The notes under the pieces are model-generated. The model was not told where the DNA came from. It did not search any database and was given only the letters and a program-made list of their open reading frames with translations. A stretch of DNA of 64,000 bases from NCBI GenBank assembly GCA_016200345.1, contig JACQEX010000030.1, positions 6,242-70,241 of the forward strand, in the 5' to 3' direction. Positions within the stretch are counted from its first letter, which is position 1. Each line of letters starts with the position of its first letter. The DNA is from Nitrospinota bacterium (GTDB lineage: Bacteria; Nitrospinota_A; UBA7883; JACRGQ01). This document shows, in pieces, positions 1 through 64,000 of the stretch. Position numbers and translations under genes: made by a program.

Positions 1-935
1 ACCGGCGGGCGGTGCGGGCGGCGGCGGAACGGGGCCTTTAGCACCATCTCCTTCACGTAGAGGTAAAAATCCCTCACATGGTTGTAAGTTGCGCTGTCGT
101 TCTTCAATATTTTTTTTGCCAATCCCATTATGGTTTTTCTAAGAAGGCCGGGGGTTGCGGCGGGAGCCTCCGCAACCGGAGCGCCAGCGGCGTTGTCCTG
201 ACTCCATTGTCGCAAATAAAAACTTTGGACGGGCACGACGTTCGAGCTAGAGTTCTCCTTTTTTCGCGCCACGAACCAAATGCCGAGGGCGTCCACCCCG
301 TCCCACCCGCCGATGGAGAGGTCGTCAATGCTTCCAGGGGAGTAGTTGTACACGTTCCATGGCCTGAATTTCTTGTGCGGGTCGTACTCAAAAAGGTAGG
401 ACTGCAGAACCTCGTACTTGTTCACCGTATAATAATCGTAGAAAAACGTCGGGCTGAACATATGAAACCCGTGGTCAACGTGATTACTGCTCGGGGAGGC
501 ATGGACGATAATTCCGCCGGGCTTAAGCATAAAGTGCATGTTGCGAAGAAGCTGTGGGACGTTAAAAACGTGCTCCGCGGTTCCGCCGTCGAATACGCAG
601 TCAAACTTTTCCCTTAGTGCCTCCGGCGCCGGTTCGTTTAAATCGAAGACGTGCGTCGGATCATCCGCCTCGACCAAATCAACGCTTGAAACCGAGTCAA
701 ACCCAAGCGACTTAAACAGCATTACGTCGTTCATCGCGGACGCTGGCTGGCTTTTATCGTCGTTTTGAACGGAGTCAATTATGGGAAGACTAAGGCCGAA
801 CTGTTTGGCGATAATCTTTACCTGTCCCCGCGAGACGTCCACGGTCTGCCTCCCAAGCTGACAAATGGTTCCGGTCAGAGGCACCTTTGTCTTCAAATCA
901 AACCATAATTTGACGCCCGATCTTCTAAGAGCCAT
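1..935 (-). CDS. Class I SAM-dependent methyltransferase, partial (3' end lies beyond the window start)
   Basis: Hand translation of the minus strand from ATG at 935..933, preceded by an AAGGGG RBS. The frame stays open to position 1 and is absent from the ORF track because no stop falls inside the window. It contains FDCVFDGGTAEHVFN and MLKPGGIIVHASP methyltransferase motifs. The listed + ORF 78..617 is antisense to it. Confidence 0.45.
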   Translation of the reverse strand, partial: MALRRSGVKLWFDLKTKVPLTGTICQLGRQTVDVSRGQVKIIAKQFGLSLPIIDSVQNDDKSQPASAMNDVMLFKSLGFDSVSSVDLVEADDPTHVFDLNEPAPEALREKFDCVFDGGTAEHVFNVPQLLRNMHFMLKPGGIIVHASPSSNHVDHGFHMFSPTFFYDYYTVNKYEVLQSYLFEYDPHKKFRPWNVYNYSPGSIDDLSIGGWDGVDALGIWFVARKKENSSSNVVPVQSFYLRQWSQDNAAGAPVAEAPAATPGLLRKTIMGLAKKILKNDSATYNHVRDFYLYVKEMVLKAPFRRRPHRPP

Positions 936-981
936 ATTCAGATTCCCCTTACTTGGTGATTGGTTGCCACGCGCGGGCCGG

Positions 982-2514
982 TCATTTTGCCGTAACAATG
1001 GCGATGTCGCCGACGTTCCCCGGTGGAAGGACTTTTTTATCGGTTAAATTGGCATTGGCCGCCTTGCCCGTCGCCTGAAGCGCCCTCTGCAACGTGCTTT
1101 TGCGAATGGAGGCTAGCTCGTCGAGCGTGACGCCCATCATCCGCGCAATCTTGGCCCTTTTCTCCTCGTTGGTGAAATTTAACCTGTCCCACTCAAACGC
1201 CCGAAGAATCGTCAATTGTGCGACAGAGAACTCTTCCGTGGAAATGGCGGCCAGCCCCCATCCGATGTCCGAGAAATCGAAGTCCTTGGACAGATAGCCA
1301 CCCGCTACGGCCATGTTGAAAAGCTCAGTTCCCGGATAGGGGGTGGCAATATTTATCTTCGTGTAGTCGGAGTTCATTTCTTCGGCGACCCTGATTGAAT
1401 GCCGTATTTCCTCCCATGTCTCTCCGGGAGAGCCTATGACCCACAGGCTTGTGGTGTCCATCCCAAGCTCGCGGGCCGTGTCGAGCATTTTCTTTGCGTG
1501 AGTGAGGTTAACCGGTTTCCTAATTATTTCCTTTAGAACCCGCGGCACCCCGGATTCCACGGCTATAGACAGATACACGCAACCAGATTCCTTCATCAAA
1601 GCTAGAAGCTCCTCGCTAAGGAAAAACTCGCTCACGTTGGCCGCGTTCCACGCGACGGGCAGTTTGCGCGCGATCATTTCCTTAAAAATTCCGACCGCAC
1701 GGGAGCGGTTGCCAAGAAAATTGTCGTCCAAAAACTCAATGGCGCGAATTCCGTGCTTGTCAATGAGCCATTCAATCTCGTCAACGACGCGCTTTGCCGA
1801 TTGGAAACGGGTCTTCCCGCCCGAAATCGTCTCGACCTGGCAAAAGGTGCACCCTATTGGACAACCCCGGCTGGTAATCATCTTGGCGTACGGAAGGGCG
1901 CGCGGAGCGTCCACTATGTGCTTGAATGACTCGTTGGCGTAGCGGTCGAAATCAATCAGGTCGTTTGACGGAAAAGGGAGGGCGTCGAGGTCTTTGATGA
2001 AATGAACCTGCCGACGAATGTCCGGTTTGTCTCCGGCCATGCGGGCTACCCCCTCCGCCGGAAACTCGCCGTTGCCCTCGATGAAATCAAGAAGTTTTGG
2101 AAATACGTATTCCCCCTCGCCAAGAACGGCAAAGTCCACGTTGGGATTGCGTATGACGTCGAGCGGCCTTGTGGTCGCGCAGACCCCGCCCATGACGGTG
2201 ACTATGCCCGGATTTACCGATTTAACGGCGCCGACGGCCTTTAGCCCGGTCACCAGATATTCGTTTGCCAGCACTGACACTCCGACCACGTCGGGCGCCC
2301 AGCTTTTCACCAAATCCGAAAACTTTTCCGGGCTGTGGTCCTCCAGATTGCTGTCCACTATGCGAACGTCGTACCGCCCCTTTGGCAACGCGGATGCCAG
2401 CAGGGTCAGCGGGTACGGATGCAGATGCCAGAACGAACCTTCGCTCAGCCACTTTGAGTTTGGAGTAACCAGCATTATTTTCTTTATTTGGCCCATATTA
2501 TTTCCCAATTTCAC
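982..2514 (-). CDS. B12-binding (class B) radical SAM protein
   Basis: 510 aa. N-terminal Rossmann-like B12-binding region (IVDSNLEDH...VVGVSV) followed by a CPIGCTFCQ CxxxCxxC radical SAM motif. Confidence 0.8.
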   Translation of the reverse strand: MKLGNNMGQIKKIMLVTPNSKWLSEGSFWHLHPYPLTLLASALPKGRYDVRIVDSNLEDHSPEKFSDLVKSWAPDVVGVSVLANEYLVTGLKAVGAVKSVNPGIVTVMGGVCATTRPLDVIRNPNVDFAVLGEGEYVFPKLLDFIEGNGEFPAEGVARMAGDKPDIRRQVHFIKDLDALPFPSNDLIDFDRYANESFKHIVDAPRALPYAKMITSRGCPIGCTFCQVETISGGKTRFQSAKRVVDEIEWLIDKHGIRAIEFLDDNFLGNRSRAVGIFKEMIARKLPVAWNAANVSEFFLSEELLALMKESGCVYLSIAVESGVPRVLKEIIRKPVNLTHAKKMLDTARELGMDTTSLWVIGSPGETWEEIRHSIRVAEEMNSDYTKINIATPYPGTELFNMAVAGGYLSKDFDFSDIGWGLAAISTEEFSVAQLTILRAFEWDRLNFTNEEKRAKIARMMGVTLDELASIRKSTLQRALQATGKAANANLTDKKVLPPGNVGDIAIVTAK

Positions 2515-2953
2515 CTAATTCATATTTGACCATCAGTTTGTTTATGGCGTCGGTCATGAATGTCAGCGGTATCAAATCCATGTTCCTTTCAAGTTTTGCG
2601 GAAAATAGACTTTTTGTCAGAATGTCGCGCACGGAAAAAAGTCCCATATCCTGCCCCTCCTTAAGCACCGGTTTGTCCTTCAACTCGCAATAAAAGGCGT
2701 GCGCAAGAGTGTTGCCAACCTCGGGCAGGACGTTTGTGTACAGCCAAGCAAGTCCGACGGCCTCTATCTCGAGTTCCTCGTACAGTTCCCTTCTGGCGGC
2801 CTCCTCCGGGGTCTCGCCGTCCTCGACGGCCCCTCCGAAAAAACCCCATTTGCCCGGAAATATAATCTCTTCCTTGAAATCACGCAGTTGTAGCAGTACG
2901 TTTTGGCCCGACAAGGGGAGAATTACGACGACTTCCTTCGGGACTATTGCCAC
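2498..2953 (-). CDS. NUDIX hydrolase
   Basis: Nudix box GKWGFFGGAVEDGETPEEAARRELYEELEIEA. Start uncertain: the track ORF begins at TTG 3037, overlapping the upstream gene by 94 nt; GTG at 2953 is a more conservative start. Confidence 0.65.
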   Translation of the reverse strand: MAIVPKEVVVILPLSGQNVLLQLRDFKEEIIFPGKWGFFGGAVEDGETPEEAARRELYEELEIEAVGLAWLYTNVLPEVGNTLAHAFYCELKDKPVLKEGQDMGLFSVRDILTKSLFSAKLERNMDLIPLTFMTDAINKLMVKYELGEIGK

Positions 2954-3801
2954 GGCATTTCGGTCTTGCAACTCGCGAACAACATTCCTTCCTTGTAGGT
3001 TACCGGCATTTGGGACAACTCCCGCACTCTTTTCCAATTATTTTTTTGCGAAAAGAGGTTTACGCCTTCTTTGTTTAAATGGTTGAAAACCTCCTCGGCG
3101 TTTTTGGCGTTCTCTATCTCGATGAGCCCGTCCGTCTTTTCCCAATGGGACTTTTTCGTCTGGGTGATAATCGTCGCCTCGTGTCCCTCGACGTCCATTT
3201 TTACCAAGTCCGCCCATGCAAACAGGGGGTTCATCGGTTGCAGATTAACCTCAAAGCGCTCCAACTCGCCGTAGGGGTTGGCCTTTGAACCCGCCAAATG
3301 ACTGCCCGTGGTGTTGCCCAAAACGCGCACAAACTCCATCTTCCCCTCGCTGACCGAAACGGCCATGTTATGGCATTCCACCTTTGAACATTCGTTGGCC
3401 TTTAAATTGCGCTTCAACACCTCAAAGGTTTTAGGATCCGGCTCGAAACACCTCACCTCAAAGCCGCATTTGGAGAAGATAACGGAGTGAAGCCCGATAT
3501 TCGCCCCCACGTCCGCAACCCGCTTATATCGTCCCCTATTAAGGTGGTAGAAACTGAAAAGAATTAGCTCGTCCAGATTGAACAGATCCAATGAGTCAAT
3601 GGCCCCCATTTTGTAATATGGAAACACAATTTCCCCGAACGGCCCGAACTTCTTCGGCGCGTCCCCCTTGTCGGAAAAAGACGCCTCCACCTCTTTGCGG
3701 GCGGAAATTTGCAACACCTCGTACAGCTTGGAGCCGCGCGAATGGTGGGCCGAAACCGTGGGCAGGGCGCTTAAAAGGCTTTCAAAAAAAGAATTTTCCA
3801 T
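2944..3801 (-). CDS. FkbM-family methyltransferase
   Basis: VADVGANIGLHS and KMDVEGHE motifs, typical of the FkbM family. Confidence 0.75.
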   Translation of the reverse strand: MENSFFESLLSALPTVSAHHSRGSKLYEVLQISARKEVEASFSDKGDAPKKFGPFGEIVFPYYKMGAIDSLDLFNLDELILFSFYHLNRGRYKRVADVGANIGLHSVIFSKCGFEVRCFEPDPKTFEVLKRNLKANECSKVECHNMAVSVSEGKMEFVRVLGNTTGSHLAGSKANPYGELERFEVNLQPMNPLFAWADLVKMDVEGHEATIITQTKKSHWEKTDGLIEIENAKNAEEVFNHLNKEGVNLFSQKNNWKRVRELSQMPVTYKEGMLFASCKTEMPWQ

Positions 3802-3816
3802 TTTTCTCCTTTAAGA

Positions 3817-4902
3817 CTAGACGAAATTGACGTGATCCGGCGGATGGGTGAGGGCCCACAAAAACTCGTTGATGGCGTGCGTGCGGCAATTGGTGTAGCA
3901 GTCCTTGTGCACGTCAATTAGTTTGACCTTTTCAACCACCTCCCAATAGCGTTCGCTCTCGAAAATCTCCTTGAACGACTTTTCCACCAAGTCCCCCATG
4001 CGATACTCCTCCTCGTGATTTTCGAAAAAGTCGCCGCACGGATAGAGCCGCCCGTTGCCGCTGGAATAAAGCAAAAACGGAACGCCAAGGCACTGGTCGT
4101 AGGTCCTTACCCCTTTGTTCTGCACCTTGTTCCATTTAACGGTCACCTGGTAGTTGTCCGTGGTCTGCTTTTCCGCGTCGCTAAGGATGCTGGTGAAGCC
4201 CTCGTACTCGTCGAGCCGTTTATAAATGCCCAGGGCGTTGTACACCGTGTCCCCGCATTGTTTTACCACCAGATAATCCACGCCCAGCTCCTTGCCGAGT
4301 TTTGCGAGGCCGACCACCTGGTCCACGTCGTTGGGGGTAAGTACCATTTGCAGGCCGATGGTTACCTTGAGGCCTTTTTTTTGCTTCATCTCCACGCAAA
4401 ACCGAATTTTCTTCACCAGCGTGGCAAATTCCTTGCTCCCGTGTATGCGGCGATACCCAGCGTCGTCGGCGGCGCTTATGTTGAACCTTAGCCAGCTAAG
4501 GCGCTCCAAGGCCTCCTCCCCCTGCTTGCCGGTGTCCCAAAGCACGCCGTTGGTGCCGATGGATATGTCCACCCCAGCGTCCGTGCCGGCCACGACCGCC
4601 TCGTACACCGCAGGGTTCAGCAGAGGCTCGGACTCGCCGATAAACGCCATCGAGCGCACGCCGATGGCGCCGGCGTCCCTTACGTACCGCAACAGCGCGT
4701 CGCGCGGGAACACGACCTCGGACCCCTTTCTGTAAAGGTTGCCCTGAACCGCGCCAAAACAGTAGTCGCATTTGATGTTGCATCCCTTGCTCAGGCCGAC
4801 GTCAATGTGCAAAGGCGCCACCCTTTTACCCTGTTTCCAATCGTTGACTCTCTCAAGATGCCAAATAAGTTTGTGCCCGTCCATTACGTATCTGTCTTTC
4901 AC
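3817..4902 (-). CDS. Radical SAM protein (non-B12, Cys-rich SPASM-like C-terminus)
   Basis: CNIKCDYC CxxxCxxC motif near the N-terminus and a C-terminal Cys cluster. Paralog of the protein at 7994..9061, sharing the C-terminal DHVNF[VI] tail. Confidence 0.8.
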   Translation of the reverse strand: MKDRYVMDGHKLIWHLERVNDWKQGKRVAPLHIDVGLSKGCNIKCDYCFGAVQGNLYRKGSEVVFPRDALLRYVRDAGAIGVRSMAFIGESEPLLNPAVYEAVVAGTDAGVDISIGTNGVLWDTGKQGEEALERLSWLRFNISAADDAGYRRIHGSKEFATLVKKIRFCVEMKQKKGLKVTIGLQMVLTPNDVDQVVGLAKLGKELGVDYLVVKQCGDTVYNALGIYKRLDEYEGFTSILSDAEKQTTDNYQVTVKWNKVQNKGVRTYDQCLGVPFLLYSSGNGRLYPCGDFFENHEEEYRMGDLVEKSFKEIFESERYWEVVEKVKLIDVHKDCYTNCRTHAINEFLWALTHPPDHVNFV

Positions 4903-4907
4903 TTTCG

Positions 4908-5774
4908 TTACCTTTCAATAAAATTTAGGCCGTTGCAATATTCGCCGACCGCGTCGCGCCACGGTCGAAGCAATTTGATTTTTTCCGAGTTGAGCGCCGT
5001 TTTTGTGTTCTTTTTCCCGATCGAGGGAAAGTCGTTGTGCGAGACCTTCTCCACTTTTACGTCCTTGGCGCCTATTCGCGCGACGACCTCAACAATAAGG
5101 TCGTGCAACGAGGCCGTCCCCTCGTTCACCACGTGATACACCCCAAAGTCCGGGCCGGACTCCACTATCCTGCGAACCTCGCGGCCCACGTCCCTGCTGT
5201 AGGTCGGCGAGGCAAAAATATCCCCTGAAATTTTAAGCGCCTTCGCGCCGTCCCTGATTTTTTGAATCATGTTTTCGACAAACTGCCCGGTCTGTTTTGT
5301 GGTTTCCCCGAAAAGTATGGAGACGCGAATTATGTAATACCGTTTAGCCCACGCCTGTATCATGCAGTCGCCGCCGTATTTGGTCATGCCGTAAATGCTC
5401 ACCGGCCTCGCGGCGTCGCTCTCCACGTATCTATCACCCTTGCCGTCGTCAAACACGGCGTCCGAGCTAAAATGGACGAGAAGAAACCCTAATTCGTTCG
5501 ATAGCTCCGCCAAAAGTTTTGGGAACAACACGTTCAGCCTGAAGGCCGCCTCAGGGTTCTTTTCGCTCGGATCAATGCCCAAAAACGCCACGGTGTTGAA
5601 AACAATATCGGGCTTTGCTTCCTCTATCACTTTTCGCGTTTGGGCAAAATCCTCCGCCTTGAACCCTTTGCTGTTGAGTCCCGTCACGGAATATCCGCCC
5701 GTAAAAGCCGAGGTCAGGGCCAGGCCCAACTTGCCGGTATTTCCAAGAATGAGAACCTTAGGGCTTTTTGACAA
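4908..5774 (-). CDS. RmlD-like NAD(P)-dependent sugar nucleotide reductase (extended SDR)
   Basis: VLILGNTGKLG glycine-rich N-terminus and YGMTK (YxxxK) catalytic motif. Length and pattern resemble dTDP-4-dehydrorhamnose reductase. Confidence 0.65.
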   Translation of the reverse strand: MSKSPKVLILGNTGKLGLALTSAFTGGYSVTGLNSKGFKAEDFAQTRKVIEEAKPDIVFNTVAFLGIDPSEKNPEAAFRLNVLFPKLLAELSNELGFLLVHFSSDAVFDDGKGDRYVESDAARPVSIYGMTKYGGDCMIQAWAKRYYIIRVSILFGETTKQTGQFVENMIQKIRDGAKALKISGDIFASPTYSRDVGREVRRIVESGPDFGVYHVVNEGTASLHDLIVEVVARIGAKDVKVEKVSHNDFPSIGKKNTKTALNSEKIKLLRPWRDAVGEYCNGLNFIER

Positions 5775-6678
5775 TTTTAAACTCCGATGTAATCGCCCTG
5801 CGTATCTCCGACGCGGATATCCCGTAGTGCTCCCTCATTCCCAAATTGTTTTTTATTTTGTGAATGTACTCGTTTTTAACGCCGAGCTTTCTCAATTTGA
5901 CGTCCACGCCGTTTTCAATAATCCATTCGGCCATGATTGAACCAAGTCCGCCCTGGACGTAGTGCTCCTCCACGGTTATTACGGTTCTTGTATTTTTAAG
6001 CAGTTTTTTCAACCCGCTAAAATCCCCCTCGGTGAGCATCGGAACGGAGATTAACTGCGGCCTGGCCTTAAGCCCCTCGACGGCCTGCATAACCTCAATC
6101 CCGACGGAGCCGTGGAACAAAACGGTCACGCCGCTTCCCTTTTTCACCACTATGGGGGACTCCACGCTTTTCACTTTCTCAGAGTGTATTTTTGGCTCGC
6201 CGTACTTCGCAAGCCTGATGAACGCCGGTTTTTTGCTTTTTATCGCATATTTGGCGCACAATTCTGCCTCCAGCGGGTCGGCGGGGGAGAGCACCACAAG
6301 CCCCGGCAGTGTCCGGGCAACCCCCACGTCCTCGACGGAATAATGGGTGTGCCCCTGCGGTGCGTAGGTTACGCCGCTACCGATGCCGATAAGTGTGACG
6401 GGTAGCTTTTGGTAGCAGAGGTCGTTTCGCACCTGTTCGTAGCATCTGTAGAGCACAAACGGCGTGATGTTATACACAAAAACGTTGTATCCGGCCATGG
6501 CGAGACCGGCTGAAAAGCTAATCATGTTCTGCTCCGCCACGCCGAGGTTGAGGTAACGCTCCGGGAATTTTTTTTGAAATTCGTCCAAAACCCCGAAACC
6601 GGCGTCGCCGGTGACCACGAAAATGCTTTTTTCCTTCTCGGCGGCCTTGGTTATTGTGTCAATGACCGTGTTTCTCAT
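5758..6678 (-). CDS. Transketolase, C-terminal (pyrimidine-binding) subunit
   Basis: 306 aa, split transketolase B subunit pattern (FVVTGDAGFG, LNLGVAEQNM). Overlaps the N-terminal subunit gene by 4 nt. Confidence 0.8.
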   Translation of the reverse strand: MRNTVIDTITKAAEKEKSIFVVTGDAGFGVLDEFQKKFPERYLNLGVAEQNMISFSAGLAMAGYNVFVYNITPFVLYRCYEQVRNDLCYQKLPVTLIGIGSGVTYAPQGHTHYSVEDVGVARTLPGLVVLSPADPLEAELCAKYAIKSKKPAFIRLAKYGEPKIHSEKVKSVESPIVVKKGSGVTVLFHGSVGIEVMQAVEGLKARPQLISVPMLTEGDFSGLKKLLKNTRTVITVEEHYVQGGLGSIMAEWIIENGVDVKLRKLGVKNEYIHKIKNNLGMREHYGISASEIRRAITSEFKIVKKP

Positions 6679-7493
6679 TCCGCCGCCAGTTCTTCGAGGG
6701 CCTGTTTTTTAAACTCGTCCGTCACGATGAAATAATGCCATTTCATCTCGTTTTCCATGAAGGAAACTCCCTTCCCCTTGATGGTTTTTGCGATGATTAT
6801 TTTTGGTTTGCCGTTGGACGGTGCGTCCAATGCGCCGATTAGCTGGCGGTAATCATGGCCCCCCACTTCGTAAACCTGCCATCCGAACGCCTCCCACTTG
6901 GCCCTGACCGGCTCGTAATGGCAAATTTCCGTCGGGCGGCCGTAACCCTGAAGGTTGTTGTAGTCCAATAGCACCGTGAAGTTGTCAATTCCAAGCTTCG
7001 GGGCGAACAACGCCCCCTCCCATATCGAGCCTTCCTGCGACTCGCCGTCGCCTATGACGCTATAGACGTTTCGATTTTCACCCTTTTGTTTGAACACGTA
7101 CGCCATGCCCAATCCCATGTTGAACCCGTGACCAAGCGAACCGACCGACGCCTCGATTGCCTTGTTCGTAAACCGGTCAAGGTGGGCCGGTAGTTTGCCG
7201 TTGTTCTGAAGATATTGGAAAAGGTCGGGCTTGCTTATAAATCCCCTCAGCGTCAGGTTGGCGTAAAGCGCCATCGCCGAGTGCCCCTTACTGAGAATGA
7301 AAATATCCCGATTCTTCCAATCCTTCGGGTCTATTCGCAACTTATAAAAATAGAGCGTCGTAATCATGTCTACGCACGAAAGGGACGAGCCGATGTGCGC
7401 GCTTTTGGACTTGTTGGCAATTTCTATCATAAGCCGGCGAGCCTCGCGCGCCTTGGTCGAAATCAGTTTTTCCTCGGACTCTAGATTATCCAT
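6675..7493 (-). CDS. Transketolase, N-terminal (TPP-binding) subunit
   Basis: 272 aa, SAHIGSSLSC...GHGF...GDGESQEG transketolase TPP-binding motifs. Confidence 0.8.
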   Translation of the reverse strand: MDNLESEEKLISTKAREARRLMIEIANKSKSAHIGSSLSCVDMITTLYFYKLRIDPKDWKNRDIFILSKGHSAMALYANLTLRGFISKPDLFQYLQNNGKLPAHLDRFTNKAIEASVGSLGHGFNMGLGMAYVFKQKGENRNVYSVIGDGESQEGSIWEGALFAPKLGIDNFTVLLDYNNLQGYGRPTEICHYEPVRAKWEAFGWQVYEVGGHDYRQLIGALDAPSNGKPKIIIAKTIKGKGVSFMENEMKWHYFIVTDEFKKQALEELAAE

Positions 7494-7523
7494 TTTAAAT
7501 ATTTGCCGACTTGCGTTTTCCGA

Positions 7524-7979
7524 TTAATCGGCGCGCCCGGGCCCTTTCACGTATTGGTCCACGTATTCAAGCGTTTTAAGGTCATGTTCAATCATTTTTA
7601 ACCGGCGAGATTCTTCCACGTTAAACCAGCCATACCCCTGTCCTTCCCCCAAAATAATAGGAGTAACCCCGTCGTATCTTTCTACAAAAACGTTCAAATG
7701 ACATTCGACGGATTCTAACACAACGTCTTTGTGCAAAACAAAGCGCGGGAATTTTAGTTGGTATCCCAGTTCTTCCAAGGCCTCCCTTTTCACCGCGTCC
7801 TCGGCGGTTTCGGCCCCCTCGATGCTCCCCCCGAAAAACGCCCAGTATCCCGGAAGCCGTTCCGCGTCCTCGGTTCGATGTTGCAACAAATATTCGTGCT
7901 CGTCGTTGTGCAAAATCACAAGCGCGGCATTTATGGGCCTACGTCCGACCTTGGTTGTTCCCTCGCCATTTTTCGTCAA
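7524..7979 (-). CDS. NUDIX hydrolase
   Basis: Nudix box GGSIEGAETAEDAVKREALEELG. Confidence 0.7.
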   Translation of the reverse strand: MTKNGEGTTKVGRRPINAALVILHNDEHEYLLQHRTEDAERLPGYWAFFGGSIEGAETAEDAVKREALEELGYQLKFPRFVLHKDVVLESVECHLNVFVERYDGVTPIILGEGQGYGWFNVEESRRLKMIEHDLKTLEYVDQYVKGPGRAD

Positions 7980-7993
7980 ATTAAAATTCCTTG

Positions 7994-9061
7994 TTAGATA
8001 AAGTTAACGTGGTCAATCGGGTTTTTCAAATCCCAGATGTAACGGTTCACGGCGTCCATCCGGCAGTTCAGCCTGCATTCGCAGAGGTCAAGCTCCTCGT
8101 GAACCCACTTAAGCGACTTCATGCGCGCCTCCCCCTCCCAAATTTCCTTGAAGGTGTTGTCGTTTATGTTGCCGTATTTGAACCGTTCGTCCAGCAAAAA
8201 TTCCGCGCAACCCCACACAAAACCGCCCGCGTCGATGTAGGACCAAAAAGGGAGGGCGTGGCATTTTTTATAGTTGCGCGACCCCTCGTCCCATTTCTGC
8301 ATCGCGTTCGACCGGAAGATGACGCGAAAGTCCGGCGTGTTGAGTTTTTCAAGCTCCGGGCCGAGATACATATAATCCGTATACTTTACGTTCTCGTACT
8401 GGTGCGTGATGCTGTTCGGCATCTGCGAATACGGTTTTATTACAAGGTAGTCCATCCCCGCGTCACTGGCGACGCGGGCGAGGGTGACGGCCTCGGCATG
8501 ATTTTCGGGGAGTAGAATCATCTGCATGCCAAGCGTGCAACGATAGCCCTTTTCGTCCCTCACCTTTTTGGCGTACACCATGTTCTTAACCGCCTTGTCG
8601 AAGTCGGCGGGCTTCGTCCGGTGCACTTTTGAATATGTGTCCGGCGTTCCGGCGTTGATGCTCACTTTTATCCATTCCACGTGGCCGAGAATCTCGTCGG
8701 CTATTTCTTCCTTAAAAAGAACGGCGTTGGTCGTTATGCCAACGTCTATCCCCGATTTTTTGGTGTGCACGATTATCTGTGCGATGTCCTTGTGCAAAAA
8801 GGGCTCCCCGTCCCCGGCGTACATGATGCTTTTCAGGCCCAGGGCACCCATCTCGGTCAGGCGCTCCATAAATATCTTTGTGTCCAGATAACGCTTTTGG
8901 TACCCCATGAAATCCTTGCCGCAGTAGGTGCATCGGTGGTTGCACGGGCCGGAGGGGCTGATCTCCATATAAATGGGGTAGATATTTTTGCCGTCAAGCC
9001 ACTCCGAGACCCTTTTGGGGTGAAACATCAGCTTGTGGCTGTCTATCCTAAACTTATCCAT
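7994..9061 (-). CDS. Radical SAM protein (non-B12, SPASM-like), paralog of 3817..4902
   Basis: CNHRCTYC motif. Collinear with the 3817..4902 protein, including the C-terminal CECRLNC cluster and DHVNFI tail. Confidence 0.8.
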   Translation of the reverse strand: MDKFRIDSHKLMFHPKRVSEWLDGKNIYPIYMEISPSGPCNHRCTYCGKDFMGYQKRYLDTKIFMERLTEMGALGLKSIMYAGDGEPFLHKDIAQIIVHTKKSGIDVGITTNAVLFKEEIADEILGHVEWIKVSINAGTPDTYSKVHRTKPADFDKAVKNMVYAKKVRDEKGYRCTLGMQMILLPENHAEAVTLARVASDAGMDYLVIKPYSQMPNSITHQYENVKYTDYMYLGPELEKLNTPDFRVIFRSNAMQKWDEGSRNYKKCHALPFWSYIDAGGFVWGCAEFLLDERFKYGNINDNTFKEIWEGEARMKSLKWVHEELDLCECRLNCRMDAVNRYIWDLKNPIDHVNFI

Positions 9062-9632
9062 TTCTCGCCGCTAAAATAACGTCCAGAATGCAGTGGCAGA
9101 TTGCGGTGTGCAGTATCTCTACAGGCCCGTAGGCGCTGTCCGGCACATAAAAATTTACGTCGCCGAGTTTTGAAAGCGGATTGTCTTTTACAAATCCGGA
9201 CAACGTTATCACCTTGCATTTTTTGGCGCGGGCCGCATCCACGCCCCTTATTATGTTCTCCGATTTCCCGGAACTGCTTATCGCCACAAGCACGTCCCCC
9301 TCTTCGGCGAACATCTCGATGGGCTTCTCAAAAAGATGCTTGAAGCCGTAATCGTTTCCGATGCAGGTGAGAACGGACGAGTCGTTAAAGGCCACGGCCC
9401 GCATTCCGCCGTTTTTCCAAAAATCCGTGGACATATGGCTTGAGATGGACGCGCTGGCCCCGTTGCCGATGAACATAAGCTTCTTCCCGGCGTTGGTTTG
9501 GGCGACGACGAGTCCGCACGCCTCCGCAATCCCGTCGTGAAGGGAATCAAGCCGCTCGGCCCCGCGGGAGGCGGACATGGAATCCATGGCCTTCTTAAGG
9601 TTGTTGAAATAGGCTGTCGAAAGTTTTTGCAT
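9054..9632 (-). CDS. gmhA: Sedoheptulose-7-phosphate isomerase (SIS domain, GmhA-like)
   Basis: Collinear with E. coli GmhA across the SIS core (FIGNGASAS...CIGNDYGF...GDVLVAISSSGKS...KVITLSG). Confidence 0.7.
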   Translation of the reverse strand: MQKLSTAYFNNLKKAMDSMSASRGAERLDSLHDGIAEACGLVVAQTNAGKKLMFIGNGASASISSHMSTDFWKNGGMRAVAFNDSSVLTCIGNDYGFKHLFEKPIEMFAEEGDVLVAISSSGKSENIIRGVDAARAKKCKVITLSGFVKDNPLSKLGDVNFYVPDSAYGPVEILHTAICHCILDVILAARNG

Positions 9633-9642
9633 ATTTTCTCCG

Positions 9643-11187
9643 CTACTTCATTATCGTATGAATAAATTCCAACAGTTCATGTTTTTCGACCGATTTTTTG
9701 TTGCCGACTATCTGCACCGCAAGCGCGCCGACCACGTTCCCTATAAATGAGACCAATTCCATCGGCAGGCCGGAGGCGAGGCACGGCGCGGTGTATGCGA
9801 AAAAGGCGTCCCCCGCGCCGACGGTGTCCACGACCTTGGAGGTGAAGATCGGCGTGGAACTCAGCTCCCTCTTTTCGTTTATCCCTATGGATCCCCTTTT
9901 GCTCATCGTAACAATGACGTTGGCGGCGTTGATGACTTTTGACATTTTTTTTATTATGTCGTCCACGCTTCCAAACTTGTCCTGCGAGGCCAGCCGAACC
10001 TCCCCCTCGTCCAGGCAGACGAAAAACGGGTTGCTGTACTTGGTTATAAGGTTGTAGCCGGTGTTGGCCCCGTTGCTTTGGGTGTTGATTCCAAACCGAA
10101 CGCCGGACTCCTTGACCGCCTCGTAAATCTTTTGCGTTATGAAGCCGTGGCCAAAATCGGAGATTAAAACCACATCGTACCCCTTGGCCGTTTCCTTTAT
10201 GTGCGAGACAATTTTAGACTCAAGGTCTCCCTTCACGTATTCGTCGTTAAGATAGTTAACCTCGAACAGCTTTTGGTTGTTTTGTTGCTGTATGTACCTT
10301 TTCTTTATGATGGTCGGGCCGTCGGCGCGCGTGAAGAATTTCGCGTTGACTCCCGGCTTAAGATTTCTGGAGACAAACTCCTCCCTGGAGTCATGGGAAC
10401 CGAGGAGCGAGACAAGATGAACCTCCTTGCAAAAACCTGCGATATGGTTTGCGATTGCAAACGCGCCCCCGGCGAAAATCTCCTGGGATAGATATTTGTT
10501 CACCACCAGGTTCGCCTTGGAGGAACGACCAAGGGGCGTGGTGTAAAAATATTCGTCAATGATGCCGTCACCCACCAGCAAAACCTTCATGTCCTTAAGG
10601 TCGTCTATCGCCTTGGCGATCTGTTCAAAACTGTATTTTCGCTTAAAATCCCCCAAATACCTTTTTGTCTCCGGCGGATAATCGTCCAGAAAACTGTTGA
10701 TGACGTTTGAAGAGCTAAACGAGATGCCCGACGTCTGGCGTATGTCCACCTGCCCGAACAGCAGGGATTTCTCCGCCTCGGAAAGTTTTTCGTCTATGTT
10801 TCTCTGCGACGCCCTGTAGGACTGCCCCTTTGCAAAAATATCTGGCTTGATTGTCTTTAGGCACTCGTAGGTTATTTCGTCGTCCACAAGGCAAACGTAG
10901 TCCACCTGCGAGCAGGTGGCCGCGATTACGGCCCGCATCTCCTCCGGGAAAATGGGCCTTCCGGGGCCGAGCTTCACGTCCTTGTCCTTTACCACCGCGA
11001 CAACAAGCACGTCGCCAAGGGCCTTGGCGTCCTCGAGGTGCATGACTATTCCCGGATGTATGATGTCGTAAACTCCGAGACTGAGCACGACTTTTTTGCC
11101 GCCCGCCTGTAGCTCGCGCACCTTGGCTATAAGGTCGGACACCAACAAAATTTTAGGATGCTTGGGATTCAGTTTATAACCTGCCAT
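9643..11187 (-). CDS. Bifunctional sugar-phosphate nucleotidyltransferase / PfkB-family sugar kinase (HldE-like, domain order inverted)
   Basis: N-terminal cytidylyltransferase-fold (VYDIIHPG, HxGH-like) followed by a ribokinase/PfkB domain with the C-terminal DTVGAGDAF signature. E. coli HldE has kinase first, then adenylyltransferase. Confidence 0.7.
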   Translation of the reverse strand: MAGYKLNPKHPKILLVSDLIAKVRELQAGGKKVVLSLGVYDIIHPGIVMHLEDAKALGDVLVVAVVKDKDVKLGPGRPIFPEEMRAVIAATCSQVDYVCLVDDEITYECLKTIKPDIFAKGQSYRASQRNIDEKLSEAEKSLLFGQVDIRQTSGISFSSSNVINSFLDDYPPETKRYLGDFKRKYSFEQIAKAIDDLKDMKVLLVGDGIIDEYFYTTPLGRSSKANLVVNKYLSQEIFAGGAFAIANHIAGFCKEVHLVSLLGSHDSREEFVSRNLKPGVNAKFFTRADGPTIIKKRYIQQQNNQKLFEVNYLNDEYVKGDLESKIVSHIKETAKGYDVVLISDFGHGFITQKIYEAVKESGVRFGINTQSNGANTGYNLITKYSNPFFVCLDEGEVRLASQDKFGSVDDIIKKMSKVINAANVIVTMSKRGSIGINEKRELSSTPIFTSKVVDTVGAGDAFFAYTAPCLASGLPMELVSFIGNVVGALAVQIVGNKKSVEKHELLEFIHTIMK

Positions 11188-11189
11188 TT

Positions 11190-11660
11190 TTATCTCTTCA
11201 AAAAATGTTCGTTAAGCAATTTTGTGGAGGAGAAAACAATCTCGTGGGTGAATCTCAATTCGGCCCCGATTTCTTGGATGACTTTTGCCTCCCTCTGGAT
11301 TTTGCCGGTCTTGTCCTCCAGTTTCTCAAACTCCTGCCCCTTCACGTAAATATCGGGCCTTAGCAACCTAAGCGTCTCCTCCGCGGTCGGCCATTTGTTG
11401 ACGGCCACGTAGTCAACGCACTCCAACGCCGCAATGGATTCGGCGCGCAAGTCCTGATTGTAAACCGGCCTCCCCGGCCCTTTATCAACATATTTGTCCT
11501 CGGTAAGAGTCACCACCAGCACGTCCCCGAATTTTTTGGCCGCCTGAAAATATTTGATGTGTCCCGGATGCAACAGGTCAAAACAGCCGTGGCAGTGCAC
11601 AATCTTCTTTCCCGACGATTTCAATTCCTTTATCACCGGGGCGAGGGCGTCCAAATCCAT
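11190..11660 (-). CDS. Cytidylyltransferase-fold protein (TagD/RfaE domain II-like)
   Basis: HCHGCFDLLHPGH nucleotidyltransferase motif. Start set at the internal ATG 11660 (MDLDALAPV), which has a GGAGGA RBS 13 nt upstream; the longer track ORF would overlap the upstream gene by 230 nt. Confidence 0.65.
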   Translation of the reverse strand: MDLDALAPVIKELKSSGKKIVHCHGCFDLLHPGHIKYFQAAKKFGDVLVVTLTEDKYVDKGPGRPVYNQDLRAESIAALECVDYVAVNKWPTAEETLRLLRPDIYVKGQEFEKLEDKTGKIQREAKVIQEIGAELRFTHEIVFSSTKLLNEHFLKR

Positions 11661-11665
11661 TATTT

Positions 11666-12676
11666 TCAACGTCTCCTCCCCTTTGCGGTTGTGGCGAGCG
11701 GCCCGCGTTCGAACCGGTTTATTTGCGACCACAACTCCGGAATCGTGTCGCCGTGCCGCCCCTTCACGTAAAAGCTCTCGCCGCCGTCCTGCACCGTCCT
11801 CACCAACATCGTCTTCCACGGCCTGAAATAATACTGTGCGTCGCTCTTTTTCGGCTCCTTCCCGACGTCGCCGGAAAGTTGGTGAAGGTCGCACACCAGC
11901 GTCGAAAATTTTGCTATTCTCCCTCGCTTCTGCCGGGCGATGTTTCGCGCCATGCTCAGCGCCTTCAGGTAAATTTCTGGCGCCATCACGGAACTTCCGA
12001 AATTCATGGCGACCCCGCCCTCAAGGTTTTGAACGACCGAGGCGTACCTTAAAAAATCGTTGTACGACAACGCGCCTGTTGCAGCGCCGTCGCAATTTGG
12101 GTGCTCGTGCAATATGTCGTACCCTATTCCCACGTGGATGGTAACCGGTATGCCGAGCCGGTAGCCCGCGGCAAGCACGCTTATCTCCTTGTGCGGGAAA
12201 TTGCCATTTTCAATCACCCCGCCGATCGCCTCGCCCATCCCGACCTTTTTGTCCTTTTTATGCGCCTTGTTTATGTGGTCGTTTAAAAATCCGGTTTCCT
12301 TCCAAAGGCCGAACTCGCCGCGCCGTATATATTTACTAACGCTTTCCGTCGTGGCGCCAATCAGCGCAAACTCATAATCGTGAATCATCCCGGAGCCGTT
12401 AAACGCGAGGCAGGACACATATCCGCGCTCCATGAGGTCAATTAAATACCGCTGAACGCCGTCCCGCAAAACGTGGCCCCCCGCCATCAGTATCACCGAC
12501 CTTCCGTTGCGGCGCGCCCTTACGATTCGTTTCCCAACCTCCGCCAAAGAGTTGTTGCCGCATGGAACCGGGTTCAAACCCATAATCGCGCCGACGTTTA
12601 GGTCGTTGACCCTTTTGCCAAGGTCTTTGACGAGCAATTTTTTCCTGTCAATCATCTTGTTCATCTTCCGGGTCAA
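11666..12676 (-). CDS. Deoxyhypusine-synthase-like protein (tentative)
   Basis: Segment SVILMAGGHVLRDGVQRYLIDLMERGYVSCLAFNGSGMIHD aligns by eye with the DHS motif [35 protein letters not shown]. The assignment comes from memory only. Confidence 0.35.
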   Translation of the reverse strand: MTRKMNKMIDRKKLLVKDLGKRVNDLNVGAIMGLNPVPCGNNSLAEVGKRIVRARRNGRSVILMAGGHVLRDGVQRYLIDLMERGYVSCLAFNGSGMIHDYEFALIGATTESVSKYIRRGEFGLWKETGFLNDHINKAHKKDKKVGMGEAIGGVIENGNFPHKEISVLAAGYRLGIPVTIHVGIGYDILHEHPNCDGAATGALSYNDFLRYASVVQNLEGGVAMNFGSSVMAPEIYLKALSMARNIARQKRGRIAKFSTLVCDLHQLSGDVGKEPKKSDAQYYFRPWKTMLVRTVQDGGESFYVKGRHGDTIPELWSQINRFERGPLATTAKGRRR

Positions 12677-13818
12677 CCTTGGGCGCCTTGAAACTCTTTT
12701 TTCAAAGGCACCCCCAGTTTTTGCATTAATTTAACGAACCTGGTGTTGCCCGGGTCGTAGTGCATTATTTTTTCCATTGTTTCACGGCTGGATTTCAACC
12801 ACTCTTCCTCCCCGACTCTTTTCAAATATCCAAGAATCCTTACGACCTCTTCTTCCGAGGGAATATTCGACCAGAAAGGCCCCGAATCCCCGATGCGGGC
12901 CGGCCAGCCAAAATCAAACGCATCACCAAACTCGCTTATCAAACGCTTTCGAAACGTAAAGAGCGCGGTCTTTATTCCGCGCGCGGCGGTCTCGTACAAC
13001 AAATTCGACTCCGTGCCAACCACGTACTCGCTGGCGCAGGCCAGCTCGTAACTGCTCCACTTCCGTTTCCTCGGGGAATACGTCCACCCTTCCTTCCCAA
13101 GCAGGGTCTCGTATTTTTCCCTCTCTTCCGGGAATTCCGGGGCGCTCCGTCCGGCGACGAACAACTCAAAATTTGATTCGACGCAGAATTTCTTTAACAG
13201 CGGCAGGACGATGCGCTCTGATACCACAAATTCGTCCCATCCTATTATCCTCTTCGTGCCGGGCAGAACAACCAGGGACTCGTTTGGCTCGTAGACCGAC
13301 ACAAACACGACCCTGTTTTTTTTAATCGGCAAACCTGGAAATAAGTTGTTTCTAAAACATCCGATTATCTCGTAATTCCCGCGCACATATTCCTTATATT
13401 TTTCCCCTATCTCACGCGCGTGAACCAGCATGTAGTCAACCCGCCAGTCCTTGCCCTGTTTTATCTCGTCCATCGCGTCGAACGAGCGCCACCCGTTTTG
13501 TATGAAGACGGTGGTGATTTCCGGAAATGCCTTTTTTAGCGTGTAAAATCTGGGATTGTTGTCAATAAAGGTCAGGCAGACCCTCGGCGACACAAATCCG
13601 ACGTACAACTCGAAATAGTTTTTGCGGAGCAGGACGCTCAGTATTAGGACATAAAGGTTGAACGACTCCCCCCTTGTGTCCAAAATATGAACCCCCGCCG
13701 GATCCAAATACTCAAAAATTTCCTCGGATCCGACCCGGTCGAAAATGAGAATTTCCGCCTTTTGTGGTCTGCGAAAACCAAAACTACGGCTTTTTAAAAC
13801 CAGCCTGACCTTGCTCAC
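12673..13818 (-). CDS. Hypothetical polysaccharide biosynthesis protein (possible TagF-like/GT-B fold)
   Basis: 381 aa. C-terminal VVGTESNLLYETAARGIKTALF resembles the TagF/GT-B donor-binding segment. Weak. Confidence 0.3.
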   Translation of the reverse strand: MSKVRLVLKSRSFGFRRPQKAEILIFDRVGSEEIFEYLDPAGVHILDTRGESFNLYVLILSVLLRKNYFELYVGFVSPRVCLTFIDNNPRFYTLKKAFPEITTVFIQNGWRSFDAMDEIKQGKDWRVDYMLVHAREIGEKYKEYVRGNYEIIGCFRNNLFPGLPIKKNRVVFVSVYEPNESLVVLPGTKRIIGWDEFVVSERIVLPLLKKFCVESNFELFVAGRSAPEFPEEREKYETLLGKEGWTYSPRKRKWSSYELACASEYVVGTESNLLYETAARGIKTALFTFRKRLISEFGDAFDFGWPARIGDSGPFWSNIPSEEEVVRILGYLKRVGEEEWLKSSRETMEKIMHYDPGNTRFVKLMQKLGVPLKKEFQGAQG

Positions 13819-13895
13819 AAACGCGATTAACTTATCCTTAATGAAAAGCCCCCTTTTGGTTAAACTCAGTTATTTTTAGCGGCGAAAAAATCGCT

Positions 13896-15284
13896 TCAGG
13901 TTTGTCTAAATCCCCTGAACGTCGCGTCCCTGCTGGAATAAAGATGCTTGACCTGGTTGAGCACGTTTGCCGACATTTTATCGTAGTAGTTCTTCGTGAG
14001 GGCCATGTTCGCCTCCGTCATTGCGGCGTAAAACTCGTCGTCCGTCATGTTCGTAAAGTTAACCGCCAGCAAGTCGGAGTTTGTGTGCTTGTTCTCGTAA
14101 AAATCCTCCACGTCCTTCAGCAACCCCTCCTTTATGGCGTGGTAGTAAAGGGGCGAGCCGGGATAAGGCGTAACGGGGCGAATGGTCCGCATCTGCGCGC
14201 CGTCGTCGTACTTTAAAAGGAAATCCACCCCTTTTTGGAGCGTCTCCCTCCCCTCGCCGATGTTGCCGAAAATAATGTTGTAGCCGGGGCTTATGCCCGC
14301 GGCGAGCGTGGCCTCAATTCCGCTTATCACCTGTTTTACGGTGAGACCCTTTTTCATGTTCTTGAGTATTTGGTCGTCCATCGCCTCGATGCCGTAGTTG
14401 ATGAAAACGCACCCTGATTTTTTCATGAGTTTCAACAATTCCGGCCGGGCGTAGTTGAGGCGTCCGTTGCAGTTCCATTTCACGTTTAAGCCGGCCTTAA
14501 TAAACCCCTCGGCAATCTCCTCCGTTCGCTCCACCGAGGACATCAGCAGTTCGTCGTAAAACGCAAAGTATGTGATTCCATAGTCCTTTTTCAAAAGCCG
14601 CATTTCTTCCACGATGTACTCGACCTTACGCGGCCTGAAGCCCTTGTCCATTCGGTAGCAAAAATTGCAGGTGAAGGTGCAACCCCTTCCCGACAAAATT
14701 GGAAGCGCGAACTCCGACTTCAGGATGTGCGGCATTCGCGTCATCCTATAATGCTCGATTGGGAACTTGTGGTAGGCGGGAAAAGGAATCGTGTCTATGT
14801 CCTTTATTAGGGCGCGCCTTGTGTTTGTAACCACCTTGTCCCCGTCGCGGTGGGCGATTCCGGCTATTCCCGCAAGTCCGCTTTTGTCCGAAAGGGCCTT
14901 GAAAAGTTCGACCGTCGTGTCCTCCCCCTCCCCGATGACAATAATGTCGGCCTGGGTCTTTTTCAAAAAGAAGTCCGGCTCCGGCGACGGCCCGTGTCCG
15001 CCGATTATGAAAATCGGGCGGTTTTTCGACCGATTTATGGCGTCGGAGAGTTTGAGAAGTTTGCGATACTGATAATATCCGGCTATGACGCTGACGCCGA
15101 CCACGTCGTATTTGGTCTCGTCAAGAACGCGGGTCAGTTCCTCGTCCTTGTAGTGGTGGATGTCCTGGTTATAGATGTCCACCTCGTGCCCTTCCCTCAT
15201 CAGTATGGCGGAAATATACGCCAGCGATATCGGGAACTCCGAAACATACGAGTCATTGTCATAAACCACCAATAATATTTTCAC
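13896..15284 (-). CDS. B12-binding (class B) radical SAM protein
   Basis: N-terminal B12-binding domain (KILLVVYDND...DVVGVSV) followed by CTFTCNFC. Confidence 0.8.
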   Translation of the reverse strand: MKILLVVYDNDSYVSEFPISLAYISAILMREGHEVDIYNQDIHHYKDEELTRVLDETKYDVVGVSVIAGYYQYRKLLKLSDAINRSKNRPIFIIGGHGPSPEPDFFLKKTQADIIVIGEGEDTTVELFKALSDKSGLAGIAGIAHRDGDKVVTNTRRALIKDIDTIPFPAYHKFPIEHYRMTRMPHILKSEFALPILSGRGCTFTCNFCYRMDKGFRPRKVEYIVEEMRLLKKDYGITYFAFYDELLMSSVERTEEIAEGFIKAGLNVKWNCNGRLNYARPELLKLMKKSGCVFINYGIEAMDDQILKNMKKGLTVKQVISGIEATLAAGISPGYNIIFGNIGEGRETLQKGVDFLLKYDDGAQMRTIRPVTPYPGSPLYYHAIKEGLLKDVEDFYENKHTNSDLLAVNFTNMTDDEFYAAMTEANMALTKNYYDKMSANVLNQVKHLYSSRDATFRGFRQT

Positions 15285-15323
15285 CGTTTCTGCCTCATTA
15301 AAATAGATTTTGCGTTCGAGTCG

Positions 15324-16628
15324 TCAGGTATTTACGACGGGACCGTTTTCCCGCCAATTCAACAAAGTTTTCGCCAGTATCTCGTGCGTAGTAAGCTCGC
15401 CGTCCGCGCCCGCCGACCTTAGATAACGCCATTCATACTCGGAGTATTTTTCAAGGTTGCACTCGCGTAGAAGCAAGGACGGCGTCAGCTCGTCCTTGGC
15501 GAGGTCCACCGGCTTGCTCCCGACGGCCCCTCCCATTACCTCCGCAAGTAAATTAGCGTGATAACTGTCCGGCATTCCCGGCACTTTCACCGGAACCACA
15601 GGTTTTTTGAAAAGCACCGCAAAACCAATCGACTGGCTTGAATGCATCAGCACCAGCTTGCTTCTCGCCACCAACTCGGCTGTTTTGTCCTTTACTATCT
15701 CCCTGCCCTCAAAAACGTCCGGCAACAAATCGTAGTTCATTCTCGGATGGGAGGCGATGACGATTTTAAGGCCCAGTTTTTTTTCAATGAAGTCAAAAAG
15801 ACGGTTCATCGGCGGATAATACCGCCCGGCGTCCGCCGGCTCCACGCCGGCCAGATAAAAATCGGGGTGCTCGGCGGCCCCTTCGTCCAAAAATACGCAG
15901 ATGTCCTCGCTCTTTGGCAACTTGTTTCCAAAACCGCGCAAGACCATTAGCGCCGCGTCGTAGTCGTGCGAATTTTTTGGCACTATTATGCCTTTGTCAA
16001 CGGCGCGCTCGTCCACAAACCGTTGGAGGGCCTCGGATTCCCCGCCAAAAATCAGGTTCGGCAACGGATAGACCATTCTATGCCTCGTTAGGAACACGAT
16101 AAGCCTCGACGCGAGGTAGTTAATGAAGTTGTACGGGCTGGACAGGGTTTTTGCTATCCGAGCCCGAAAATGGATTTTCTTCTGCCCCGTGTTCACGTTC
16201 GAGGAAGACGAAAAATCTATGACGCCTGACGCATAAATCGCATACCGGGCGTTTTGCCTTTTAAAAATTCTAAACATATGTTCTTCTCTAAGCGTCACGG
16301 CGGAATACCCCGTCACAAAGTCTATAAACATGGAGTCGCCCCGGTATTTTTTCACCAGGGCCTCATATTCCGCAAACGAGGCGACGCGATGCGTCGGCTC
16401 CCAGTTGAGCGGCTCCTTGACCATCTCAATCACCTTTGGGGCGCGGCGCCCGTTCAAAAGTAGGGTCAGGTCTATGAGAACCACCGCGAACCCCTTGCTC
16501 TTGAGATATTCCAAGCCCCATTTCTCCCCCTCGAACACGGCCACTGGCCTTTGAACGAGGAAAACTATGCGGTCTATTTTCCAATGCTCCGATCGCTTGG
16601 AATCGGGCGAGGTAATCAGGTTGCTCAT
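15324..16628 (-). CDS. Hypothetical protein, possible CDP-glycerol glycerophosphotransferase (TagF)-like
   Basis: 434 aa. C-terminal LVLMHSSQSIGFAVLFKKPVV resembles the TagF motif LITDYSSVxFDFxLLDKPII. Weak. Confidence 0.3.
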   Translation of the reverse strand: MSNLITSPDSKRSEHWKIDRIVFLVQRPVAVFEGEKWGLEYLKSKGFAVVLIDLTLLLNGRRAPKVIEMVKEPLNWEPTHRVASFAEYEALVKKYRGDSMFIDFVTGYSAVTLREEHMFRIFKRQNARYAIYASGVIDFSSSSNVNTGQKKIHFRARIAKTLSSPYNFINYLASRLIVFLTRHRMVYPLPNLIFGGESEALQRFVDERAVDKGIIVPKNSHDYDAALMVLRGFGNKLPKSEDICVFLDEGAAEHPDFYLAGVEPADAGRYYPPMNRLFDFIEKKLGLKIVIASHPRMNYDLLPDVFEGREIVKDKTAELVARSKLVLMHSSQSIGFAVLFKKPVVPVKVPGMPDSYHANLLAEVMGGAVGSKPVDLAKDELTPSLLLRECNLEKYSEYEWRYLRSAGADGELTTHEILAKTLLNWRENGPVVNT

Positions 16629-16646
16629 TCGCGGACTATTGGGAGC

Positions 16647-18671
16647 CTACAAAACCCTTATGTCGTAGTACAGGTCGGTTATCCTCATGTGTTCGCTCAT
16701 CTTCCTCATGGTGACGTTTCTGTTCGGGTGCTTGTACTGCGCCAGAAGCGTGTTCAACGCCTCCTTCTTTTCGTCCGAAAAATACAACTCGCAACGGACG
16801 TCCTTTTTGACGAGGGGCTTTTTGAATTTTTCGTCCCGCCACCCGAAGATGTCGTACTCGAACCCGACCTTGCGGACGGAGTCAAAATCAAGCTCCGCCT
16901 CGAAGTCCGATATGGTTTGCGAGGCAAAAAGCACCAGGTTTTCTATCTCCTTTTTACGTTCGGGCATCATACCGACGGCGACCTCCCTCACGAAGACGTC
17001 AAATTCCTTCTTGCACTCAAGCAGAACCCGCCACGTGTATTTTCCGTTTAATTTGCCTATCTCGCCGCGCTTAAGCATGTCGAAGTTCTCCGGCTTGCTG
17101 AAATGCGCACGAAGCTCCTCGGGGGTGGAAAACCACTCGCTTTTGGCCTCAGCCCTGAAGTCCTCGAAAATGCCTCCGACCCGGCCTTTGGCCTCGTTGG
17201 ATTTTTCCAGCATCTTGACAATGAAGTCAACGGGGTTTACGCCGTTCGAACCGAGGAATTTCAAAAGTTCAAAATAACAGCGGTAGTTCCAGAAAAACTG
17301 TATAAGCCAGTGCACGGGCCTGAAAAACAGCACCTCCTCCTCCGACATCGTGGAGGTAGAACGCACCCCCTCCTCAACCTCGAAGGACAGGAGCCCGTCA
17401 TAATTGCCGAAGGCGGTGTCCACCAACCGGAACATGGTCTTGATGGCGAACCTTTCCCTTTCCTGGGCCACGGTTAGTTCGCTACCGGCGATAAGAAGGC
17501 AGTTGTAACAAATCATGTAGCCGACGTCCCAGTCGAAAAGCCTCCTGATGGTGTTGATGTGGCTTTCCTTGGTCTCGCCCGGAAGCGCGAGTATTATCTC
17601 GGTTCCGGAAATTCCGCCCGTCTCGTTGGCCTGCTCGATTATCTCCTTGAAATGCGAGTAGTCTATGTTGCTTCTTTTGATGCTTTTAAGAACCACCGGA
17701 TCCAAGGACTGGAGGGAGGATATCAGCAGAGTGGCCTGCCCCATGATTTTTGCTATATCAATGCTCTTTTTCGTCTTTATCCAGTTGATGACGCATCTGC
17801 GCGGATAGTTTTTGGCCGCCTGAAGGTCGCGTATATGCTCCGCTATCTTCTCGTCCCTGGCCATTATGCCGAAGTTGGCGTCCGAAAAGGCGAAGAGATT
17901 CGTCTTCTCCACGCGCTCACCGATGTAGTCCAGCTCCTTGTGCACCCTCTCCAAATCAAACATCTTAATTTTGTTCTGCGATACCAGCCCCTGCGTGCAA
18001 AAGGTGCACGAGTAGGGGCAACCCCTGTTGGTCTCAACAATCGGAATGAGCGGTTCCTCAAAAAATTTATCCACCAGCCCCGTAAGGTACGGCGACGGGA
18101 TATCGTCAAGTTTTTGCAACCTTGGCAGGAATTTCCCGACGACCGGCTTTCCGTCCGCGAAGCAAACACAGCCGTCAACCGGCTCCCCCTTGGTTTTCGC
18201 CACGTCGCACCCGTTGGCCATGTAGCGCTCCAACAAATTCGCAAAGCCAACTTCCCCCTCGTTCACCACGCAGAAATCAACGGCGGGGTGCCTGCCCATG
18301 AATTCTTTGTATCCTACCTCCGAGTTATCCACGTTGGGGCCGCCCCACACTATCATCGTCTCGGGGTTCAGGGACCTCGCCAGCTTTGATATTTCGTTGT
18401 TGAGGTTTGAGTTCCAAACGTAATGGCTCATGCCGAGCACGTCGGGCGTTTTTTCCTTTAACCGCCTTATTAACCTATCCGGGTACTTGAACAGCTCCAC
18501 CTCGATTCTGTCGCCAAAGACCTTTTTGGCGTAGGCGGCTATAAACCCTATGTTCAGCGGGAACATGTGCGAGCCGTGGCCGAGGTAGTTGTGAACGAGA
18601 TCCGAAAGGTAAATTGTGGCTTTTTTATCTTTATTCATGATGCGAACTCCATTTGTATTCTGACATTCCAT
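16647..18671 (-). CDS. B12-binding (class B) radical SAM protein, large
   Basis: 674 aa (approx. 663 aa from M12). B12-binding N-terminus, CPYSCTFC motif and a long C-terminal extension. The real start is probably the internal MNKDKK at about 18638. Confidence 0.75.
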   Translation of the reverse strand: MECQNTNGVRIMNKDKKATIYLSDLVHNYLGHGSHMFPLNIGFIAAYAKKVFGDRIEVELFKYPDRLIRRLKEKTPDVLGMSHYVWNSNLNNEISKLARSLNPETMIVWGGPNVDNSEVGYKEFMGRHPAVDFCVVNEGEVGFANLLERYMANGCDVAKTKGEPVDGCVCFADGKPVVGKFLPRLQKLDDIPSPYLTGLVDKFFEEPLIPIVETNRGCPYSCTFCTQGLVSQNKIKMFDLERVHKELDYIGERVEKTNLFAFSDANFGIMARDEKIAEHIRDLQAAKNYPRRCVINWIKTKKSIDIAKIMGQATLLISSLQSLDPVVLKSIKRSNIDYSHFKEIIEQANETGGISGTEIILALPGETKESHINTIRRLFDWDVGYMICYNCLLIAGSELTVAQERERFAIKTMFRLVDTAFGNYDGLLSFEVEEGVRSTSTMSEEEVLFFRPVHWLIQFFWNYRCYFELLKFLGSNGVNPVDFIVKMLEKSNEAKGRVGGIFEDFRAEAKSEWFSTPEELRAHFSKPENFDMLKRGEIGKLNGKYTWRVLLECKKEFDVFVREVAVGMMPERKKEIENLVLFASQTISDFEAELDFDSVRKVGFEYDIFGWRDEKFKKPLVKKDVRCELYFSDEKKEALNTLLAQYKHPNRNVTMRKMSEHMRITDLYYDIRVL

Positions 18672-18674
18672 CTC

Positions 18675-19460
18675 TTAAAAAAAAGTTTTATATAGCGACG
18701 GGTTGCGATCCTGCGTCGTTGAAAATGTTTTTTTAAATTCCGAGACGCGACCCGCGTCCACGTCAAAAACGTCAAGCTCCCCGTCCGTCATTATGGGCGA
18801 AAGTTTTTCACCGTTTGGATTGATTATTTGCGTGCTTTTAACATACTCCAGACCGTTGCCGTCCGTTCCGACGCGGTTTACGCCGGCCACGAAAATCTGG
18901 TTTTCAATGGCCCTGGCCTTTAGCAGGGCGTTCCAATGGTCAATCCGCTTTGCCGGCCAGTTGGCGATGTTGATTATCAGTTCGCAGTTTTTGGCGAGCG
19001 CTCCGTAAATTTCCGGGAACCGTAGGTCGTAGCAAACCGTCAGCCCCACCGTCATGTCTCCAATCCGGGAAAAACATATTTTCTCCCCGCCGCTGAAGAC
19101 CTTGTCCTCGCCGGCAAAGGAAAACGGGTGTATCTTGGCGTATGTCCCGACGACCGCCCCGTTTGGGTCCAACATCACGCAATTATTAGTCGCCTTTTGT
19201 CCGTCCCGAAAAACAACGCCGAAAACAACGGCAATTTTAAATTCCGCCGAGAGTTTTTGAAAAAACTCCACGGTCTCTGACTCCCGCCCGTCCTCCGCCG
19301 TAGATTTAACGTTCATCGAAAAGGATGTCAGCGTCATTTCCGGGAAAACGACAAGCCCGGCGGATTGTTCCTTCGCCGTTTTAACGAAGGCGCGACACGC
19401 GTTCTTGTTGGCTTCCTTGTCTTCCCAGGCCTGGTTAAGCGAGACGAGCGCAACGCGCAT
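18675..19460 (-). CDS. Carbon-nitrogen hydrolase family protein (nitrilase/amidase superfamily)
   Basis: Glu (VVFPE), Lys (YAKIHPF) and Cys (VCYDLRFPE) catalytic triad pattern. Confidence 0.75.
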   Translation of the reverse strand: MRVALVSLNQAWEDKEANKNACRAFVKTAKEQSAGLVVFPEMTLTSFSMNVKSTAEDGRESETVEFFQKLSAEFKIAVVFGVVFRDGQKATNNCVMLDPNGAVVGTYAKIHPFSFAGEDKVFSGGEKICFSRIGDMTVGLTVCYDLRFPEIYGALAKNCELIINIANWPAKRIDHWNALLKARAIENQIFVAGVNRVGTDGNGLEYVKSTQIINPNGEKLSPIMTDGELDVFDVDAGRVSEFKKTFSTTQDRNPSLYKTFF

Positions 19461-20767
19461 TAATTAGTCTTCCTGAAAACCGGCTTTATGACCGGCCCCT
19501 TGAGGTATTTCTCGAACCCGTCCTTAAGCGCGCGCTTGTAAACCTTAAGGGACTTGTCTACGGCCCGTTCCGTTGCGGCCAGCTCTTTTTCCGTGTGTCT
19601 ATATGAGAGGGCGATCCACGACATCAAAACGCCGTTGCGAATCATCTCCTGCGCAAACAGCGTGCGAAGACCGAGCGAATTAGCCCCGGCGTTGTCCAGC
19701 GTGGTGTAGAACGGGGAACATGGAACCCCCTCGACCTTAAAGCTATGCGCTATTCCGTGGCTTTCGGCCAGTCGGTTCATCATGTCCACGAGCTTTTTGC
19801 CGTATTCCCAAAGATGGTCAACCGCCTTGTGTTTTTTGAGGTAGCCGATTGAGGCGACAAATGCGCCAAGGCCGGACATCTCCGCGCCGTGGGTGGTGGA
19901 AAGCAGAAACACCCTCTCCCGCCCCTCGAACTCTATGGATCCCAACTCCATAATCTCGCGCTTGCCGGCAATGCAGGAGACCGAGAACCCGTTTGCCATC
20001 GCCTTTCCAAAAGTGCACAAATCCGGCTTCACCCCGTAATAATGCTGGGCGCCCTTCAGGTGCCAGCGAAATCCGGTTATCATCTCGTCAAGCAGGAAAA
20101 CGATTCCGTTTGCACGACAAATTTCCTGCACCTTTTGCAAAAAGCCGTCCTTTGGCTCCTCGGTGGCGGCCGGCTCCAGCACCACGCAGGCAAATTTCCC
20201 GGGATTGGCCGAAATCAGCGCCTCCAGGGAGGCGACGTCGTTGTACTTAAAAATCTTGGTCTTTTCGATCGTGTCTTTTGGGATGCCACGCGTAACGGGC
20301 GTGGAGCCGATAAACCAGTCGTCATACGAAAAAAACGGATGCTCGGCGCACCTTGCCACCAACTCCCGCCCGGTGAAGGCGCGCGCCAATTTTACGCCGG
20401 CGGATACGGAGGTGGAGCCGTTTTTTGTGAATTTCACCATGTCCACGGAGTCAATCAGATCCACCAGCAACTCGGCGGCCTGCAACTCAATCATGGAGGG
20501 CCTCGTTAGGTTGTTGCCGTATTCAATCTGCTTTATGGCGGCCGCGTTGATTTCCTTCTCGGCGTAACCGATGGTCACCGCCCGCAGGGCCATTCCGTAA
20601 TCAAGAAACTTTTTGCCGGCCGGGTCGAAAATATACGCCCCCTTGCCCCTTGCCAAAATTTGGGGGGCGTTGGTCGGGTACTGGTCGTATCCGCGGGAGT
20701 ATGTGTGCGCCCCGCCCGGTATCGCCTTAAGAAGCCTGTCCTGATAGCTGGTCTTTTTTCCCCTCAT
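19460..20767 (-). CDS. Class III PLP aminotransferase, glutamate-1-semialdehyde aminomutase-like
   Basis: FLLDEMITGFR and TFGKAMANGF (PLP-lysine) motifs. Confidence 0.75.
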   Translation of the reverse strand: MRGKKTSYQDRLLKAIPGGAHTYSRGYDQYPTNAPQILARGKGAYIFDPAGKKFLDYGMALRAVTIGYAEKEINAAAIKQIEYGNNLTRPSMIELQAAELLVDLIDSVDMVKFTKNGSTSVSAGVKLARAFTGRELVARCAEHPFFSYDDWFIGSTPVTRGIPKDTIEKTKIFKYNDVASLEALISANPGKFACVVLEPAATEEPKDGFLQKVQEICRANGIVFLLDEMITGFRWHLKGAQHYYGVKPDLCTFGKAMANGFSVSCIAGKREIMELGSIEFEGRERVFLLSTTHGAEMSGLGAFVASIGYLKKHKAVDHLWEYGKKLVDMMNRLAESHGIAHSFKVEGVPCSPFYTTLDNAGANSLGLRTLFAQEMIRNGVLMSWIALSYRHTEKELAATERAVDKSLKVYKRALKDGFEKYLKGPVIKPVFRKTN

Positions 20768-20812
20768 TGGTTTAAAACCCTTTCCTGATTATTATTCGTT
20801 CTTGCCGGATTT

Positions 20813-21547
20813 TCACTTCGGCATTCCTATATTTTTTACGCCATTGTGCCTCATAATCGCCTCGGCCGTCACCATGTCATACTCGTCGTCAACCTCCAGC
20901 GACTTCCACTTTGGCACCTCATAGCCGATTGTGCCGCCGTGATAAAACGTCTTTTTGTCGAGATACACGTCCGTTTGACAGATGTAAATGCTTCCCTCCA
21001 GAAAGAAAACGTCCTGTATGTCCTGTCTTCGCAAAACCCTCATGTCCTCGTTTTCATAGCCGACCAAAAAGTCATCGCTCTTTTTCTTCACCAAAAACGC
21101 GGGATTTTGTCCCTCGGTTTTGCAAATCCCGACTATCGCGGAAGCCTTTGGATGCTCCGACAACTGCTCGATGGAATTATAAACGTCCCGTTTGTCCCTC
21201 AATGGGGAGGTCGGCTCCAGCAGGACTATATAGTCGAACTTTTTGCCCAGCTCGTTTTTATAAAACTCCACGGCGTGCTCGATTACGGAGAACGAGGTCG
21301 AAACGTCCGTGGCAAGCTCCTTCGGCCTTAGAAACGGAACCTTGGCCCCGAATCGCTCCGCCACGTCGGCAATCTCCCGGCTGTCTGTGGTCACCATCAG
21401 TTCGTCAATGTATTCGCACCCCAAACCGGCGTTTATGCTCCAGGCTATCAACGGCTCGCCGCACAGATCCTTGATGTTTTTGCCGGGCAGTCCCTTGGAG
21501 CCGCCGCGCGCCGGAACAATGCCGAGATAACTTTTTCCTTTGAACAT
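20813..21547 (-). CDS. neuA: Acylneuraminate (nonulosonate) cytidylyltransferase, CMP-NulO synthetase
   Basis: GIVPARGGSKGLPGKN N-terminal motif. Start at the internal ATG 21547..21545, overlapping the upstream stop by 1 nt (TAATG). The 51-codon 5' extension in the track ORF was rejected. Confidence 0.8.
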   Translation of the reverse strand: MFKGKSYLGIVPARGGSKGLPGKNIKDLCGEPLIAWSINAGLGCEYIDELMVTTDSREIADVAERFGAKVPFLRPKELATDVSTSFSVIEHAVEFYKNELGKKFDYIVLLEPTSPLRDKRDVYNSIEQLSEHPKASAIVGICKTEGQNPAFLVKKKSDDFLVGYENEDMRVLRRQDIQDVFFLEGSIYICQTDVYLDKKTFYHGGTIGYEVPKWKSLEVDDEYDMVTAEAIMRHNGVKNIGMPK

Positions 21548-22617
21548 TAATTTTTCCCGGAGTTCCTCTTGCCGACCTCGATGATGGCCGACTGCAAATC
21601 GTCCCTTCTGCCGACGTCCAGCCATGGCTCGTGCATCGGATAGGCGACGATACTTTTCCCGGCGGCCTGCAAACGCCCGAACAAAACCGGCATGTCGCAA
21701 TGGGCGTCCTTGCTTAGGGCGCCCAGAACATCCGGCTCGAGAACGTAGACCCCCGCGTTTATGTGGCTACGGGCGATGGGCTTCTCCTCGAAACCGACTA
21801 TGTCCACGCCTTTTGTCTGCACCACCCCGAACGGATGTTGCCATTCGTAAACGCGCACGGCCATCGTCGCCTTGGCCTTGTGGAAGATGTGAAAATCCAA
21901 AAGTTCCCCGTAGCGAATGTCCGTGATAACGTCCCCGTTGGTCACGACAAACGGTGCGCTTGGAACGGGGTTGAGCAGGCTCAACGCGCCCGCGGTGCCC
22001 AGCGCCTCCTTTTCCCGGAGGTAGTCTATCTTCACCTTCAACCGCTCCCCGTCGCCAAAATAATCCTCTATCATCTGCCCGAGGTAATGAACGGCGAGCA
22101 CGAAACGGTTGAAACCTTCCAGTTTTGCCCGTTCGATTATGTGCTCCAGCATCGGTTTTCCGGCGATTGGCAAAAGCGGTTTCGGGCAGGACTCCGTGTG
22201 TGGCCGAAGTCTGGTTCCCTTCCCACCCGCCATTATCACCATAAGGTTGTCCCGCCCCGCCGGTTTTGCGATTTCGTCCCAAAGATGCAGGCCGACGACG
22301 TGGTGGTTCTCGTCCACCACCGGTATCTGTTGCAGTTTATTCGCCAGCATCATCTGCCTGATGGTGTCGCGCCCAACTCCGGGCGGCACCAACATGGCGT
22401 CGCGCTGGATTACGCTGTCTATTGAACTGCTGAGGTCCAGCCCGCGCAGAAGTCCGCGGCGAATGTCTCCGTCCGAAATCGTCCCCTCCAACGCGCCGCT
22501 ATCGTTGACGACCATGACGATTTTAATGGCCACTTTGTCAAGGTTGCTAATCGCCTGTTGTATTGTGGAATGAATTGGCAGGATGGCCTGCCGCCAGCGC
22601 TCTTCAGCCAAAGTCAT
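21547..22617 (-). CDS. CBS-domain-pair sugar-phosphate nucleotidyltransferase (PtmE-like)
   Basis: Two CBS domains (N-terminal 120 aa) followed by IMAGGKGTRLRP and the NTP-transferase fold. In Campylobacter the PtmE protein has this architecture and makes GDP-GlcN in the legionaminic acid pathway. Confidence 0.7.
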   Translation of the reverse strand: MTLAEERWRQAILPIHSTIQQAISNLDKVAIKIVMVVNDSGALEGTISDGDIRRGLLRGLDLSSSIDSVIQRDAMLVPPGVGRDTIRQMMLANKLQQIPVVDENHHVVGLHLWDEIAKPAGRDNLMVIMAGGKGTRLRPHTESCPKPLLPIAGKPMLEHIIERAKLEGFNRFVLAVHYLGQMIEDYFGDGERLKVKIDYLREKEALGTAGALSLLNPVPSAPFVVTNGDVITDIRYGELLDFHIFHKAKATMAVRVYEWQHPFGVVQTKGVDIVGFEEKPIARSHINAGVYVLEPDVLGALSKDAHCDMPVLFGRLQAAGKSIVAYPMHEPWLDVGRRDDLQSAIIEVGKRNSGKN

Positions 22618-22664
22618 TCGCGCCTCCCTATTCTTGTGCCGTTCATAAAATCAAACCACCCTTG

Positions 22665-23816
22665 TTAAATGTCAAAAAATTTCTTCTTCAAGACGTCGCG
22701 CAACGGGAACGAGGCCAGGACTTTAACTATTTTTTTGCTCGCCCCCGGCCCGCCGTACGGGTTGACGACCTTCCTCAAAACTTTTGAGAACCCCGGCGAA
22801 TATAATTTTTCAAACGCCGCTGTGATTGACGCCTCGGACGGGTCGCAGTCAATCACGCTGTCGGCCCTCACCCTCCCCTTTTGCCTGTCGCCTATGTTGA
22901 TGGCGCCGATTTTAACGGAAGGCGCCTCGGTGAGGCCGCTCGAGCTGTTGCCCACGACGGCATCCACGTATCTTAGGGCGCTTAGGTATCGCAACTGGCC
23001 TAGAGAGTCGTGGGCGCACGCCTTGTCGCCGTTGCGCGCCACATAATCGTCAATCATCCGGTTGATAACCCTGCCTTCCATGTCGGCGTTGGCCTTGGTG
23101 AATATAATTTTTGTCTCTTTTAACCGGTCAATAACGTTCAATAGGGATTGAAACTGCGCCTTCGCGGACTGTTTTTCCAACGTCACGGGATGGAACGTAA
23201 CCAAAATATTTTTGGGCCCCAGCCTAAGGCCGACGGCGCGCTCAAATTTTTCCTTGGACAAAATTGGAAGTTTTTGGATGTTGTCGAGGCCCGGCGTCCC
23301 CGTTTTAAACACTCTTCGAGGATCCTCGCCAAGCTGAACAACGCGGTTTTTGTACTCCTCCGTCGCGACAAAATGCAAATGGCTCATCTTTGTTACGGAG
23401 TGCCGAATCGCCTCGTCAAACGCCCCCTCCGTGGATTCCCCGCCGTGGATGTGGGCGATCGGAATTCTTGCGACCATCGCAGCGCTTGCGGCGCTGAAAA
23501 TTTCGAATCGGTCGCCCAACACGACCACGATGTCCGGCCTTAGCTCCTCGAAGGCCTCCGCGAAGGATATTTGCGCGAGTCCCATCGCCTTTGAAATTCC
23601 AATCTGGGAGTCCGACGACAAAAGCATCTCAATTTTTTTATCAATGTCGAAATCTTTCTCGACCTCCCTATAAGTCAGCCCAAACTCCGGCGAGAGGTGC
23701 ATCCCCGTCGCAATAATCTGAAGTTTCAGCCCGCGAGTTTTTTCAATTTCTTTCATCACCCAAAAAAGATGCCCGTACTCGGCCCGGGTTCCGGTGACAA
23801 CGCAAATCTTTCTCAA
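22665..23816 (-). CDS. neuC: UDP/GDP-N-acetylglucosamine 2-epimerase (hydrolysing), NeuC/LegG family
   Basis: KICVVTGTRAEYG...HIHGGE...HPVT motifs of hydrolysing 2-epimerases. Confidence 0.85.
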   Translation of the reverse strand: MRKICVVTGTRAEYGHLFWVMKEIEKTRGLKLQIIATGMHLSPEFGLTYREVEKDFDIDKKIEMLLSSDSQIGISKAMGLAQISFAEAFEELRPDIVVVLGDRFEIFSAASAAMVARIPIAHIHGGESTEGAFDEAIRHSVTKMSHLHFVATEEYKNRVVQLGEDPRRVFKTGTPGLDNIQKLPILSKEKFERAVGLRLGPKNILVTFHPVTLEKQSAKAQFQSLLNVIDRLKETKIIFTKANADMEGRVINRMIDDYVARNGDKACAHDSLGQLRYLSALRYVDAVVGNSSSGLTEAPSVKIGAINIGDRQKGRVRADSVIDCDPSEASITAAFEKLYSPGFSKVLRKVVNPYGGPGASKKIVKVLASFPLRDVLKKKFFDI

Positions 23817-24808
23817 ATTAGCTCGTCCGTATTATAGTCTTTTTTGGCGACCTGTCCCAAAATCTCGTTCCACCTCATGGGGTTTATCCCCCCGCCGGGA
23901 CGCTTCACGGTTATATTTTCCGTCGTAAACGTTTCGCCGGCCTTTACGCCCCTTGCCGCGACTATGCTTTTGCGCGCAATGGAAATATTTTTAATCTCGC
24001 TCGGGGCGGGCTTTTTTATTCCGTCTCCCACGGCCTTTTCCACGTTTCTAATCGCCCTCACCATTTCCTTTAGTTCGTCCGGCTCCAAACTTGCCTTGTG
24101 GTCCGGCCCTTCCATTTTCCTGTCGAGCGTGAAGTGTTTTTCAATCACGCTTGCTCCCATAGCAACGGCGGCTATGGCCGCGTCTATGCCCAGCGTGTGG
24201 TCCGAGTAACCAACCCTCACGCCGAAGGCGTCTTTAATGGTCTGCATGGCGCGGAGATTGACGTCCTCCATCGGGCATGGATATTCGGTGGTGGCGTGCA
24301 AAACGGTTATTTTTTCCAGCGGAGTGCCCGCCTTTGTGAGCACCTCCAAAGCGTCCTTGATTTCCCCGAGATCCGCCATTCCGGTCGAAATTATCACCTC
24401 TTTGCGCAACGCGCCGATTTTCCGCAGATACGGAAGATTGGTAATTTCGCCGCTTGGTATCTTAAAAATATTCAGTCCCATTCCGCTCAACAAATCCACG
24501 CTGTCCAGATCGAACGGCGTCGAGAGAAACATAATCCCTTTCTTGGAACAGACGTCCATCAGCGTTCGGTGGGCCGCCTCGTTAAGCTCTAGTCTTTTTA
24601 TCATTTCGTACTGCGATTCGGCCGAGTCGGTGGTCTTTTTTTGGTACTCCGCCTTCTGCGCCCCCTTGCCGACGACCTTGTCCGCCTTGAAAGTCTGGAA
24701 CTTCACCGCGTCGGCCCCGGCTGAGACGGCAACGTCAACCAGCTTTTCGGCCAGCGCGATATCCCCGTTATGGTTTACGCCGGCCTCCGCGATTATAAAA
24801 ACACCCAC
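23813..24808 (-). CDS. neuB: N-acetylneuraminate (nonulosonate) synthase, NeuB family
   Basis: IIAEAGVNHNGD...KFQTF...GYSDHT motifs plus a C-terminal SAF domain. Overlaps neuC by 4 nt. Confidence 0.85.
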   Translation of the reverse strand: MGVFIIAEAGVNHNGDIALAEKLVDVAVSAGADAVKFQTFKADKVVGKGAQKAEYQKKTTDSAESQYEMIKRLELNEAAHRTLMDVCSKKGIMFLSTPFDLDSVDLLSGMGLNIFKIPSGEITNLPYLRKIGALRKEVIISTGMADLGEIKDALEVLTKAGTPLEKITVLHATTEYPCPMEDVNLRAMQTIKDAFGVRVGYSDHTLGIDAAIAAVAMGASVIEKHFTLDRKMEGPDHKASLEPDELKEMVRAIRNVEKAVGDGIKKPAPSEIKNISIARKSIVAARGVKAGETFTTENITVKRPGGGINPMRWNEILGQVAKKDYNTDELI

Positions 24809-24816
24809 GATGAAAC

Positions 24817-25572
24817 CTATTTCCTCTTAAAGCAAACGAGCCTTTGCGGCCCGATTCCGGAGCCCTGCAACACGTCGTCCGATTCCGCGAGGAGCCGCAT
24901 TTTCTCGTCGAAATCAAAGGCGTTTTCGCCCATCACAAACGGGGCTACGCATCGCGTTAAATAGAAGTAGGTCGAGAAATCCCTGGTCTCGACCACGGAA
25001 AAATCCCCGCTCATCAGCCCGAGCACCTTGTCGAAGTCCATATACGTGTTGTGATACGGCTCCACAAGCGGCGGCAGGCCGGCCTTGACCCTGTGCGAGT
25101 TCACATTTTCCAGCCCGCTCCGGTAGCATTCCAAGAGGCAAAAAATACCGCCCGGCTCGATCGCCCCGGCGATTTTTTTCAGGCACTTCGACTGAATCGC
25201 CCAGTCGCCCAGGTTGATGACAAATCTTTTGGTCACCACCGCGTCATAAGTCCCGAAAACGTCGCCCGAAATCAAATCAAGTTTCTGGAATTTTAATGTG
25301 TCGCCTTGAAGTTTGGACGCCCTAGACAACATTTCGCTCGAATAATCAAACCCTACGGTTTTTTTTGCTAACTTTGAGTATTGTTGCGTGTCGAATCCGT
25401 CGCCGCACCCAAAATCGGCCAGGCTGGACCACTCCCGTCCGGCGGCGTGTTTTTTAAGGGCGGAGGTTATCGAATTAATCTCGATGCTTCGAAGGTTTGC
25501 GTCCTTTAAGGAGACAACCTGCGGATTCTCCCAATGCTCCTTAGTGACCTCTAATTTTTTTGAAGTGTCCAT
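24817..25572 (-). CDS. Class I SAM-dependent methyltransferase
   Basis: LADFGCGDG motif I. Start taken at the internal ATG (MDTSKK), which gives minimal overlap with the upstream DegT gene. Confidence 0.7.
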   Translation of the reverse strand: MDTSKKLEVTKEHWENPQVVSLKDANLRSIEINSITSALKKHAAGREWSSLADFGCGDGFDTQQYSKLAKKTVGFDYSSEMLSRASKLQGDTLKFQKLDLISGDVFGTYDAVVTKRFVINLGDWAIQSKCLKKIAGAIEPGGIFCLLECYRSGLENVNSHRVKAGLPPLVEPYHNTYMDFDKVLGLMSGDFSVVETRDFSTYFYLTRCVAPFVMGENAFDFDEKMRLLAESDDVLQGSGIGPQRLVCFKRK

Positions 25573-25594
25573 TTCCCCTCTATAATTTGACGTG

Positions 25595-26752
25595 TTACCA
25601 GGAAACAATCGCGCTACTTGGAATGTTTACGACCCTATCCTCAAGCCATTTTGCGTCCGACAAATCGGTCGTCTGGCAATCTTTAAACATCGCAAGCTCG
25701 TTCATCAGCCGCCACGCCGGGCGCGTCATTACGCCCGCGTTGTTTGTCTCCCTCAAAAACTGGTCCCGCGCCCCCCTGTCCTTTAAGACGACGGCGTTCA
25801 GCCAAAAATTCGAGGCGGAGTTCGGCGGTTCCTTGACGAAGGCCATGGATGACCCGGCGAAAAACTCCTCGTATTTGCGGGCGATTTTTCTTTTGCTCTC
25901 CAAAAAGCGCGGAAGATTTTCCAACTGCGCGCATCCAAGCGCGGCGTTTATGTTTGGCAGGCGATAGTTATATCCAATTTCATCGTGGACAAACTCGTAC
26001 TGGTGCGGAACCTTCGCCGTCGTCGTTATGTGCTTGGCCCGTTTAGACAGCGCCTCGTCGTCGGTTAACACCATCCCCCCGCCGCCGGTCGTGATAGTTT
26101 TGTTTCCGTTAAAGCTCAGGACGCCCATTCTGCCAAACGTCCCGGTGTGTCTTCCCTTAAAAAAACTTCCAAGGCTTTCCGCGGCATCCTCCACCAGCGG
26201 GACGCCGAACTCGTCGCAGATTTTTGCTATTTCGTCAATCCTACACGGATGGCCGAAGGTGTGCATCGGAACCGCCGCGCCGATTTTTCGCCCCGTCGCC
26301 TTGTTAAAACAACCGCCATTTTTTCTCGAAGTCTCCTTGGATAAAAAATCTTTCAGACTTTTCGGGCTCATCCCGAGGGTGTCTCTTTCAACGTCAACGA
26401 AGACCGGCCTCGCGCCGCAATAACTTATTGCGTTGCAGGTCGCCACGAACGACAGCGGCTGGGTCAGCACCTCGTCGTCGTTTTTAACGCCGGCCAGCCT
26501 AAGCGCGACGTGCAGGGCCGCCGTGCCGTTTACGGTGGCCACGGCGTATTTGGCCCCGGTGTACTCCGACATCATCTTCTCAAAACGATCCACGTACTTG
26601 CCAACGCTTGAAACAAACGTGGTGTCTATGCAGTCCGCGACATACGCCTTCTCGTTGCCCACGAATTTTGGCTCGTGCAACGAAATAAACTCCGTCGTGC
26701 CGTAAACGGCTCGGACGAAGTCCACCGCGTCCTTGTACGATTTTTCAATCAC
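25595..26752 (-). CDS. DegT/DnrJ/EryC1/StrS-family sugar aminotransferase (LegC/PseC-like)
   Basis: GTAALHVAL...DEV...SFNGNK (PLP-lysine)...GGGG pattern of the family. Confidence 0.85.
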   Translation of the reverse strand: MIEKSYKDAVDFVRAVYGTTEFISLHEPKFVGNEKAYVADCIDTTFVSSVGKYVDRFEKMMSEYTGAKYAVATVNGTAALHVALRLAGVKNDDEVLTQPLSFVATCNAISYCGARPVFVDVERDTLGMSPKSLKDFLSKETSRKNGGCFNKATGRKIGAAVPMHTFGHPCRIDEIAKICDEFGVPLVEDAAESLGSFFKGRHTGTFGRMGVLSFNGNKTITTGGGGMVLTDDEALSKRAKHITTTAKVPHQYEFVHDEIGYNYRLPNINAALGCAQLENLPRFLESKRKIARKYEEFFAGSSMAFVKEPPNSASNFWLNAVVLKDRGARDQFLRETNNAGVMTRPAWRLMNELAMFKDCQTTDLSDAKWLEDRVVNIPSSAIVSW

Positions 26753-26865
26753 CGTGTTTTTCCATATTCATTTTTTTTGAAGGGCGGGTACCGCCAGCGC
26801 CAGCCGCGTCCGCGCGACCACCGGTAAAATCACCGGTGGTTCCGCGACGGAGGGGCGCGAAAGTC

Positions 26866-27567
26866 TTAAGGTTTTCTGATGAAGGCCGGAACGTGACAGG
26901 ATGTCTTCTCAATCCTTAATTTTTTCCCCTTAACAAAGTCATCAATCGCCTGGGTGCCGCCCGCTATGTAGTTGTAGTCGTCCAATACTATGACGCCGTT
27001 TGGAACCACCCTGTCGTACAGCATCTCAAGCGCGAAGGCGGTAGGCTCCTTCACGTCCATGTCCAGATGAAGATAGGCTATTTTAGTCTCCGGATTTTTT
27101 GCCAAGTACGAGGGAAGGGTCTCGAACACGTTCCCCTTGACCAGAAAAATATTCTTGAAATCTTTCTTGGCGAGGATTGACTTCAGTTCGTCCAGCGAGA
27201 GCCCGTCTCCGCTGTCTTTTGCGAAGTAATCAATAAAATCCAGGTCTTTTTTCAATTTTATGTTTTTATCGGGAAATTTGCCGAAGGTGTCGAAACCGAC
27301 AATCTTGCGCGAATAGTCGTTCTCCAAATAATTTCTAAAACCCGCGAGGCGAAGCAACGACGTGCCCTTAAAAACCCCCAGCTCCAAAACATGCCCCGGA
27401 AGCCCGACTATGCTTTTATACAGCTCGTAGTGGGCGAGCATCTTGTTTAGCCTTGTTTGGTGCGCAAACCAGGAAAACCCGTTTTCAAAATCCCAAAATT
27501 TGTTGCTTGAGAGCCCCCGGACGGTCAAATTTTTTCCCAATAACGTGCTAGAGCTAACCTTTTTCAT
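26866..27567 (-). CDS. TylF/MycF-family SAM-dependent O-methyltransferase
   Basis: GVFKGTS...KGNVFETLP...LHLDMD motifs typical of the macrocin O-methyltransferase family. Confidence 0.7.
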   Translation of the reverse strand: MKKVSSSTLLGKNLTVRGLSSNKFWDFENGFSWFAHQTRLNKMLAHYELYKSIVGLPGHVLELGVFKGTSLLRLAGFRNYLENDYSRKIVGFDTFGKFPDKNIKLKKDLDFIDYFAKDSGDGLSLDELKSILAKKDFKNIFLVKGNVFETLPSYLAKNPETKIAYLHLDMDVKEPTAFALEMLYDRVVPNGVIVLDDYNYIAGGTQAIDDFVKGKKLRIEKTSCHVPAFIRKP

Positions 27568-27635
27568 TCTAATCCCTTATTTTTTTGAGCCAAAAACGAG
27601 TATCTTCCCCACCGCCGGTTTTAGCAACCTGACTT

Positions 27636-28445
27636 TTACCATGCGGACAATCCGCCGTCAACCATCAACACCTGCCCGGTGATGTAAGACGCCGCGTCTG
27701 TGCAAAGAAACAGTATCGGCGCCGCAATTTGGTCCGGGCTGGCCATTTTGTTTAACGGAACCAGCTTATTATACTTTTCCACAAACACAGGGTTTTGGTT
27801 GTCGAACACTCCGCCCGGACACACCGCGTTTACCCTGATGTTATGTTTGGCGTAATAGGTTGCGAGGTACCTTGAAAAATTAACTATCCCCCCCTTTATA
27901 AGCGAATAGGGGGCGGTCATGGTCATTGCGGTGCCCTCGTAAACCGAGAAATTAGGCCCCAAAACGCCGTAATGCGAGCCGATGTTAATCAGCACCCCGC
28001 TTTGCCTTTTTTTCATCTCCTCCAATGCCTTCTGGCAACATAAGAAATAACCGTTCATATGCATGTCCACGTTTTTTCTCATGTAGTCCATGTCTATGTC
28101 CTCGAACTTTTTGCCCCAGTCCTTCGTCCTTGGGTAGGCGTTGTTTATCCAGACGTCTATTTTCCCGAATTTTTTGACGATTTCAGCGACTGCGTTTGAA
28201 ACCGATTCGTCCGAGGTGATGTCTATTTCCGCAAGCTCCGCCTTGAATCCGGCCCCGGTTATTTTGTCCTTCAGCGCCGTTCCCCTGGCCTTGTCGTTTT
28301 CCGCGATGACCACGGTCGCGCCAGCCTCCGAAAGTGCGCGGCAAATCTCCGATCCGATGAGCCCCGCCCCGCCCGTTACGACGGCGACTTTGTCATGGAG
28401 GCTAAATTTTTCCGGAAAAATCATGTTTCTGTTCTCCTTATTCAT
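27636..28445 (-). CDS. SDR-family oxidoreductase
   Basis: VAVVTGGAGLIG cofactor motif, NNA, YSLIK (YxxxK). The start may be the internal M8 (MIFPEKF). Confidence 0.75.
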   Translation of the reverse strand: MNKENRNMIFPEKFSLHDKVAVVTGGAGLIGSEICRALSEAGATVVIAENDKARGTALKDKITGAGFKAELAEIDITSDESVSNAVAEIVKKFGKIDVWINNAYPRTKDWGKKFEDIDMDYMRKNVDMHMNGYFLCCQKALEEMKKRQSGVLINIGSHYGVLGPNFSVYEGTAMTMTAPYSLIKGGIVNFSRYLATYYAKHNIRVNAVCPGGVFDNQNPVFVEKYNKLVPLNKMASPDQIAAPILFLCTDAASYITGQVLMVDGGLSAW

Positions 28446-28477
28446 GCCGAGAATCCACCCGGTCGGTTGCCGTTAGA

Positions 28478-29572
28478 TTAAATAAGAGCGTCGTCCGGGC
28501 AGTCGCCAAGCTGAACCTGTCCGGACAAATACATTCCTGCCTGCCTGTTGTATTCGATGCACCGGCAGTTAGCGCAGACCCCGGCGGCGTAATTGCCGTT
28601 CAAGGCGAGGATGACTTCCCTATGGCGCGGCGAGTTCCAAACGTCCTTAAAGCGCGCGTTGTTAAGGTTTCCTATGCAATACCTTTCGTTTCCGATGTGC
28701 GGCTGGCAAAGGTACACCCCGCCGTCGTAATTTATCCAGGCCGTGGCCCTTGTCATTATGGAGGCGCATGAGTCCGGCGGCGGCTCGATTCCGATTCTAT
28801 AATCCTTGGCCGCGTAATGGTGCAGGCCACGGTTCAAAATGGAGCGCACGTTTGTGGTTTTTGGGTCGAAAATATCAATGTTCCCCTCCAAGTCGGCGCG
28901 AATTTGCGCCGCCTCGGCCTCGGAAAACTCCAGCCCCTTTTTCTCGTAGTCTATGGCAGGGATAAAAATCACGTAGTCAAAACCGGAAGCCATGGCGTTT
29001 TTGTAGACGTCCGCCACCTCGCGGTGGTTCACGCGGTTTATGACGCACCGCGCGCCGACGACGACGTTTGAGCCGTTCCCCTTGACCATGTTTGGAAGCT
29101 GAAACTGTTTTTTGAACTGGTCGCTTCCGGTTATGGCCTTGTAATGCTCCTCGTTTGTCGAGTAAATGGAAACGGCTATGTAGTTAAAGCGCCTCAACAA
29201 CGGGACGTCGGCGTCTTTTATGGCGATTCCGTTGGTGACAAGGGCGACCTCGACCCCGTTGTCCAGCAGTTTACCGGCGTATTTATCCCAGTTTTTCACC
29301 ATCGTCGGCTCTCCCCCGCCGGCCAAATAGGCGCTTTTTACGCCAAGCGACAACAGGTCGTCAATGGTTGATTCAATCTGCTCGTCGGAGACCCGGAGGT
29401 ATTTCTTTCTTCGATTGCCGTAGGAACAATGGACGCAGTCGTAATTACATGCGGAGGTCCAGTGGAACTCGACCGACACCGGCCCGAGAGAGAGCGGATC
29501 CGCCCCCTTGCGCCGTTCAAAGTGGGGCACGAATTTTTTTGCCGAAAGCAACGTCTCCAGGTTGTATTTCAT
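28478..29572 (-). CDS. Radical SAM protein (non-B12, Cys-rich C-terminus)
   Basis: CNYDCVHC motif and a C-terminal CANCRC cluster. Start set at the internal ATG (MKYNLE) to avoid overlapping the upstream gene. Confidence 0.7.
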   Translation of the reverse strand: MKYNLETLLSAKKFVPHFERRKGADPLSLGPVSVEFHWTSACNYDCVHCSYGNRRKKYLRVSDEQIESTIDDLLSLGVKSAYLAGGGEPTMVKNWDKYAGKLLDNGVEVALVTNGIAIKDADVPLLRRFNYIAVSIYSTNEEHYKAITGSDQFKKQFQLPNMVKGNGSNVVVGARCVINRVNHREVADVYKNAMASGFDYVIFIPAIDYEKKGLEFSEAEAAQIRADLEGNIDIFDPKTTNVRSILNRGLHHYAAKDYRIGIEPPPDSCASIMTRATAWINYDGGVYLCQPHIGNERYCIGNLNNARFKDVWNSPRHREVILALNGNYAAGVCANCRCIEYNRQAGMYLSGQVQLGDCPDDALI

Positions 29573-29597
29573 TTTGTCAGATATTTCCGAAAGCCGC

Positions 29598-30266
29598 CTA
29601 AAACGACATCTCCATGACGCGGCCCACGACGTCCAGCTGTTTTTCATGGTCAAAAGAATTGTTCTCCGCCGTCCATTCGACAAACGCCGGTTCGCACACC
29701 AAAACCTTGTCGAACTCCAGATTTTTTATGTCGGGATATTTGAACACGGCCGTCCCGCCGGGGGAAACCGTGCTTTCGCCGTCGCCTACGAGCCTCCCGA
29801 CAAGGACAAGCCCCTCGGAGCTGGTGATGTTGAGCGCGGCGATGTCCGCCAGCTCGTTGCTCCCGGCCACCGCAAGTTTTTGCCACCCCCTGCTTTTGCA
29901 AAGCTCCAGCTGGCTCTCCACCACTTTTTGGGCGACCTTATAAGTTCGCAGGGTGTTGCCCAAATATCTTGCGGTGAGCCTGCCTTTCTCGGCGAACCCC
30001 TCCGGCGTCATGTAATAAAGCCACCTCTTTGCGCTAACCTGTCGCGCCTTAATCCACCCCTTAGCCATAACCTTTCGCATGAACGAGTGGGCAAGGCCCG
30101 CCGCTATTCCCGTAAACGCCGTTATTTTTTTTTCGGAGATGTGCGGAAACTTTTCCACCAGGCTGAAAATGTGCATTACCACGGCGTCGTCCGCAGACGC
30201 CTTGACCGACGAATATGGGGAAACCGGCGAGAGATCCGGACTTTCCAAGGTTTGTTTGTTTTTCAT
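29598..30266 (-). CDS. Hypothetical protein with N-terminal winged-helix-like domain (putative regulator)
   Basis: MHIFSLVEKFPHISEKKITAFTGIAAGLAHSFMRKVMAKGWIKAR resembles a wHTH. Unassigned C-terminal domain. Confidence 0.35.
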   Translation of the reverse strand: MKNKQTLESPDLSPVSPYSSVKASADDAVVMHIFSLVEKFPHISEKKITAFTGIAAGLAHSFMRKVMAKGWIKARQVSAKRWLYYMTPEGFAEKGRLTARYLGNTLRTYKVAQKVVESQLELCKSRGWQKLAVAGSNELADIAALNITSSEGLVLVGRLVGDGESTVSPGGTAVFKYPDIKNLEFDKVLVCEPAFVEWTAENNSFDHEKQLDVVGRVMEMSF

Positions 30267-30350
30267 AAGAATTTGGGCGCGCCTACGGCCTCACTGGTTG
30301 TCAAGCTCTTCACGCAATCCATAAAATTAAAAAGGCAAAACTAAAAAGGG

Positions 30351-30890
30351 TTAGTACGGCTCCAATAAATCCGATTCAAGCTCCGTGACCAAAGCCCTTT
30401 TAAATAAATCCAATGAGACGATAAACCGCCCCGTCTTGGGGCTTATGCGAACAAATTGCCCGTACGCACCGGCCAGCGGCCCCGCCACAACGTGCACGCG
30501 CTCCCCCGCGACCATCGGGGTGTACGGCAGTTCGTAAACGGGCGCCGGGGAACAGGCCATCTTTTCCAGGCGCAACACCTGGTCGTTTGGGATGACGGCA
30601 GGACTGCCGTCTTGACGGACAAACCCCAAAACGCCTTTGTGAGAAAACAGCATCTTGGTTTCTACGGCCTCGATGTCGGCTTCAACAAACACGTAGTTGC
30701 TCAACAGCGGTTTTATTACGGCAACCTTCTGTCCGTTCCTTCTTTTCCACACGTCCCTTGCCGGAACGCTGACTTTTAAGCCGAAATGATTTTTGAAAAA
30801 TTCCGAGACGCTAAATTCATTTTGATGCCTAACCCTGAGCGCAAACCACCCGCAATCAACGGTGTAGGGCGAAACCAGCGCATTGCTCAT
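30351..30890 (-). CDS. NusG-family paralog (RfaH/UpxY/LoaP-like operon-specific antiterminator)
   Basis: 179 aa. NGN domain (WFALRVRHQNE...) and a C-terminal KOW (GERVHVVAGPLAGAYGQF). Shorter than housekeeping NusG and sits at the 5' end of the polysaccharide operon. Confidence 0.75.
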   Translation of the reverse strand: MSNALVSPYTVDCGWFALRVRHQNEFSVSEFFKNHFGLKVSVPARDVWKRRNGQKVAVIKPLLSNYVFVEADIEAVETKMLFSHKGVLGFVRQDGSPAVIPNDQVLRLEKMACSPAPVYELPYTPMVAGERVHVVAGPLAGAYGQFVRISPKTGRFIVSLDLFKRALVTELESDLLEPY

Positions 30891-31000
30891 AATGTGAGCA
30901 TTGTACCCCTAAAGCGGTGGAATTGGCAAATTTTATTTTGTTGTGCGACTGAAAAATGACCTTTTCAGCTATATTCATATTTATGCGGAATTAGCAATAA

Positions 31001-31981
31001 TTATGTAATGGGACAGGCGTCGTATCGGGCGGAACCATAACGATTAAAATGTTCCGTCAAAGAGTCGAGAAACGGCTCGTGTAACATCCTAGCCTCTCTT
31101 AGCGTCGGCAGGTCGCACCTGCCGTCCAGCAATATCCCCTCCACAACCGAACTCGTCGTTTCGCTTTGCAAATAGTCGAACCTTGCGTTGTGACGAACCC
31201 AAACCCATTTGCCTACGCGCGTGGCGATTTCATAGGTGTTGTCGGCCTCGCGGATTTTTAGGGCCACTTCCGCCGACGTTATCGTTATCTCCACCGGCGA
31301 GATAACTTCCCCGCAATAAAATGAAAAACCGTTCGCCCCCAAACTCCCGGAAAGCTCGCCGGAAACCTCCTTGAATCCGGGTCTTTTTGACTCAAGAATT
31401 TTCTTGTCAAGACCGCCGTTTGAAACAACCAAACCCTCGCAATCGGTCAGGTAGGCAAGCAGGTCGAGAAAATGAAGTCCGTTGCACGCCATACCCCAGC
31501 TACCGCCCGCGACTTTCAACTCAATCGGCCCCGTCCCTTTTAGCGCAGTTTTGATTTTTTTGTAGACTGGATAAAGCCTTCTTGGATGATTGACCCAGGC
31601 TCGAATATTTTTGCGCTCCAGCAGTTTGCCGACGTCCTCAAAATCGGATTTTTTTTGAAATACCACTTTTTCCAAAATAAGATTTTTAACGCCCTTCTTC
31701 TCCGCCAATTCCCTCACCAAATTAGAACGAACGTCGGCGTTGGTGGCGACTATAGCGAGGTCCAACTCGTCAGACAGACCCGAGACTCCGTCTCGGACCA
31801 CCAATTCCATGGCCTCGCTTCCGACAATCTCTTTAAACCTGGACAGGGCCGTATTTATAGCCCCTTCAGAGCGCCCCACCACCTCTATGCTTGCACCAAT
31901 CCCAAGTCCGGCCAACCCCTGCAAGTATCTGCTTCCGATTTGGCCGGGGCCGATTAACGCGATTTTGAACGTCTTGGTCAT
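31001..31981 (-). CDS. Gfo/Idh/MocA-family oxidoreductase
   Basis: KIALIGPGQIGSRY Rossmann N-terminus and an EKV motif. First gene downstream of the palindrome array. Confidence 0.75.
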   Translation of the reverse strand: MTKTFKIALIGPGQIGSRYLQGLAGLGIGASIEVVGRSEGAINTALSRFKEIVGSEAMELVVRDGVSGLSDELDLAIVATNADVRSNLVRELAEKKGVKNLILEKVVFQKKSDFEDVGKLLERKNIRAWVNHPRRLYPVYKKIKTALKGTGPIELKVAGGSWGMACNGLHFLDLLAYLTDCEGLVVSNGGLDKKILESKRPGFKEVSGELSGSLGANGFSFYCGEVISPVEITITSAEVALKIREADNTYEIATRVGKWVWVRHNARFDYLQSETTSSVVEGILLDGRCDLPTLREARMLHEPFLDSLTEHFNRYGSARYDACPIT

Positions 31982-32008
31982 ATTTTAGGTATTGGTAGTG
32001 GCTTAGCA

Positions 32009-32096
32009 TTACTCACAATATGAGCAACTTTTTACTCATATTGTGAGTAACTATTTGCTCATCATATGAGCAATGTTTTACTCATGCAATGAGCAA
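32009..32096. promoter_or_regulatory. Array of four 19-bp palindromic operator-like sites (TTRCTCA-N5-TGAGYAA) at exact 23-bp spacing
   Basis: Sites start at 32009, 32032, 32055 and 32078. Copies 2 and 3 are perfect palindromes. The array ends 28 bp upstream of the 31981 start codon in the operon leader. Confidence 0.5.
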
Positions 32097-32141
32097 CAAG
32101 CCGCAACGATGCAATTTGTCCTTTATAATCAAATAGATTAA

Positions 32142-34886
32142 TCAGGGCGCGACTAATTCCACAAAGGCAATTCTGCCTGGGGAATTTTTTAAAATCTTGA
32201 TTTTCCCCACGAAGGCCATATGCTCTATCCAACTGCTAAACCGCATCAATTTTTTATGCAACGACCCGTTGGGATCCTTCTCGAGAGTCCCCGTATTCAC
32301 GTCAATGATGATGTATCGAAAACCGGCGGACTTTAAAATACGGTATATCTCCTCGTCGCTTTCCCCGGCGCTCATGCAACTAAAATTGTCCAGCATCTGG
32401 TCGTCATAGAGACGTCTGTCGTTTTTGACGATAAAATAGCTTATAAAGGTGCCGATTCTATACACGTAGTTTTTCTCGGTCAGGGTTTCCGGGTGGTCGT
32501 TGACCTCCTTTGCTATGGACGAATAATCAGGCGCGAGGTTTTCGATGGTTTTGGCCTCGTCAAAGAGGCCGAATGCAAAGCCCGTCATGGACTTGTTGCC
32601 AAAGGTCTGGTTGCGAAAGGCCACAAAGGTTGTTAGCGACACAAAAATCAACACCCAGCTCACGAAGCGCACCGGGGCGGGGCTGTTTGCAATCAAGTAA
32701 TCCATAATCAGGGCAAACAGCAAAAAGCCGCCGATTCCGTACCATATTATGCCGTCCGAAACCAGCATCCAAAAAACCCACGACGCGGAGCCTAAAAAGA
32801 CGGCCAGGGACAAGAGGGGGTTGCGAATTTTAACCGAGGCGTACCAATAGACGGCAAGCAACATCGCGACCATCACCCCAATTTCCGCGGCAAACCCGGG
32901 GGAAAGGCTTATGGAGTTCAAATTGCCAAAAGGGTTTAACTTTATTCGCAAGGCCCAGAATATCCAAAATGAAAACCATACGAACACCGTCGCCCCAGCG
33001 GCGATGGTCTCGCCGCGAAACCAGATTGCCATCGCCTCTTTTTGCCGTTCGATCCACACCACCGGCCCAGCGGCGATGGTCCCGCCGCGAAACCAGATTG
33101 CCAGCCCTATCAACGCCGGCAGAATGGCAAGAAAAGTGTAGCCAATGTCTACCCAAAAACCGTGGGTGGTCGTGTTCATCGTGTCTTTCCAAGGCAAAGC
33201 GATTAATTTGTCCAGCCCCGAATCGTATCCCGCATACCTACCCGCCTCCTCCTTCAAGCCGGTCGGACTGACGCATTCCTCCGCCGTTTTGCCCGATGTG
33301 TGCAAATCCGGGCTTAAAGAATTGGCGTTTGCCCCCTTCAACATGGCACTCAAATGAAAGTTTTTTGCCTGAAACCCATTGGAAACGGCCCAAGGCGCAA
33401 AGGTCAGGGCGGACAGGCCGACAAAAATCCCAAAACGCAGGCCAAATTCCAAAACCCTGGACTTGGCGCGCGCCATGGCAACAGCCCCGATGACGACGGC
33501 TAACAGGGCGCAGTAGCGGGAAAGCGTCGCGATTTGCGCATCGTCCAAAATGCCGTCCAGCCGAAGGGTGCCGCTTTTCAAGGTGACAAAAATGAACGCC
33601 AGAAAAAACGCCGCGGCTCCGGTGCGTCCAAGGTAAATTCCGGCAATGGCGACAGCCATGGGAAAAATTAAAAACGTGGCGGAAAATTTTATTCCAAAGG
33701 AGAAACCGGCAAACAGAGAGGCCAAAACGAGCCATTCAAGCTCGATCTTTTTCGCCCTGGTCGCCTCAACGTCGGGGGTCGCCCCGACCAAAGGCGCTTC
33801 TTTTGAAACCCTTTCGCGCCATTCAAAAAAGCAATAGACTGAAAGGGCCAGAAAAAAGAGCAACGTCGGGTCGGTCTTCATGTCGGTGGCCGACTGCCAC
33901 ATAAGCATCGGGGTCAGGTAGAGCACCGTGGCCGCGGTAATTCCCACCTTGTCAGAGAAAAAGCGACGGCCGATCGCCACGATGGCCAAAACGGCGCATA
34001 CGCCGCCGAAGTACGAGAGATACAGCGCGATGGTCGCGTTGTCGAAAAGCAGAAAACCAAGCGAAATGATGGGGAAATAGTTAAAGCTCCTTCCCCCGCT
34101 CAGAAGAAAATGGTATTGCGAAATAAGCTTGGGAATATTTATGTACACACCCATGTCGTCCCATCCCAGCGGTATCGGGCGAATCAGGTCGAAGAAATTC
34201 AGCGCAAAGACGAAAGTAAGGAACAAGAACAGGTATTTGCGCGGGGAAAACACCCTACTTCTAATTTGAATTTTATGGGAGACAAGCCGGCCCCACCAGG
34301 CGAAGGCCGTTCTCCACCGCCAGACCAAGACCGCGATGACGGCGAACCACACCACCGGGGTGTAAAGCAGTTGCGCGTGGCCGACCACGAACATCCCGGC
34401 TACGGTCGTCATCATCCCGGTTCCAATCGAAAACAGCGAGTCTTCCAACATGGCGTCGAAAGCGAGCTTTCCAAGCACGGCCTTTCCCTGCACGTAGAAG
34501 AAGGTTGCGAAAAACAGCAGGCCGAGGGTCATGGCGGTAAACCAAAACATCACGTTTAATTCCGCGGTAAAGACGTCCACCTTGTCCGCGAGGCCGCTTT
34601 TAGCGAGATAATACGAGGAAATCCACACCACGAGCGCCCCGAAAAAAACCAACACCCAAAGCGGCGTGACGTTAAACTTCCACTCGTCCTTGTCGCGATA
34701 GAAATACTGAACCAAATCAAGGGCAAAAAACAGCCCGACGCACATCGCCAGCATGCTCGTCGTCGGCTTAAACTCCTTCAGATTTGCCATGTGCTCCGGA
34801 TGGGAGATGAAATACTGCTGTATGACGTAGCCGGCCCAACTAAGGGCCAACAGGGAAAAAATTACCGAGAAAATCTTTCTTTGCAT
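32142..34886 (-). CDS. Large polytopic membrane protein, GT-C-like glycosyltransferase fold (tentative)
   Basis: 914 aa, more than 20 predicted TM segments, large loop regions. Contains an internal 24-aa tandem duplication. Confidence 0.55.
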   Translation of the reverse strand: MQRKIFSVIFSLLALSWAGYVIQQYFISHPEHMANLKEFKPTTSMLAMCVGLFFALDLVQYFYRDKDEWKFNVTPLWVLVFFGALVVWISSYYLAKSGLADKVDVFTAELNVMFWFTAMTLGLLFFATFFYVQGKAVLGKLAFDAMLEDSLFSIGTGMMTTVAGMFVVGHAQLLYTPVVWFAVIAVLVWRWRTAFAWWGRLVSHKIQIRSRVFSPRKYLFLFLTFVFALNFFDLIRPIPLGWDDMGVYINIPKLISQYHFLLSGGRSFNYFPIISLGFLLFDNATIALYLSYFGGVCAVLAIVAIGRRFFSDKVGITAATVLYLTPMLMWQSATDMKTDPTLLFFLALSVYCFFEWRERVSKEAPLVGATPDVEATRAKKIELEWLVLASLFAGFSFGIKFSATFLIFPMAVAIAGIYLGRTGAAAFFLAFIFVTLKSGTLRLDGILDDAQIATLSRYCALLAVVIGAVAMARAKSRVLEFGLRFGIFVGLSALTFAPWAVSNGFQAKNFHLSAMLKGANANSLSPDLHTSGKTAEECVSPTGLKEEAGRYAGYDSGLDKLIALPWKDTMNTTTHGFWVDIGYTFLAILPALIGLAIWFRGGTIAAGPVVWIERQKEAMAIWFRGETIAAGATVFVWFSFWIFWALRIKLNPFGNLNSISLSPGFAAEIGVMVAMLLAVYWYASVKIRNPLLSLAVFLGSASWVFWMLVSDGIIWYGIGGFLLFALIMDYLIANSPAPVRFVSWVLIFVSLTTFVAFRNQTFGNKSMTGFAFGLFDEAKTIENLAPDYSSIAKEVNDHPETLTEKNYVYRIGTFISYFIVKNDRRLYDDQMLDNFSCMSAGESDEEIYRILKSAGFRYIIIDVNTGTLEKDPNGSLHKKLMRFSSWIEHMAFVGKIKILKNSPGRIAFVELVAP

Positions 34887-34977
34887 CGCGTAAGCTTACC
34901 GCACTTTACGCGAAGAAAAAAGGGAGCGAGAAAAAAAAATCGGCGTTGACTTGGGGCCGCGAACATGGCATCATGAT

Positions 34978-34996
34978 GATAATGATTATCATTATC
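34978..34996. promoter_or_regulatory. Fur box (GATAATGATTATCATTATC)
   Basis: 18/19 match to the classical Fur consensus GATAATGATAATCATTATC and perfectly palindromic. Lies in the divergent region between the 32142..34886 (-) gene and the fur-family gene, with a TTGACT -35-like hexamer at 34946. Confidence 0.65.
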
Positions 34997-35024
34997 CAGA
35001 GAAGACGTGACCGATAGCCAGCCG

Positions 35025-35438
35025 ATGGCGGCTTTTAGGCTCCACATCGCCAAAAAGGGGCTTCGCCACACCAAGCAGAGAGAGGAAATCCTTTCAGCCC
35101 TTTTCTCGTCCAAAAAACACGTCACGGCGGAGGAGCTTTTCGATATCCTCAGGTCAAAGGTGGCCGGCATCGGCTATGCCACGGTGCAAAGAAACCTGAA
35201 CCTTTTGCGGGAGTGCGGACTGGCCGAGGAGGTAAAAATTGGCAACCAAAAGGCCCGCTACGAGCCGAAACGCGGTAAGGAACACCACGACCACCTCATA
35301 TGCCTTAAGTGCGGAAGGTTCATAGAGGTAAACGACCCGAGGCTGGAAAAACTACAGGACGGGCTGGCGAAGGCAAACGGCTTTGCGCCGCTAAGACACA
35401 AACTGGAAATATACGGAACCTGCGCCAAGTGCGCATAA
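35025..35438 (+). CDS. Fur-family transcriptional regulator (Fur/Zur/PerR)
   Basis: HTKQREEIL...HHDHLICLKCGRFIEV...CAKC: DNA-binding helix, metal-site HHxH and two CxxC pairs. Alternative GTG start at 35007. Confidence 0.8.
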   Translation: MAAFRLHIAKKGLRHTKQREEILSALFSSKKHVTAEELFDILRSKVAGIGYATVQRNLNLLRECGLAEEVKIGNQKARYEPKRGKEHHDHLICLKCGRFIEVNDPRLEKLQDGLAKANGFAPLRHKLEIYGTCAKCA

Positions 35439-35445
35439 AAGAGGG

Positions 35446-36537
35446 GTGGGAATGAGTTATTCGAATCTGCTGTTACTGGGCGCAATCGCCGGCTTTACAA
35501 TTTTCCTCGGCCTTCCCGTGGCGATGCTGACGACACGCCCGAAATTCCGCGCGTTCATGACCGCCCTTTCCGCAGGCGTTCTCATTTTCCTGCTGGTCGA
35601 GATATCCAACAAGTCGTTCGAGATTGTCGAGGAGGCGGTGAAAAGTTATTTTGTCGGCCAGTCCGGCCCGGCGCCAACCGCGCTTTGCCTTATTTTCTTC
35701 CTTGGGTTCACCGCCGGAATGTTCGGTCTGACCTTCTTTGAGGAAAAATTTGTCGGAACCGCCAAGGACTCCCCGGAAAAAAACAGCTCCAAATCCCTGT
35801 CAATGATGATAGCCATCGGCATAGGCCTGCACAATTTCGGCGAAGGACTTGCCATCGGCCAGGAATACGTCAGCGGCGCGATATCCCTCGCATACCTCCT
35901 TATAGCTGGCTTTGCGCTCCATAACGCGACCGAGGGATTCGGCATCGCGGCGCCGCTAAGGATGGAAAAGGTGGATTGGAAATTTTTGGGCCTTGCCGGC
36001 CTTGTTGGCGGCGGCCCGACGTTCGTTGGCGTTCTGGTCGGCTCCGTTTACTACTCGCGCCAGTTGGAACTGCTGGCTCTTTCCCTCGCCGCCGGTAGCA
36101 TCCTTTACGTGGTCGGGGAGCTGTTGCACCTCGGAAAAGTGCACGGACACCATAGAACGGTCATGGTCGGACTCCTGACCGGATTTTTCATCTCGTTTGC
36201 CTCCGACGCGTTCATAGAGGTCGGCACGGCGGTCACCGCCAATAAAAAGGTTCCGTCAAAGATTTATCAAGTCGAGGCCTCTGAATTCAAATTCACCCCT
36301 TCGCATTTTGAGGCGGTCCAGGGGGAGACTCTGCGGTTTGAGATTACTAACAAGGGGACGGAGAACCACGAGTTTGAAATGCCGGATTTAAAAACGGAGG
36401 TCGTGCTCACTCCGGGCGCCAACGCCGTCGTTACCGTGCCCGACCTGAAAGTTGGCGAGTACCTTATTAGGTGCGACCTGCCCGGACACCTTGAGCACGG
36501 GATGAAGGGCGAGTTGGTGGTCAAACCTAAAATTTAA
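35446..36537 (+). CDS. ZIP-family metal permease fused to a C-terminal cupredoxin-like domain
   Basis: ZIP signature helices (GLHNFGEGLAIG, HNATEGF) over residues 1-250. The C-terminal ~100 aa (TPSHFEAV...YLIRCDLPGHLEHGM) show a cupredoxin Cys-His...His-Met-like pattern. Confidence 0.65.
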   Translation: MGMSYSNLLLLGAIAGFTIFLGLPVAMLTTRPKFRAFMTALSAGVLIFLLVEISNKSFEIVEEAVKSYFVGQSGPAPTALCLIFFLGFTAGMFGLTFFEEKFVGTAKDSPEKNSSKSLSMMIAIGIGLHNFGEGLAIGQEYVSGAISLAYLLIAGFALHNATEGFGIAAPLRMEKVDWKFLGLAGLVGGGPTFVGVLVGSVYYSRQLELLALSLAAGSILYVVGELLHLGKVHGHHRTVMVGLLTGFFISFASDAFIEVGTAVTANKKVPSKIYQVEASEFKFTPSHFEAVQGETLRFEITNKGTENHEFEMPDLKTEVVLTPGANAVVTVPDLKVGEYLIRCDLPGHLEHGMKGELVVKPKI

Positions 36538-36549
36538 AGGTGTGCTAAT

Positions 36550-37047
36550 ATGGGAACCATGAGGCAACTAGTGTTTTTACTTCTTCTTTTGTCGGCCGCC
36601 CCGGCTTTTGCCGTGGAGGAGATACCGGCCACCAAGGCGGTAAAGGACGCGCTGTACCAGAATCTGACGTCCAACCTTGCCTGCCGTTGCGGGTGCGGAA
36701 CAACCCTGAAAACCTGCCCGCACGAGACCTGCTCCTTCGCAATCCCGGCAAGAAAAGAGATACGCGGTTTTATTGACCAGGGACTCGGACGCGAGGAGAT
36801 AAAGGCTAAAATGGTCTCCCTCCACGGCGAGGCGATACTAGCCCAGCCGACGTTCGCGGGATTCAACGTGCTGGGATGGGTGACCCCGTTTGTAGGCATT
36901 TTGATTTTCGGATATTTGGTGGCGTTAACCGTCAGGCGATGGACCTCCCAAAGGGTGACGGCGACCGGCAAAACGGAGACGACACAAAGGTCAGCCGACC
37001 CGTATTTGGAAAAAATGCGCGAAGAGCTTAAAAAATTCGAGGAATGA
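36550..37047 (+). CDS. CcmH/NrfF-family thiol-disulfide protein (signal peptide, Cys-rich motif, C-terminal TM)
   Basis: Signal peptide, LACRCGCGTTLKTCPHETC motif, the conserved EI...MV..HGE.IL..P block of CcmH, then a TM helix. Confidence 0.55.
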   Translation: MGTMRQLVFLLLLLSAAPAFAVEEIPATKAVKDALYQNLTSNLACRCGCGTTLKTCPHETCSFAIPARKEIRGFIDQGLGREEIKAKMVSLHGEAILAQPTFAGFNVLGWVTPFVGILIFGYLVALTVRRWTSQRVTATGKTETTQRSADPYLEKMREELKKFEE

Positions 37048-37048
37048 G

Positions 37049-37411
37049 ATGATTGGCGTCGAGATTTTATTGGTTCTGGTCGTAATGACGGCTATAGGCT
37101 ACCCTCTTTTTGTCCAGCCAAAGGCGGTCGAGGTGACCGAGGACGGCGACGAATACCACAGGCTTGTATCCGCCAAGGAGTCGGCCTTTGTAGCGCTTAG
37201 GGACTTGGAATTTGACTTTAAAACCGGAAAGTTGGACGAGGAGGACTACGACCAGCTTAAGAGCCGGTACGAAAGCGAGGCGGTGGCCGTCCTAAAGGAA
37301 ATTGACGCGAATCAAAAACCGACCGACGCCATTTTTTGCACGTCCTGCGGCGCCAAGGCGGAAGCAAAGGACAAGTTTTGCCGAAGTTGCGGCTCGCACA
37401 TCCCAAAATAA
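37049..37411 (+). CDS. Small membrane protein with C-terminal zinc-ribbon (CxxC...CxxC)
   Basis: N-terminal TM helix plus CTSCG...CRSCG. Start is 2 nt after the upstream stop. Confidence 0.45.
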   Translation: MIGVEILLVLVVMTAIGYPLFVQPKAVEVTEDGDEYHRLVSAKESAFVALRDLEFDFKTGKLDEEDYDQLKSRYESEAVAVLKEIDANQKPTDAIFCTSCGAKAEAKDKFCRSCGSHIPK

Positions 37412-37429
37412 CAGGCTAATCCCAAACTT

Positions 37430-38815
37430 ATGAGAGTTTGTTTAATCAATCCGCCGTGGAATCTTAAGAAAGGGAGCATTTGGACTCAAATAAGGAGTTC
37501 CATGCCCGCGCTGGGTCTTTTGTACCTTGCCGGATACCTTGAAAGAGAAAATATTTCCTCCGACATCGTGGATTTTCAGGCCACCCTTGTCCCGTGGGAT
37601 AAAATTGACGATAAAATCAAAACTCTTGAATACGATTTCTTCGGAATAACGGCCACGACCCCTTTGGTCGTAAACGCTTATAAAATTGCCGACATTATTA
37701 AAAAACACCATCCACTGGCAAAGGTGGTTTTGGGCGGCGTTCATCCCACGGCCCTGCCCGACGAGGCTCTTTCGTACCCGAGCGTTGATTATGTCGTTAG
37801 GGGGGATGGCGAGGAGCCGTTTCTTAATTTGGTAAAGGGAACTCCGCCGGACCAAATTTCGGGCATATCCTATAGAGACTCCGGCCAGGTTAAACACATC
37901 GGGGAGCCGGGTTACGTAAAGAACCTTGATTCGCTACCGACTCCGGCGTTTCATAAAATTGATTTCTCCCTCTATCATCCGGCGGTCGGGGCCTATAAGA
38001 GGTTGCCGGCGATAAACATGACCGCCACAAGGGGTTGCCCCGGAAAATGCACGTTTTGTAATTCCGCATCCACGAAATTACGGCACCGATCGGCGGAACA
38101 TATTTTTGCCGAGATGGAAATCCTATCAAAAAAATACGGGATGCGCGAAATATGTTTTTATGACGACACCTTCACGGTTTACCCGGAAAACATCAAACGG
38201 CTCTGCGAGCTTATAATCGCCAACAAGCTGGACATAACATGGTCGTGTTTTGCGCGCACAGACTGCGTTACCGCCGAAATGCTGGGGATGATGAAGAAGG
38301 CCGGTTGCCACCAGGTGATGTACGGAATCGAGGCCTACAACGAAAAAATTTTAAAAAATATCAAGAAGACCATTTCATATGAGAAAAACGCCAACGCCAT
38401 CAAGATGGCCCAAAAGGTCGGCATAACCGTGCGTTGCACGTTCATGTTTGGAAACCCGGGGGAGACGATTGAAACAATGGACGAAACGATTCAATACGCG
38501 ATTAAACTAAACCCGGACATCGCCCTCTTCAACATCACCATCCCGTTCCCCGGCACAGAAATGTACGAATGGGCGAAGTCAAAAGGATACCTGACGACGT
38601 ATGACTGGATGGAGTACGACCTGAGCGAGCCGGTGATGATTCTACCGGGACTCACGAGGGACTCCATGAAGAAAAAGTATAAGGAGGCGTTCTTCAAATA
38701 TTACCTGCGCCCCCTGTACATTTTGAGACAGATGAGACGGTTCGCCTCGCCAAGCGAGCTACCGCTCCTAATCGGTGCGCTAAAAAGCATGTTTCGATTC
38801 TTCAGGTCGGCCTGA
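37430..38815 (+). CDS. B12-binding (class B) radical SAM protein
   Basis: B12-binding N-terminus (RVCLINPPW...VVLGGVHPT) followed by CPGKCTFC. Confidence 0.8.
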   Translation: MRVCLINPPWNLKKGSIWTQIRSSMPALGLLYLAGYLERENISSDIVDFQATLVPWDKIDDKIKTLEYDFFGITATTPLVVNAYKIADIIKKHHPLAKVVLGGVHPTALPDEALSYPSVDYVVRGDGEEPFLNLVKGTPPDQISGISYRDSGQVKHIGEPGYVKNLDSLPTPAFHKIDFSLYHPAVGAYKRLPAINMTATRGCPGKCTFCNSASTKLRHRSAEHIFAEMEILSKKYGMREICFYDDTFTVYPENIKRLCELIIANKLDITWSCFARTDCVTAEMLGMMKKAGCHQVMYGIEAYNEKILKNIKKTISYEKNANAIKMAQKVGITVRCTFMFGNPGETIETMDETIQYAIKLNPDIALFNITIPFPGTEMYEWAKSKGYLTTYDWMEYDLSEPVMILPGLTRDSMKKKYKEAFFKYYLRPLYILRQMRRFASPSELPLLIGALKSMFRFFRSA

Positions 38816-38958
38816 CCGCCTTCGCGCAAACCGTGGCGTTCTTAAATGTTTCGTGTTAGTATCTAGAAAATTTTTGGGCGGATTGTTTTTGACATACAAC
38901 GGCCCCGGACACGACTAAAAAACGCGAATTATAATCAATTATAGGACGGCGATTGCTT

Positions 38959-39651
38959 ATGAAACTTTCGGTGATTGTTCCCTGTTACAACGAAAACAAC
39001 ACCATAGAATCCATAATAGCGGCTATCAAATCGTCCCCCTACCCAAACAAGGAAATTATTATCGTTGACGATTGCTCCAAAGACGGGACAAGGGACAAAC
39101 TTAGGAACGGCATCGAAAAAACCGTGGACAAGGTGATCTACCATGAAATTAACATGGGCAAAGGGGCGGCCTTAAGAACGGGCATTATGGCCGCGACGGG
39201 GGACATCGTGATAATACAGGACGCGGATCTTGAGTACGACCCCAACGAGTATGAACGGGTTGTCGAGCCGATAGTAAAAGGGAAGGCCGACGTGGTTTAC
39301 GGCTCCCGCTTTTTGGGCGGCGACGCCCACCGGGTGGTTTATTTCTGGCACAGGATTGGAAACGGCCTGCTGACCCTTCTTTCAAACATGTTTACAAACC
39401 TGACGCTGACCGACATGGAAACTTGCTACAAGGCCTTCAGACGCGAGGTGATACAGTCAATAAAGATTGAGGAAAATCGCTTCGGTTTCGAGCCTGAAAT
39501 AACGGCAAAAATAGCCAGAAAAAATCTGAGAATTTACGAAGTGGGCATTTCCTATTATGGCCGAACCTACGAAGAGGGAAAGAAAATCGGGTGGAAGGAC
39601 GGCGTCTCGGCCCTGCGATGCATTATCGTCTACAACCTCTGGAGGAGGTAA
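38959..39651 (+). CDS. Family-2 glycosyltransferase (polyprenol-phosphate glycosyltransferase-like)
   Basis: [20 protein letters not shown] motifs of GT2/DPM1-like enzymes. Confidence 0.8.
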
Positions 39652-39667
39652 AATCAAGACCGACGCG

Positions 39668-39910
39668 GTTGTTAGTGTGGCGTCCCAGTATCGGGTTTGC
39701 AATTTGGTGGTAGCGGCGGGCTTTTTTCGGCAACCTCCATCGGGTAGCGGTGATGCACGCTCTGACTTGGGTGGCGGAAGTATTATGGTCGCATACTGCG
39801 GCCTGCCTTGCGCCCTGCGGGCGCAACAACAGGATGAATCCCGTTGCTACCAATTCGTGTTGGTGCAAGCACCGCTTGTGAAGGAGGTACTGGGACACTA
39901 CATTAGCAAC
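39668..39910 (+). repeat. Structured repeat element copy A (~243 bp; terminal inverted repeats; MITE-like or ncRNA)
   Basis: Shares a ~110-nt identical core with copy B at 42882..43117. Termini GTTGTTAGTGTGGCGTCCCAGTA / TACTGGGACACTACATTAGCAAC form an imperfect inverted repeat with G-U-compatible substitutions. Confidence 0.6.
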
Positions 39911-39914
39911 CTTT

Positions 39915-40493
39915 TTGAAAAAGCGTGCCTTCGTGGATGAACCAGTTTTAGAGCCCATTTTGCGCGGTATGCGCCTAAGAAAGGTGTTGCCCACCATTCG
40001 ACTTTACAATGAATGCACCCTGTTGGACATAGGGTGCGGATGGGAGTGCCGCCTGCTCAAGGCGGTGGAGCCGCACATTAAATCCGGCGTCGGGATTGAC
40101 TTCAAGGTGCCCCCCTCGGAAACGGACAAAATCAAAACCCATAATTTAAGGCTCGATTCCAATCTACCGTTCCCGGACGAATCGTTTGACGTCGTCACAA
40201 TGGTCGCCGTCCTCGAACATCTTGCCAAGCCGGCGCAAATGATTGGCGAGATCGAGAGGGTTCTTAAAAAAGGCGGGAGGCTTGTCATCACCGTGCCCAG
40301 CAAGGCGGCAAAACCGGTGCTGGAATTTCTGGCGTACCGTCTTAAAATCATCAACGCCGACGAGATTCGGGACTACAAGCAATATTACGGAAAAAAGGAA
40401 TTGGCCGACCTTTTTAAAAACACAAAACTTGTCGTGGAGCGCCACAGATATTTCCAATTTGGTTTCAATAATTTGTTGGTGGCAAAAAAATGA
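39915..40493 (+). CDS. Class I SAM-dependent methyltransferase
   Basis: LDIGCGWE motif I and Methyltransf_11-like spacing (VVTMVAVLEHL...LKKGGRLVIT). Confidence 0.65.
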   Translation: MKKRAFVDEPVLEPILRGMRLRKVLPTIRLYNECTLLDIGCGWECRLLKAVEPHIKSGVGIDFKVPPSETDKIKTHNLRLDSNLPFPDESFDVVTMVAVLEHLAKPAQMIGEIERVLKKGGRLVITVPSKAAKPVLEFLAYRLKIINADEIRDYKQYYGKKELADLFKNTKLVVERHRYFQFGFNNLLVAKK

Positions 40494-40526
40494 ACCCCGA
40501 TAATTTCCGATTGTAGCGGCAAAATA

Positions 40527-42407
40527 ATGCTGTTGCAGACTTTTGTGATCCACCCGGCCTTGTCGGGCCCGACTGCGCTCCTGCTGATTTTAGGAATAAT
40601 ATTTGTCGCTGGCGCCGTTTTAAGACGAACAGGCGGGGAGACGCCCGGAAACCTAGAGCTTTTTTGCGCCTCTGCGATACTTATTGGTTTGATTTCGGCG
40701 CCGGTATACATCATGTCCAATCTGAACATCTCCGTCGTTGTTTATGCGCGAGTGATTGGATGGCTCATGGTCGGCGCGGGGATTTTTTCGGTTGTCCGAC
40801 GTCTGTCGGCCAAAGACGGCTTGCAAACCTCTCAACAACAATGCCGGGGGCTAGTGGAACGGGCGACTTCCGGCGCGGACGCCTTCCTTATATTCTTCGT
40901 TTTGCTCATGCTATTCGCCTGCTCCCTCGGCCCCCCCACAGACGCGGATTCGCTTGACTATCACATAGGCGGCCCCGCGCGCCTCCTTTCGGGCGAGTTG
41001 TCGTTTCCCAGAAGCGATTGGATGTTTTCACGCATATTGTTTCTTGGCGAAAGTTTCAACACCATCGGGCTCGCCGTGGGCGCGGACAATCTAAACGCCG
41101 TTTTACAGTTCTCGGCGCTCGCGTGGATGTGTTACCTGATGTATTCGCTTGTCTCGCCAAACGGGGCGGACAGGCCTATTTTGGCTTTGAAGCTTGCCGT
41201 GATGCCCTGCGCTCTTTTGGCGATTATCCCAAACCAGAAGCCGCAGTTTTCCGGGGCGGTGGCCGTAGTAAGCGCGGTAATTTTGGTCTGCACATCCAAA
41301 TCCAAAAGCACACGCACCTACTTTTTGGCGGTGGGCGCCATTTTTTACGCCCTCTCGATAAAATACACCTTTTACGTCACAGCCCTTGTTCCATGGTGCT
41401 ACATAGCCTATGACGCATATAAAGAAAAAAAAGTGGGGGTCTTCATTTTATCAAACGCATTTTTTTACATGGCGTTCCTTTTTCCTATTCATCTTATCAA
41501 CACGCTTGGTTACGGGAACCCGCTCACACCGCTGTTGGGGCGACTTTTCCATGAACCGGGAGGCAACGACTACCTTCACGATTGGAATCTTATCGCCTCG
41601 CATTTTTCAGAGGGGTTTGGCTTCCCGTTGGGATTGCTTCTCCCCTCCTCTCCAGGCCGCATAAGCACCGTTATCGGAATAGGCGTTTTTACATTTTGGT
41701 TTGTGGATTGGAAAAACGCCACAGCCAAAACCTTGCTGTCGGTGGCCATAGTAACGTTCGTTTTTACGGCGGCCCTTAGCCCGACCATAAGCAGGTCGTT
41801 TATGAATAGCTACTATCTAATGGTCGCGGCCGTCGCCATAGCGCCCAAGGAGAGAAAAGGATTCCGGCTTTTCAATATGGCCGGCACGGGCCAGCTTGCA
41901 TTATTGGCTCTTTCGGCGGGCATAGGCGGGTACATTCTTTTTCCGGGGGCGCTTTCTTGGGACTTGCGCGACAAGGTTCTAAGCCGCACCGCATACGGAT
42001 ACAACGAGGCCAAATATTTGGGGGGGCATTTGCCGGCGGACGCAGTGGTGATACAAACCTCGCGCGTCAACGCCTTCCTACAGCGCCCCTATTTTGGAAT
42101 GGACCATCTCTTTTTGATGAAATACCATCCGGACGAGTTTGACAAACGGATGGGGCAATTTTCGGGAAAGCGGTTTTTTTATGTGTCATCGTCCGAAATT
42201 ACCGCTAAAAATTTCCTTTATCCGACACTTAAGGAAAACGCCCCGTTCCTAGAGCCGCCGGAGTTGCCGGTAGGAACCCGAAACCCGTTCAATCGCGCAA
42301 CATACCGTCTGTACATTTATGAGTTGGATTATGACAGGCTCATGCGCCTCGACCTGGCAAACACCTACAAGGGGAGCCTCGGTTACTCTCAATCCGACTC
42401 CTTGTGA
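40527..42407 (+). CDS. Polytopic membrane protein, GT-C-like / O-antigen-polymerase-like (tentative)
   Basis: 626 aa, about 12 or more TM segments, DADSLDYH loop motif, large C-terminal soluble domain. Confidence 0.5.
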   Translation: MLLQTFVIHPALSGPTALLLILGIIFVAGAVLRRTGGETPGNLELFCASAILIGLISAPVYIMSNLNISVVVYARVIGWLMVGAGIFSVVRRLSAKDGLQTSQQQCRGLVERATSGADAFLIFFVLLMLFACSLGPPTDADSLDYHIGGPARLLSGELSFPRSDWMFSRILFLGESFNTIGLAVGADNLNAVLQFSALAWMCYLMYSLVSPNGADRPILALKLAVMPCALLAIIPNQKPQFSGAVAVVSAVILVCTSKSKSTRTYFLAVGAIFYALSIKYTFYVTALVPWCYIAYDAYKEKKVGVFILSNAFFYMAFLFPIHLINTLGYGNPLTPLLGRLFHEPGGNDYLHDWNLIASHFSEGFGFPLGLLLPSSPGRISTVIGIGVFTFWFVDWKNATAKTLLSVAIVTFVFTAALSPTISRSFMNSYYLMVAAVAIAPKERKGFRLFNMAGTGQLALLALSAGIGGYILFPGALSWDLRDKVLSRTAYGYNEAKYLGGHLPADAVVIQTSRVNAFLQRPYFGMDHLFLMKYHPDEFDKRMGQFSGKRFFYVSSSEITAKNFLYPTLKENAPFLEPPELPVGTRNPFNRATYRLYIYELDYDRLMRLDLANTYKGSLGYSQSDSL

Positions 42408-42410
42408 CGC

Positions 42411-42830
42411 ATGACCGACGTCTTCTCCCCCCAAAAAAGGTCGAGGGTGATGCAGGCCATCCGCTCCGCCGGCAACAAATCCACCGAATTGCGACTGATA
42501 AGAATATTCAAGGAACACTCCGTAAAAGGATGGCGAAGAAACATTAAAATTACCGGTAGCCCGGATTTTGTCTTCAAAAAATACAAAATCGCGGTTTTTT
42601 CCGACGGCTGTTTCTGGCACGGCCACAAATGCCGAAAACTATGGCCCCAAACAAACGCCGAATTCTGGCGCAATAAAATATCGCGAAACAAAAAAAGGGA
42701 CAAACTGGTAAACAAGGAGCTTAAGGCCAAAGGGTGGCGCGTCGTCCGTTTTTGGGAGTGTGAACTGGGCGCAAAATCCGTCCGCCCCCAAATAAGGCTT
42801 TTGCAAAACATGCTGTCCTGCGCCAAATAA
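42411..42830 (+). CDS. vsr: Very-short-patch-repair (Vsr)-like endonuclease
   Basis: DFVF...VFSDGCFWHGH...FWR Vsr signature. No adjacent Dcm-type methyltransferase. Confidence 0.75.
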   Translation: MTDVFSPQKRSRVMQAIRSAGNKSTELRLIRIFKEHSVKGWRRNIKITGSPDFVFKKYKIAVFSDGCFWHGHKCRKLWPQTNAEFWRNKISRNKKRDKLVNKELKAKGWRVVRFWECELGAKSVRPQIRLLQNMLSCAK

Positions 42831-42881
42831 CGAAACTTCATATTTCATCAACTTTCGTCCTCATAAATTTCCACCCTGTTT

Positions 42882-43117
42882 CTAGTGTAGTGTCCCAATA
42901 ACGGCTTTACAATTCGTTGGTAGCGGCGGGCTTTTTTCGGCAACCTCCATCGGGTAGCGGTGATGCACGCTCTGACTTGGGTGGCGGAAGTATTATGGTC
43001 GCATACTGCGGCCTGCCTTGCGCCCTTTAGGGCGCAACAACAGGATGAATCCCGTTGCCACCAATTTGTGTCGCCGCATATTCCGTCTGTAAAGGGGATA
43101 CCGGGACACTACACTAG
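42882..43117 (+). repeat. Structured repeat element copy B (~236 bp; perfect 15-bp terminal inverted repeats CTAGTGTAGTGTCCC)
   Basis: Same orientation as copy A. The internal hairpin loop differs (TTTA vs TGC) while the stem GCGCCC/GGGCGC is preserved. Confidence 0.6.
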
Positions 43118-43131
43118 GTGGTGATTAGAGT

Positions 43132-43159
43132 TTGACATTGTAAAAAGCTATTGTATAAT
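43132..43159 (+). promoter_or_regulatory. Near-consensus sigma70 promoter (TTGACA-N16-TATAAT) upstream of the TetR gene
   Basis: TTGACA at 43132..43137 and TATAAT at 43154..43159, followed by an AT-rich imperfect palindrome ATTACTTAG..ATGAGTGTAAT before the RBS GGAGG. Confidence 0.45.
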
Positions 43160-43224
43160 AACTATACATTAAATCGTTATTACTTAGTTTTAATGAGTGT
43201 AATATAACCATTGGAGGCGATAAA

Positions 43225-43965
43225 ATGAAAATATCCAAGGCACAAAAGGACAAAAATAGGCAAAAGCTTATTTCAGCCGCCGTGGACGTAATCACGGAAA
43301 AAGGGTTCCAGTCCGCCACCATGCGCGAAATCGCCAAAAAAGCCGGGCTTGCGGAGGCGACAATATATAAATATTTCCCGACCAAGGAAAAACTCGTTTA
43401 CGCCTATTACGAGCAAACCCAAACCGTGGCCGTCGAGAGAGCCGCAAAAGTTAAGGGGGTTGAAAAATTCACCCTTCGCGAACGATTCCAACTCTTGATT
43501 GACACGGGACTTGAGGCGTTCCTAAACGACCGCGAGTTTGTGCGCAAGACGTTCGGGGTGGCCTTCATATCCCCGGCCGGATATTTTGGCGGAACCTCCG
43601 AGGTAAAGAGATTGTTCGCCAACGCGGTTGCAGATTTGGTTGAATCCGCCGAAATACGGCGCGAAATACCGGAACAACCGTTCAAAGCGTTCGTTCCCGC
43701 CCTATCTTGGGATTACTATCTTGGCGTGGTCACATTTTGGTTAAAGGACGAATCCGAAAACTTTTCCGACACCACCTTGCTAGTCGAAAAAAGTCTGGCT
43801 GTCGTTGAGGCCGTGTTAAAAAGCGGAGTGCTCTCCACCGGGGCGGAATTCTTAAGCTTCCTATACAGGTCGCACGTGTCGCGCTGGCTGGACGTGGCTG
43901 GTAAAGCGTTTTGCCAGCCGGGAAAGAATGAAAAGAAAACGGGGCGCCGTCATGCAAAAAAATGA
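43225..43965 (+). CDS. TetR-family transcriptional regulator
   Basis: N-terminal HTH (ISAAVDVITEKGFQSATMREIAKKAGLAEATIYKYFPTKE). Confidence 0.8.
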   Translation: MKISKAQKDKNRQKLISAAVDVITEKGFQSATMREIAKKAGLAEATIYKYFPTKEKLVYAYYEQTQTVAVERAAKVKGVEKFTLRERFQLLIDTGLEAFLNDREFVRKTFGVAFISPAGYFGGTSEVKRLFANAVADLVESAEIRREIPEQPFKAFVPALSWDYYLGVVTFWLKDESENFSDTTLLVEKSLAVVEAVLKSGVLSTGAEFLSFLYRSHVSRWLDVAGKAFCQPGKNEKKTGRRHAKK

Positions 43966-45277
43966 AGCCCCCGTCCCGTCCGGAAAACTTGCGCGCGGGA
44001 AAACCGTCGGCATTGCCGTGGCCCGTGTCGGGGCGAAAAAACTCGCCCACGCCACCAAACGCGTTTTACTAGGCAAGGCGTCGCAAGAAAAAGCCGACGC
44101 ACGGTTTAACGAGGATTCCGCCAGGCTGATTTTCGAGGCGTTGGTTACGCTTCGCGGATCCGCGCTAAAGGTCGCCCAGCTTCTAAGCCTCGAAATGGAC
44201 CTTCTGCCCGAGCCGTATCAAAAGGAGCTGTCAAAATCGTGCTATCGCGTCCCGCCTCTCAACCGCGCGCTGGCCCGTAAAATGTTCATAGCCGGCCTTG
44301 GCAAATCGCCGGAGGATGTTTTCGCGGAGTTTGATTACGACGCATTCGCCGCCGCGTCCTTAGGCCAGGTTCATAAGGCTGTCCTGCGCGATGGCAGGCC
44401 CATTGCCGTAAAACTACAGTACCCCGGCATCCGCCAATCCTTAAGGAGCGATTTGGCAATCTTGCGGGGACTCGTCGCCGCCGTTCCACAAACACAAAAA
44501 GGCAAATTTGGCGCCGCGCTTGAGGAGATTGAAACCCGCCTTCTGGAAGAGGCCGATTATTTTATAGAGGCGGAAAATACGAAAATTTTTCACAAATTTC
44601 TAGCCTCTGCGTCCCCAAACATCACGACTCCAGAAACGCACCCGGATTTCTGCTCCGGCACCATTTTAACAACATCTCTCTTGCCCGGCGCGCATATGGA
44701 CGAATGGCTTGCGACAAAACCCGCACAAAAAGAACGCGACAAGGCGGCACAGGAGATTTTTGAAGCGAACATTGGATTATTTTACGAACTCAACACCATT
44801 CACGCCGATCCGAATCCCGGCAACTACCTTTTTGGCGACGGCGATAAGGTGGGCCTATTGGATTTTGGGTGCGTTAAGAAACTAACTCCCGGATTCGTCG
44901 GCCAATACAAACGCTTCTTGAGGGCCATTACTGGCGGAAGCAAAAAAGAGATCATTGAGTGTTGCCGCAACTTTGAACTGATTTCAAATAACAACGCTGG
45001 CGACGTGGAGACTCTTTACGAAAACCTTTTAAGGCCTTTTAACGAGTGGGTGGCATTGCCTTACAAAACCGACTTCTTCGATTTCAATAAAAACCCCGAT
45101 TACTGCTCGAAGGGGCGTGAATTTTACTCGGCGATAGCAAACCATAAAAGTAAAACCACCGAACTGAACCCAAATTTCATTTTTGTTGACAGGACTCGGT
45201 ACGGCCTTTATCGCATCTTCGAGAAACTTGGCGCAAGAGTCGCCTTTAAAAACAAGTGGGAATTCGAAAGGTTGTAG
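43952..45277 (+). CDS. ABC1/UbiB-family atypical protein kinase
   Basis: AAASLGQVHKA...IAVKLQYPG...HADPNPGN motifs. Start taken at the internal MQKNEAP. Confidence 0.75.
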   Translation: MQKNEAPVPSGKLARGKTVGIAVARVGAKKLAHATKRVLLGKASQEKADARFNEDSARLIFEALVTLRGSALKVAQLLSLEMDLLPEPYQKELSKSCYRVPPLNRALARKMFIAGLGKSPEDVFAEFDYDAFAAASLGQVHKAVLRDGRPIAVKLQYPGIRQSLRSDLAILRGLVAAVPQTQKGKFGAALEEIETRLLEEADYFIEAENTKIFHKFLASASPNITTPETHPDFCSGTILTTSLLPGAHMDEWLATKPAQKERDKAAQEIFEANIGLFYELNTIHADPNPGNYLFGDGDKVGLLDFGCVKKLTPGFVGQYKRFLRAITGGSKKEIIECCRNFELISNNNAGDVETLYENLLRPFNEWVALPYKTDFFDFNKNPDYCSKGREFYSAIANHKSKTTELNPNFIFVDRTRYGLYRIFEKLGARVAFKNKWEFERL

Positions 45278-46326
45278 CCAAGAAAGCCGCAGTAGGATTT
45301 TGCCCCTTAAAATGGTTTAATTCAGCCGTGCAAAACTTGGAGACAACATTTAAGGAAAAGCTCACGGGGAATTTTTCCGTCCAAAGACTCGCGGGTGACG
45401 CCTCGACGAGGGAATACTCGCGCCTTAGGTTCGAATCCACGTCGGAAACCGCCGTAATGGTAAACGTCCACGCTCCCTTCGACCCGCAAACCGACGACTG
45501 GCTGAACATCCACGAATTCCTAAAAAATTTGGGAGTGGCCGTCCCCGAGGTCTATTTCACCGAGCCGTCAAATGGGCTTTTTTATCTGGAAGACTGCGGC
45601 GACGAGCTTTTGGAAAGCCACGCCAAGAACGCATCGCCCCCTCAAATCTTGGAGCTTTACAAAAAGGCCTTGGACGTACTTGTGCTAATGCAAACGGAGG
45701 GAACGCGCCGACTGACAGCCGGGAACCCGGCCGGCAAAAGAAAATTCGACCATGAAAAACTCATGTGGGAGCTTAACCACGCCGCCAAATGGTACATAAG
45801 GGGCTACTTGAAAAAGAGACTTTCGGAAGAGGACGACCGGCGGCTGACAGCCTTCTTTGAGCGCCTAATCGCCCCGTTGCTTGAAATTCCGACGGTGTTC
45901 ACCCACCGCGACTACCACTCCAGAAACATCATGCCGCACGAGGAAAATTTCTACATAATAGATTTTCAGGACGCACGCCTCGGCCCGCCGCACTACGACG
46001 TGGCCTCGCTTTTGTTCGACTCCTACGTGAGGCTGGACGAGGAAACGAGGAACGAACTGACGGAGCACTACAAAAAAATCGCCGCCGGGAAAATATTGGA
46101 CGCTAAACGTCTGGCCTCGTTTGAAAAGGATTTGGCGAGAACCGCCCTGCAACGAAACATCAAGGCGCTCGGCACCTTCGGCTTTCAGGCGGTGGAAAGA
46201 CAAAACTCCCTCTACGCCCGCTTCATGCCCGGCACGGCTGAGTATGTCACGCGCAACCTTGGATTATTTCAGGATTTGCAACAAGACGCCGAATGGGCGG
46301 CCTCCCTGCTGACGCCGCCAATTTAA
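45256..46326 (+). CDS. Aminoglycoside-phosphotransferase-fold kinase (AmgK-like anomeric sugar kinase, tentative)
   Basis: LAGDASTREYSRL, HRDYHSRNIM, IIDFQD motifs. The exact start is uncertain because of a 22-nt overlap with the upstream gene. Confidence 0.6.
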   Translation: MGIRKVVAKKAAVGFCPLKWFNSAVQNLETTFKEKLTGNFSVQRLAGDASTREYSRLRFESTSETAVMVNVHAPFDPQTDDWLNIHEFLKNLGVAVPEVYFTEPSNGLFYLEDCGDELLESHAKNASPPQILELYKKALDVLVLMQTEGTRRLTAGNPAGKRKFDHEKLMWELNHAAKWYIRGYLKKRLSEEDDRRLTAFFERLIAPLLEIPTVFTHRDYHSRNIMPHEENFYIIDFQDARLGPPHYDVASLLFDSYVRLDEETRNELTEHYKKIAAGKILDAKRLASFEKDLARTALQRNIKALGTFGFQAVERQNSLYARFMPGTAEYVTRNLGLFQDLQQDAEWAASLLTPPI

Positions 46327-46360
46327 GTTTTTCGGCGCTGTTCGGGTATAATGCCAACAT

Positions 46361-47257
46361 ATGTCCGACTTAAAAATTTCGAGCATTGGCACGATGGTAA
46401 AACCGCAAAGCCCCTATGCGAAAAGGGCGTTGATGATGGTGAAAACCTGGGGCAAAAAGAACCGCGTCAAGGTTTTCCCCGACGCGTCGAGCGCGAAGGT
46501 GTTAAATAATTCGACCAAGGGATTTAAAGGTGACGCTTTGTTCAAAGCCATTGACGCGCTCGTGGTGCTGGGCGGGGACGGAACATTTCTAACCGGCGCC
46601 CGCGAGGCGATGCACCATTCGATACCATTGCTTGGCATCAACCTCGGTAGCCTAGGCTTCATGACGGAGGTCGCGCTTGACGAATTGGACGTGGCGCTCG
46701 ACCAGCTTGCAATGGGCAATTTTGTGGTGGAAGAGCGGATTTTGCTCGATTTGGAAACCGGACAAGGCAAAAAAAAGCGCAACGAAGTGGCGTTAAACGA
46801 AGTGGTGTTCAGCAGGCAGTCGGTGGCGAAAATGGTGGAGCTTTCCGTCTCCATCAACAACCAGTACGTCACACATTTCAGGGCCGACGGCCTGATTATC
46901 TCCACGCCGACAGGCTCCACCGCATACGCGCTCAGCTCGGGCGGCCCCATTTTGTACCCGACGATGGACGCGATAGTCGTCTGCCCAATATCCCCGCACA
47001 CCCTCTCAAACAGGCCTGTTGTCATTCCGGGGGATGGTGTGATAAAAATCACCATTATGAAGGGGCAAAAGGACGTCAGCGCGACACTGGACGGACACAT
47101 CCGCGTGGGCCTGTCGCCTAAGGACTCCATAACCCTGCGCCGCTCCGGCAAATCCGTAAGCATAATAAGAACGCCCGGAAGGACGCATTTCGACACGCTT
47201 AGGAACAAACTCGGATGGGGCGGCTCCGCCACCACCAGAAGGGAAAGAAATGGTTGA
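46361..47257 (+). CDS. nadK: NAD kinase
   Basis: GGDGT, NEVV, DGLIISTPTGSTAYALSSGGP motifs. Confidence 0.85.
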   Translation: MSDLKISSIGTMVKPQSPYAKRALMMVKTWGKKNRVKVFPDASSAKVLNNSTKGFKGDALFKAIDALVVLGGDGTFLTGAREAMHHSIPLLGINLGSLGFMTEVALDELDVALDQLAMGNFVVEERILLDLETGQGKKKRNEVALNEVVFSRQSVAKMVELSVSINNQYVTHFRADGLIISTPTGSTAYALSSGGPILYPTMDAIVVCPISPHTLSNRPVVIPGDGVIKITIMKGQKDVSATLDGHIRVGLSPKDSITLRRSGKSVSIIRTPGRTHFDTLRNKLGWGGSATTRRERNG

Positions 47258-48317
47258 TAACGTCACAACCCGGGCGATAGTCCGGCAGGTCATTCCGTTT
47301 CTTGTCAAGAAATCCATCCCCCTTACGCCGGAAAACTACCGCGTTTGGTTCGAGTATTTCAGCGGGAGAAAAGAGGAGATAAAAAAACGCCTCGACGAAC
47401 TTTTGGAGTCGGACACCGCGTTCTCGGACGAATTAAACGAAAAACTCTACGAGCAGTTTTTCGTCAGAAGCCTCGAAAAGGAGTCCGCCGAAAAAGTCCA
47501 AAGGGAAATCGACGCCGCCGAGCTTTTAGGCTCGAAAATCAACATGATGGTCGTAAACCTCATGAGGGACATTCTCGCCGGGGCTAACTCCACGACGGGG
47601 TTCGGCGAAAAACTAAAGAAATACCAGACCACAATGCAAAAAATGGAGGGAATTGACGACGTCCGCTCCCTGCTTACGAGCATTCTAAAAGACACCAACG
47701 AGGCCGCGGCGGAAACGACAAAAGTTCATAAAAAATTGGAAAAGACGTCGGACGAGTTGGAGACTCTCCAAATAAAGCTGACGGAGGCGAGAAACGACGC
47801 AAGAACGGACAACCTTACGAAACTTTGGAACAGGCGGTTTTTCGACGAAACCCTGGCCGCCACCGTCACAGACGCCAAGGCCGGAAAAAACGTAAGCCTA
47901 ATCTTTCTGGACGTGGATTTTTTTAAAAAGTTCAACGACAACTACGGGCACCTTATAGGCGACAAACTTCTTGTGCACCTCGCCAAGGAAATAAAAAAGA
48001 AATTGGAGCAACACTCCCACGTATGCAGATACGGCGGCGAGGAATTTGCCGTAATCCTCCCCAATACGGCCCTTAAACGGGCCACCGAACTGGCCGACGT
48101 CATAAGGGTGGAGGTCGAGGGGATGAGCTTCACGGTAAGAGGAACCGACGTGGACGTGTCCATCAGCGCGGGCGTAGCCCAAATAAGGCCGGACGACACG
48201 CCAAAAAGCGTCGTCGAAAGGGCGGACACGGCCATGTACGCCGCCAAAACCGCCGGCAGAAACAACGTAAAAACTGAAAATGACGTCAAAGCCGGCGCTC
48301 AAGTCGCTAAGAATTAA
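47250..48317 (+). CDS. Diguanylate cyclase (GGDEF domain) with N-terminal coiled-coil sensor region
   Basis: RYGGEEF active-site motif and upstream RxxD-region features. Confidence 0.8.
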   Translation: MVDNVTTRAIVRQVIPFLVKKSIPLTPENYRVWFEYFSGRKEEIKKRLDELLESDTAFSDELNEKLYEQFFVRSLEKESAEKVQREIDAAELLGSKINMMVVNLMRDILAGANSTTGFGEKLKKYQTTMQKMEGIDDVRSLLTSILKDTNEAAAETTKVHKKLEKTSDELETLQIKLTEARNDARTDNLTKLWNRRFFDETLAATVTDAKAGKNVSLIFLDVDFFKKFNDNYGHLIGDKLLVHLAKEIKKKLEQHSHVCRYGGEEFAVILPNTALKRATELADVIRVEVEGMSFTVRGTDVDVSISAGVAQIRPDDTPKSVVERADTAMYAAKTAGRNNVKTENDVKAGAQVAKN

Positions 48318-49989
48318 AAACATCGGGGTCATATCCGAGTTGGATGCGACGTTCGGTCCGGGGCTTAACATCCTGTCCGGGGAAACCGGCGCCGGAAAAT
48401 CCATGGTGCTGTCCGCCCTCAATCTTGTGCTTGGCGGACGCGCAGAGCCGGACATGATAAGGCAGGGCTCGGACAACGCGGTGGCCGAGGCGGTTTTCAG
48501 CGCGGATTTCATCCCCTCCGCCGTTTCGATATTCACGGGGCTTGGAATTCAGCCGGAGGAAGGCGAAATAATTCTGCGCAGAACCATTCAAAACGAGGGT
48601 AAAAGCCGGGCCTTTGTAAACGGCTCCCCCTTGAACGTTTCGGCTTTAAAATCCGCCGGCGAATCGATGGTGGACATACACGGCCAGCACGACCACCAGT
48701 CCCTCTTCAACAAGGACACGCACCTGCAATGGCTCGACTCATATCTTTCCCTCTCGACCGAAAGGGATGAGGTGGAGGGACTGCACCGGAATATGCGCCG
48801 AATCGAGGCGGAGTTGGAGGCGGCGAAAAAAAGGCAGAACGAGGCGACCTCGCACAGGGAATATCTGGCATTCAAGGTTGACGAGCTTGAAAAGGCGGCC
48901 CTGAAAGAGGACGAAGAGACCGTTTTGGAGGCCGAGCACAGACTTTTGGCCTCGTCTGAAAAAATAAGGGAGACCGGCTCAAGAATTTTTTCGGAAATGT
49001 ACGAGGCGGACGACTCCGTGCTGTCAAAGGTGGAAAACGCCGCAAAGGAGCTGGAAAGACTGAAAACCACGGACCAGTTTTTCGGCCAGATGGCGGACGC
49101 ATTCAAGGAGGCGGCGGAAAAGATATCCTCGTCCTCGATGGGAATTAACTCCTTTTGCTCCGGCGTGGAGGACAACCCGGCCAGGATGGCCGAGGTGGAG
49201 ACGCGCCTCGCAACGCTGGAAAAACTCAAAAGAAAATATAAAACCGACCTCAAGGGGCTTTTGTCCGCGCTGGCCGAGGCAAGGCGCGAGTTGGACTCGA
49301 TAGAGTCCTCCTCGGCGGACAAGGAGAGGCTTGAGAGGGAACTGGCCGACGCGAGGACGACACTGCGCGACAAGGCGGGCGCGCTTCATAAAAAGCGGAT
49401 GAAGGGGGCGGCGGCCTTTAAGAAAGAGGTACAAAAAGACCTCAAGGAACTGAACATGGCCGGAGCCGTGTTCGAGGTGGAGGTTGCGCTTGCGGACGAC
49501 GAGCAGGGCCTTGAGCTTGACGGGGCAAAACGCAAAATAACTCCGCACGGGTTCGGCGAGTTTCAATTCCTCATATCTGCAAACGAGGGGCACCAGCCGA
49601 GGCCGCTCGCCAAAATCGCCTCCGGCGGCGAGATATCCCGCATCATGCTTGCGCTAAAGACCTCCGTTGGGAAAATTCAGCCGGTGCCGGTTCTGGTGTT
49701 CGACGAAATTGACTCAGGCATCGGCGGAAAAACGGCGGACATGGTCGGCGAAAAATTAAAAAAACTCTCTAAAAACTGCCAAATTATCTGCATCACCCAC
49801 CTAGCCCAAATTGCAAGGCAGGCCGACTTTCATTTCGTGGTCGAGAAAAAATCGCTGAACAAGGTCGCCACGGTCGGCGTGACCCTGCTGGACGAAAAGG
49901 GGCGCGTGGAGGAGCTTGCGAGAATGGGGGCGGGAAAAGTGGTCACCGACGCGGCGCGGGAACACGCCAAAGAGATGATGGGGATTTAA
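48280..49989 (+). CDS. recN: DNA repair protein RecN
   Basis: Walker A GETGAGKS at the N-terminus, long coiled-coil, C-terminal signature (LSGGE-like SGGEISRIMLAL, DEIDSGIGG). The ATG overlaps the GGDEF gene by 38 nt. Confidence 0.85.
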   Translation: MTSKPALKSLRIKNIGVISELDATFGPGLNILSGETGAGKSMVLSALNLVLGGRAEPDMIRQGSDNAVAEAVFSADFIPSAVSIFTGLGIQPEEGEIILRRTIQNEGKSRAFVNGSPLNVSALKSAGESMVDIHGQHDHQSLFNKDTHLQWLDSYLSLSTERDEVEGLHRNMRRIEAELEAAKKRQNEATSHREYLAFKVDELEKAALKEDEETVLEAEHRLLASSEKIRETGSRIFSEMYEADDSVLSKVENAAKELERLKTTDQFFGQMADAFKEAAEKISSSSMGINSFCSGVEDNPARMAEVETRLATLEKLKRKYKTDLKGLLSALAEARRELDSIESSSADKERLERELADARTTLRDKAGALHKKRMKGAAAFKKEVQKDLKELNMAGAVFEVEVALADDEQGLELDGAKRKITPHGFGEFQFLISANEGHQPRPLAKIASGGEISRIMLALKTSVGKIQPVPVLVFDEIDSGIGGKTADMVGEKLKKLSKNCQIICITHLAQIARQADFHFVVEKKSLNKVATVGVTLLDEKGRVEELARMGAGKVVTDAAREHAKEMMGI

Positions 49990-50051
49990 CGCATTTATTG
50001 GTAGAATGGCGGGGCTGGCTTGTTTTTTTAACTTATCTGATTGAGGGAAAA

Positions 50052-50555
50052 ATGTCCGATAATGAGGCGTCCGCGATTATTGAAACGACAAAGGGAACTA
50101 TAAAGCTGAATTTTTTCTCGGACGACGCGCCGGGACACGTGGAAAATTTTGGAAAACTCGCCCTCAAGGGGTTTTACGACGGCACGCTGTTCCACCGCGT
50201 CATACCGGGCTTTATGATACAAGGCGGTTGCCCAAAGTCCAAAGATGACGACCGCTCGGAACACGGCACGGGCGGCCCCGGCTACACAATCAAGGCGGAA
50301 TTTAACAAACGTAAACATAAACGCGGGATAGTGTCCATGGCCCGCTCGGCCAACCCGAACTCGTCCGGCTCGCAGTTCTTCATCTGCGTTAAGGACTCGC
50401 TTTTTCTTGACGGTCAGTACACCGTTTTCGGCGAGGTCGTCGAGGGAATGGAAGTGGCGGACGAAATAGTCGCCTCGCCAAGGGACGGCAGGGACAACCC
50501 GTTGGAAAAAGTAGTGATGACCAAGGTCACCTTCAACGCGGGAAAAACAGAGTAG
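50052..50555 (+). CDS. ppiB: Peptidyl-prolyl cis-trans isomerase, cyclophilin type
   Basis: FHRVIPGFMIQGGCP, and GTGGPGYTIKAEF, SMARSANPNSSGSQFFI blocks. Start taken at the internal MSDNEAS. Confidence 0.85.
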   Translation: MSDNEASAIIETTKGTIKLNFFSDDAPGHVENFGKLALKGFYDGTLFHRVIPGFMIQGGCPKSKDDDRSEHGTGGPGYTIKAEFNKRKHKRGIVSMARSANPNSSGSQFFICVKDSLFLDGQYTVFGEVVEGMEVADEIVASPRDGRDNPLEKVVMTKVTFNAGKTE

Positions 50556-50557
50556 AA

Positions 50558-51337
50558 ATGCCGATAAAATCCGCCGTTGGCCCGAATGCGTCGCTACGCT
50601 TATTCTTAGCCATTGCGGCCCTTTTAACCGCCGGGGCCTGCTCCAGCACCGGGGCCGACTCAAAAGTCGAGGCATTCCTCAATTTTAACGACGCGAACAA
50701 ATACTTTGCGCAGGGGAAATATGACGCCGCGCAACGATACTACCAAAAAATTATAGACGAGGCGCCGGACAGCCCTTATAGAATTCACGCATTACTCGGC
50801 CAGGCGGACTCATATTATATGGAGGAAGAATATATTTCCGCGGCCCCGCTGTACGCGCGATACGTGGAGCTTTATCCGCTGGACGACCAGACTCCCCACG
50901 CCGTTTTTTACCAGGCCGCCAGTTATTTTCGGGACATCGTGCCGGTGTTGAAGGACCAGTCAAGCGCGCAAAAGGCGCGCGACCTATTCGTAAAATTTGT
51001 AGAAAAATTCCCGGATCATCCGGCGGTCCCTTTCTCAAAGGAAAAAATTGTCTTTCTAAACGACAGACTGGCGGAAAAGGCCTTTGAAACAGCAAGGTTT
51101 TATTGCTACGTAAACGCCTCCATCTCCTGTATTGGCAGGGTGGACGACCTCTTGGAACAATTCCCCGACTCCCGGTATAAGAGCGAGGCCATGGTTATGA
51201 AGGGAAAAGCCTACCTATTTGAAGAGGCCTACGACAAAGCACTCCTGACTTTCAAAGAGGTCGTTTTTTACTTCCCCGGAACTCCGGCGGCCAAGGACGC
51301 CTCCTCCGAGTTAAAAAGTCTTCAATCCAAAAAATAA
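50558..51337 (+). CDS. bamD: Outer-membrane assembly lipoprotein BamD (TPR lipoprotein)
   Basis: Lipobox LTAGAC and TPR-like repeats (YFAQGKYDAAQRYYQKII...). BamD/YfiO-like length. Confidence 0.7.
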   Translation: MPIKSAVGPNASLRLFLAIAALLTAGACSSTGADSKVEAFLNFNDANKYFAQGKYDAAQRYYQKIIDEAPDSPYRIHALLGQADSYYMEEEYISAAPLYARYVELYPLDDQTPHAVFYQAASYFRDIVPVLKDQSSAQKARDLFVKFVEKFPDHPAVPFSKEKIVFLNDRLAEKAFETARFYCYVNASISCIGRVDDLLEQFPDSRYKSEAMVMKGKAYLFEEAYDKALLTFKEVVFYFPGTPAAKDASSELKSLQSKK

Positions 51338-51381
51338 CTTCACGCCGCTTCAATACCAATAACGTCTCATCTTCAAAACCG

Positions 51382-52442
51382 TCAGAGCTTTCGCCTTGTC
51401 TGCAAGCGGAAAAGATGCTCGGAAACGGACGGTTCACGAATCATGTAAAACTCGCCGCCGTCCAGCAACACCTCCGCCGGCAACGGGTGGCTTAGAAAAA
51501 AATGCATCCCGGTTGCGTATCCGTACGCACCGGAGTTGCCAACGGCGATTAAGCTCCCCTCCTTAAGCTCGGGAAGGGACAACGGAAGGTCGGATTGATC
51601 CAGAGTGGTGCAAAGCGGCCCGCCGAGCACGTATCTCCGCGGGCGCCCCGCTTTTCCGTCGACCCTAAAGGCCGGGAACTCCCTGCTCACCCTAAATGGA
51701 AAAAGAGCGTGATGGATGCCGCCGTCGGTGAGGGCGAAATCCGTCCCCCTGATGTTTTTCACCGCGACTACCCTCGTGACGTATACCCCGGCGGATCCGA
51801 TTAAATAACGCCCCGGCTCCATATAAAGTTTTGCGCCGGAAAGTTCGTCAACGCCGGAAATAAATCGCTCTAGTTTCTTTACGCCCTTTTCAAGCGCGTC
51901 CAACGATAATTCTCGTTCTCCAGTCCGGTACGGGATGCCCAGTCCGCCGCCAAAATTTAGGTATCTCGCCGTAAACCCCGCCTCCTGGCAAATTTTGGCC
52001 ACGCAACGGGCGTAGCTCTCCGCCCCTTTTAACCAGGTTTTTGGGGAAAGCATCTGGGTGCCCAAATAAAAATGGAACCCGACGAAATTTAGATTTTTAT
52101 ATTTTCCGCGTCCCAAAAGAATTTTACTGGCGTCGTCGGCCGTAAAGCCGAATTTGTCCATCCCCCCGGTCATAACCCTGCCCCCTTTTTCCACGGGGAC
52201 GGCGCGGTCGACGTTAATCCTCAACGCGACGTCGAATTTTTCGCCAATTCGATTCAGCGTTTGGAGCTCCGTCAAAGTCTCGGAGTGAATGACCGACGGT
52301 CTTTTCTTTTCTATTAGTTTTGTTTCTTGCGCCGCGCGGAACGAAGCGACCTGTACCGCCGCCTAATTACGTCCGCGTCGTAAAAATAAAACGGCGTGCC
52401 AATTTTCGACGCCGCTTTTAAAACATCCCTTTTCTTTATCAT
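51382..52442 (-). pseudogene. lysA: Diaminopimelate decarboxylase (lysA) remnant: N-terminal segment frameshifted and ~75 aa including the PLP-lysine region deleted
   Basis: The body ORF 51382..52275 starts at TTG and covers LysA from about residue 125 (GGGLGIPY, EPGR, GGPLCTTLD, GAYG). Another frame at 52442..52317 encodes MIKKRDVLKAASKIGTPFYFYDADVIRRRYRSL, which matches the LysA N-terminus and ends in a stop. A stop also occurs in the body frame at 52365. Confidence 0.5.
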
Positions 52443-52482
52443 CTAGGGGATTATTCGCCATATTTGGCCCGCGTGCAACCGT

Positions 52483-53118
52483 CTATTCGCCCGTCCTTTT
52501 TTTTGCGACCTCGTGACGTAAACGCAGGTTCACCAAGGCGAGCGAGGTGAGGTGCGCCAACCTTCTAAGATAGTCGGTGGCAACCCCTTCGGCGTACCTA
52601 TCCGGGTCGTTGCTCCCCAAGTTTATGCTACCAATACGCTCGTTGTTGTAAAAGAGCGGGGTCAGAGCCTCGGAATGTATCCGCCTAAGCTCACGCAGAC
52701 AGAAAAAATCCACCGAGCCGTGGTCCAGCTTTCCCCTTAAAATCGGGCCCTGGCTTCTCGCAAAAATCTGCGCCAGTTTTTCCGGATCCAAAAAAAACAG
52801 CTTGTCGGCGGACATGGATTTTATGTGAAGCGGCTCGGTCTGCGGCATGAGGTCGCGAAAATCAGTGGAGAGAGCGTAGGTGACGGTCGTCAAGCCGAAG
52901 TACTCCTTGATCGCGGAGGTGGTTTTCGCCACGAGCGTCTCAAGGTCGGGACATTGCAGGACGATGTCCCCCAATTCGTCCATCCTCTGCTGAATTTCCA
53001 CGTTTCGTTTGGAAATCTGTATCAACTGCCGCAGATTGTTTCTCATCGCCGAAAGATCCTGGCGCAGGCCGTCGTTAACCGCCCTGCCGGCCAGGACCAT
53101 GTTTTGTCTGTTCATCAT
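52483..53118 (-). CDS. DUF484-family (GAF-like) protein
   Basis: 211 aa. Pattern resembles the YigA/DUF484 proteins that often neighbour dapF and lysA. Assigned from memory only. Confidence 0.4.
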   Translation of the reverse strand: MMNRQNMVLAGRAVNDGLRQDLSAMRNNLRQLIQISKRNVEIQQRMDELGDIVLQCPDLETLVAKTTSAIKEYFGLTTVTYALSTDFRDLMPQTEPLHIKSMSADKLFFLDPEKLAQIFARSQGPILRGKLDHGSVDFFCLRELRRIHSEALTPLFYNNERIGSINLGSNDPDRYAEGVATDYLRRLAHLTSLALVNLRLRHEVAKKRTGE

Positions 53119-53133
53119 CCTCCCCCTTTACGG

Positions 53134-54354
53134 CTAGTCCGCCTGCCTGTGGCGTATAAAGGCCGGGATGTCCAACTCGTCCGCGAACTCGTTCAGCTCA
53201 AGCGAGGCAAACGTCTTCTTGACGTCCGTTTTGGTGGTGAACGGAATTTGCGAGATTGTCGCCCTTTGCGGCGCGGTGGCGGACGAAGACGCGGAGGCGT
53301 TCATCACGCGCGCATCCGACTGCGGCTGTGAAATCTGGATTATGGGCGCCTTCTCGGCCTCCAGATGGTTGAAGCCTGTGGCTATGACGGTGACGGAAAT
53401 TTCGTCGTCCATGCGCGGGTCTATCACCGCGCCGAAGATGACCTGCGCCGACTCGTGGGCGCCTTTTTGAATTTCCATCGCGGCGTCGTTTACGTCGAAC
53501 AGCGTAAGGTTCTCACCGCCGGTTATGTTGATTAAAATTCCCCTCGCACCCTCGACCGAGGTGTCCTCCAACAGCGGCGAGTGTATTGCCTTTTGGGCCG
53601 CCTCGCGCGCCCTGTTCTCTCCCTTGCCGGTTCCGCTACCCATCAGCGCCTGCCCCATCTCGGACATTATCGCCGTCACGTCCGCGAAATCCACGTTCAC
53701 GAGGCCCGGCACCGTGATGATGTCCGATATTCCCTTCACCGCGTTGCACAGAACCATGTCGGCCATTTTGAAGGCCGCCATGAGCGACGTCTTTTTGTCA
53801 ACGACGTTCAACAGCCTTTGGTTGGGGATGGTGATGAGCGTGTCCACCGATTTGCCCAGCTCGGCAAGGCCGCTGTCCGCCTGTTTGCCCCTTCTCTGCC
53901 CCTCGAACATAAACGGCCTTGTTACGACGCCAACGGTGAGCACGTTCATGCTTTTTGCTATTTGCGCGATGACCGGGGCCGCGCCCGTTCCGGTGCCGCC
54001 GCCCATTCCGGCGGTTATGAAAATCATGTCCGCCCCCTCCAGCATCGCCCTTATCGCGTCCGCGTCCTCCATCGCCGCCTTTTGCCCGATGTTCGGATTC
54101 GCGCCGGCGCCAAGGCCGCGGGTGAGGCCGTTGCCAATCTGCATCTTAATCGGCACGGAGGATTTTGACAGCGCCTGCGAGTCGGTGTTGCAGACGATGA
54201 ACTCCACGCCCGTGATGTTCTGGCTCATCATGGCCGCCACGGCGTTGCACCCGCCGCCGCCGACGCCGATGACCTTTATCTTGGCGCTCGAGAACTGCTC
54301 GCTCGAGAAATCAAATGCCGGTTGAATAATTTCGCCCACTTTTTCGTTTTCCAT
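53134..54354 (-). CDS. ftsZ: Cell division GTPase FtsZ
   Basis: [10 protein letters not shown] tubulin signature, T7 loop NVDFAD, variable C-terminal tail. Confidence 0.9.
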
Positions 54355-54465
54355 CAGTCAGTACCCCCAAAAAAAAGTTTTAAATAATTAATCTTAAAAA
54401 CTTGTCATCCCATTACCCCGAACACGTAACATAAAATGCAAAGTCGCCGTCCCGCGGCTTTGCCG

Positions 54466-55704
54466 TTAAAAAAAGTCCTCCATCCAGCTTTTCATCTTGT
54501 CGGAGATGTTGTTAAACATATTCCGCCCCTTTATCGGCTTTCGGTTTCCCGTTTTCCTCATCCTGTCGCCGAACAACAACAGCCCCACCGCCGTCGCGTA
54601 CTGCGGCGAGTTGACCACGTCCACAAGGCCGCCCACGCCCTTTGGGTTGCCCCGTCGCACCGGCAGGCCGAAAACGCGCTCCGCCACCTCCGGCATCCCC
54701 TCCAGAATCGAGGTGCCGCCGGTTATGACAAGCCCCGAAGGAATCACGCCGAGGTACCCGGAGCTTTCCAAATCCCTGTGTATCATCTGGAACATCTCCT
54801 CCACGCGCGGCTCTATAATCTCGCACAGCACGTTCCGGCTTATTAACCTGGGCTCGCGCCCGCCCATGCTCGGAATCTCCACCTGCTCGCCGCTTTTCAC
54901 CATAGTGCTGAGCGCGCACCCGTATTTTCTTTTTATTTTCTCCGCCTCGGCCTGCGGGGTCCTAAGCCCTATCGCCAAATCGCTCGTTATGTGGTTTCCG
55001 CCGATGGCTATGACCGACGTGTACCTTACGGAGTCCTCCGCGAACAACGCCAGGTCGGCCGTGCCGCCGCCGATGTCCACCAGGGCGACACCCAAATCCT
55101 TCTCGTCCGAATCCAGCACCGCCTCCGCCGAGGCCAACTGCTCGACGATGATGTCCTCCACGTCCAGCCCGGCGCGGTTCACGGAGCGCACGATGTTTTG
55201 CGCCGACGTCACGGCGCCGGTTATGACGTGTATCCGCGCCTCCAAGCGCACGCCGGACATTCCGCGCGGCTCCTTAATGCCGGTCTGACCGTCCAAAATA
55301 AACTGCTGGGGAATTACGTGGATGACCTCGCGGTCCAGGGGTATCGCGACCGCCTTGGCCGCCTCTATCACGCGCTCCTTGTCCATCTCGGTGACTTCTT
55401 TGTTCTTCACGGCGATTATCCCGTGGCTGTTAAATCCCTTTATGTGGCCTCCGGCTATGCCGACGAACGCGGACTCCACCTCAACCCCGGCCATAAGCTC
55501 GGCCTCCTCGACGGCCGACTTGATGGACTCCACGGTGCTTTCGATGTTCACCACCACGCCCTTGTTCAGCCCCTTGGACGGATGGGTGCCGATGCCAATA
55601 ATATCAAGCCCGCCGCCGGCTCCGATTTCGGCGATGACGCAACATATTTTGGTGGTACCCAAATCCAGACCTACTATTACCTCTTTTTCCTTCTTCGCCA
55701 TCAC
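54466..55704 (-). CDS. ftsA: Cell division protein FtsA
   Basis: Actin-fold ATPase (VGLDLGTTKICCV, DIGGGTAD). Confidence 0.9.
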   Translation of the reverse strand: MMAKKEKEVIVGLDLGTTKICCVIAEIGAGGGLDIIGIGTHPSKGLNKGVVVNIESTVESIKSAVEEAELMAGVEVESAFVGIAGGHIKGFNSHGIIAVKNKEVTEMDKERVIEAAKAVAIPLDREVIHVIPQQFILDGQTGIKEPRGMSGVRLEARIHVITGAVTSAQNIVRSVNRAGLDVEDIIVEQLASAEAVLDSDEKDLGVALVDIGGGTADLALFAEDSVRYTSVIAIGGNHITSDLAIGLRTPQAEAEKIKRKYGCALSTMVKSGEQVEIPSMGGREPRLISRNVLCEIIEPRVEEMFQMIHRDLESSGYLGVIPSGLVITGGTSILEGMPEVAERVFGLPVRRGNPKGVGGLVDVVNSPQYATAVGLLLFGDRMRKTGNRKPIKGRNMFNNISDKMKSWMEDFF

Positions 55705-56564
55705 GACACCCCTTGGATTTTTTTGGTTGAATTATTTGTTTGTTCCGCCTCGCCGGCAACGCCCACCACCTGTCCCTCAAACGAGAGGTCGTACCCGGCG
55801 AATGTCGTTCCGATGTCGGCGGAAATTCTTCTTGCGCTCATATACTCGTAAAACTTTTCCCTCCAGGCCCGCTGGTCCCTCCCAAGCCGGACAAACACGC
55901 CGGAAGACGAGGTGACGACAATCCTGTCCGTGTCGCCAATGTCTATGACCGCCCCTTTTTCGTGCCAGTAATGGTCAAGCTCGAAAAGTTTGGAGGCCGA
56001 AAACGCGTCGTCCAGCCTCGGGTCGGAGAGCCTCTGCCCCGGCCTGGCGTTGCTTTTTATCCCCTTTATCACAGGGCCGCCTGACCAATTTTGCGGAGCC
56101 TCCTCTATCAAAAACCTACCCGCGTCCATCAGATACGTTTTTCCGTCCAGATAAACGGCGGATGAGGGTTTGCGCTCCACGATGGAGACTTCGGCCACGT
56201 CCGGCAAACTTAGGCGTATCGAGGCGCTTTCCACAACCGGGTTGCTTTCCAATATGGAGGTCACCCTGTCGATGTTCCTCGTGAATATGTTGCCCGAAAG
56301 CCCCACCTGCAACAGGCCGCGTATCCTCCGCTCGTCCAATTTTTTTGCGCCGGAGACGATGATGTTTTTTACGGTGAAATAATTGTTTTGCGCGGCGGCC
56401 CTTCTAACGGAGGCGTACGCCTGCACGACCAGAAAGAGCGACAGCAACGCCAAAAGCGCAATCCCCGCCACTTTGGCCCTCATCTTGTTCCTGGCCTTGT
56501 TTGCGGAGGTGGCGCGAACCTTTGTAGTCCTAAACATTCGCCCCGCGTCCCTTGCCAGTCTCAT
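55701..56564 (-). CDS. ftsQ: Cell division protein FtsQ/DivIB
   Basis: N-terminal TM helix plus POTRA-like region. Position between murB and ftsA. Confidence 0.7.
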   Translation of the reverse strand: MRLARDAGRMFRTTKVRATSANKARNKMRAKVAGIALLALLSLFLVVQAYASVRRAAAQNNYFTVKNIIVSGAKKLDERRIRGLLQVGLSGNIFTRNIDRVTSILESNPVVESASIRLSLPDVAEVSIVERKPSSAVYLDGKTYLMDAGRFLIEEAPQNWSGGPVIKGIKSNARPGQRLSDPRLDDAFSASKLFELDHYWHEKGAVIDIGDTDRIVVTSSSGVFVRLGRDQRAWREKFYEYMSARRISADIGTTFAGYDLSFEGQVVGVAGEAEQTNNSTKKIQGVS

Positions 56565-57424
56565 GCGAAACTCCCGGCAAGTTTTATCTCGCGCTCAAGT
56601 TTTATTCCCGTTTTCAAAACCGCTTCCTCCACTTTTTCCATTAGATCCGCCACATGGCGGGCCGTGGCGCCGCCCATGTTGACGATAAAATTTGCGTGTT
56701 TTTCGCTCACCTGCGCGTTGCCAACCCTCGCCCCCTTAAGCCCAAGCTCCTCGATGATTTTTCCCGCAAAAAGCCCCGGCGGGTTTTTAAACACCGACCC
56801 GGCCGAGGGGACGTCGAGCGGTTGCGACAATTTTCGTTTCCCCAACATTTCGTTCATTCGCGCCAAAATTTCCTTTGCGTCGCCGCGTTTAAGCCTGAAC
56901 ACGGCGGAGGTCAACACGGCCCCTTTCGGAAGGTTGCTCGAACGGTAGGAAAGACCAAGCTCCCCGACGGTGGCCGTTACAAGCCTTCCACCGGCGCACA
57001 TTCGCACGCTCTCAAGGCAGTCCTTCACCTCGCCGCCAAACGCGCCGGCGTTCATCAAAACCGCGCCGCCGACAGTGCCCGGTATTCCAAAGGCGAATTC
57101 CAAACCGGCCAGCCCGTTTCTCTGCGCAAACCGCGATAGCGCGGTGAAACTCCCGCCAGCAGAGGCGGTTATGACCGGCGCGCCGTCCTCGGCCTCGCCC
57201 AGCGAAACTCCGCCCAAACCGGCTGTAGAAATCACCTCGTCCAGTCCCGCGTCCGACACCAGCAGGTTCGAGCCGCCGCCCAGCGTCAACGCCGACGGAT
57301 GCTCCGCGGCGCACCGGGCCAGTTCCTCCTCCGTCGTCGGCAAATAGAACAGCCTCGCCGACCCGCCAATCTTAAAGGTGGTGTGTTTGCTCATCGGCTC
57401 GTCCCTTCTAAACTCGGTCTTCAT
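56561..57424 (-). CDS. murB: UDP-N-acetylenolpyruvoylglucosamine reductase MurB
   Basis: HTTFKIGGSARLFY FAD-binding N-terminus and GNAQVSEKHANFIVN. The start is ambiguous: M23 at 57424 or M33 at 57394. Confidence 0.8.
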   Translation of the reverse strand: MKTEFRRDEPMSKHTTFKIGGSARLFYLPTTEEELARCAAEHPSALTLGGGSNLLVSDAGLDEVISTAGLGGVSLGEAEDGAPVITASAGGSFTALSRFAQRNGLAGLEFAFGIPGTVGGAVLMNAGAFGGEVKDCLESVRMCAGGRLVTATVGELGLSYRSSNLPKGAVLTSAVFRLKRGDAKEILARMNEMLGKRKLSQPLDVPSAGSVFKNPPGLFAGKIIEELGLKGARVGNAQVSEKHANFIVNMGGATARHVADLMEKVEEAVLKTGIKLEREIKLAGSFA

Positions 57425-58790
57425 TTTTGAGGAACTTCTCCCCTTGTTTATAAACGTCGCCCGCGCCCATCGTGAGGAGGATGTCCCCATCGCGAAGGTT
57501 GTTATTAAGCCATTTCTGAGCGTCCGCCATGTCGTCCAACAAAAACACGAAGTCGCGCGCCGGGGCCGAAACTCCGTCGTAAATCAGCTTTGCGCTTATC
57601 CCCTCTATCGGTTTTTCCCCCGCCGGATAAATCGGCGCCAGCAACAGCACGTCGGCGTTGGCAAACGCCGTGTGGAATTCCGCAAGGCAGTCCCTCGTGC
57701 GCGTGTATCGGTGCGGCTGGAAGAACGTGACGATTCTCCGCCCTTTGTTCGACTCCCTTATGCCGGATATCGTGGCCCGTATTTCCGTTGGATGGTGGCC
57801 GTAATCGTCTATGACCGTTACGCCGTTCCTCGTCCCCTTGAACTCCGAGCGTCTTCCGATGCCGGAAAAAACCCTCAACGCCCCGGCCGCCGTGGCGAAA
57901 TCCACGCCTAGAAACAACGCCGTCTGAATCGCGGCGAGCGCGTTGAGCACGTTGTGCCTGCCCGGGATGTGAAGCTCCACCCTGCCTAGCTCACCGTCCT
58001 TGTTCGAGACGGTGAACGCGGAACCGACCCCCTCGATGACCGAGAGGTCGTGCGCCATCAGGTCGCACGCCTTGGAAAAACCGTATGTGATGAATTTTTT
58101 GTTCATCTTCGGCGCGAAGGAGCGAAGCACCGGGTCGTCCCCGCAGGCGATGGTCGCGCCGAAAAACGGAACCTTGTTGCAAAACGTAAAGAACGCCTCC
58201 TCGATTTTTTCCTTCGTGCCGTAGTAGTCCAGATGCTCGGCGTCTATGTTTGTGACGACGGCAACCGTCGGGTTCAGCTTTAGGAACGAGCCGTCGCTTT
58301 CGTCCGCCTCCGCCACCAAGTACAGCCCCTTGCCGAGTTTTGCGCCGGAGTCGAACATCTTCACCCGCCCGCCGATAATCGCCGTCGGATCCAGACCGGC
58401 CCCGCTTAGCACAGTCGCTATCATGGTTGAGGTGGTGGTTTTTCCATGCGCCCCCGCCACGCAAATTCCCTCTTTCATTCGCAGGAGCTCGCCGAGCATC
58501 TCCCCCCTTGGCACGACCGGCACCTTCAAAACACGCGCGGAGACCACCTCGGGGTTTTCCCTGCTGACGGCGGACGACACCACCACGGCCTCCGCCTCGC
58601 CGATGTTCTCCGCCGCATGGCCTATGAACACCTTGGCGCCGAGCGTTTCCAGCCTCGTCACCGCGTCCGACCGCGCCATGTCCGAGCCGCTTACCTCGTG
58701 CCCCATGTTCACGAGAATCTCCGCTATTCCGCTCATGCCGGAACCGCCTATGCCGACAAAATGTATCTTTCTTTTTTTTCTAAATACCAT
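57408..58790 (-). CDS. murC: UDP-N-acetylmuramate--L-alanine ligase MurC
   Basis: IHFVGIGGSGMSGIAE N-terminus and Mur ligase central/C-terminal domains (GTNGKTTT-like AGAHGKTTTS). Confidence 0.85.
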   Translation of the reverse strand: MVFRKKRKIHFVGIGGSGMSGIAEILVNMGHEVSGSDMARSDAVTRLETLGAKVFIGHAAENIGEAEAVVVSSAVSRENPEVVSARVLKVPVVPRGEMLGELLRMKEGICVAGAHGKTTTSTMIATVLSGAGLDPTAIIGGRVKMFDSGAKLGKGLYLVAEADESDGSFLKLNPTVAVVTNIDAEHLDYYGTKEKIEEAFFTFCNKVPFFGATIACGDDPVLRSFAPKMNKKFITYGFSKACDLMAHDLSVIEGVGSAFTVSNKDGELGRVELHIPGRHNVLNALAAIQTALFLGVDFATAAGALRVFSGIGRRSEFKGTRNGVTVIDDYGHHPTEIRATISGIRESNKGRRIVTFFQPHRYTRTRDCLAEFHTAFANADVLLLAPIYPAGEKPIEGISAKLIYDGVSAPARDFVFLLDDMADAQKWLNNNLRDGDILLTMGAGDVYKQGEKFLKNEDRV

Positions 58791-59911
58791 CAGTTTCTCA
58801 ACGCCTTCATGATGTCGTCGCTTATCGCCCGCGCGGCGCCGGGCCGGGAGTTTTTAACGCAGGAGTACGACATTTTTTCCAAAATGGCTGGCTTTCGCAC
58901 AAGGCCGGATATTTTTTCCGCCAAAATCTCGCCCGTTAAATCAACGTCGTCTATCTCGACCGACGCGCCGCAGTTTTCCATGGCAAGCGCGTTGTATTTT
59001 TGGTGGCCCCCCGCGCCGGGATACGGCACGAGCACCGACGGGAGTCCGGTCAGCAAAAGCTCGGCGCAGGACGACGCACCCGCGCGCGCCACGGCAAGGT
59101 GGGCCGATTTCATTTTGTCCGCCATGTCCTCGAAAAAAGGCTCCGCCGTCATCGTCGGGGCCGAGAACGCAAAGGAGCCGTTGGAGGAGCGGCCCGCGAA
59201 GGCGGTCACGCGTTTTGCATATGCGGCGCGAACGTCCCCCGCGTCACTTTCACCGGTCTGGTGGATTATTCTCAAGTTTAGCTTTGACAACGCCGGGAGA
59301 GCCTGCATGACCGCCTTATTAATAGACCTTGCCCCCTGGCTACCGCCGATGACCAGCAGTGTTTTTTCAAACGACTGGAAATCCCTCTTCGGCGGCGGGA
59401 CAAACTCGCGCCGGGTGGGGTTTCCGAACACCGCCATGTTTCCTCTCTCCAGGTAATTTCTCGTCTCGGGAAAGGAGGCGTAAATCTTGGCGGCGCGATG
59501 GGCCAGCCTGCGAGTGACAAGCCCCGGATACACGTTTTGCTCAAGTAGAAAAAACGGCTTTTCTTTTATCGCCGCCGCGATGCACGAAGGGCCGGACGCA
59601 TATCCGCCGCACCCCACCACTGCGTCGGCGGAAAATGACGAAAGGGTTTCCATCGCTTCCCGCACCGCCCAAGGAAGCAGTGCCAGAGACTTGATGGTTT
59701 TCAGCAGGCTACTCCTGTCAAACCCGGCCACTTTCAACCCAACAAATTGGAAGCCGTCCGATTTTGCGCGCGCCGACTCCGGCCCTCCCGCACTCCCAAC
59801 GAACAACACGGCGTTTCCCAGCCGCCTCATTTCCTCCGCCACGGCAAGCGCGGGGAAAATATGCCCGCCGGTTCCGCCGGCGGTGACGATTATCCTTTTC
59901 GCGCCGTTCAT
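58790..59911 (-). CDS. murG: Undecaprenyl-PP-MurNAc-pentapeptide GlcNAc transferase MurG
   Basis: IIVTAGGTGGHIFPALAVA N-terminus of GT28. Confidence 0.85.
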   Translation of the reverse strand: MNGAKRIIVTAGGTGGHIFPALAVAEEMRRLGNAVLFVGSAGGPESARAKSDGFQFVGLKVAGFDRSSLLKTIKSLALLPWAVREAMETLSSFSADAVVGCGGYASGPSCIAAAIKEKPFFLLEQNVYPGLVTRRLAHRAAKIYASFPETRNYLERGNMAVFGNPTRREFVPPPKRDFQSFEKTLLVIGGSQGARSINKAVMQALPALSKLNLRIIHQTGESDAGDVRAAYAKRVTAFAGRSSNGSFAFSAPTMTAEPFFEDMADKMKSAHLAVARAGASSCAELLLTGLPSVLVPYPGAGGHQKYNALAMENCGASVEIDDVDLTGEILAEKISGLVRKPAILEKMSYSCVKNSRPGAARAISDDIMKALRN

Positions 59912-61008
59912 GTTTTGTGCCTCGAAATATTAAGCAATATCCCCACGCCCATCAGGCTCATGACCAAGGCCGAGCCGCCGAGCGATATAAACGGAAGCGG
60001 CAGACCCTTGGTCGGCCCAAGCCCGGTGGCGACGCCAAAATTCATAAACGCCTGCAAGCCCACGCTCGCCGTGATGCCGGCGGCAAGATACATCCCGAAG
60101 GGATCCGGGGCCTTCATCGCGACGCGGATTCCGAGGTAAACAAAAATTGCGAACAGGAGGACAATCAGGGCGCACCCGGCGAAGCCGAACTCCTCCCCGA
60201 TTATCGAAAAAATAAAGTCGGTGTGCGCGTCCGGAAGGAAAAAGTTTTTCTGCCTTCCTCCGCCCAGCCCGAGACCGAAGAGGTGGCCGTTTCCAAACGC
60301 GATGTACGACTGGATGATTTGGAACCCGGTGTCGGAGGGGTCCGCCCACGGGTCGAGAAACGAGAGTATCCTGCGCCTTCTGTACGCCACGTTTAAAATC
60401 GCCACGTAGAAGAAGGGCAACAACAAGAGGAACGTCCCCACGATGAAACTAAGCCTTATGCCGGAGACAAAAAACAGAAAAAAGACCACCAGCGCCGCGG
60501 TTACGGAGGTTCCCATGTCCGGTTGCAACAGCACCAGCACAAAACATATGCCCAGCAACATCCCGTTTGGAACATATCCCGTGAGAAAATCCTTCAACCT
60601 TCCGGCGTTCTCTTTTTTCACGAGAAAATGCGAAAAGGCGATGATGAGCGAAAGTTTTGCGAACTCCGACGGCTGGAATGTGATACCGCCAATTGAGAGC
60701 CACCTGCGAGCGCCGCCCACCTCCTTGCCAATCCACGGTATGAGGACGAGAAACAGAAGAAAAACCGACAACAGATAAAGGTACGGCGCGAGCTTTGCCA
60801 GTTTTCGGTAGTCGAACCTCATCATGAAATACATCCCGGCGAACCCGATGGAGGCCCACATAAGCTGGCGTTTTAGGAAATATCCGGTGTCGCCGTACTT
60901 CTCGCCCGCGACGGTTCCGCTGGCGGAAAAAACCATCACCATCCCCACGAGCACCAATGCGACCGTGCATATCAATATCCTGTAATCCGGGTCGCGCTTG
61001 GTCATCAA
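59908..61008 (-). CDS. ftsW: Peptidoglycan glycosyltransferase FtsW (SEDS family)
   Basis: 10-TM SEDS protein in the dcw position between murD and murG. Confidence 0.85.
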   Translation of the reverse strand: MMTKRDPDYRILICTVALVLVGMVMVFSASGTVAGEKYGDTGYFLKRQLMWASIGFAGMYFMMRFDYRKLAKLAPYLYLLSVFLLFLVLIPWIGKEVGGARRWLSIGGITFQPSEFAKLSLIIAFSHFLVKKENAGRLKDFLTGYVPNGMLLGICFVLVLLQPDMGTSVTAALVVFFLFFVSGIRLSFIVGTFLLLLPFFYVAILNVAYRRRRILSFLDPWADPSDTGFQIIQSYIAFGNGHLFGLGLGGGRQKNFFLPDAHTDFIFSIIGEEFGFAGCALIVLLFAIFVYLGIRVAMKAPDPFGMYLAAGITASVGLQAFMNFGVATGLGPTKGLPLPFISLGGSALVMSLMGVGILLNISRHKT

Positions 61009-62372
61009 GCCCCCTTCCCGGCCATCGCCGATTTTTGGGTTTTCAACACGGACTCCCTAAACTTCTCGCCCCTGTCGCGATAGTCGCGAAACATGTCGAA
61101 GCTGGCGCAGGCCGGCGAAAGAAGCACGGTGCCCCCCGCTCCGGCAAGCTCCGCCCCCTTCGCGACGGCGTCGTCCATTCCGTTCGCCCTCGCCACCGGC
61201 TCGTACCCGCCAAACAGCCGTCCCAGTTTTTCGGACGATTCCCCGATTAGAACCACGGCGACGCCGGAGCGTTTAATCATCTCCGCGAGCGGCGTGAAAT
61301 CCTGGTCTTTGTCCCGCCCGCCAAGAATTAATGCGACGCGCCCCTCAAGGCCGTCTAGCGCCTTTAGCGTGCTACCGACGTTCGTCCCCTTGGAGTCGTT
61401 TATAAACCTTACGCCGGCGATAGTCGCAACCGGCTCCACCCTGTGCTCCAAAGCCTCGAACTTGAACAACGCGCGTGATATCGCGCCAGTGTCCGCGCCG
61501 CCGGAGAATGCGATTGCGCAGGCGGCGAGGGCGTTTTCCAGATTCGCCCTCCCTTTAAGCCTCATGTCTTTCGCCTCGCCCATTTTCCAAATTTCCGAGG
61601 CGTGCGAGATTAGAATCACGCCGTCGTTTACGAAAACCCCCTCGCGCAGTTTTTCCGACGTGGAAAAAGGGAAGAGCCTGCACTTGACCCTTCCGGCCAG
61701 CTTGGAGGCGCCCTCGTCGTCCATGTTCAACACGCACACGTCGTCGCCGCGCTGAAGCTCGAAAATCCTGCATTTAAGGCGGGTGTACTCCTCCATCGTC
61801 TTGTGCCTGTCCAGATGGTCCGGGGTTATGTTTAAAATTGCGGAGACGCGCGGTTTGAAGGTCGTAACCCCCTCGAGTTGGAACGAGCTAATCTCGGCCA
61901 CGACCTTAACGGGTCGCTCGAAAATTGCGTCCTCCCCCACGGCGGCGTTGCCGATGTTTCCGCAGACCACGGAGTCAACACCCGATTCGGCCATCATCGC
62001 CCCGACTAGCGCGGTGGTGGTGCTCTTTCCGTTGGTGCCTGTGATGGCAAGCCACGGCCTCTCGACCAGCCTGAAGGCCAGCTCTATTTCGCTTATAACC
62101 TCGGAGCCGGCATTTCGCTTTGCGACAAGCAGTGGGCTTTCCCACGGCACGCCGGGCGAGACAACGACGAGGTCGAATTTTTCCGCCATGGCCCTGTCGT
62201 GCGATCCTGTTTCGATAGCCACGCCCGGGGCCAGTTTTTTCGCGGCCTCCCCCGGATTATTATTGTTGTCCGTTACCAACACGGACGCGCCGAGCGAGGC
62301 CAGCCTGTTTGCGGAGGGCGCGCCCGTCCTGCCAAGGCCGACCACCAACGCTTTCTTTCCCCTTAATTCCAT
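61005..62372 (-). CDS. murD: UDP-N-acetylmuramoylalanine--D-glutamate ligase MurD
   Basis: Start set at the internal ATG 62372 (MELRGKKALVVGLGRTG), 2 nt after the mraY stop. Also contains a GTNGKSTT P-loop. The 272-codon 5' extension of the track ORF overlaps mraY and was rejected. Confidence 0.8.
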   Translation of the reverse strand: MELRGKKALVVGLGRTGAPSANRLASLGASVLVTDNNNNPGEAAKKLAPGVAIETGSHDRAMAEKFDLVVVSPGVPWESPLLVAKRNAGSEVISEIELAFRLVERPWLAITGTNGKSTTTALVGAMMAESGVDSVVCGNIGNAAVGEDAIFERPVKVVAEISSFQLEGVTTFKPRVSAILNITPDHLDRHKTMEEYTRLKCRIFELQRGDDVCVLNMDDEGASKLAGRVKCRLFPFSTSEKLREGVFVNDGVILISHASEIWKMGEAKDMRLKGRANLENALAACAIAFSGGADTGAISRALFKFEALEHRVEPVATIAGVRFINDSKGTNVGSTLKALDGLEGRVALILGGRDKDQDFTPLAEMIKRSGVAVVLIGESSEKLGRLFGGYEPVARANGMDDAVAKGAELAGAGGTVLLSPACASFDMFRDYRDRGEKFRESVLKTQKSAMAGKGA

Positions 62373-62374
62373 GT

Positions 62375-63454
62375 TCACCGCAACTTCAACGTGCTGAGGC
62401 TTAGGAGCGCCAGCAGAATGGAGATAATCCAAAACCGGGTGGTAACCTTCGTCTCCGGCCAGCCGAGCTTTTCGAAATGATGGTGTATCGGCGCCATCAG
62501 AAAAACCCTTTTGTGAGTCATCTTGAAATAACCGACCTGCATTATGACGGAGAGCGCCTCGACGACAAAAATGCCCCCCACCAGCATCAGCAAAAGCTCG
62601 TGCTTCGTCAAAATGGAGGTTACGCCCAAAAGAGCGCCGAGCGGCACCGAGCCGGTGTTCCCCATGAACACCTGCGCGGGGTAGGCGTTGAACCACAAAA
62701 ATCCGAGCGAGGCCCCGACCACCGCGCCGCATAGTACCGTAACCTCGCCAACCCCCTTTATGAAGGGTATCTGCAGGTAGCCGGAAAAAAGGGCGTGGCC
62801 GGCGACGTAGCTGATGAACGTGTATGCCGTGAAAGAGATAATAATCGGCCCGATGGCGAGGCCGTCCAGTCCGTCCGTAAGGTTCACGGCGTTGGAGGCG
62901 CCGATAATCACCAGAGCGGCGAAAATATAGTACAGATATCCCAAGTCGGGTTTTAGGTGCTTGAAGAATGGAATATAGACGTGCGTAAGCGTCCCCCTTA
63001 GCGCCTCGTCCTGCGATACGAGGAACAAAATCGGAACGCAGGCCAGAGCCTGCAGGAGCAATTTGCGCCTGCCGCTTATGCCGCGCCCGTCGTGAAGCTT
63101 CGTGGCGTCGTCGTAAACCCCGATAAGCCCGAACAGCACCGCCGTAAGGATTGCGGCCATCACCGAATGGCTTGCGACGTCGGCCCACAACAGGGCGGGA
63201 AGAACAAACGAGGCGAGGATTAAAAGGCCGCCCATCGTGGGGGTTCCCCCCTTCGCCCTGTGGTTTTCCGGCACGTCCGACCTTATTCGCTCGCCGAAAT
63301 TTTTTCTCGCCAGATACTGGATGAACGGCGGCCCGAGCAAAAACGAGAGAACCAGCGAGGTTATAACAGCGTAGGTGGTTCGGAATGTTATGTATTTAAA
63401 TACGTTTAGAAAATGGAACGTGTCGTGCCATGGGTAGAGAAAATGATAAATCAT
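62375..63454 (-). CDS. mraY: Phospho-N-acetylmuramoyl-pentapeptide transferase MraY
   Basis: 359 aa polytopic. KxGTPTMGG and DDxxKxxxG-like (YDDATKLHDGRGI) motifs. Confidence 0.9.
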   Translation of the reverse strand: MIYHFLYPWHDTFHFLNVFKYITFRTTYAVITSLVLSFLLGPPFIQYLARKNFGERIRSDVPENHRAKGGTPTMGGLLILASFVLPALLWADVASHSVMAAILTAVLFGLIGVYDDATKLHDGRGISGRRKLLLQALACVPILFLVSQDEALRGTLTHVYIPFFKHLKPDLGYLYYIFAALVIIGASNAVNLTDGLDGLAIGPIIISFTAYTFISYVAGHALFSGYLQIPFIKGVGEVTVLCGAVVGASLGFLWFNAYPAQVFMGNTGSVPLGALLGVTSILTKHELLLMLVGGIFVVEALSVIMQVGYFKMTHKRVFLMAPIHHHFEKLGWPETKVTTRFWIISILLALLSLSTLKLR

Positions 63455-64000
63455 CCCAGCCTTCTCCTAACGGCCTTGGCGGCAATCTTTCTGTCGTCGA
63501 ACGGAAATTTTTCGCGCCCTATTATTTGGTAATCCTCGTGCCCCTTCCCGGCCAATAGAATCGTGTCGCCTTCGCGCGCCATTTCCACCGCCGCGTTTAT
63601 GGCCGCCTCACGCCCCTCCACAACAACGACGTTTTTGGATTTCTCGCACGGAACCCCGTTCAAAATCTCCGCGATTATCGCCGACGGGGATTCCGTGCGG
63701 GGGTTGTCGGACGTAACAACAACCACGTCGGCAAGCTCCGCCGAGATTTTTCCCATGAGCGGCCTTTTGCCGTGGTCGCGGTCGCCGCCGCAACCGAACA
63801 GGCAGATGAGCCTGTTTTTTGTGATGTTCCTTGCGGTTTTAAGAACCTTCGCAAGAGCGTCGTCCGTGTGCGCGTAATCCACAATCACGCCGAAATTCTG
63901 TCCCTCGTCCACCCGCTCGAAACGGCCCGGGACGGATTTAAGCGACTCCAACGCGCCGACGATTGTCGGAACGGCGATTCCCTCCGCAATCCCGACGGCA
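63451..64000 (-). CDS. murF: UDP-MurNAc-tripeptide--D-Ala-D-Ala ligase MurF, partial (5' end beyond the window)
   Basis: C-terminal Mur ligase domain. The frame stays open to the window edge (…IAVPTIVGALESLKSVPGRFERV…), so the apparent M at 63951 is an internal TTG. Confidence 0.8.
   Translation of the reverse strand, partial: AVGIAEGIAVPTIVGALESLKSVPGRFERVDEGQNFGVIVDYAHTDDALAKVLKTARNITKNRLICLFGCGGDRDHGKRPLMGKISAELADVVVVTSDNPRTESPSAIIAEILNGVPCEKSKNVVVVEGREAAINAAVEMAREGDTILLAGKGHEDYQIIGREKFPFDDRKIAAKAVRRRLG

Follow-up and report, generated by a model that had tools for sequence, protein, structure and literature searches.

Within the window, i.e., the entire 64-kb stretch of Nitrospinota DNA under analysis, the palindrome GATAATGATTATCATTATC is located at exactly positions 34978-34996, between two divergent genes. 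It is very probably the operator of the iron-responsive Fur protein encoded downstream, through which fur itself and the gene for a ZIP-cupredoxin fusion would be repressed, with read-through to a CcmH-like and a zinc-ribbon gene. The site as such is an ordinary textbook Fur box, and the transporter is the unusual part of the locus. Nitrospinota are a phylum of marine nitrite oxidizers, and to our knowledge their metal regulation has hardly been studied; literature searches gave no paper that deals specifically with ZIP-cupredoxin fusions or with Fur in Nitrospina.

The classical Fur box of E. coli and B. subtilis is the 19-bp sequence GATAATGATAATCATTATC, which consists of overlapping 7-1-7 units TGATAATnATTATCA. 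The box in the window reads GATAATGATAATCATTATC on its minus strand; on the plus strand the match is 18/19, and since the sole mismatch is the unpaired central base, the minus strand agrees at all 19 of 19 positions. PMC545781 gives the consensus with N in the center, GATAATGATNATCATTATC, and the minus strand is identical to this form as well. As a whole, the operator (34978-34996) is a perfect 9-1-9 inverted repeat, and the 7-1-7 repeat TGATAATnATTATCA is present in it as two overlapping units, all of these elements being recorded without a strand. From the sequence we infer that the core TGATAATgATTATCA at 34977-34991, with 0 mismatches, is the site of one Fur dimer, and that the overlapping TGATTATCATTATCC at 34983-34997, with 2 mismatches, is the site of a second dimer on the opposite face. 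A hexamer-shifted additional copy of the 19-bp site, with 3 mismatches, lies at 34972-34990. When the 64-kb window was shuffled 100 times with its dinucleotides preserved, no shuffle gave a site with up to 3 mismatches to the 19-bp consensus, and from composition, an exact 19-bp match by chance in 64 kb is estimated at about 2e-7. Elsewhere in the window, 7-1-7 matches are limited to three with 3 mismatches each (at 18965, 42496 and 47040); all three are intragenic and at the level of chance (expectation 1.3), and the 64-kb window holds no credible further copy of the box from which a regulon could be defined. The preliminary description, which had placed a near-consensus, palindromic Fur box at 34978-34996 between a Fur-family gene on the plus strand and a 914-aa membrane protein gene on the minus strand, is thus borne out for both the site and its neighbors.

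A promoter scan assigned to fur a -35 hexamer TTGACT (34946-34951, plus strand) and a predicted -10 hexamer CATCAT (34969-34974, plus strand), which together form a TG-extended TTGACT-17-CATCAT promoter. Taken by itself, the predicted -10 hexamer is weak. The box begins three bases past the -10, with which the predicted promoter ends, and 29 nt ahead of the fur start; the implied transcription start, at about 34981-34983, would fall inside the box. Orthologous loci share this layout, carrying TATCAT, TAATAT, TACTAT or TTATAAT in the same place directly ahead of the box.

The arrangement is conserved in relatives. Each of the 7 independent loci in which the regulator has an orthologue (64-74% identity) shows a box with at most 3 mismatches, located at -29 to -33, and a TTGAC -35 element is kept ahead of it. 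The box is identical in L173, has 2 mismatches in L171 and L178, and has 3 in L172, L174 and L166; the block TATCATTATC is invariant across the orthologous loci, while the flanks diverge. Related DNA totaling 1.25 Mb contains nine sites with up to 3 mismatches, and every one of them precedes a fur, feoB or ZIP gene. Orthologues of the regulator head fur-feoB-small ORF-DtxR-like operons in L171, L172, L174/175 and L178, with a second box upstream of feoB in L171 and L174. In L173 and L166, a boxed fur is followed by a ZIP-cupredoxin gene that replaces feoB, as in the window, where neither feoB nor a DtxR-like gene nor a second Fur-family gene was found within the 64 kb. In L006, the box lies within a TTGACA-17-TATCAT promoter directly ahead of a ZIP-cupredoxin gene with no adjoining fur gene, so that the ZIP-cupredoxin is independently linked to Fur. 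The box is absent upstream of the ZIP-cupredoxin genes of L004, L005, L164, L168, L170, L091 and L108, and thus Fur control of the transporter is lineage-specific. At the box-less loci, the adjoining regulators are of the ArsR type or two-component systems, or there are none; ArsR/SmtB-type genes precede the ZIP-cupredoxin in L005 and L108, and a two-component system does so in L164.

On its other side, the box faces the gene of the 914-aa membrane protein (32142-34886, minus strand; sub-threshold PMT_2 match), and the 120-bp spacer between this gene and fur, which holds the box, is shared by both. The box could therefore be bidirectional and also repress the divergent GT-C/PMT_2-like gene, tying envelope glycosylation to iron, and weak minus-strand hexamer pairs (8/12 under relaxed rules) do overlap it. 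This extension is nevertheless unlikely. The standard scan found no sigma-70-like promoter on the minus strand for the 914-aa gene, whose ATG at 34886 lies 92 bp from the box. Moreover, each relative has a different gene on this side: that of L173, where the box is identical, is a co-directional CapD-like gene, L166 has a sigma-54 activator, and DUF488, TPR and FliE genes are found in L171, L172 and L178. Strain variants differ precisely in the spacer half proximal to the 914-aa gene, where a 4-nt indel and substitutions were found; all changes lie upstream of the -35, and the fur promoter and the box are invariant. The coupling of the 914-aa gene to iron status that had been suggested in the preliminary description consequently finds no support. 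Near the start of this gene, a second palindrome, CGCGTAA-N12-TTACGCG, was considered and rejected as a candidate, its fold being no better than that of shuffles (z = -0.55).

The regulator itself is a 143-aa Fur-family protein encoded on the plus strand at 35007-35438 from a GTG start, and it matches PF01475, a fold made up of a winged-helix DNA-binding domain and a dimerization domain, over the full length of the model (E 3.7e-34; 1-121/121). Among NCBIfam models, the Fur equivalogs score highest (97, 88 and 83 bits), followed by PerR (73 bits) and Zur (46 bits). All of these scores are below the equivalog cut-offs, which are 146-220 for the Fur models, so that no name more specific than Fur family is warranted, the best-scoring subfamily being Fur. 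Its closest PDB entries are CjFur of Campylobacter (4ets and 6d57) and HpFur of Helicobacter (2xig); CjFur was retrieved at 1e-26 and EcZur at 5e-8, with BsPerR and Nur 4-5 orders of magnitude behind Fur. Residues were placed by alignment to CjFur. H38, E86, H93-H94-D95-H96, E107, E114, H131 and R62 are invariant in 120 orthologues, as are C99, C102, C139 and C142 of the Cys4 site; based on the HpFur and CjFur structures, we take these to be the structural Cys4 site and the regulatory S2/S3 His/Glu sites. At the PerR-type ligand positions, the same 120 orthologues have an invariant Glu and not Asp, and this Glu, together with the recognition-helix Arg, presumably suits binding to a Fur box and not to that of PerR. 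In the recognition helix, Gln (His in most of the clade) precedes the conserved Arg where characterized Furs have Tyr. By its residue pattern, the protein is a putative Fur-type regulator that keeps every Fur metal ligand, and its orthologues are linked to iron-uptake genes in the fur-feoB-DtxR-like loci. Iron-dependent autorepression of fur and ZIP-cupredoxin is well supported as a prediction, because the Fur metal ligands are kept and the closest structures are CjFur and HpFur. The autoregulation proposed earlier for the fur-like gene is thus strongly supported, given the position of the box on the promoter, its conservation in all seven loci, and the Fur-type residues and genomic contexts.

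It may be objected that the regulator senses another signal, i.e., zinc (Zur), or manganese, nickel or peroxide (Mur, Nur, PerR), and that the box is the operator of the corresponding uptake operon. Zinc import is the best-known role of ZIP proteins; the family carries this function in its Pfam name, and the ZIP part of the fusion also matches the NCBIfam model of ZupT. Distant Fur paralogues adjoin plain ZIP genes in L010 and L094 and a ZIP-cupredoxin gene in L084, each with a different palindrome; the margin of PerR and Nur structures behind Fur is not larger than the 4-5 orders given above, and the missed equivalog cut-offs leave the subfamily formally unnamed. We consider this reading quite unlikely, however. 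The Zur scores are far lower than those of Fur, both among the NCBIfam models and in the PDB ranking, and the invariant Glu at the PerR-type ligand positions argues against PerR. The closest orthologues head feoB operons with the same box. Identity to the regulator is no more than 32-43% for the paralogues that adjoin plain ZIP genes, and in view of this identity and their different palindromes they form a separate group. Finally, the box is an exact match to the Fur consensus with G at position 2 of each half-site, a base that separates Fur boxes from those of PerR (TTATAAT) and Bacillus Zur (TCGTAAT), according to the consensus sequences in PMC545781. A Zur or PerR recognizing a different motif, which the preliminary description had named as the finding that would overturn its reading, is therefore not what the present evidence indicates. 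It is highly improbable that the palindrome acts in RNA, where a 5'-UTR hairpin would influence stability or translation, or that it is a chance AT-rich palindrome without function: although the transcript could fold an 8-bp A-U-rich hairpin (-6.2 kcal/mol, z = -2.1), this hairpin is weak, leaves out the ribosome-binding site and the start codon and would be cut short by a transcription start at the place implied by the -10, the palindrome has no match in Rfam, the orthologues keep the match to the Fur consensus and not arm-to-arm complementarity (in L171, L172 and L174, the box fits the consensus even though its palindrome is imperfect), and chance is excluded by the shuffles together with conservation at a fixed position.

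The second gene of the putative Fur-controlled operon encodes, at 35452-36537 on the plus strand, a ZIP permease of eight transmembrane (TM) segments with a C-terminal periplasmic type-1 cupredoxin domain (Pfam Zip and Cupredoxin_1). ATG 35452 is the likely start, the listed open reading frame beginning at GTG 35446, and the resulting 13-nt gap to fur contains the ribosome-binding site GAGGGG; this tight junction sustains the proposed control of ZIP-cupredoxin from the box. The ZIP part matches PF02535 with 44.2 bits against a cut-off of 35.1, and its HNxxEG motifs in TM4 and TM5 (H129-N130..E133-G134 and H159-N160..E163-G164) are invariant. In the AF2 model of the fusion (pLDDT 85.5), the fold of the ZIP part matches BbZIP (5tsa and 7z6m) with a Foldseek probability of 1.00. 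The cupredoxin domain matches Cupredoxin_1 (PF13473) with E 6e-18 and, weakly, the NCBIfam model of EfeO; its predicted copper ligands H308, C343, H348 and M353 (His-Cys-His-Met) are invariant in 21 fusions, and the modeled domain superposes with the Cu-bound B. anthracis structure 4hcf (TM 0.93) and with Brucella FtrB 8vuk (TM 0.85). ZIP-cupredoxin fusions are widespread and group into over 40 sequence clusters; in two scans of the collection with their alignment, the patterns, which derive from the ZIP motifs, retrieved mostly plain ZIP genes and only about six full-fusion loci.

Two further genes follow on the plus strand. The first, 12 nt past ZIP-cupredoxin at 36550-37047, encodes a CcmH-like protein (PF03918, E 5.9e-17; 61.7 bits against a cut-off of 25) composed of a signal peptide, a periplasmic Cys-rich domain and one TM segment. 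Its motif LACRCGCG...C.H..C is conserved in the L164 orthologue; neither the CcmH active-site motif LRCxxC nor any CxxC was found in the protein, for which no name beyond CcmH-like is thus warranted, and no ccm genes adjoin the CcmH-like gene in L176 and L177. The second, only 1 nt further at 37049-37411, encodes a membrane-anchored zinc-ribbon protein (Zn_Ribbon_1) with an N-terminal TM segment, and this gene is always paired with the CcmH-like one, the pair being kept in L164, L176 and L177. A terminator scan saw none between the genes of the fur operon, the junctions of which carry ribosome-binding sites. The 12- and 1-nt gaps and the lack of a terminator make inclusion of the pair plausible, probably by read-through only. 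In other Nitrospinae (L176 and L177), the pair stands alone without ZIP or fur and with no Fur box upstream, and its membership of the operon is not a conserved feature. The control proposed earlier for these two genes would thus depend on read-through.

In the model that we infer from these data, for Fur binding and the transcription start as well as for the effector role of iron and for what the transporter carries, Fe2+-loaded Fur dimers would bind the box under iron sufficiency, probably two of them on the overlapping 7-1-7 units. Fur would then cover the TTGACT-17-CATCAT promoter from the -10 hexamer through the transcription start and block RNA polymerase, repressing its own gene and the tightly linked ZIP-cupredoxin gene and, by read-through, also the CcmH-like, zinc-ribbon and possibly later genes. 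When iron is scarce, Fur would shed its metal and leave the DNA, and the operon would be transcribed. Such derepression would supply a metal importer encoded where sister lineages have FeoB, the transporter of ferrous iron, and negative autoregulation would hold Fur levels in check.

Regarding the transporter, we tentatively hypothesize that the Fur-controlled ZIP-cupredoxin is an undescribed copper-assisted iron importer that functionally replaces FeoB in the fur operon of some Nitrospinota, with the cupredoxin conditioning the redox state of iron and the CcmH-like protein perhaps acting as an electron or metal donor. A periplasmic type-1 copper domain tethered at the mouth of the ZIP permease might reduce Fe3+ to Fe2+, by analogy with the plant FRO2/IRT1 pair, or it might capture or oxidize Fe2+, as in FtrB and EfeO; the Nitrospinae-specific Cys-cluster protein could donate electrons or metal. 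This possible copper-assisted import is the only new angle of the locus, as the box itself adds little beyond extending to Nitrospinota the canonical type of Fur operator and the operon design in which an autoregulated fur is joined to an Fe2+ importer gene. The box also offers a ready motif for iron-regulon scans of Nitrospinota genomes. Together with the likeness to FtrB and EfeO, the box and the exchange of places with feoB provide a testable assignment to iron acquisition for the uncharacterized ZIP-cupredoxin fusions, and if it is true, they would represent a new pairing of a ZIP permease with copper redox chemistry.

Compared with known systems, the box has the same sequence as that of E. 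coli and B. subtilis, down to the perfect 7-1-7 unit, and by the promoter prediction it would overlap the -10/+1 region of an iron-related promoter, which would correspond to the classical geometry of Fur occlusion. It differs in its host, a Nitrospinota MAG, in whose Fur the residue preceding the recognition-helix Arg is Gln or His and not Tyr. Another parallel is provided by Geobacter and Desulfuromonas, in which autoregulated fur-feoB1-R clusters, R being DtxR-like, have FUR sites before fur at -30, -31 and -34 (Rodionov et al. 2004, PMC545781, Table 3). There too the site lies about 30 nt ahead of the fur start (-29 here), and fur is followed by a ferrous-iron importer gene, as it would be here if ZIP-cupredoxin carries iron; the closest orthologues of the Fur in the window share the fur-feoB-DtxR-like order. 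In contrast, the window has ZIP-cupredoxin in place of feoB and no DtxR-like gene, and its box is of the E. coli type and not the variant WTGAAAATNATTTTCAW reported for delta-proteobacteria (PMC545781).

A periplasmic cupredoxin is also part of the copper-dependent Fe2+ uptake systems FtrABCD, where FtrB is the periplasmic ferroxidase of an Fe2+ importer (PMC11966278), and EfeUOB, where EfeO has an N-terminal Cup domain; the C-terminal domain of ZIP-cupredoxin belongs to the Cupredoxin_1 family and is similarly periplasmic, under predicted Fur control. Those systems differ from the fusion in that its permease is a ZIP and not of the Ftr1/EfeU type, is fused to the cupredoxin, and has no P19, polyferredoxin or peroxidase partner; its predicted copper site is a classical type-1 His-Cys-His-Met site, whereas FtrB has an Asp/His Cup-II site (PMC11966278). 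In ammonia-oxidizing archaea, a separate multicopper oxidase (MCO) and a ZIP permease are encoded by gene pairs, for which a Fet3p-like scheme has been discussed and copper proposed as the substrate (PMC7785015). Thaumarchaeal ZIPs share 40-43% identity with the ZIP part of ZIP-cupredoxin, and in both cases a permease from this one ZIP subfamily is linked at the gene level to a redox protein of the copper type. Whereas the archaeal pairs are without a Fur box, in the window the copper protein is a single-domain cupredoxin, fused to the permease and situated behind a Fur operator.

The palindromic Fur box GATAATGATTATCATTATC of the preliminary description lies exactly at window positions 34978–34996, and the 18 of 19 consensus match claimed for it proved conservative: compared with GATAATGATAATCATTATC, the sole difference is the unpaired central base, so that the minus strand matches at 19 of 19 positions. 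In its customary form, quoted in PMC545781, the consensus has N as the central base, and the box equals that form too. It is a perfect 9-1-9 palindrome and holds a perfect Bacillus-type 7-1-7 unit, TGATAATgATTATCA (34977–34991), overlapped by a second 7-1-7 unit with two mismatches (34983–34997); a weak, hexamer-shifted further copy of the box is found at 34972–34990. The window has a G+C content of 53%, and the box thus forms an A+T island. When the window was shuffled 100 times with its dinucleotide composition preserved, no site with three or fewer mismatches appeared, and the only other 7-1-7 matches of the real sequence (18965, 42496 and 47040) have three mismatches each, are at chance level and lie inside ORFs.

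As had been described, the box is situated between a Fur-family gene (35007–35438, + strand; PF01475, E 3.7e-34) and the gene of a 914-aa membrane protein (32142–34886, − strand), which has only a sub-threshold PMT_2 match; the spacer is 120 bp long. A promoter scan predicted a TG-extended, sigma-70-like promoter (TTGACT-17-CATCAT) at 34946–34974 on the + strand. The first base of the box lies three bases past the −10 hexamer and its last base 10 nt short of the fur GTG start; given the position of this promoter, the box would span the expected transcription start. Three near-identical contigs from runs SRR12113409-11, representing strain variants, have the same locus. A 4-nt indel and several substitutions set them apart from the window; these all lie upstream of the −35 element, on the side of the 914-aa gene, and no difference occurs from the −35 onwards, box included, up to the fur start. 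The variation at 34925–34940, which reads AAAAAAGGGAGCGAGAAAAAAAAA in the window and AAAAAAGTGTGGCAAAAAAA in the variants (L001 1518–1535, L002 and L003), adjoins an A-run. A separate palindrome, CGCGTAA-N12-TTACGCG (34887–34912), abuts the ATG of the 914-aa gene, where a Shine–Dalgarno sequence is not obvious; its RNA fold is no better than that of shuffles (z = −0.55).

Conservation was assessed in the contexts of Fur orthologues 64–74% identical. Every independent orthologue locus carries a box with at most three mismatches directly past the −10 element, 29–33 nt before the start codon: the identical 19-mer at −29 in L173, GATACTAATTATCATTATC at −33 in L171, GATAATTAATATCATTATC at −33 in L178, GATACTAAATATCATTATC at −30 in L172, GATAACGGATATCATTATC at −31 in L174/175 and GAGATAGATTATCATTATC at −32 in L166. 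When six of these upstream regions were aligned, TATCATTATC and the left-half pattern T..TGA.A proved invariant and the flanks diverged; the aligned −35 TTGAC is common to five of them, and L166 has it too. This placement matches that of the FUR sites before Geobacter and Desulfuromonas fur, at −30 to −34 (PMC545781 Table 3). Related loci totalling 1.25 Mb contain nine sites with at most three mismatches, all of them before fur, feoB or ZIP genes and none elsewhere; this pattern is the signature of a functional operator.

The shared spacer had also suggested that the box may couple the 914-aa protein, taken for a membrane glycosyltransferase, to iron. Such additional control, which would not exclude Fur repression of fur, found no support and is unlikely: no minus-strand promoter for the 914-aa gene was detected by the scan, with only 8/12 matches under relaxed rules, the box lies 92 bp from its ATG, and the strain-level changes fall in the spacer half nearest to it. 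Moreover, the neighbour on this side changes from relative to relative; in L173, the locus with the identical box, it is co-directional. Within the gene itself, 72 bp are duplicated in tandem at 32984–33103 (core of 48 nt, 92% identical), giving a repeated AIWFRG(G/E)TIAAG peptide; the duplication could be real or an assembly artefact.

Three Fur equivalog models of NCBIfam rank on top for the regulator (97, 88 and 83 bits), followed by PerR (73) and Zur (46); all scores are below the cut-offs, and by this test the protein is therefore only "Fur family", a label that would also suit a different metal or peroxide sensor. Such a sensor is nevertheless very unlikely. Among solved structures, the regulator comes closest to Campylobacter jejuni Fur (1e-26) and Helicobacter pylori Fur (2e-23), then to B. 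subtilis PerR (1e-22), Streptomyces Nur, Magnetospirillum Fur and M. tuberculosis Zur, with E. coli Zur far lower (5e-8). Among 120 orthologues, the Cys4 site (C99, C102, C139, C142), HHDH 93–96, H38, E86, E107, E114, H131 and R62 of the recognition helix are invariant. At the two acidic ligand positions the residue is Glu, not Asp, and the recognition helix has Arg instead of Asn; both are features of Fur and not of PerR, and they agree with the G found at position 2 of each half-site. Position 61 (codon at 35187–35189) is His (98/120) or Gln (16/120, the window included) rather than the usual Tyr (3/120) of characterised Furs (ATVYR); the operator stays classical in this clade despite the change.

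The strongest argument for Fur is the orthologue context. In L171, L172, L174/175 and L178, the orthologue stands at the head of fur-feoB-small ORF-(Fe_dep_repr_C + FeoA domain) clusters, the same arrangement as the "fur-feoB1-R" design described for Geobacter and Desulfuromonas (PMC545781). A second box, TGATAATGAATATCA, precedes feoB in L171 and L174, which suggests that feoB has its own Fur-controlled promoter there; it is absent from the fur–feoB spacer of L172 and L178. Between fur and feoB (L171 4451–4470; L174 4450–4469; L175 1368–1387), this second box reads TGATAATGAATATCAATAT. The ZIP-linked Furs (window, L173, L166) are 64–74% identical to each other and 64–69% to the feoB-linked Furs; since they are no closer together, one orthologous regulator heads alternative transporter genes. 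No feoB, DtxR-like gene or second Fur paralogue was found in the window. Plain ZIP genes in Elusimicrobia/Omnitrophota-type contigs (L010 1560–1600; L094 3395–3420) come after a 43%-identical Fur paralogue with a different conserved palindrome upstream, TATATTGAAAnnnnnTTTCAA(C/T)AAGAAAA; this probably serves as operator for a different Fur-family sensor, for instance a Zur.

An RNA hairpin or a chance palindrome is scarcely credible: the symmetry of the box would permit a hairpin, but its energy is −6.2 kcal/mol and no Rfam match was found. Very probably, Fur acts at the box as a classical repressor that occludes the promoter and negatively regulates its own gene. Dimers of holo-Fur would bind the two overlapping 7-1-7 units, from −10 to about +15, and upon loss of Fe2+ would be released, allowing transcription of fur, the ZIP-cupredoxin gene and downstream genes.

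The original observation is confirmed and its core interpretation is right, including probable control of the ZIP-cupredoxin gene (35452–36537, +), given the conserved position of the box and the tight junction of 13 nt (GAGGGG included) between the fur stop and its ATG. The proposed regulation of the CcmH-like (36550–37047, +) and zinc-ribbon (37049–37411, +) genes is reduced to read-through at most, because the pair also occurs without ZIP, fur or box in L176 (5001–5866) and L177 (5001–5890). The gaps are 12 nt (AAGGTG included) before the CcmH-like gene, 1 nt within the pair and 18 nt before a B12-radical SAM gene, and no credible terminators were found between the genes from fur through the latter. 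The pair, in the window at 36550–37411 and also present in L164 (6111–7024), is Nitrospinae-specific; L164 and L176 have the same flanking genes (dnaB, alr; accA, RND), and the kinase-regulator-ZIP insert of L164 is missing from L176. The CcmH-like protein has only 17 homologues, the named ones all from Nitrospinae, and carries CRCGCG..C.H..C where CcmH has CxxC; no ccm genes lie near its gene. Its conserved Cys cluster is CRCGCGTTLKTCPHExC, and the gene of the membrane-anchored zinc-ribbon protein always comes next. The CcmH-like protein may serve in metal binding or redox chemistry in the periplasm.

The part worth pursuing is the cargo, the ZIP-cupredoxin fusion, on which no literature was found. 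The protein has eight TM helices followed by a cupredoxin domain, which standard ZIP topology places in the periplasm. Across 21 aligned fusions (42–78% identical), no variation occurs in the His-Cys-His-Met copper ligands (H308, C343, H348, M353) or in either HNxxEG motif of the ZIP metal site. PF02535 and PF13473 occur together in more than 40 clusters at 90% identity, with members in Nitrospinota, Thermodesulfobacteriota and "Deltaproteobacteria" MAGs. The fur-ZIP pair with a box recurs in L173 and L166, and the fusion gene of L006, which has no adjoining fur, comes directly after a TTGACA-17-TATCAT promoter with a box inside it. This linkage is not universal, neighbours being lineage-dependent: ArsR/SmtB-type genes precede the fusion in L005 and L108, a two-component system in L164, and a Fur paralogue (32% identity; palindrome TTGCGA-N5-TCGCAA) in L084; L004, L168 and L170 show no obvious adjacent regulator, and L091 is a further fusion locus. 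Some 2 kb away from fur and the fusion gene, L166 also has a two-domain multicopper-oxidase-like gene (1655–2614), an arrangement reminiscent of the MCO-ZIP pairs that PMC7785015 reports for ammonia-oxidising archaea.

In the AlphaFold model (pLDDT 85.5), the membrane part matches BbZIP and the C-terminal part matches the Cu-bound B. anthracis Cupredoxin_1 protein 4hcf (TM 0.93) and Brucella FtrB 8vuk (TM 0.85); a weak EfeO match of the cupredoxin part points the same way as FtrB. Because of its apparent Fur control, its substitution for feoB and this FtrB/EfeO-like domain, the fusion could be a copper-assisted iron importer, a reading we put forward only tentatively. The box itself is an operator of the canonical type within an operon layout already known; the cupredoxin part of its cargo resembles FtrB, the periplasmic ferroxidase of the FtrABCD Fe2+ importer, but has the His-Cys-His-Met set in place of the Asp/His copper site of that protein (PMC11966278).

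Follow-up and report, generated by a model that had tools for sequence, protein, structure and literature searches.

Two intergenic copies of a probable MITE in a glycan-related operon of an uncultured Nitrospinota bacterium

Results

Two copies of a non-coding repeat

Two closely similar sequences, designated here as copies A and B, were identified 3.2 kb apart in a 64-kb stretch of chromosome (referred to here as the window) from an uncultured Nitrospinota bacterium. We consider that they probably arose when a ~228-bp non-autonomous DNA transposon (MITE) inserted independently at two sites, a reading to which we assign a probability of about 0.6, and that this element probably constitutes a new MITE family.

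Copies A and B were found in the same orientation and exhibited 88.5% identity over 235 nt in a pairwise comparison (Table 1). An initial sequence-only reading of this DNA had described two ~240-bp same-orientation repeats sharing a ~110-nt identical core; these repeats were shown to be real, the core representing an exact match of 109 nt, and a second exact block of 29 nt is also common to both copies. The bounds proposed for copy B were retained, whereas those proposed for copy A (39668..39910) were narrowed to 39672-39906. A 27-mer from the core occurred twice in the window, compared with zero occurrences expected by chance, and no third copy was detected in the window. At 227-228 nt, the element lies within the MITE size range of about 50-600 bp.

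Differences between the copies were unevenly distributed, with 3 changes among 141 core positions (138 identical), compared with 23 among 87 positions of the arms (26%; Fisher p = 2.7e-8). All three core differences fall within one hairpin loop, which represents the sole variable site of the core. The combination of an invariant core and divergent arms is unusual for a neutral MITE.

Table 1. Coordinates of the repeat copies, their sub-elements and neighbouring genes within the window
Feature	Position	Strand	Remarks
Copy A with 4-bp flanking direct repeats	39672..39906	+	
Copy A, element proper	39676-39902		227 nt
Copy B with 4-bp flanks	42882..43117	+	
Copy B, element proper	42886-43113		228 nt
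Core, exact match	A 39708..39816 = B 42918..43026	+ (both)	109 nt
Second exact block	A 39819-39847 = B 43030-43058		29 nt
A left flank TTAG	39672..39675		Putative target-site duplication, YTAR type; immediately 5' of TGTGGCGTCCC
A right flank TTAG	39903..39906		Direct, not inverted, repeat of left TTAG
B left flank CTAG	42882..42885		
B right flank CTAG	43114..43117		
GGTTG	39667..39671		Complementary to CAACC at 39907-39911; beyond A/B homology
A left terminus TGTGGCGTCCC	39676..39686	+	
A right terminus GGGACACTACA	39892..39902	+	
B left terminus TGTAGTGTCCC	42886..42896	+	
B right terminus GGGACACTACA	43103..43113	+	
A hairpin TTGCGCCC-TGC-GGGCGCAA	39808..39826	+	Loop 39816-39818
B hairpin TTGCGCCC-TTTA-GGGCGCAA	43018..43037	+	Loop 43026-43029
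A inner helix, 5' strand GGTAGCGGCGGG	39709..39720	+	Pairs with 39840-39851 (CCCGTTGCTACC)
A GGTAGCGG motifs	39743-39750 (second)		First lies inside inner helix 5' strand
GT2 glycosyltransferase gene	38953..39651	+	Upstream of A; stop codon 20 nt before A's TTAG
Three genes between A and B	39915..42830	+	
SAM methyltransferase gene	39915-40493	+	
DUF1420 membrane protein gene	40527-42407	+	
Vsr endonuclease gene	42411-42830	+	
TetR promoter, TTGACA-16-TATAAT	43132..43159	+	Perfect sigma-70 consensus; starts 14 nt after B end
TetR gene	43225-43965	+	
NusG paralog gene	30351-30890	minus	Heads ~30-kb minus-strand glycan cluster

Inverted termini and internal structure

Terminal inverted repeats were found in both copies, as had been claimed. 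Those of copy B (CTAGTGTAGTGTCCC/GGGACACTACACTAG) are perfect over 15 bp and reach 30 nt at 83% identity, while those of copy A extend over 24 nt at 83%. The left terminus of copy A differs from the other three by two transitions, giving rise to one G-U pair and one C-A mismatch. The 11-nt terminus GGGACACTACA was observed three times in the window, exclusively at element ends, compared with 0.39 occurrences expected.

Internally, a GC hairpin with a conserved stem and a variable loop was recovered as originally described, its 8-bp stem being intact in both copies. The inner 12-bp helix of the same description was present in copy A, where it includes two G-U pairs, but its 3' strand in copy B (CCCGTTGCCACC) introduces an A-C mismatch on the + strand. 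The count of two GGTAGCGG motifs per copy was likewise reproduced; six such motifs occur in the window (1.6 expected), four of them within the elements, and each copy additionally contains one inverted variant.

Flanking sequences and target-site duplication

Each copy is bordered by its own tetranucleotide in direct repeat (TTAG/TTAG for copy A and CTAG/CTAG for copy B), and matching 4-bp flanks, i.e. the kind of target-site duplication for which the sequence-only reading had proposed a search, were thus found on both copies. TTAG and CTAG are two of the four forms of 5'-YTAR-3', the motif of the 4-bp duplications made by IS5 (PMC5009759), and would fit an IS5-type target signature. At the extreme ends of copy A, G-U-compatible changes had previously been perceived; these positions were shown to be TTAG directly repeated on both sides, and as inverted-repeat bases they would need a left end of CTAA rather than TTAG. 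A single insertion event would explain both apparent changes. The GGTTG/CAACC pairs that had been added to the terminal helix of copy A are not part of the A/B homology. Before insertion, the target of copy A would have read GGTTG-TTAG-CAACC-TTTTT, a small palindrome, and the empty site between the GT2 and methyltransferase genes would read GGTTGTTAGCAACC.

CTAG is palindromic, so that in copy B a target-site duplication and a longer inverted repeat look alike, and the duplication argument therefore leans mainly on copy A. A third sequence, to which the assembly graph points (see below), also opens with CTAG, which appears to suit CTAG being part of the element slightly better. Furthermore, the 12 nt to the left of copies A and B are identical at 7 positions, and the left boundary or the target preference may accordingly be wider.

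Gene neighbourhood, coding capacity and database searches

Both copies are intergenic, in line with the sequence-only reading, but neither occupies the operon leader position that it had suggested: copy A is intercistronic, between the GT2 and methyltransferase genes, and copy B is located 3' of the Vsr gene and ahead of the TetR promoter. The GC content of the three-gene block between the copies equals that of its surroundings. No integrase or recombinase was found in or beside this block, and no transposase in the 64-kb window. The nearest homolog of the DUF1420 protein exhibited 35% identity and that of an ABC1 kinase 58%; the loci of these relatives are not syntenic and hold no copy of the element. 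DUF1420 homologs in other genomes occur within polysaccharide clusters.

The element has no coding capacity, all six frames being interrupted. Its concatenated six-frame translation, used as a protein query intended to detect other copies mis-annotated as ORFs, retrieved no homologs among 5.8 billion proteins. The patterns tried brought up no relatives in plasmids, phages, viral contigs, JGI metagenomes or GTDB species representatives. The two large DNA scans, which needed exact 20-23-mers, returned one chance match inside an ABC-ATPase gene (JGI) and three chance matches of 20-30 nt in unrelated taxa (GTDB), viral-contig scans returned nothing, and blastn against plasmids and phages yielded nothing or chance matches only, as was the case for the 39-nt left end against plasmids (chance matches only).

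Assembly-graph evidence for a further copy or junction

Logan contigs derive from de Bruijn graphs with k=31 (PMC12424806), and a model in which copies A and B are the only copies predicts contig stops at 39737, 39787, 42947 and 42997. Two contigs (L011 and L015) end at 39737, one of the predicted positions, which validates this reasoning on contig ends. Other ends deviate from the prediction: L001 and L002 stop too early, at 42911 (42882+29), L001 starts at 39838, and L007-L010 start at 43069, indicative of other sequences in those samples that share arm stretches of at least 30 nt. The stops at 42882+29 suggest that a further sequence matches copy B exactly from 42882 onwards. One arm-sharing sequence would consequently begin exactly at the first base of the element with a different left flank, which would imply at least one more copy or junction beyond A and B.

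RNA folding and covariation

The whole element yielded fold z-scores of -5 to -7 on both strands, attributable to its inverted-repeat arms; a signal of this kind, equally strong for either strand, is what inverted repeats produce. The inner 120 nt, with z-scores of -1.4 (+) and -1.5 (-), folded no better than shuffled sequence. A terminal helix forming only in a + strand transcript had been taken as a sign of functional RNA; the arms of copy A do pair better as + RNA (-35.8 compared with -27.4 kcal/mol as - RNA), but those of copy B show the opposite preference (-26.6 as + and -34.0 kcal/mol as -), and the strand argument cancels out. Summed arm pairing across copies (-58.8 kcal/mol) nearly equalled that within copies (-62.4 kcal/mol), indicating no copy-specific compensation, and the covariation measures, derived from two sequences, were not significant, as they were reached by 61 of 500 shuffles.

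A covariance-model search, the check proposed for the RNA interpretation, gave no Rfam family match: no match was obtained at gathering thresholds over the whole window (Rfam 15, whose families include EAR, JUMPstart-type and HEARO RNAs), and a permissive search (E<=10) of 39400-43400 returned noise only (E 2.7-9.4). No promoter or terminator was found inside the element. The claimed resemblance to the RfaH ops core was not upheld, since the 12-nt ops consensus GGCGGTAGnnTG has no match within one mismatch in copy A or B; four such matches occur elsewhere in the window, which is chance level. A NusG paralog is indeed encoded nearby, at a distance of 9 kb, but it is on the opposite (minus) strand and heads a separate cluster. 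Of the original proposal, a MITE or a leader ncRNA with a leaning towards RNA, the MITE half was sustained, whereas the RNA and antitermination half was not, on account of the folds, Rfam, ops and siting results.

Discussion

Proposed origin of the two copies

The element possesses conserved termini (5'-TGTAGTGTCCC...GGGACACTACA-3'), followed inwards by degenerate subterminal inverted repeats, and lacks a protein-coding gene. Its mobilisation in trans would depend on a DDE transposase, encoded at another site, that would recognise these termini and cleave a YTAG (YTAR) target with a 4-bp stagger; repair of this cut would double the tetranucleotide on both sides, yielding the flanks of copies A and B. 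As the flanks match within each copy, two separate insertions would account for the bracketing of the three genes, rather than their arrival as a composite unit. Both copies would have survived in the intergenic DNA of a + strand operon and, if transcribed, they would contribute their long terminal hairpin to the mRNA, whose processing might incidentally be affected. The repeats, their inverted termini, the direct 4-bp flanks, the lack of coding capacity and the assembly-graph signal of at least one more copy or junction are observed; mobility, transposase family and any effect on expression are inferred.

Comparison with known systems

The element resembles the IS5 family and its MITE derivatives in its 4-bp YTAR duplication (PMC5009759), short terminal inverted repeats and preference for non-coding DNA. 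It differs in lacking a transposase gene, and no parent element was identified. The termini (TGTAGTGTCCC) are presumably unlike the ends of Escherichia coli IS5, and the putative IS5-type assignment therefore derives entirely from the duplication motif.

IS630/Tc1-mariner elements duplicate TA, and CTAG is a favoured IS630 target. A TA duplication within an NTAG target is a possible reading here, giving C-TA-G for copy B and T-TA-G for copy A with ends GTGTAG...CTACAC, but it costs a mismatch at the outermost inverted-repeat pair of copy A, whereas the 4-bp reading costs none. Correia elements of Neisseria and ERIC/IRU elements of enterobacteria are transcribed, non-coding, intergenic MITE-like palindromes of 100-250 bp with terminal inverted repeats and a target duplication containing TA; they are found between operon genes, with which they are co-transcribed, their long hairpins may undergo RNase III cleavage or alter mRNA stability, and they reach tens to hundreds of copies per genome. 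The element described here is likewise small, non-coding and intergenic with terminal inverted repeats, and may be transcribed and processed; it shares no sequence similarity with them, and two copies were seen, with at least one more inferred. Its likeness to RfaH ops/JUMPstart and EAR elements is limited to a GGTAGCG heptamer and the glycan-gene neighbourhood, as opposed to the unmatched 12-nt ops consensus, the position of both copies outside leaders, the missing Rfam match and the location of the NusG paralog in a different, opposite-strand cluster.

Alternative explanations

The distribution of changes also accommodates, albeit with rather low probability, a scenario in which a MITE spread while its ~140-nt centre (39708-39847) is under selection, acting as an RNA module in the glycan-operon transcript or as a protein-bound DNA site (e.g. 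through the GGTAGCGG motifs). Confinement of all core changes to one loop beside an intact 8-bp stem is consistent with this, as are the two direct and one inverted motif per copy and the sense orientation of both copies relative to the + strand operon; moreover, one gene-conversion tract would not account for three clustered changes in the middle of the core. However, stems accumulate changes even in RNAs under strong constraint, and zero change outside the loop, compared with 26% in the arms, is more suggestive of a core that was recently homogenised or that descends from a recent common ancestor. Hairpin loops are mutation hot spots, orientation is uninformative for two copies, and the stability of the inner 120 nt does not exceed that of shuffled sequence for the + or the - strand, with no Rfam match above noise at E<=10 and no internal promoter or terminator. 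A cis-acting leader RNA appears very improbable. Its + strand transcript would form a long helix bearing an ops-like motif, and this motif would recruit the NusG paralog and so suppress termination in polysaccharide operons, a view for which the glycan-related surroundings (GT2 and DUF1420), the proximity of that paralog and the + strand pairing of the copy A arms could be cited. Conversely, the ops consensus is unmatched, copy A is intercistronic and copy B is situated at an operon 3' end upstream of the next promoter, the paralog heads its own 30-kb cluster on the opposite strand, and copy B favours the - strand in its arms and is mismatched on the + strand in its inner helix; significant covariation, an Rfam family (including JUMPstart and EAR types) and homologs in any other genome searched were all lacking.

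Local recombination is another unlikely source of the pair, in which insertion or exchange of the methyltransferase-DUF1420-Vsr block duplicated a palindromic module already present between genes; a chromosomal copy could have recombined with a copy on incoming DNA, a crossover in the identical core leaving direct repeats around the block. The repeats do exactly bracket this three-gene accessory block, whose DUF1420 protein has just a 35% identical closest homolog, a homologous crossover would be expected within the identical core, and the left flanks show weak similarity (7/12). Such a crossover would not, however, provide each copy with matching 4-bp flanks, a pre-existing repeat family would still be needed, the block lacks a recombinase and does not differ in GC content, and the assembly graph points to a further junction with another left flank at the exact end of the element. 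Several other candidates were rejected: a composite transposon or att-flanked island (the outer flanks, TTAG and CTAG, differ while each copy's own flanks match, and there is no integrase), integron attC or att sites (no integrase, and repeats that are too long), a DGR TR/VR pair (no reverse transcriptase, and an identical core), an independent sRNA gene (no promoter or terminator within the element) and a 6-bp NCTAGN duplication of IS481 type (the 5- and 6-nt flanks mismatch).

Implications

If the element is a plain MITE, its value is chiefly for annotation, as a new repeat family in the poorly sampled phylum Nitrospinota, and it would explain short-read assembly breaks at these two points. 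The methyltransferase-DUF1420-Vsr block would then lie between direct repeats prone to recombination, through which this glycan-modifying block could be deleted or swapped between strains. New insight into regulation would follow only if the invariant core is functional, in which case a MITE would be carrying a regulatory function to wherever the element lands within a deep-branching lineage of Nitrospinota.

Two copies of an inverted-repeat element

A ~235-nt sequence was found twice in the window, with both copies (A and B) in the same orientation and sharing 88.5% identity across 235 nt (blastn); no third copy was detected elsewhere in the 64-kb window by blastn. A 27-mer from the core, the ~140-nt centre of the element, occurs twice in the window, compared with zero expected occurrences. 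Only a hairpin loop intervenes between the two exactly shared stretches, the hairpin being TTGCGCCC-(TGC in A, TTTA in B)-GGGCGCAA. The terminal inverted repeat of copy B (CTAGTGTAGTGTCCC / GGGACACTACACTAG) is perfect over 15 bp and extends to 30 nt at 83%, while that of copy A spans 24 nt at 83%. Also confirmed were the inner helix (GGTAGCGGCGGG/CCCGTTGCTACC) and the pair of GGTAGCGG motifs in each copy, so that the repeat architecture described in the sequence-only reading is real and far above chance.

Features of the element and its surroundings (window positions)
Feature	Position	Strand	Remark
NusG-headed cluster	1-31981	minus	NeuB, UDP-GlcNAc 2-epimerase, DegT aminotransferase, cytidylyltransferases, split transketolase, RmlD
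NusG paralogue	30351-30890	minus	
914-aa ORF	32142-34886	minus	between NusG-headed cluster and Fur; no Pfam match at E≤1e-5
Fur, ZIP/cupredoxin, CcmH	35007-36537	+	ZIP metal-transporter domain fused to C-terminal cupredoxin domain; CcmH-like protein
Zinc-ribbon protein, B12-radical SAM enzyme		+	follow CcmH
GT2	38953-39651	+	last gene upstream of A
Copy A with flanks	39672-39906		TTAG direct repeat, 39672-75 and 39903-06
Exact shared stretch 1	39708-39816 = 42918-43026		109 nt
Exact shared stretch 2	39819-39847 = 43030-43058		29 nt
SAM methyltransferase	39915-40493	+	between A and B
DUF1420	40527-42407	+	between A and B
Vsr	42411-42830	+	between A and B
Copy B with flanks	42882-43117		CTAG direct repeat, 42882-85 and 43114-17
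Sigma-70 consensus promoter, TetR gene	43132-43159	+	TTGACA, 16-nt spacer, TATAAT; 12/12 matches; AT-rich stretch
TetR	43225-43965	+	first gene after B
ABC1 kinase, APH, NAD kinase, GGDEF, RecN		+	follow TetR, in this order

Putative insertion sites

The element is bounded by TGTAGTGTCCC...GGGACACTACA, the terminus read inward being TGTAGTGTCCC at both ends of copy B and at the right end of copy A, and TGTGGCGTCCC at the left end of A. The tetranucleotide just outside the termini behaves as a target-site duplication, since it is directly repeated and differs between the copies; were these four bases part of the inverted repeat, the left end of A would read CTAA rather than the actual TTAG. Both TTAG and CTAG match 5'-YTAR-3', the documented 4-bp duplication motif of IS5 (PMC5009759). 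The corresponding pre-insertion sites would read ...GGTTGTTAGCAACC... and ...CTGTTTCTAGGTGGTG.... Alternatively, the sites may be read as a TA duplication within an NTAG target, the pattern of IS630-like elements, at the cost of one more mismatch in copy A.

The terminal helix of A had been proposed to persist through G-U-compatible changes. These were mostly accounted for by the direct TTAG/TTAG pair. Of the two transitions at the left end of A, one produces a G-U pair on the + strand and the other a C-A mismatch, the 50:50 outcome expected for neutral transitions. The GGTTG/CAACC pairing around A lies outside the A/B homology; the insertion target of A was accordingly a small palindrome (GGTTG-TTAG-CAACC-TTTTT). 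Flanks match within each copy but not between the outer ends of the pair, which identifies A and B as independent insertions rather than as the two ends of a composite element. Over the 12 nt that precede each insertion on its left (39660-39671 vs 42870-42881), 7/12 positions are identical (CCGACGCGGTTG vs TCCACCCTGTTT), while the flanks on the right show no relationship; the left-hand similarity could be due to chance, to a target preference that reaches beyond the tetranucleotide or to an element boundary lying slightly further left.

Within the window, CTAG is ~8-fold rarer than expected (30 observed vs ~247 from base composition) and TTAG and CTAA are each ~2-fold rarer, so that YTAG, the apparent target, would be a rare site here. 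The gene adjoining copy B encodes a stand-alone Vsr (very-short-patch repair endonuclease), without a neighbouring Dcm-type cytosine methyltransferase. CTAG scarcity in E. coli is ascribed to VSP repair.

Genomic context

Two of the proteins encoded between the copies, DUF1420 and Vsr, have identical counterparts in MBI3793740.1 and MBI3793741.1, which derive from a 75-kb contig of a 'MAG: Nitrospinae bacterium'. DUF1420 homologues in other genomes are sited within polysaccharide clusters, making 'glycan genes' a fair label for the surroundings. Neither copy occupies a leader position: 20 nt separate the GT2 stop codon from A, 51 nt separate the Vsr stop codon from B, and 14 nt lie between the end of B and the TetR promoter. 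The NusG paralogue was confirmed to be encoded nearby, but it heads its own ~30-kb minus-strand nonulosonic-acid/radical-SAM glycan cluster and has no linkage to the + strand operon in which the copies lie. Radical-SAM enzymes number at least seven in this cluster (four B12-binding, three SPASM), an unusually high count for a locus of sugar modification. The TetR (TetR_C_23) and ABC1/UbiB-kinase genes overlap (43225-45277), and this two-gene module is kept at 54-58% identity in distant, non-syntenic genomes (homologue loci L012, 9286-11326, and L014, 9235-11335), one of which is a MAG labelled Bacteroidia.

Searches for further copies

When JGI metagenomes and GTDB species representatives were scanned for exact patterns, the matches were due to chance only; no relative of the element was found among viral contigs, plasmids and phages, and a search of 5.8 billion proteins with its six-frame translation yielded no called ORF. 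The 64-kb window itself encodes no transposase. The protein collection contained no close relatives of the lineage (nearest DUF1420 homologue, 35% identity; nearest ABC1 kinase, 58%), and the loci of these nearest homologues are non-syntenic and lack the element.

The source organism is also present in Logan assemblies of five runs (SRR12113409-13), in which contigs L001, L007, L011 and L015 represent the same locus with scattered SNPs (e.g. 39930, 39956, 43182 and 47179), indicating that several strains coexist in the samples. Each 31-mer is unique in Logan contigs, which are built as de Bruijn contigs at k=31 (PMC12424806), and a contig passing from unique sequence into a repeat halts 30 nt inside the exactly shared stretch. 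With A and B alone, stops are predicted at 39737, 39787, 42947 and 42997; L011 and L015 end at 39737, validating this logic. Other contigs depart from the two-copy prediction, with L001 and L002 ending at 42911 (42882+29), L001 starting at 39838 and L007-L010 starting at 43069. Other sequences in the samples therefore share at least 30 nt with the left arm of B, the right arm of A and the right arm of B (arms being the inverted-repeat parts outside the core), and one of them sets in precisely at nucleotide 42882, where B starts, its left flank being different. At least one further copy is indicated by these stops; alternatively, they could derive from a strain in which a B-like copy adjoins other sequence on its left. 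Under either reading, the element boundary is independently placed where the inverted repeat ends.

RNA function and uneven divergence

A leader or antitermination RNA, towards which the sequence-only reading had leaned, failed all tests run. Rfam returned no match at gathering thresholds and noise only at E≤10. Full elements fold well relative to shuffles on the + strand (z=-6.0 and -5.7) and the - strand (z=-5.0 and -7.3), and also as DNA; such a both-strand signal is what inverted repeats give, and the inner 120 nt without arms were unremarkable (z=-1.4 on +, -1.5 on -). Pairing favouring a + strand transcript was observed for the arms of A (-35.8 vs -27.4 kcal/mol on -), whereas those of B favour the - strand (-26.6 kcal/mol on + vs -34.0) and its inner helix has an A-C mismatch on +. 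Arm pairing showed no copy-specific compensation, with sums across copies (-58.8) nearly equal to those within copies (-62.4). The reported stem-preserving covariation is not significant: in the two-sequence alignment, from which the structure was itself derived, 61/78 predicted pairs lack any variation and 61/500 shuffles reached the covariation measures. Likewise, the suggested resemblance to the RfaH ops core was not upheld, as neither copy matches the ops consensus within one mismatch. A leader or antitermination role is therefore highly improbable.

Divergence between the copies is uneven: 3/141 positions differ in the core, all within the hairpin loop, compared with 23/87 in the arms (Fisher p=2.7e-8), and the 11-nt termini are conserved again (2/22, both at the left end of A). 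Even divergence would be expected of a neutral pair of MITE copies. It is from this pattern, left over by the MITE reading, that a mobile carrier of a functional ~140-nt module may be proposed, which we consider unlikely. Selection on the core is one possible cause, as are subfamilies that share a young core but differ in their arms; recent gene conversion between the copies, 3.2 kb apart, is also possible but fits poorly with the mid-core cluster of loop changes.

Overall, the element most likely represents a new MITE family, of low copy number, from a MAG of Nitrospinota (probability of roughly 0.6). Two insertions into YTAG sites within an operon for glycan modification would have taken place, and RNA-level effects, if any, would follow incidentally from the long hairpin formed by the element's termini.
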